This document shows positions 1-9,160 of a DNA stretch of 9,160 nt, one piece after another (within the stretch, counting starts at the first letter, position 1; each line of letters starts with the position of its first letter). The notes beneath the pieces were generated by a model, which was given only the letters and a program-made list of their open reading frames with translations, ran no database searches and was not told where the DNA came from. The DNA is taken from IMG/VR virus record IMGVR_UViG_2690316278_000005; one strand, 5' to 3'. The DNA is from a virus. Lineage: Duplodnaviria; Heunggongvirae; Uroviricota; Caudoviricetes. The position numbers and the translations under genes are program-made.

Positions 1-1
1 G

Positions 2-109
2 GCGAATTACCGTCTTATATCACTGGCGCTGACATCTCCGGATGACGGGGGCAGCTGTTATCTCTGGCTCAACCGTGGGCAACCACCCGCAGTTAACCGG
101 CGACGATAA
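2..109 (+). CDS. FII: 3' end of head-tail joining / tail attachment protein (lambda FII-like); 5' end lies outside the window
   Basis: Frame 2 translates to ...SPDDGGSCYLWLNRGQPPAVNRRR then TAA at 107-109, which resembles the lambda FII C-terminus as I remember it. It sits immediately upstream of Z, as in lambda. Confidence 0.7.
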   Translation, partial: ANYRLISLALTSPDDGGSCYLWLNRGQPPAVNRRR

Positions 110-123
110 ACGCAGGGTGAATT

Positions 124-699
124 ATGGCGATAAAAGGGCTTGATCAGGCGATTGACAATCTGAACCGGGTTCGTAAAAACGCCATTCCGGCTGCTTCTGC
201 AATGACCATTAACCGCGTGGCCACAACGGCGATTAATCAGTCTTCGTCACAGGTTGCCCGGGAAACCAGGGTGAGACGGAAACTGGTAAAGGAACGGTCC
301 AGACTGAAACGGGCGACGGTCAGAAATCCGAATGCCAGAATTATCGTTAACCGCGGTGATCTCCCTGTGATTAAGCTGGGGATCAGAATGCTGGGGCGTC
401 GTCCGAACAGCATACTCAAAGCCGGTCAGCATCGTTATCAGCGGGCATTTATCCAGCGATTAAATAATGGGCGCTGGCATGTTATGCAACGTCTTCCCCA
501 GGCCAGATATGAGGAGGGCAATGACGACAAGGGAAGGAAAAAGCGTAATCGCCTTCCCATTCAGGTGGTGAAAATCCCGATGGCGGCCCCACTGAAACAG
601 GCATTTGATGAGAATGTTGACCGTATCCGGCGTGAACGCCTGCCTAAAGAACTGGCATACGCGCTGAAACAACAACTGAGGATTGCGATAAAACGATGA
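124..699 (+). CDS. Z: Minor tail protein Z (tail completion)
   Basis: 191-aa ORF, MAIKGLDQAIDNLNRV...RIAIKR, closely similar to lambda gpZ from memory. SD-like AGGGTGA lies 5-6 nt upstream of the ATG. The stop overlaps the U start in an ATGA at 696-699 (translational coupling). Confidence 0.9.
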   Translation: MAIKGLDQAIDNLNRVRKNAIPAASAMTINRVATTAINQSSSQVARETRVRRKLVKERSRLKRATVRNPNARIIVNRGDLPVIKLGIRMLGRRPNSILKAGQHRYQRAFIQRLNNGRWHVMQRLPQARYEEGNDDKGRKKRNRLPIQVVKIPMAAPLKQAFDENVDRIRRERLPKELAYALKQQLRIAIKR

Positions 700-1091
700 A
701 ACACACTGACATTCGTGCCGCAGTGCTGGATGCACTCAAGCAGCATGAACACGGGGCGACGCTGTTTGATGGTCGCCCCGTTGTTTTTGACGAAGAGGAT
801 TTTCCTGCGATCGCGGTTTATCTGACGGATGCAGAGTATACCGGTGAAGAGCTGGATGCAGATACCTGGCGGGCCACACTGCATATTGAGGTGTTTTTAC
901 CGGCACAGGTACCTGATTCGGAGCTCGATCAGTGGATGGAAAGCCGGATTTATCCGGCGATGACTGCGATCCCTGCACTGGCAGGACTGATTACCACGAT
1001 GGTTACGCAGGGCTATGAGTATCGTCGTGATGACGATATGGCGTTATGGAGCTCTGCGGATCTGACTTATTCCATTACATACGAGATGTGA
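696..1091 (+). CDS. U: Tail terminator protein U
   Basis: 131-aa [31 protein letters not shown]...[10 protein letters not shown], near-identical in length and sequence to lambda gpU (131 aa). ATGA overlap with Z. Confidence 0.92.
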
Positions 1092-1098
1092 GGACGAT

Positions 1099-1902
1099 AT
1101 GGCAACACCAAATCCCCTGGAGCCGGTAAAAGGTGCCGGTACCACTCTGTGGGTTTACAACGGCAAGGCTGATGCTTATGCAAACCCGTTGTCAGACGAT
1201 GACTGGCNNNNNNNNNNNNNNNNNNNNNNNNNNNNNNNNGACTGGCTAAGGTGAAGGATCTGACGCCGGGCGAGATGACGGCTGAATCCTATGATGATAA
1301 CTACCTGGATGATGAAGACGCGGACTGGAGCGCGACCGGGCAGGGGCAGAAATCTGCAGGTGATANNNNNNNNNNNNNNNNNNNNNNNNNNNNNNNNNNN
1401 NNNNNNNNNNNNNNNNNNNNNNNNNNNNNNNNNNNNNNNNNNNNNNNNNNNNNNNNNNNNNNNNNNNNNNNNNNNNNNNNCTATAAAATCCGTTTTCCGA
1501 ATGGCACGGTGGATGTGTTTCGTGGCTGGGTCAGCAGTATCGGTAAGGCCGTGACGGCGAAAGAAGTGATCACCCGCACGGNNNNNNNNNNNNNNNNNNN
1601 NNNNNNNNNNNNNNNNNNNNNNNNNNNNNNNNNNNNNNNNNNNNNNNNNNNNNNNNNNNNNNNNNNNNNNNNNNNNNNNNNNNNNNNNNNNNNNNNNNNN
1701 NNNNNNNNNNNNNNNNNNNNNNNNNNNNNNNNNNNNNNNNNNNNNNNNNNNNNNNNNNNNNNNNNNNNNNNNNNNNNNNNNNNNNNNNNNNNNNNNNNNN
1801 NNNNNNNNNNNNNNNNNNNNNNNNNNNNNNNNNNNNNNNNNNNNNNNNNNNNNNNNNNNNNNNNNNNNNNNNNNNNNNNNNNNNNNNNNNNNNNNNNNNN
1901 NN
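1099..1902 (+). CDS. V: Major tail tube protein V; 3' end is masked and the end coordinate is estimated
   Basis: ATG at 1099 with GAGGA SD upstream. N-terminus [36 protein letters not shown] matches lambda gpV, and the unmasked islands [41 protein letters not shown] (1242-1364) and [33 protein letters not shown] (1482-1581) also match. The frame before and after the 32-nt N run 1208-1239 differs (frame 1 then frame 3). End extrapolated from the lambda gpV length of 246 aa. Confidence 0.65.
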
Positions 1903-2019
1903 NNNNNNNNNNNNNNNNNNNNNNNNNNNNNNNNNNNNNNNNNNNNNNNNNNNNNNNNNNNNNNNNNNNNNNNNNNNNNNNNNNNNNNNNNNNNNNNNNN
2001 NNNNNNNNNNNNNNNNNNN

Positions 2020-2535
2020 NNNNNNNNNNNNNNNNNNNNNNNNNNNNNNNNNNNNNNNNNNNNNNNNNNNNNNNNNNNNNNNNCGCTGCAGCGTATCAAG
2101 CATCTTGCCCTCCTGAAACGGCGTGCAGAACAGGCAGAATCCAGCGGCAACCTGCAGGTAAGCGTGGAAGATCTCGTCAGAACCGGCGCGTTTCTGGTGG
2201 CGATGTCCCTGTGGCATAACCATCCACAGAAAACGCAGTCACCGTCAATGAATGAGGCCGTGATGAAGATAGAGCAGGAAGTGCTCACCNNNNNNNNNNN
2301 NNNNNNNNNNNNNNNNNNNNNNNNNNNNNNNNNNNNNNNNNNNNNNNNNNNNNNNNNNNNNNNNNNNNNNNNNNNNNGGCCTGCCGATGCCATTGCCCGG
2401 GCGGAAGACGTGGTGTTGTGCCTGTCCGGGATGATCGAAGCTGTTCGTCCGGATACTGATATTACTGAAGTGGCGAAAAATAACACGCTGACTGATGATG
2501 ATTTTTCTGCGGGAAAGTCTTCGACGGCGAGCTGA
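2020..2535 (+). CDS. G: Tail assembly chaperone G; 5' end is masked and the start is estimated
   Basis: Frame 1 reads LQRIKHLALLKRRAEQAESSGNLQVSVEDLVRTGAFLVAMSLWHNHPQKTQSPSMNEAVMKIEQEVLT ... PADAIARAEDVVLCLSGMIEAV ... SAGKSSTAS then TGA at 2533-2535, matching lambda gpG. Start placed about 22 codons upstream of the first visible residue by analogy with lambda. Confidence 0.75.
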   Translation, partial: XXXXXXXXXXXXXXXXXXXXXXLQRIKHLALLKRRAEQAESSGNLQVSVEDLVRTGAFLVAMSLWHNHPQKTQSPSMNEAVMKIEQEVLTXXXXXXXXXXXXXXXXXXXXXXXXXXXXXXPADAIARAEDVVLCLSGMIEAVRPDTDITEVAKNNTLTDDDFSAGKSSTAS

Positions 2536-2975
2536 ACTTTGCCCTCAGACTGGCGCGTGAGATGGGGAGACCCGACTGGCGCGCCATGCTTGCCGGGATG
2601 ACATCCACCGAATATGCCGACTGGCGCCGTTTTTACCGCACGCATTATTTTCAGGATACCCAGCTGGATATGCATTTTTCCGGGCTGACGTACGCTGTAC
2701 TCAGCCTGTTTTTTTGCGATCCGGATATGCATCCCTCTGATTTCAGTCTGCTTGTCCCCCGGCATGAGGAAGAGCAGGTGGAGAGGCCGGATGAGGACAA
2801 AATGCTGATGCAGAAAGCGGCAGGACTTGCCGGAGGCGTCCGGTTCGGTGGGGACGGAGGGCGCGATATTTTATCGTCTGCGGATGTGGCGGATGTCATG
2901 GTGGATGATGCCGCATTAATGATGGCTTCAGCGGGGATTCCGGGAGGTGTGAGATATGTCCCAGCCGGTTGGTGA
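2020..2975 (+). CDS. T: G-T tail assembly chaperone fusion made by programmed -1 ribosomal frameshift at 2511-2517; T-specific part is 2517-2975
   Basis: Slippery heptamer G_GGA_AAG lies at 2511-2517 in the G frame. The -1 frame continues VFDGELNFALRLAREMGRPDWRAMLAGMTSTEYADWRRFYRTHYFQD...GGVRYVPAGW then TGA at 2973-2975, matching the lambda gpT portion of gpGT. Confidence 0.75.
2511..2517 (+). other. Programmed -1 frameshift slippery heptamer GGGAAAG (G to G-T)
   Basis: Exact G GGA AAG in the G zero frame, 19 nt before the G stop. The -1 frame downstream is open and T-homologous. Confidence 0.8.
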
Positions 2976-5587
2976 TCTTGTTATTGACCTGAGTCTGGAT
3001 GCTGTNNNNNNNNNNNNNNNNNNNNNNNNNNNNNNNNNNNNNNNNNNNNNNNNNNNNNNNNNNNNNNNNNNNNNNNNNNNNNNNNNNNNNNNNNNNNNNN
3101 NNNNNNNNNNNNNNNNNNNNNNNNNNNNNNNNNNNNNNNNNNNNNNNNNNNNNNNNNNNNNNNNNNNNNNNNNNNNNNNNNNNNNNNNNNNNNNNNNNNN
3201 NNNNNNNNNNNNNNNNNNNNNNNNNNNNNNNNNNNNNNNNNNNNNNNNNNNNNNNNNNNNNNNNNNNNNNNNNNNNNNNNNNNNNNNNNNNNNNNNNNNN
3301 NNNNNNNNNNNNNNNNNNNNNNNNNNNNNNNNNNNNNNNCATGTTCAGGGGGCTTGCCGATGCGATCACCCTGCCGATGGTCGGGGTCACCTCGCTGGCG
3401 GTGGCGACAGGTGCACTGGTGTACGCCTGGTACCAGGGAGATTCCACGCTTTCAGCGTTTAATAAAACCCTGGTTCTTTCCGGTAATCAGTCCGGACTGA
3501 CTGCCGATCGTATGCTGACTCTCTCAAGAGCCGGGCAGGCAGCAGGGCTGACGTTTAACCAGGCGAGAGAGTCACTGGCAGCCCTGGTGAATGCCGGTGT
3601 GCGTGGTGGTGAACAGTTTGATGCCATCAACCAGAGTGTCGCGCGTTTTGCGTCTGCATCCGGTGTGGAGGTGGATAAAGTCGCTGAAGCCTTCGGGAAG
3701 CTGACCACTGACCCGACGTCGGGACTGATGGCGATGGCGCGCCAGTTCCGTAACGTGACGGCAGAGCAGATTGCGTATGTTGCACAGCTGCAGCGTTCCG
3801 GAGACGAGGCCGGGGCATTGCAGGCGGCGAACGATATCGCCACGAAAGGCTTTGATGAGCAGACCCGTCGCCTGAAAGAAAACATGGGAACACTGGAGAC
3901 CTGGGCGGATAAAACAGGGAAGGCATTCAAATCGATGTGGGATGCCATTCTGGATATCGGTCGTCCGGAATCCTCAGCGGATATGCTCGCCAGTGCGCAG
4001 AAGGCATTTGATGAGGCGGATAAAAAATGGCAGTGGTACCAGAGTCGGAGCCAGCGCCGCGGTAAAACCTCCTCTTTCCGGGCCAACCTTCAGGGCGCAT
4101 GGGATGACCGGGAAAATGCCCGTCTGGGTCTGGCAGCGGCAACGCTGCAGTCGGATATGGAAAAAGCCGGTGAACTGGCGGCAAGGGACAGGGCTGAGCG
4201 TGAGTCGTCACAGCTGAAGTATACCGGAGAGGCGCAGAAGGCGTATGAGCGCCTGCTGACGCCACTGGAGAAATATACCGCCCGGCAGGAAGAGCTGAAT
4301 AAGGCCCTGAAAGACGGGAAAATCCTGCAGGCGGATTACAACACGCTGATGGCGTCGGCAAAAAAGGATTATGAGTCGACGCAGAAAAAGCCGTCCGGTG
4401 TGAAGGTGTCTGCCGGTGAGCGCCAGGAAGACCAGGCGCATGCAGCCCTGCTGGCGCTTGAAACTGAGCTCAGGACGCTGGAGAAGCACAGCGGTGCGAA
4501 TGAAAAAATCAGCCAGCAGCGCCGTGATTTATGGAAAGCGGAAAATCAGTATGTGGTCCTGAAAGAGGCCGCCACGAAACGGCAGTTATCTGAGCAGGAA
4601 AAATCCCTGCTGGCCCATGAGAAAGAAACGCTGGAGTACAAACGCCAGCTGGCTGAGCTGGGCGACAAGATTGAACACCAGAAACGGCTGAATGAGCTGG
4701 CACAGCAGGCGGCGCGGTTTGAACAGCAGCAGAGCGCGAAGCAGGCGGCAATCAGCGCAAAAGCCCGCGGACTCACCGACCGTCAGGCGCAGCGGGAGTC
4801 GGAAGAGCAGCGCCTTCGTGAGGTGTACGGTGATAATCCGGCTGCGCTGGCGAAGGCCACATCTGCACTGAAGAACACCTGGTCTGCGGAGGAGCAGCTT
4901 CGTGGAAGCTGGATGGCCGGGATGAAGTCCGGCTGGGGCGAGTGGGCGGAAAGTGCGACGGACAGTTTTTCGCAGGTTAAAAACGCGGCCACGCAGACCT
5001 TTGACGGTATTGCACAGAATATGGCAGCGATGCTGATCGGCAGCGAACAGAACTGGCGTGGTTTCACCCGTTCTGTGCTGTCCATGCTGACAGAGATTTT
5101 TCTGAAGCAGGCGATGGTGGGGATAGTCGGGAGTATCGGCAGCGCCATTGGCGGTGCTTTCGGTGGTGGTGCGTCTGCCTCCACGGGGACGGCCATTCAG
5201 GCTGCGGCGGCGAACTTCCATTTCGCGACCGGGGGATTTACGGGGACGGGGGGTAAATATGAACCTGCGGGGATTGTTCATCGCGGGGAGTTTGTCTTCA
5301 CGAAGGAGGCGACCAGCCGGATTGGTGTCGGCAATCTGTACCGCCTGATGCGGGGCTATGCGGAAGGTGGTTATGTCGGCGGTGCCGGAAGTCCGGCGCA
5401 GATGCGGCGGGCTGAAGGCATTAATTTTAATCAGAACAATCACGTGGTGATTCAGAACGACGGCCCCAACGGGCGGGCAGGGCCGCAGCTGATGAAAGCG
5501 GTGTATGAGATGGCCCGCAAGGGGGCACAGGATGAACTCCGGCTGCAGTTGCGTGATGGCGGTATGTTATCAGGGAGCGGTGGATGA
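2956..5587 (+). CDS. H: Tail tape measure protein H
   Basis: ATG at 2956 with strong SD GGGAGGTG upstream. N-terminus MSQPVGDLVIDLSLDA matches lambda gpH (MAEPVGDLVVDLSLDA). From 3341 a long ORF (MFRGLADAITLPMVGVTSLAVATGALVYAWYQ ... NQNNHVVIQNDG ... RDGGMLSGSGG then TGA at 5585-5587) is collinear with lambda gpH. The N-terminus (frame 1) and body (frame 2) are out of frame across the masked run 3006-3339. Overlaps the T end by 20 nt and the M start in an ATGA. Confidence 0.85.
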
Positions 5588-5913
5588 AAACCTTTCGCTG
5601 GAAAGTGAAGCCGGATATGGAGGTGAACTCGCAGCCATCGGTGCGTGAAGTGCGTTTTGGTGACGGGTACTCACAGCGTATGGCGGCAGGGCTGAATGCT
5701 GACCTGAAAACATACAGGGTGACGCTTTCCGTGACCCGGGAGGAGGCCCGGCATCTGGAAGCGTTCCTGGCAGAGCACGGTGGCTGGAAGGCATTTTTGT
5801 GGAAGCCACCCTATGCATACCGGCNNNNNNNNNNNNNNNNNNNNNNNNNNNNNNNNNNNNNNNNNNNNNNNNNNNNNNNNNNNNNNNNNNNNNNNNNNNN
5901 NNNNNNNNNNNNN
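5584..5913 (+). CDS. M: Minor tail protein M; 3' end is masked and the end is estimated
   Basis: MKTFRWKVKPDMEVNSQPSVREVRFGDGYSQRMAAGLNADLKTYRVTLSVTREEARHLEAFLAEHGGWKAFLWKPPYAYR matches the lambda gpM N-terminus. ATGA overlap with the H stop. End extrapolated from lambda gpM (109 aa). Confidence 0.8.
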
Positions 5914-6611
5914 NNNNNNNNNNNNNNNNNNNNNNNNNNNNNNNNNNNNNNNNNNNNNNNNNNNNNNNNNNNNNNNNNNNNNNNNNNNNNNNNNNNNNNN
6001 NNNNNNNNNNNNNNNNNNNNNNNNNNNNNNNNNNNNNNNNNNNNNNNNNNNNNNNNNNNNNNNNNNNNNNNNNNNNNNNNNNNNNNNNNNNNNNNNNNNN
6101 NNNNNNNNNNNNNNNNNNNNNNNNNNNNNNNNNNNNNNNNNNNNNNNNNNNNNNNNNNNNNNNNNNNNNNNNNNNNNNNNNNNNNNNNNNNNNNNNNNNN
6201 NNNNNNNNNNNNNNNNNNNNNNNNNNNNNNNNNNNNNNNNNNNNNNNNNNNNNNNNNNNNNNNNNNNNNNNNNNNNNNNNNNNNNNNNNNNNNNNNNNNN
6301 NNNNNNNNNNNNNNNNNNNNNNNNNNNNNNNNNNNNNNNNNNNNNNNNNNNNNNNNNNNNNNNNNNNNNNNNNNNNNNNNNNNNNNNNNNNNNNNNNNNN
6401 NNNNNNNNNNNNNNNNNNNNNNNNNNNNNNNNNNNNNNNNNNNNNNNNNNNNNNNNNNNNNNNNNNNNNNNNNNNNNNNNNNNNNNNNNNNNNNNNNNNN
6501 NNNNNNNNNNNNNNNNNNNNNNNNNNNNNNNNNNNNNNNNNNNNNNNNNNNNNNNNNNNNNNNNNNNNNNNNNNNNNNNNNNNNNNNNNNNNNNNNNNNN
6601 NNNNNNNNNNN
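5913..6611 (+). CDS. L: Minor tail protein L, inferred from synteny only; lies entirely inside the masked run
   Basis: No readable sequence. In lambda, L (232 aa) follows M and precedes K, and the masked run 5825-7273 is long enough to hold it. Coordinates are a guess. Confidence 0.25.
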
Positions 6612-7069
6612 NNNNNNNNNNNNNNNNNNNNNNNNNNNNNNNNNNNNNNNNNNNNNNNNNNNNNNNNNNNNNNNNNNNNNNNNNNNNNNNNNNNNNNNNN
6701 NNNNNNNNNNNNNNNNNNNNNNNNNNNNNNNNNNNNNNNNNNNNNNNNNNNNNNNNNNNNNNNNNNNNNNNNNNNNNNNNNNNNNNNNNNNNNNNNNNNN
6801 NNNNNNNNNNNNNNNNNNNNNNNNNNNNNNNNNNNNNNNNNNNNNNNNNNNNNNNNNNNNNNNNNNNNNNNNNNNNNNNNNNNNNNNNNNNNNNNNNNNN
6901 NNNNNNNNNNNNNNNNNNNNNNNNNNNNNNNNNNNNNNNNNNNNNNNNNNNNNNNNNNNNNNNNNNNNNNNNNNNNNNNNNNNNNNNNNNNNNNNNNNNN
7001 NNNNNNNNNNNNNNNNNNNNNNNNNNNNNNNNNNNNNNNNNNNNNNNNNNNNNNNNNNNNNNNNNNNNN

Positions 7070-7669
7070 NNNNNNNNNNNNNNNNNNNNNNNNNNNNNNN
7101 NNNNNNNNNNNNNNNNNNNNNNNNNNNNNNNNNNNNNNNNNNNNNNNNNNNNNNNNNNNNNNNNNNNNNNNNNNNNNNNNNNNNNNNNNNNNNNNNNNNN
7201 NNNNNNNNNNNNNNNNNNNNNNNNNNNNNNNNNNNNNNNNNNNNNNNNNNNNNNNNNNNNNNNNNNNNNNNNNGGGGTGACGGACTGTTACACGCTGTTC
7301 CGGGATGCTTATCATCTGGCGGGGACTGAAATGCCGGATTTTCATCGCGAGGATGACTGGTGGCGCAACGGTCAGAACCTTTACCTGGACAATATGGCGG
7401 TCACCGGCTTTTACCGGGTGCCCCTGTCCTCTGCACAGGCGGGCGATATTCTGCTGTGCTGCTTTGGTGCTTCGGTACCGAACCATGCCGCCATTTACTG
7501 CGGCAACGGTGAGCTGCTTCACCATCTGCCTGAACAACTGAGTAAACGGGAGAGGTATTCCGAAAAATGGCAACGACGAACGCATTCAGTCTGGCGTCAC
7601 CGCCACTGGCACGCATCTGCCTTCACGGGGATTTACAACGATTTGGCCGCCGCCTCAGCCTGTATGTGA
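7070..7669 (+). CDS. K: Tail tip assembly protein K (NlpC/P60-type C-terminal domain); 5' end is masked and the start is estimated
   Basis: Readable from 7274: GVTDCYTLFRDAYHLAGTEMPDFHRE...GDILLCCFGASVPNHAAIYCGNGELLHHLPEQLSKRERYSEKWQRRTHSVWRHRHWHASAFTGIYNDLAAASACM then TGA at 7667-7669, matching the lambda gpK C-terminal half including the conserved Cys and His of the NlpC/P60 fold. Start extrapolated from lambda gpK (199 aa). Confidence 0.75.
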   Translation, partial: XXXXXXXXXXXXXXXXXXXXXXXXXXXXXXXXXXXXXXXXXXXXXXXXXXXXXXXXXXXXXXXXXXXXGVTDCYTLFRDAYHLAGTEMPDFHREDDWWRNGQNLYLDNMAVTGFYRVPLSSAQAGDILLCCFGASVPNHAAIYCGNGELLHHLPEQLSKRERYSEKWQRRTHSVWRHRHWHASAFTGIYNDLAAASACM

Positions 7670-8247
7670 ACACGGCAGCGGAAGCCATTCGCGCCCTGTC
7701 GATGCAGATGCCGGGCTTTCGCCGTCAGATGAACGAAGGCTGGTACCAGATACGTATTGCCGGTTATGACACGGCACCGGAGGCGGTGTACGCCCGTCTT
7801 CACGAACAGCTGGGTGAGGGAACGGTCATCCACATTGTGCCGCGACTGGCCGGGGCCGGAAAGGGTGGACTGCAGATTGTGCTGGGGGCGGCAGCCATCG
7901 TGGGCTCTTTCTTCACTGCCGGGGCATCAATGGCGTTATGGGGTTCAGCCCTGGCAGCCGGTGGTTTTTCTGCCACCACGATGCTGTTTTCACTTGGAGC
8001 CAGCATGATTCTGGGCGGTGTGGCCCAGATGCTGGCCCCGAAGGCAAAAACACCGGATTACCGCGCAACGGATAACGGCAGACAGAACACGTACTTTTCC
8101 TCACTGGATAACATGATTGCCCAGGGGAACCCGATGCCGGTGCCTTACGGGGAAATGCTGGTTGGCTCCCGCCGTATATCCCAGGACATCAGCACCCGTG
8201 ATGAAGGCGGGGGCGGAAAGGTCGTGGTTATCGGGCGGCAGGGGTAA
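7567..8247 (+). CDS. I: Tail tip assembly protein I
   Basis: 226-aa ORF, MATTNAFSLASPPLARICLHGDLQRFGRRLSLYVNTAAEAIRAL...GEMLVGSRRISQDISTRDEGGGGKVVVIGRQG then TAA at 8245-8247, matching lambda gpI. SD GAGAGG upstream. Overlaps the K 3' end by 103 nt, as in lambda. Confidence 0.9.
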   Translation: MATTNAFSLASPPLARICLHGDLQRFGRRLSLYVNTAAEAIRALSMQMPGFRRQMNEGWYQIRIAGYDTAPEAVYARLHEQLGEGTVIHIVPRLAGAGKGGLQIVLGAAAIVGSFFTAGASMALWGSALAAGGFSATTMLFSLGASMILGGVAQMLAPKAKTPDYRATDNGRQNTYFSSLDNMIAQGNPMPVPYGEMLVGSRRISQDISTRDEGGGGKVVVIGRQG

Positions 8248-8253
8248 AAAGAA

Positions 8254-8292
8254 TAAAAAAATCCCGCAGTGATCGCGGACAGGAACTGCGGG
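8254..8292 (-). terminator. Rho-independent terminator for a minus-strand transcript
   Basis: Inverted repeat CCCGCAGT (8263-8270) and ACTGCGGG (8285-8292). On the minus strand the stem is followed immediately by AUUUUUUUAUUCUUUUU (plus 8262 down to 8246). There is no T-run after the stem on the plus strand, so it is unidirectional. Confidence 0.6.
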
Positions 8293-8351
8293 AGAGTTAC
8301 GAAGATTAAGTGTAAGGAATTATTCTTATATCACGACAAAAAAATTAACGC
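8254..8351 (-). ncRNA. Candidate small non-coding RNA of about 95-100 nt (unnamed), running from the predicted start site near 8350 to the intrinsic terminator
   Basis: Bounded by the minus-strand promoter at 8358-8385 and the terminator at 8254-8292. Contains no ATG and no plausible ORF (the only start-like codon is GTG-ATA-TAA). AT-rich body with a CU-rich stretch UUCCUUACACUUAAUCUUCG. Prediction from sequence signals only. Confidence 0.4.
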
Positions 8352-8357
8352 AGAGAA

Positions 8358-8385
8358 ATTATACGCGCCACAGTCAGTTTGTGAA
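8358..8385 (-). promoter_or_regulatory. Sigma70-type promoter on the minus strand: -35 TTCACA, 16-bp spacer, -10 TATAAT
   Basis: Minus-strand sequence TTCACA aactgactgtggcgcg TATAAT; 11 of 12 consensus positions with a near-optimal spacer and AT-rich sequence upstream of the -35. Predicted start about 7 nt downstream, near plus coordinate 8350. Confidence 0.45.
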
Positions 8386-8451
8386 AATGTGAAGATATTC
8401 AGAATTTTTATGCCATTACCGGTTTTAACCAACAGGATTATCGGTGGGCAT

Positions 8452-8492
8452 GAAAGAAAACCCCGGTATCTGCTGATACCGGGGTTTCTCTT
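8452..8492. terminator. Bidirectional Rho-independent terminator
   Basis: Perfect 9-bp inverted repeat CCCCGGTAT (8461-8469), 6-nt loop CTGCTG, ATACCGGGG (8476-8484), extendable by A-T pairs. Flanked by TTTCTCTTT on the plus strand and by TTTTCTTTC on the minus strand (complement of GAAAGAAAA at 8452-8460). Confidence 0.6.
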
Positions 8493-8590
8493 TAGCATGG
8501 CAGAAATGTGTTTCATGCTTTTCGGGCGAAGGATATCCGACTTCTGTACGGAATGGCAAGTGGCGGTTAATTTATTCAGGGGAAGGCTGT

Positions 8591-9160
8591 ATGGGAAAAG
8601 GTGGCGGTAAGGCACACACGCCTCGTGAGGCGAAGGATAATCTCAAATCCACGCAGATGATGAGCGTGATTGATGCGATTGGTGAGGGACTGATAGAAGG
8701 TCCGGTGAAGGGACTGCAGAGTATCCTGGTGAACAAAACCCCGCTGACGGACACGGACGGTAATCCCGTGATACACGGTGTGACGGCGGTCTGACGCGCC
8801 GGGGAGCAGGAGCAGACACCACCGGAAGGCTTTGAGTCCTCCGGTGCTGAAACCGGACTGGGCGTGGAAGTGACGAAGGCAAAACCGGTGACGCGCACCA
8901 TTACGTCCGCGAACATTGACCGCCTGCGGGTTACCTTCGGGGTGCAGTCACTGGTGCAGACCACGTCAAAGGGTGACCGAAACCCGACATCCGTCCGCCT
9001 GCTGATTCAGTTACAGCGTAACGGTAACTGGGTGACAGAAAAGGATGTCACCATTAACGGCAAGACCACCTCGCAGTTTCTGGCGTCGGTGATTCTGGAT
9101 AATCTGCCTCCCCGTCCTTTTAACATCCGGATGGTCCGGGAGACAGCGGACAGCACCACG
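8591..9160 (+). pseudogene. J: Tail tip / host specificity protein J, 5' portion, interrupted by an in-frame TGA at 8792-8794 (codon 68); J homology continues in the same frame to the window end
   Basis: ATG at 8591 with SD GGGGAAGG upstream. MGKGGGKAHTPREAKDNLKSTQMMSVIDAIGEGLIEGPVKGLQSILVNKTPLTDTDGNPVIHGVTAV then TGA, then in frame RAGEQEQTPPEGFESSGAETGLGVEVTKAKPVTRTITSANIDRLRVTFGVQSLVQTTSKGDRNPTSVRLLIQLQRNGNWVTEKDVTINGKTTSQFLASVILDNLPPRPFNIRMVRETADSTT. This is collinear with lambda gpJ residues 1 to about 190; lambda has Phe at the TGA position. Confidence 0.75.

What the first reader, a model, noticed from the sequence alone, without database searches (positions are those of the whole stretch)
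8246..8492. Self-contained minus-strand small-RNA cassette inserted between tail genes I and J
From memory, lambda I and J are only about 60 bp apart; here the gap is 343 bp and AT-rich against GC-rich tail genes. On the strand opposite to the late operon the gap contains, in order, a bidirectional terminator (8452-8492), a near-consensus sigma70 promoter (TTCACA-16-TATAAT, 8358-8385), about 95 nt with no ORF, and a strong intrinsic terminator (8254-8292). That is the architecture of an autonomously transcribed, Hfq-type regulatory sRNA moron. I cannot match it to any sRNA I can recall by sequence (for example it is not DicF-like), so it may be undescribed.
Basis: partly seen in the sequence, partly recalled or inferred. 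Interest (0 to 1): 0.68.

Follow-up and report, generated by a model that had tools for sequence, protein, structure and literature searches.

The report
Known prophage small RNA, unnamed variant
The gap between tail genes I and J holds a small regulatory RNA gene with its own promoter and terminator, belonging to the already described PasB/EcOnc22-24 prophage family, but as a common, divergent variant that genome annotation and the published survey both miss.

Summary
On the minus strand of the 343-bp I-J gap lie a TTCACA-16-TATAAT promoter (8385-8358), about 97 nt without an ORF, and a 7-bp GC-rich hairpin followed by U7 (8292-8255).

The element is not undescribed. It is homologous in position and sequence to PasB of EPEC E2348/69 (83 nt, seen on Northern blot, Hfq-dependent, with RIL-seq partners). 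It is also homologous to EcOnc22/23/24 of EHEC Sakai (about 85 nt, Hfq-CRAC, destabilised without hfq). Both sit in the same I-J gap, antisense to the tail operon. Rfam has no model for the family, and RefSeq annotates nothing there.

The window carries a distinct "W" allele:
- The promoter is about 95% identical to PasB and the last 25 nt of the terminator are identical, but the 45-nt body is only about 60% identical.
- The body is a sharp divergence island between near-identical flanks: I gene 98%, right-hand spacer 100%.
- W-type alleles occur in roughly 1,240 RefSeq complete E. coli records.
- The published PasB search settings do not find this allele.

The upstream hairpin at 8452-8493 is real. 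It reassorts independently of the sRNA, and lambda has its own hairpin at that position, so it probably belongs to the tail operon.

The most likely function is an Hfq-dependent, trans-acting, base-pairing sRNA made by the lysogen. Its seed and targets are unproven.

The parts
8255..8351 (-). Predicted primary transcript of the pasB-family sRNA, W allele, 97 nt, from G8351 to the end of the U7 tail.
   Evidence: The start is 7 nt downstream of the -10 (sequence). The stretch aligns with E2348/69 PasB and Sakai EcOnc22-24. It has no ORF. It is 100% identical in 613 RefSeq records.
8255..8338 (-). Stretch equivalent to the published 83-nt PasB (NC_011601.1 1466343..1466261).
   Evidence: Coordinates come from Table S6 of PMC8550237, placed on the alignments (65 of 89 aligned columns identical).
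8358..8363 (-). -10 hexamer TATAAT.
   Evidence: The ATAAT core is kept in all alleles, as TATAAT, AATAAT or GATAAT, and in the distant homologues except WGPS8, which has TATCAT.
8380..8385 (-). -35 hexamer TTCACA, the second copy of a TTCACA-TT-TTCACA direct repeat (first copy 8388-8393).
   Evidence: This hexamer is kept in W and E alleles but not in the Sakai-type or WGPS8 alleles. The upstream copy is invariant.
8386..8411 (-). Conserved A/T-rich block upstream of the promoter (ATAAAAATTCTGAATATCTTCACATT). It may be an UP element or a regulator site.
   Evidence: It is conserved in all six distant homologues and marks the right-hand limit of the module shared with Stx1a and Stx2c phages, window 8256-8411.
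8300..8321 (-). Conserved, single-stranded, CU-rich core (AAUUCCUUACACUUAAUCUUCG). This is the candidate seed.
   Evidence: The consensus AAYUCC.U....UURAUCUUCRU is kept across alleles and is unpaired in the consensus fold. In E2348/69 PasB, the best predicted duplexes for 4 of 6 RIL-seq partners fall in this region, but they are no better than shuffled controls.
8255..8292 (-). Intrinsic terminator and likely Hfq-binding module: stem CCCGCAG/CTGCGGG, a 16-nt loop, and a U7 tail.
   Evidence: The stem is invariant in 16 diverse alleles while the loop varies from 4 to 17 nt. The PasB Northern probe AATCCCGCAGTGATCGCGGA matches plus-strand 8260-8279 at 20 of 20 positions.
8452..8493 (.). Strong hairpin (CCCCGGTATC-TGCT-GATACCGGGG, extended by A/T pairs) between the sRNA promoter and J. 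It is probably part of the tail-operon junction or an insulator, not of the sRNA gene.
   Evidence: It reassorts independently of the sRNA allele. Counterpart hairpins exist in lambda and in E-type gaps, where they show a compensatory change.
8412..8590 (.). W-type right-hand spacer, about 100 bp longer than the E2348/69 type.
   Evidence: At least 99% identical in 1442 of 1451 matching RefSeq records. 100% identical in PPompW phages, which carry the other sRNA body.

Best explanation
The element is a gene for a small regulatory RNA of the PasB/EcOnc22-24 family. It is carried as a moron (an extra, independently expressed insert) in the I-J gap of a lambdoid prophage and reads against the tail operon.

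Shown here: it has its own sigma-70-type promoter and an intrinsic terminator with a U7 tail. Both are conserved across many alleles and are shared with homologues that have been detected experimentally.

Inferred by homology: the lysogen transcribes an RNA of about 84-97 nt. Hfq stabilises it, through the terminator hairpin with its U-tail and through U-rich stretches. It acts in trans by base-pairing with host and accessory mRNAs.

Inferred from conservation only: the pairing region is the unstructured CU-rich core at 8300-8321.

Shown here: the window carries a W allele whose body is about 40% different from the named PasB, although the promoter, the terminator and both flanks are nearly identical. 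Its target set is therefore likely to differ from that of E2348/69 PasB.
For: Position and sequence homology to PasB: same I-J gap and opposite strand in E2348/69 prophage PP6. The promoter is 56 of 60 identical and the last 25 nt are identical. The PasB Northern probe matches the window at 20 of 20 positions.

Homology to EcOnc22/23/24, which lie in the J-I gaps of Sakai Sp15, Sp14 and Sp11.

Experimental evidence on the homologues:
- PasB: Northern blot, Hfq-dependent stability, 37 RIL-seq interactions, log2 fold change of -6.8 in the wild-type versus hfq-mutant comparison.
- EcOnc22: about 85 nt on Northern blot, destabilised without hfq, high Hfq-CRAC read counts.

Conservation: 151 copies and 43 alleles from IMG/VR keep the -10, the leader, the core, the stem and the U-tail. 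So do homologues at about 71% identity. The consensus structure is an unstructured 5' region followed by the terminator.

Moron signature: GC 0.42 against 0.58-0.60 in the flanking genes, and lambda lacks the insert.

No protein reading: no ORF in the transcript, and no Pfam or PHROG hit for the ORFs spanning the gap.
Against: There are no expression, Hfq-binding or target data for this allele or this strain.

No phenotype or validated target has been published for PasB or EcOnc22-24. The evidence is chimeras and blots only, and a 2021 review lists the function as unknown.

Predicted duplexes with six RIL-seq partners are no better than shuffled controls, so the seed is unproven.

The reported sizes of 83-85 nt are shorter than the 97 nt predicted from the -10. 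Either the RNA is processed, or the 5' end, which was called from read coverage, is imprecise.

The terminator stem never varies, so it gives no covariation support.
Confidence: 0.82

Rival explanations
1. It acts in cis on the tail operon. As a convergent, perfectly complementary antisense RNA or transcription unit, it would damp or process the I-J part of the late mRNA, by RNase III cleavage or transcriptional interference. Or it would silence stray tail-gene transcription in the lysogen.
For: It is fully complementary to the late transcript by position. It always sits in the same gap and the same orientation, in every prophage examined.
Against: The transcript overlaps neither the I coding region nor the J ribosome-binding site, which is about 240 nt away here. 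Lambda assembles tails without it. The body is the least conserved part of the region. A cis-antisense RNA stays complementary to its target however the sequence changes, so this reading does not explain why the CU-rich core is conserved. The homologues form Hfq-dependent chimeras with unlinked mRNAs.
Confidence: 0.08
2. It is an anti-sRNA or sponge, like AgvB and AsxR. Its main partners would be other sRNAs rather than mRNAs, with the variable body setting which sRNA is titrated.
For: The layout of a variable body with a conserved terminator module resembles that of the anti-sRNAs. One PasB RIL-seq chimera is with the pasA-region RNA.
Against: Seven of the eight PasB partners seen in the activating condition are coding-region or 5'-region mRNAs. 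There is no match to the Rfam AgvB or AsxR models. It is longer (84-97 nt against 51-60) and sits at a different prophage site.
Confidence: 0.07
3. It is a decaying or chance promoter-terminator pair in a spacer, with no function. Or it is a small protein-coding insert read in another frame.
For: Motif counts in the window alone are not significant. The host prophage is damaged, with a nonsense codon in J. Two phage records call small ORFs on the opposite strand.
Against: The promoter, core, stem and U-tail are conserved over 43 alleles and about 1,400 genomes. The homologues are abundant Hfq-bound RNAs. There is no ORF in the transcript, and no Pfam or PHROG hit at E below 0.09 for ORFs spanning the gap.
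Confidence: 0.03

Closest known systems
PasB (pathogenicity-associated sRNA B) of EPEC O127:H6 E2348/69; Pearl Mizrahi et al. 2021 (PMC8550237); surveyed by Zhu, Shabalina and Storz 2026 (bioRxiv 10.64898/2026.05.13.724894)
   Same: Same I-J gap and same antisense orientation. The promoter is 93-95% identical. The leader GCGTTA and the U-run are shared, as is the core TCCTT..A..TT.ATCTTC. The last 25 nt (terminator 3' arm plus U7) are identical.
   Different: The body is only 58-60% identical. The terminator loop is 5 nt longer. The right-hand spacer is unrelated and about 100 bp longer. A blastn search with the published settings (word size 28, query coverage above 75%) gives no hit, so this allele lies outside the described PasB variants, which differ by only a few nucleotides.
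EcOnc22/EcOnc23/EcOnc24 of EHEC O157:H7 Sakai (prophages Sp15, Sp14, Sp11); Tree et al. 2014 (PMC4104026)
   Same: Same gap between the host-specificity (J) and tail-assembly (I) genes, on the opposite strand. The core, the stem CCCGCAG/CTGCGGG and the U7 tail are the same. About 85 nt and Hfq-dependent.
   Different: About 71% identity to the window. The -35 hexamer is not conserved. The -10 is AATAAT. The gap is of the E type. The published coordinates fit the sRNA only after a shift of about +119 to +124 nt, which I attribute to the newer RefSeq version being longer (the old length is from memory). The probe shares 23 nt exactly with the sRNA body.
AgvB/AsxR anti-sRNAs (Rfam RF02702, RF02703)
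   Same: They are also sRNA inserts in prophages, expressed from their own promoters, with a conserved terminator module and a variable target-recognition part.
   Different: They lie downstream of PR'/stx, are 51-60 nt long and show no sequence similarity. There is no Rfam hit in the window.
DicF (Qin prophage sRNA that represses ftsZ)
   Same: It is a prophage-encoded Hfq-dependent sRNA. PasB's most enriched RIL-seq partner in the activating condition is a fragment spanning the ftsA-ftsZ junction and the ftsZ start codon.
   Different: There is no sequence or model match. No convincing PasB-ftsZ duplex was predicted, with a z-score near 0.
Phage lambda I-J junction
   Same: The same two genes, with a hairpin followed by a T-run just ahead of J.
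   Different: The gap is 60 bp and has no sRNA cassette.

Membership tests
PasB / EcOnc22-24 prophage sRNA family | Encoded in the intergenic gap between tail genes I and J of a lambdoid prophage, antisense to the tail operon. | tested here: met
   Window: I ends at 8247, J starts at 8591, and the element is on the minus strand. The arrangement is the same in E2348/69 and in Sakai Sp11, Sp14 and Sp15.
PasB / EcOnc22-24 prophage sRNA family | Sequence homology to PasB over the promoter, leader, core motif and terminator. | tested here: met
   65 of 89 aligned columns are identical over the 83-nt RNA. The last 25 nt are identical and the promoter is 93-95% identical. It aligns with 43 alleles.
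PasB / EcOnc22-24 prophage sRNA family | A transcript of about 83-85 nt whose stability depends on Hfq. | not testable with these tools
   Known only for the homologues.
PasB as delimited in the 2026 survey | Retrievable with the E2348/69 PasB query by blastn at word size 28 with query coverage above 75%. | tested here: not met
   No hit at word size 28. At word size 11 only 25 nt align, 30% query coverage.
Hfq-dependent base-pairing sRNA | An intrinsic terminator hairpin followed by at least six U, with U-rich or AU-rich single-stranded sequence upstream. | tested here: met
   A 7-bp GC-rich stem with a U7 tail, an unstructured CU/AU-rich 5' region, and a U7 run near the 5' end.
Hfq-dependent base-pairing sRNA | A seed that pairs with defined target RNAs. 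| tested here: inconclusive
   The best duplexes of E2348/69 PasB with 4 of 6 RIL-seq partners fall in the conserved core. Their energies are no better than shuffled controls: summed z -1.4 for PasB and -0.7 for the window allele.
Phage moron | Extra DNA between conserved genes, with its own promoter and terminator and a different base composition, absent from related phages. | tested here: met
   A 343-bp gap against 60 bp in lambda. GC 0.42 against 0.58-0.60. Promoter and terminator present.
AgvB/AsxR anti-sRNAs, DicF, and all other Rfam families | A match to the family covariance model at its gathering score. | tested here: not met
   No match at gathering score in the window or in the unmasked SK1144 locus. 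In the E-value search (up to 10), every match scored under 20 bits, far below its family's gathering score.

The most novel reading that the evidence does not exclude
The I-J gap would be an exchangeable 'seed cassette'. A conserved promoter arm and a conserved terminator arm let prophages swap a roughly 60-90-nt sRNA body by recombination. At least three body types exist (W, E/PasB and Sakai-type). E. coli lineages would then carry PasB-family sRNAs with different target sets. On this reading, the W allele is a functionally distinct regulator that has not been studied. It is the commonest type in my sample and is present in ExPEC, commensal, laboratory and STEC strains. In addition, the W-type right-hand spacer might encode a second minus-strand RNA of about 75 nt (8523 to 8445) that ends at the 8452-8493 hairpin.
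Probability: 0.3. Interest if true: 0.5.

Novelty: new member of a known kind. Interest (0 to 1): 0.3.

Why it matters

The useful additions are practical:
- The family has no Rfam model, and nothing is annotated under any listed RefSeq match, although matches occur in about 1,400 complete E. coli genomes.
- The only published survey fixed its search on the E2348/69 sequence. It therefore missed a body variant that is at least as common, and it concluded that PasB is the least variable Pas sRNA. Here the body is the most divergent stretch of the whole tail-tip region.
- If the variable body sets target choice, strains that look alike in their prophage content differ in an Hfq-dependent regulator.
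- The identical allele in ATCC 25922 makes this easy to test.

Tried and rejected
- **Rfam:** nothing at gathering score in the window or in the unmasked SK1144 locus. With the E-value threshold, only terminator-like matches under 20 bits appeared, such as STnc310 and CopA. I treated these as chance.
- **Other recently described prophage sRNAs:** all ruled out. svsR lies at the 3' end of cI. HnrS is EcOnc10-12, 66 nt. AgvB and AsxR lie downstream of PR'.
- **Protein-coding reading:** the three ORFs spanning the gap have no Pfam hit and only weak PHROG matches, at E of 0.09 or above.
- **Covariation:** the terminator stem is invariant and no conserved 5' structure was found, so structure statistics add nothing.
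- **Target and seed prediction:** plain duplexfold gave meaningless structures with very large loops. A windowed version placed several PasB sites in the conserved core, but it did not beat shuffled controls.
- **Species range:** my gapped pattern for the genome-contig scan was too loose. Only E. albertii and two likely contaminant contigs were real copies.
- **Literature search by sequence:** no paper in the searchable library holds the W-allele sequence in its main text.
- **RIL-seq partners in the non-activating condition:** I did not find this list in the stored supplement.

Full report
**What is in the sequence.** Gene I ends at 8247 and J starts at 8591, so the gap is 343 bp. Lambda's gap is 60 bp. 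The gap has a GC content of 0.417, against 0.601 for I and 0.575 for J.

On the minus strand the consensus scan finds TTCACA-16-TATAAT at 8385-8358, matching 11 of 12 positions. G8351 lies 7 nt after the -10. From there, 97 nt run to a hairpin, CCCGCAG (8292-8286) paired with CTGCGGG (8269-8263), followed by U7 at 8261-8255. The hairpin has a predicted dG of -15.7 kcal/mol, and the stretch holds no ORF. The upstream hairpin at 8452-8493 is real and very stable, with dG of -26 to -30 kcal/mol. Motif counts within this window alone are not significant. The evidence that the features matter comes from comparison with other sequences.

**Identity.** Rfam has no match, either at gathering scores or as a meaningful sub-threshold match. 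BLAST finds the gap in 1,662 of 5,426 complete E. coli genomes, and no listed match has an RNA feature annotated under it.

The literature supplied the name. PasB of EPEC E2348/69 is an 83-nt sRNA at NC_011601.1 1466343..1466261, on the minus strand, in prophage PP6 (Table S6 of PMC8550237). That position is the I-J gap, on the opposite strand to the tail genes. Its Northern probe matches the window's plus strand at 8260-8279 in 20 of 20 positions. The alignment shows a nearly identical promoter, leader and terminator.

In EHEC Sakai, EcOnc22, EcOnc23 and EcOnc24 were found by Hfq-CRAC. EcOnc22 is about 85 nt on Northern blot and is destabilised without hfq (Tree et al. 2014). All three lie in the J-I gaps of prophages Sp15, Sp14 and Sp11, on the opposite strand, and they align with the window element. 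Their Northern probe shares 23 nt exactly with the Sakai sRNA body. The published coordinates fit the sRNA after a constant shift of about 119-124 nt. I attribute that shift to the newer, longer RefSeq version; the old record length is from memory.

PasB showed Hfq-dependent stability and 37 RIL-seq interactions. In the activating condition its partners include ler, perB, bfpB, bfpI, galE and a fragment spanning the ftsZ start. A 2021 review lists the function of EcOnc22-24 as unknown. The element is therefore a member of a described family. It is not svsR, HnrS, AgvB/AsxR or DicF.

**Conservation.** Two exact-pattern scans of IMG/VR returned 151 copies, which fall into 43 distinct alleles. 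The window's allele is the commonest, with 32 copies.

The following are kept in all alleles, and in BLAST-found homologues only about 71% identical:
- an upstream A/T-rich block containing the first TTCACA;
- the -10 core ATAAT (one distant homologue, WGPS8, has TATCAT);
- the leader GCGTTA and a U-run;
- a CU-rich core, AAYUCC.U....UURAUCUUCRU;
- the 7-bp stem and the U-tail.

The upstream block may therefore matter more than that hexamer.

The consensus fold of 16 diverse alleles contains only the terminator stem. The stem is invariant while its loop ranges from 4 to 17 nt. The 5' 60 nt are unstructured. This is the usual build of an Hfq-dependent sRNA, but it provides no covariation evidence.

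**What is new about this copy.** Against the named PasB, the window's RNA is 65 of 89 columns identical overall and only 58-60% identical in the body.

The comparison with phage PPompW_132418 is the clearest:

| Segment | Identity to window |
|---|---|
| I gene (7567-8247) | 98.1% |
| Terminator region (8255-8292) | 76% |
| sRNA body (8293-8337) | 60.4% |
| Promoter (8352-8411) | 95% |
| Right-hand spacer (8412-8590) | 100% |

The divergence is thus confined to an island of about 90 nt. The last 300 nt of I are mostly 95-99% identical to the window in both the W and the E groups.

Body type and right-hand spacer type occur in all four combinations: WW 45, EE 38, EW 29 and WE 20. The transcribed part therefore behaves as an exchangeable cassette between conserved arms.

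In RefSeq complete genomes:
- W-type: 613 records at 99% or above, 37 at 95-99%, and 588 at 90-95% (a W-like form in Stx phages of O157, O111, O145 and O55).
- E2348/69-type: 34 records at 99% or above, and 891 at 95-99%.

The 2026 survey searched with the E2348/69 sequence at word size 28 and required query coverage above 75%. With those settings the window gives no hit. This explains why that survey reports only a few nucleotide differences among PasB variants. I found no paper in the searchable library that carries the W sequence.

**The upstream hairpin.** It is not specific to the sRNA cassette. E-type gaps carry a different hairpin, CAGGCACC...GGTGCCTG followed by TTGTTTTTG on the plus strand, with a compensatory C-G to T-A change in some phages. 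Lambda, which has no sRNA here, has CCGCC-TGCG-GGCGG followed by TTTTGTCATTT at the same place. One IMG/VR copy has the W-type hairpin precisely deleted. Another has an IS3-family element inserted next to it.

The hairpin may shield the sRNA promoter from antisense read-through, and it may stop unmodified plus-strand transcription before J. I could not test either idea. A weak promoter-like site at 8559-8530 could produce a second minus-strand RNA ending at this hairpin. The spacer is at least 99% identical in 1,442 of the 1,451 matching records, so no comparative test is possible.

**Mechanism.** The promoter, the terminator and the homology to detected Hfq-bound RNAs are shown. That this allele is transcribed in the lysogen, is stabilised by Hfq and pairs in trans through the CU-rich core at 8300-8321 is inferred.

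Windowed duplex predictions placed the best sites of E2348/69 PasB for ler, galE, bfpB and perB in the conserved core. The energies were no better than shuffled controls: summed z of -1.4, with 4 of 40 shuffles as good. The window allele scored z of -0.7. The seed is therefore a hypothesis.

A cis-antisense role on the late mRNA cannot be excluded. It is disfavoured because the RNA overlaps neither the I coding region nor the J ribosome-binding site. It also does not explain the conserved core, since a cis-antisense RNA stays complementary to its target whatever the sequence.

**Verdict.** I file it as a new member, an unnamed divergent allele, of a known sRNA family. Interest is modest.

Noticed in passing
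window 8792-8794 and 8691: J carries an in-frame TGA (W68*), where SK1144, E2348/69 and PPompW have TGG, plus a P34L change. Homologous sequence continues in frame after the stop. J is therefore a pseudogene here and the prophage tail is probably defective, while the sRNA module is intact.
   Followed up: partly
window 1208-1239, 1366-1480, 1582-2083, 2290-2377, 3006-3339, 5825-7273: Runs of N (masked sequence). The very long overlapping 'ORFs' listed across these runs, for example 5584-7329 and 5570-7585, are artefacts. The masking also explains why the best whole-window BLAST match covers only 72%.
   Followed up: yes
window 8445-8559, minus strand: A weak promoter-like site (TTGCCA-18-TATCCT, 9 of 12 positions, 8559-8530) lies upstream of the strong hairpin and its UUUUCUUUC tail. 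Together they could give a second RNA of about 75 nt. The spacer is nearly invariant across matching genomes, so there is no comparative evidence either way.
   Followed up: partly
L160 (lambda NC_001416.1) 745-806; L153-L156, L162 I-J gaps: Lambda and the E-type prophages each have their own plus-strand hairpin followed by a T-run just ahead of J. The E-type hairpin shows a compensatory change (CAGGCAC/GTGCCTG against CAGGCAT/ATGCCTG). A structured element before J appears to be a conserved feature of the tail operon, of unknown role.
   Followed up: partly
L125 about 4790-6000 (also L142); L051: An IS3-family element (OrfA MNKKTKRTFTPEFRLE..., with a DDE OrfB) is inserted between the sRNA's upstream block and the W-type hairpin. 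In L051 the hairpin segment is precisely deleted.
   Followed up: partly
L233 (Streptomyces flavalbus, 3.4-kb contig), L202 (Parendozoicomonas haliclonae, 460-bp contig), L215 (E. albertii NBRC 107761): GTDB species-representative assemblies of unrelated taxa contain the E. coli prophage sRNA module on tiny contigs, which is probably contamination. E. albertii carries a W allele that differs from the window only at one position in the promoter spacer.
   Followed up: no
L155 1559-1657 (PhiR12_1, XSB41643.1); L156 1459-1611 (phage 1720a-02, AGR48338.1): The deposited phage annotations call small plus-strand 'hypothetical proteins' across the sRNA gene. These are probably gene-caller artefacts.
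   Followed up: no
L283 (E2348/69 111363-111505): The RIL-seq fragment of 'ftsZ' that ligates to PasB has the highest odds ratio among PasB's partners in the activating condition. It spans the ftsA-ftsZ junction and the ftsZ start codon, the region targeted by the prophage sRNA DicF. No convincing duplex was predicted.
   Followed up: partly

What the first reader, a model, noticed from the sequence alone, without database searches (positions are those of the whole stretch)
8789..8797. In-frame TGA at J codon 68 with intact J homology on both sides
The J reading frame is GVTAV-TGA-RAGEQEQTPPEGFESSG..., where lambda has ...GVTVVFRAGEQEQ.... The downstream frame stays open and J-like for at least 122 codons to the window end, so the coding signal has not decayed. 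The possibilities are a very recent nonsense mutation (defective prophage, no functional tail tip), a sequencing error, or a leaky stop: UGA followed by C is a weak termination context in E. coli and can be read through at low level.
Basis: partly seen in the sequence, partly recalled or inferred. Interest (0 to 1): 0.5.

Follow-up and report, generated by a model that had tools for sequence, protein, structure and literature searches.

The report
Broken tail-tip gene in Shigella prophage
The in-frame TGA is a real, inherited nonsense mutation (TGG Trp to TGA) in the tail-tip gene J of a decayed lambda-like prophage remnant carried by Shigella sonnei; further damage downstream and the missing head genes make it an ordinary pseudogene, not a recoding signal.

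Summary
A lambda-J-like gene starts at 8591 and has TGA at codon 68 (8792-8794), with J homology on both sides.

The nearest intact J genes (E. coli ATCC 25922 and others, 99.7% identical) read TGG (Trp) there, so the stop is a single G-to-A transition at 8794.

It is not a sequencing error:
- The same allele sits in 15 fetched loci, most from chromosome-sized Shigella sonnei records such as strain 53G.
- The exact 67-aa truncated product is recorded on 551 contigs.
- It is absent from 5,426 complete E. coli genomes, where the TGG allele occurs at 3,816 places.

It is not a functional leaky stop:
- In all 14 allele-bearing loci that extend far enough, J also carries a 22-bp deletion at nt 1875. 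This shifts the frame and gives a stop at codon 639.
- Two loci have a further 17-bp deletion.
- The prophage is cut inside gene FII by an insertion sequence (window 34/35), and no head genes are called upstream in any of the ten genome loci.
- No unusual RNA structure follows the UGA.

Verdict: plain, clonally inherited pseudogenisation in a defective prophage. It is ordinary and already visible in public annotation as split J ORFs.

The parts
8591..8794 (+). 5' fragment of the lambda-J-like tail-tip gene: 67 codons plus the premature TGA. Public assemblies call it as a separate 67-aa ORF.
   Evidence: ORF 8591..8794. (alignment with lambda J and intact relatives). (exact product called in complete S. 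sonnei genomes; 551 contigs).
8792..8794 (+). Premature stop codon TGA (codon 68). It derives from TGG (Trp) by a G>A change at 8794.
   Evidence: ATCC 25922 has TGG; only 2 differences in 601 nt. (TGA allele: no hit in 5,426 complete E. coli genomes). (TGG allele: 3,816 places in 1,370 genomes). (exact TGA 42-mer in 5 IMG/VR contigs).
8795..9160 (+). Continuation of the J pseudogene in the original frame (codons 69-190), running off the window. In near-identical loci this frame ends at codon 639, after a 22-bp deletion at J nt 1875.
   Evidence: homology. (downstream lesions in L002, L004-L006 and L008-L017).
8691..8691 (+). Second substitution relative to intact J (C>T, Pro34Leu in the conserved EGPIEGP motif). 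It is absent from L006, which already has the TGA and the 22-bp deletion, so it is the later event.
1..34 (.). Probable end of an insertion sequence (ends ...CTGACA). Homology to intact prophages stops here.
   Evidence: matches to intact prophages begin at query position 35. (an IS21-type istA gene lies about 190 nt upstream of Z in L008-L014, L016 and L017). (sequence). The assignment of these 34 bases to the IS terminus is an inference.
35..109 (+). Last 75 nt of the FII-like head-tail joining gene. This is all that remains of the head module.
   Evidence: window 35 corresponds to L019 position 3001, inside the CDS at 2722..3075 of E. coli 09-02E.
124..8247 (+). Lambda-type tail module: Z 124-699, U 696-1091, V from 1099, G ending at 2535, T 2562-2975, H 2956-5587, M from 5584, L, K ending at 7669, I 7667-8247. 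It is partly masked by N runs. In the unmasked S. sonnei loci the genes have the same lengths as in intact prophages.
   Evidence: ORFs. (gene calls with Pfam families in L008-L017). (intact relative).

Best explanation
The TGA is a fixed nonsense mutation, W68* (TGG>TGA, G>A at window 8794), in gene J. J encodes the tail-tip / host-specificity protein of a lambda-like prophage remnant in the Shigella sonnei chromosome.

The remnant can no longer make phage. An insertion sequence cuts it inside gene FII, and no head or packaging genes are called upstream. J has collected several independent lesions that are inherited vertically:
- W68* and a 22-bp slippage deletion at nt 1875, present in all members seen.
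- P34L, present in most members.
- A 17-bp slippage deletion at nt 1654, present in a subset.

Translation ends at codon 68. The rare ribosomes that read UGA as Trp would still stop at codon 639, after the frameshift. The good J homology downstream of the stop only shows that too little time has passed for it to erode.

Shown: the mutation, its spread among assemblies, the extra lesions, and the IS truncation. Inferred: that the window's own J carries the 22-bp deletion beyond its end, and that the decay is neutral.
For: -: TGA at 8792-8794, in frame at codon 68.
- the closest intact J (ATCC 25922) differs at 2 of 601 nt and has TGG.
- an allele-specific 55-mer search finds no TGA allele, but 3,816 TGG places, in 5,426 complete E. 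coli genomes.
- five IMG/VR contigs carry the exact TGA 42-mer and are 99.5-100% identical to the window wherever they align.
- the exact 67-aa product is called in chromosome-sized records including HE616528 (S. sonnei 53G). Sources name it as S. sonnei. It is on 551 contigs.
-:
  - 14 of 14 allele-bearing loci that reach nt 1875 have a 22-bp deletion between CTGACGG direct repeats. This shifts the frame and gives a stop at codon 639.
  - L004 and L016 also have a 17-bp deletion between GGTGTGG repeats.
  - L006 has W68* and the 22-bp deletion but not P34L, so the lesions form a nested series.
- no complete E. coli genome matches across the 22-bp deletion junction.
- gene callers split J into 67 + 547 + 513 aa.
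  - IS21-type and IS3-type transposase genes lie directly upstream of Z.
  - In L015, lysis genes adjoin Z.
  - Some strains have further lesions: H split, I split, tail-fibre gene hit by an IS.
- homology to an intact prophage begins at window 35, inside FII.
- no Rfam family, and no above-chance RNA structure after the UGA (z = -0.41).
Against: - The window ends at J nt 570, so the 22-bp deletion is not seen in the window itself. It is inferred from near-identical loci.
- The other tail genes (Z to I) are full length in most strains. This could be read as retention under selection, although the short time available for decay explains it equally well.
- Some of the 15 loci may be the same strain held in two collections (for example L004 and L016), so the number of independent assemblies is somewhat below 15.
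Confidence: 0.95

Rival explanations
1. Sequencing or assembly error: the true base at 8794 is G, and J is intact at this codon.
For: The stop differs from the intact allele by one base. No complete E. coli genome has it.
Against: - The same base is present in 15 fetched loci from many assemblies, including finished chromosomes.
- The exact truncated product is on 551 contigs.
- It co-occurs with a 22-bp deletion in every locus that extends far enough.
- Its absence from the E. coli collection is explained by the source being Shigella sonnei.
Confidence: 0.01
2. Leaky or programmed UGA readthrough: Trp-tRNA decodes the weak UGA-C signal often enough to supply functional full-length J.
For: - UGA is the leakiest stop in E. 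coli, read by Trp-tRNA in competition with RF2 at about 1e-3 to 1e-2 (PMC10570021).
- A following C is a weak context (own knowledge: Poole, Brown and Tate 1995).
- Readthrough would restore the ancestral Trp.
Against: - A 22-bp frameshifting deletion lies downstream in 14 of 14 loci.
- The stop is not conserved among orthologues: TGG at 3,816 places.
- No stimulatory structure follows it, and there is no Rfam hit.
- No head or packaging genes are called upstream of the IS junction, so a functional J would serve no virion.
Confidence: 0.01
3. Selected inactivation: loss of J, or of tail production, was advantageous to the host, and the nonsense allele was fixed by selection rather than by drift.
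For: J alone is broken in all members, while Z to I are mostly full length. Both early substitutions in the first 570 nt change the protein.
Against: - Two substitutions are far too few for any test of selection.
- The head module is already gone, so J has no function left to select against.
- S. sonnei is known for pervasive pseudogene and IS accumulation under weak selection (own knowledge).
- Strain-specific lesions also hit H, I, T and the tail-fibre gene.
Confidence: 0.04

Closest known systems
Bacteriophage lambda gene J (gpJ, central tail fibre / tail-tip host-specificity protein)
   Same: - 76% amino-acid identity over the first 190 codons.
- Same position after Z-U-V-G-T-H-M-L-K-I and before a lom-like gene.
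   Different: - Interrupted by TGA at codon 68; lambda has Phe there and the closest relatives have Trp.
- In sister loci, also interrupted by a 22-bp frameshifting deletion.
- The spacer between I and J is 343 nt, against 60 nt in lambda.
Intact J of ExPEC prophages (E. coli ATCC 25922 WP_016265923.1; UID2309220041 WP_059293907.1)
   Same: - ATCC 25922: 99.7% DNA identity over window 8560-9160.
- UID2309220041: 97.9% identity to the whole J of the allele-bearing locus L006.
   Different: These genes have TGG at codon 68, Pro at codon 34 and no 22-bp deletion. They are annotated as full-length J of 1,157-1,230 aa.
Cryptic or defective lambdoid prophages of Shigella and E. coli that decay by IS insertion, deletion and point mutation
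   Same: - IS-truncated.
- Head module missing.
- Nested series of inactivating lesions inherited clonally.
   Different: Nothing of substance. This is a typical example.
Programmed stop-codon readthrough and selenocysteine recoding
   Same: An in-frame UGA followed by open, homologous coding sequence.
   Different: - The stop is not conserved among orthologues.
- No downstream structure.
- The frame is broken again downstream.

Membership tests
Lambda gpJ-type tail-tip gene | Sequence homology to lambda J | tested here: met
   76% identity to lambda J over 190 aa, and 99% to the intact J of ATCC 25922; in sister loci the downstream fragments carry the Pfam families FNIII-A_GpJ, Phage-tail_3, Ig_J, Phage_Tail_Tip and Ig_GpJ_C.
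Lambda gpJ-type tail-tip gene | Position downstream of tail genes K and I and upstream of lom and the side tail-fibre gene | tested here: met
Lambda gpJ-type tail-tip gene | One uninterrupted reading frame of about 1,130-1,230 codons (a functional gene) | tested here: not met
   TGA at codon 68. A 22-bp deletion at nt 1875 in 14 of 14 sister loci.
Programmed stop-codon readthrough / selenocysteine recoding | The stop codon is conserved at this position among orthologues | tested here: not met
   TGG at 3,816 places in E. coli; TGA only in the S. sonnei-type clone. Lambda has TTC.
Programmed stop-codon readthrough / selenocysteine recoding | An intact downstream frame that yields a functional extended product | tested here: not met
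   frameshift at nt 1875, stop at codon 639.
Programmed stop-codon readthrough / selenocysteine recoding | A stimulatory RNA element (SECIS-like hairpin or other structure) just 3' of the UGA | tested here: not met
   MFE -30.9 kcal/mol against a shuffle mean of -29.7 (z = -0.41); no Rfam family in the window.
Programmed stop-codon readthrough / selenocysteine recoding | Measured readthrough above background | not testable with these tools
   Needs a reporter fusion or proteomics.
Pseudogene in a defective prophage | The lesion is a simple mutation of an intact orthologue's sense codon | tested here: met
   TGG>TGA, a single transition.
Pseudogene in a defective prophage | Additional independent inactivating lesions in the same gene or element | tested here: met
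   (22-bp and 17-bp deletions). (IS elements; H, I and tail-fibre lesions in individual strains). (truncation inside FII).
Pseudogene in a defective prophage | The allele is inherited across many isolates rather than private to one assembly | tested here: met
   15 loci; 551 contigs with the exact product.

The most novel reading that the evidence does not exclude
The fragments of J are not dead. Background Trp readthrough of the UGA, or reinitiation at internal starts (the 547-aa and 513-aa ORFs that gene callers find), would yield polypeptides. These would assemble with the still full-length Z-to-I tail proteins into a tail-like particle or some other host-serving structure in Shigella sonnei.
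Probability: 0.02. Interest if true: 0.4.

Novelty: already known. Interest (0 to 1): 0.07.

Why it matters
It matters little beyond correct annotation. This J should be labelled a pseudogene of a defective prophage and not be counted as a recoding candidate.

The nested lesions (W68* plus the 22-bp deletion, then P34L, then the 17-bp deletion) could serve as simple clonal markers within Shigella sonnei. They also give a small worked example of stepwise prophage decay.

Tried and rejected
- **Exact 42-mer with the TGA in genome contigs:** no match. This is probably because that collection holds one genome per GTDB species and Shigella falls under E. coli (my inference).
- **Allele-specific 55-mer megablast against complete E. 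coli genomes:** no TGA allele. The control with G gave 3,816 places. This test only sees alleles that share an exact 28-mer around the site, so a TGA in more divergent J copies would be missed.
- **Junction-specific 54-mer for the 22-bp deletion:** only partial matches to undeleted alleles (positions 16-54). None spans the junction.
- **Selenocysteine or a structured readthrough signal:** the fold of 8786-8865 is no better than shuffles, and there is no Rfam hit.
- **Phage collection:** best identity 97% over the 601 bases queried, and no record at 99% or above.
- **AgvB/AsxR as the identity of the I-J spacer RNA:** the paper places those sRNAs downstream of PR', not in the tail region, so this was rejected. 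The spacer RNA turned out to be PasB-like.
- **Not done:** the large protein searches, structure prediction and the metagenome scan were not needed.

Full report
**1. Observation**

The window carries a lambda-type tail gene cluster. An ORF starts with ATG at 8591 and reads MGKGGGKAHTPREAKDNLKST...IHGVTAV. A TGA follows at 8792-8794 (codon 68). The same frame then continues RAGEQEQTPPEGFESSG... without another stop for 122 codons, to the window end.

Aligned with lambda J (NC_001416, 15505-18903), the 190 codons are 76% identical.

**2. What the codon was**

The closest intact genes are annotated 'phage attachment tail tip protein J' in E. coli ATCC 25922 and about 20 other complete genomes. 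They are 99.7% identical over 601 nt.

The pairwise alignment shows exactly two differences:
- TGG in place of TGA, i.e. G>A at window 8794.
- CCG in place of CTG at 8691, i.e. Pro34Leu in the EGPIEGP motif that lambda shares.

The ancestral residue in this J lineage is therefore Trp, and the stop is one transition away from it.

**3. Is it an error, and how widespread is it?**

I used a 55-mer with the variant base at position 28, so that every 28-nt megablast seed must contain it.
- The TGA version finds nothing in 5,426 complete E. coli genomes.
- The TGG control finds 3,816 places in 1,370 genomes.

The exact 42-mer with TGA is absent from the one-genome-per-species collection. It is present in five IMG/VR contigs, which are 99.5-100% identical to the window wherever they align.

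Looking up the exact 67-aa truncated product gave these results:
- It is listed in 633 blocks of the assembly collection.
- The ten places shown include nine chromosome-sized records, among them HE616528.1.
- It is recorded on 551 contigs.
- Source names include 'Host specificity protein, Shigella sonnei'.

HE616528 is S. sonnei strain 53G (PMC5447701). So the source is a Shigella sonnei-type genome. That explains the absence from the E. coli collection, and the allele is clonally inherited rather than an assembly artefact.

**4. Is J otherwise intact?**

No. I aligned the J region of every allele-bearing locus to the closest intact J (strain UID2309220041, 1,157 aa).
- All 14 loci that reach nt 1875 have a 22-bp deletion there (L002, L004, L005, L006, L008-L017). 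It shifts the frame and creates a stop at codon 639.
- The deletion lies between two copies of CTGACGG, the signature of replication slippage.
- No complete E. coli genome matches across that junction.
- L004 and L016 carry an additional 17-bp deletion at nt 1654, between GGTGTGG repeats.
- L006 has W68* and the 22-bp deletion but still has Pro34. All other loci, and the window, have Leu34.

The lesions thus form a nested series: W68* and the 22-bp deletion first, then P34L, then the 17-bp deletion. This is what vertical descent with continuing decay predicts. Gene callers accordingly split J into 67 + 547 + 513 aa pieces.

The window stops at J nt 570. The 22-bp deletion in its own genome is therefore an inference from these near-identical loci.

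**5. State of the prophage**

Matches of the whole window to intact prophages begin at window position 35. In E. coli 09-02E that point lies inside the FII-like head-tail joining gene, 75 nt before its end.

Window 1-34 ends in ...CTGACA. In nine of the ten genome loci an IS21-type istA gene sits about 190 nt upstream of Z, with further IS3-type transposase genes beyond it. In L015 a holin gene and a DUF1327 gene adjoin Z, separated from it only by a transposase fragment.

No head, portal or terminase genes are called upstream of Z in any of the ten loci, so the element cannot form virions whatever the state of J.

The tail genes Z to I have wild-type lengths in most strains. Individual strains show further damage:
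- H split, in L015.
- I split, in L013.
- The tail-fibre gene hit by an IS, in L014 and L017.

**6. The recoding idea**

In E. coli, stop-codon readthrough runs at about 1e-3 to 1e-2, and UGA readthrough reflects Trp-tRNA competing with RF2 (PMC10570021). UGA-C is a poor termination context (own knowledge: Poole, Brown and Tate 1995). Readthrough here would even reinstate the ancestral Trp.

Three tests for programmed recoding nonetheless fail:
- The stop is not conserved among orthologues.
- The 80 nt around and after it fold no better than shuffled sequence (z = -0.41), and no Rfam family matches.
- The downstream frame is broken again (section 4).

A ribosome that read through would terminate at codon 639.

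**7. Comparison with what is known, and verdict**

This is a lambda gpJ-type gene by homology and position, but it fails the 'intact ORF' criterion. It is a pseudogene in a cryptic, IS-truncated lambdoid prophage. That is the common fate of prophages in Shigella, whose genomes are rich in IS elements and pseudogenes (own knowledge). Public annotation already shows the split ORFs.

Novelty: already known in kind. Interest: low.

**8. Side observations**

- **PasB-like sRNA.** The 343-nt spacer between I and J holds, on the minus strand, a near-consensus promoter (TTCACA-16-TATAAT, 8385 to 8358) and a terminator hairpin with a T run (8279-8263).
  - This aligns with the experimentally validated Hfq-dependent sRNA PasB of EPEC E2348/69 (NC_011601, 1466343 to 1466261, 83 nt; PMC8550237 supplement).
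  - That sRNA lies in the same I-J spacer.
  - Twenty of the 23 bases of the published Northern probe match the window exactly.
  - Promoter and terminator are conserved, while the body is about 67% identical.
- **G/GT frameshift site.** The lambda G/GT programmed -1 frameshift site G GGA AAG is intact at 2511-2517, in the right frames.
- **N runs.** The window's N runs are together 601 nt longer than the sequence they replace in sister loci. Reading frames across them are therefore unreliable.

Noticed in passing
window 8255-8385, minus strand (I-J spacer 8248-8590): A small transcription unit: promoter-like TTCACA-16-TATAAT (8385 to 8358), then a terminator hairpin at 8279-8263 with a T run. 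It is homologous to the validated Hfq-dependent prophage sRNA PasB of EPEC E2348/69 (83 nt, same I-J spacer). Twenty of the 23 probe bases match exactly; promoter and terminator are conserved; the body is about 67% identical, so this is a PasB variant. Rfam has no family for it.
   Followed up: partly
window 8459-8495: A perfect 10-bp GC-rich hairpin (CCCCGGTATC...GATACCGGGG) with A/T-rich runs on both sides. It looks like a bidirectional intrinsic terminator in the middle of the late tail operon. A weak minus-strand promoter-like site lies at 8559 to 8530, so a second small RNA is possible. This segment is absent from the E2348/69 spacer.
   Followed up: no
window 1-123: The prophage is truncated. 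Positions 1-34 look like an IS terminus (...CTGACA), and 35-109 are the last 75 nt of the FII head-tail joining gene. In S. sonnei genomes an IS21-type istA lies just upstream, and no head genes are called upstream.
   Followed up: partly
window 2511-2517: The conserved lambda G/GT programmed -1 frameshift site G GGA AAG is present 16 nt before the G stop codon (2533-2535). The -1 frame runs into T (ATG at 2562). This is a genuine recoding signal in the same window.
   Followed up: partly
window 1208-1239, 1366-1480, 1582-2083, 2290-2377, 3006-3339, 5825-7273: Six runs of N. Together they are 601 nt longer than the corresponding stretches in near-identical loci (L006, and E. coli 09-02E), so they do not preserve length or frame. 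ORFs listed across them (for example the 862-aa 'H' starting at 2999) are artefacts. The true H start is the ATG at 2956.
   Followed up: partly
L006 12035-14374 (IMG/VR contig IMGVR_UViG_2693429733_000004): After a single N at 12034, a second, diverged J-like segment follows the first J (58% amino-acid identity to J residues 286-1134). It is probably a scaffold join to another prophage rather than a tandem duplication.
   Followed up: no
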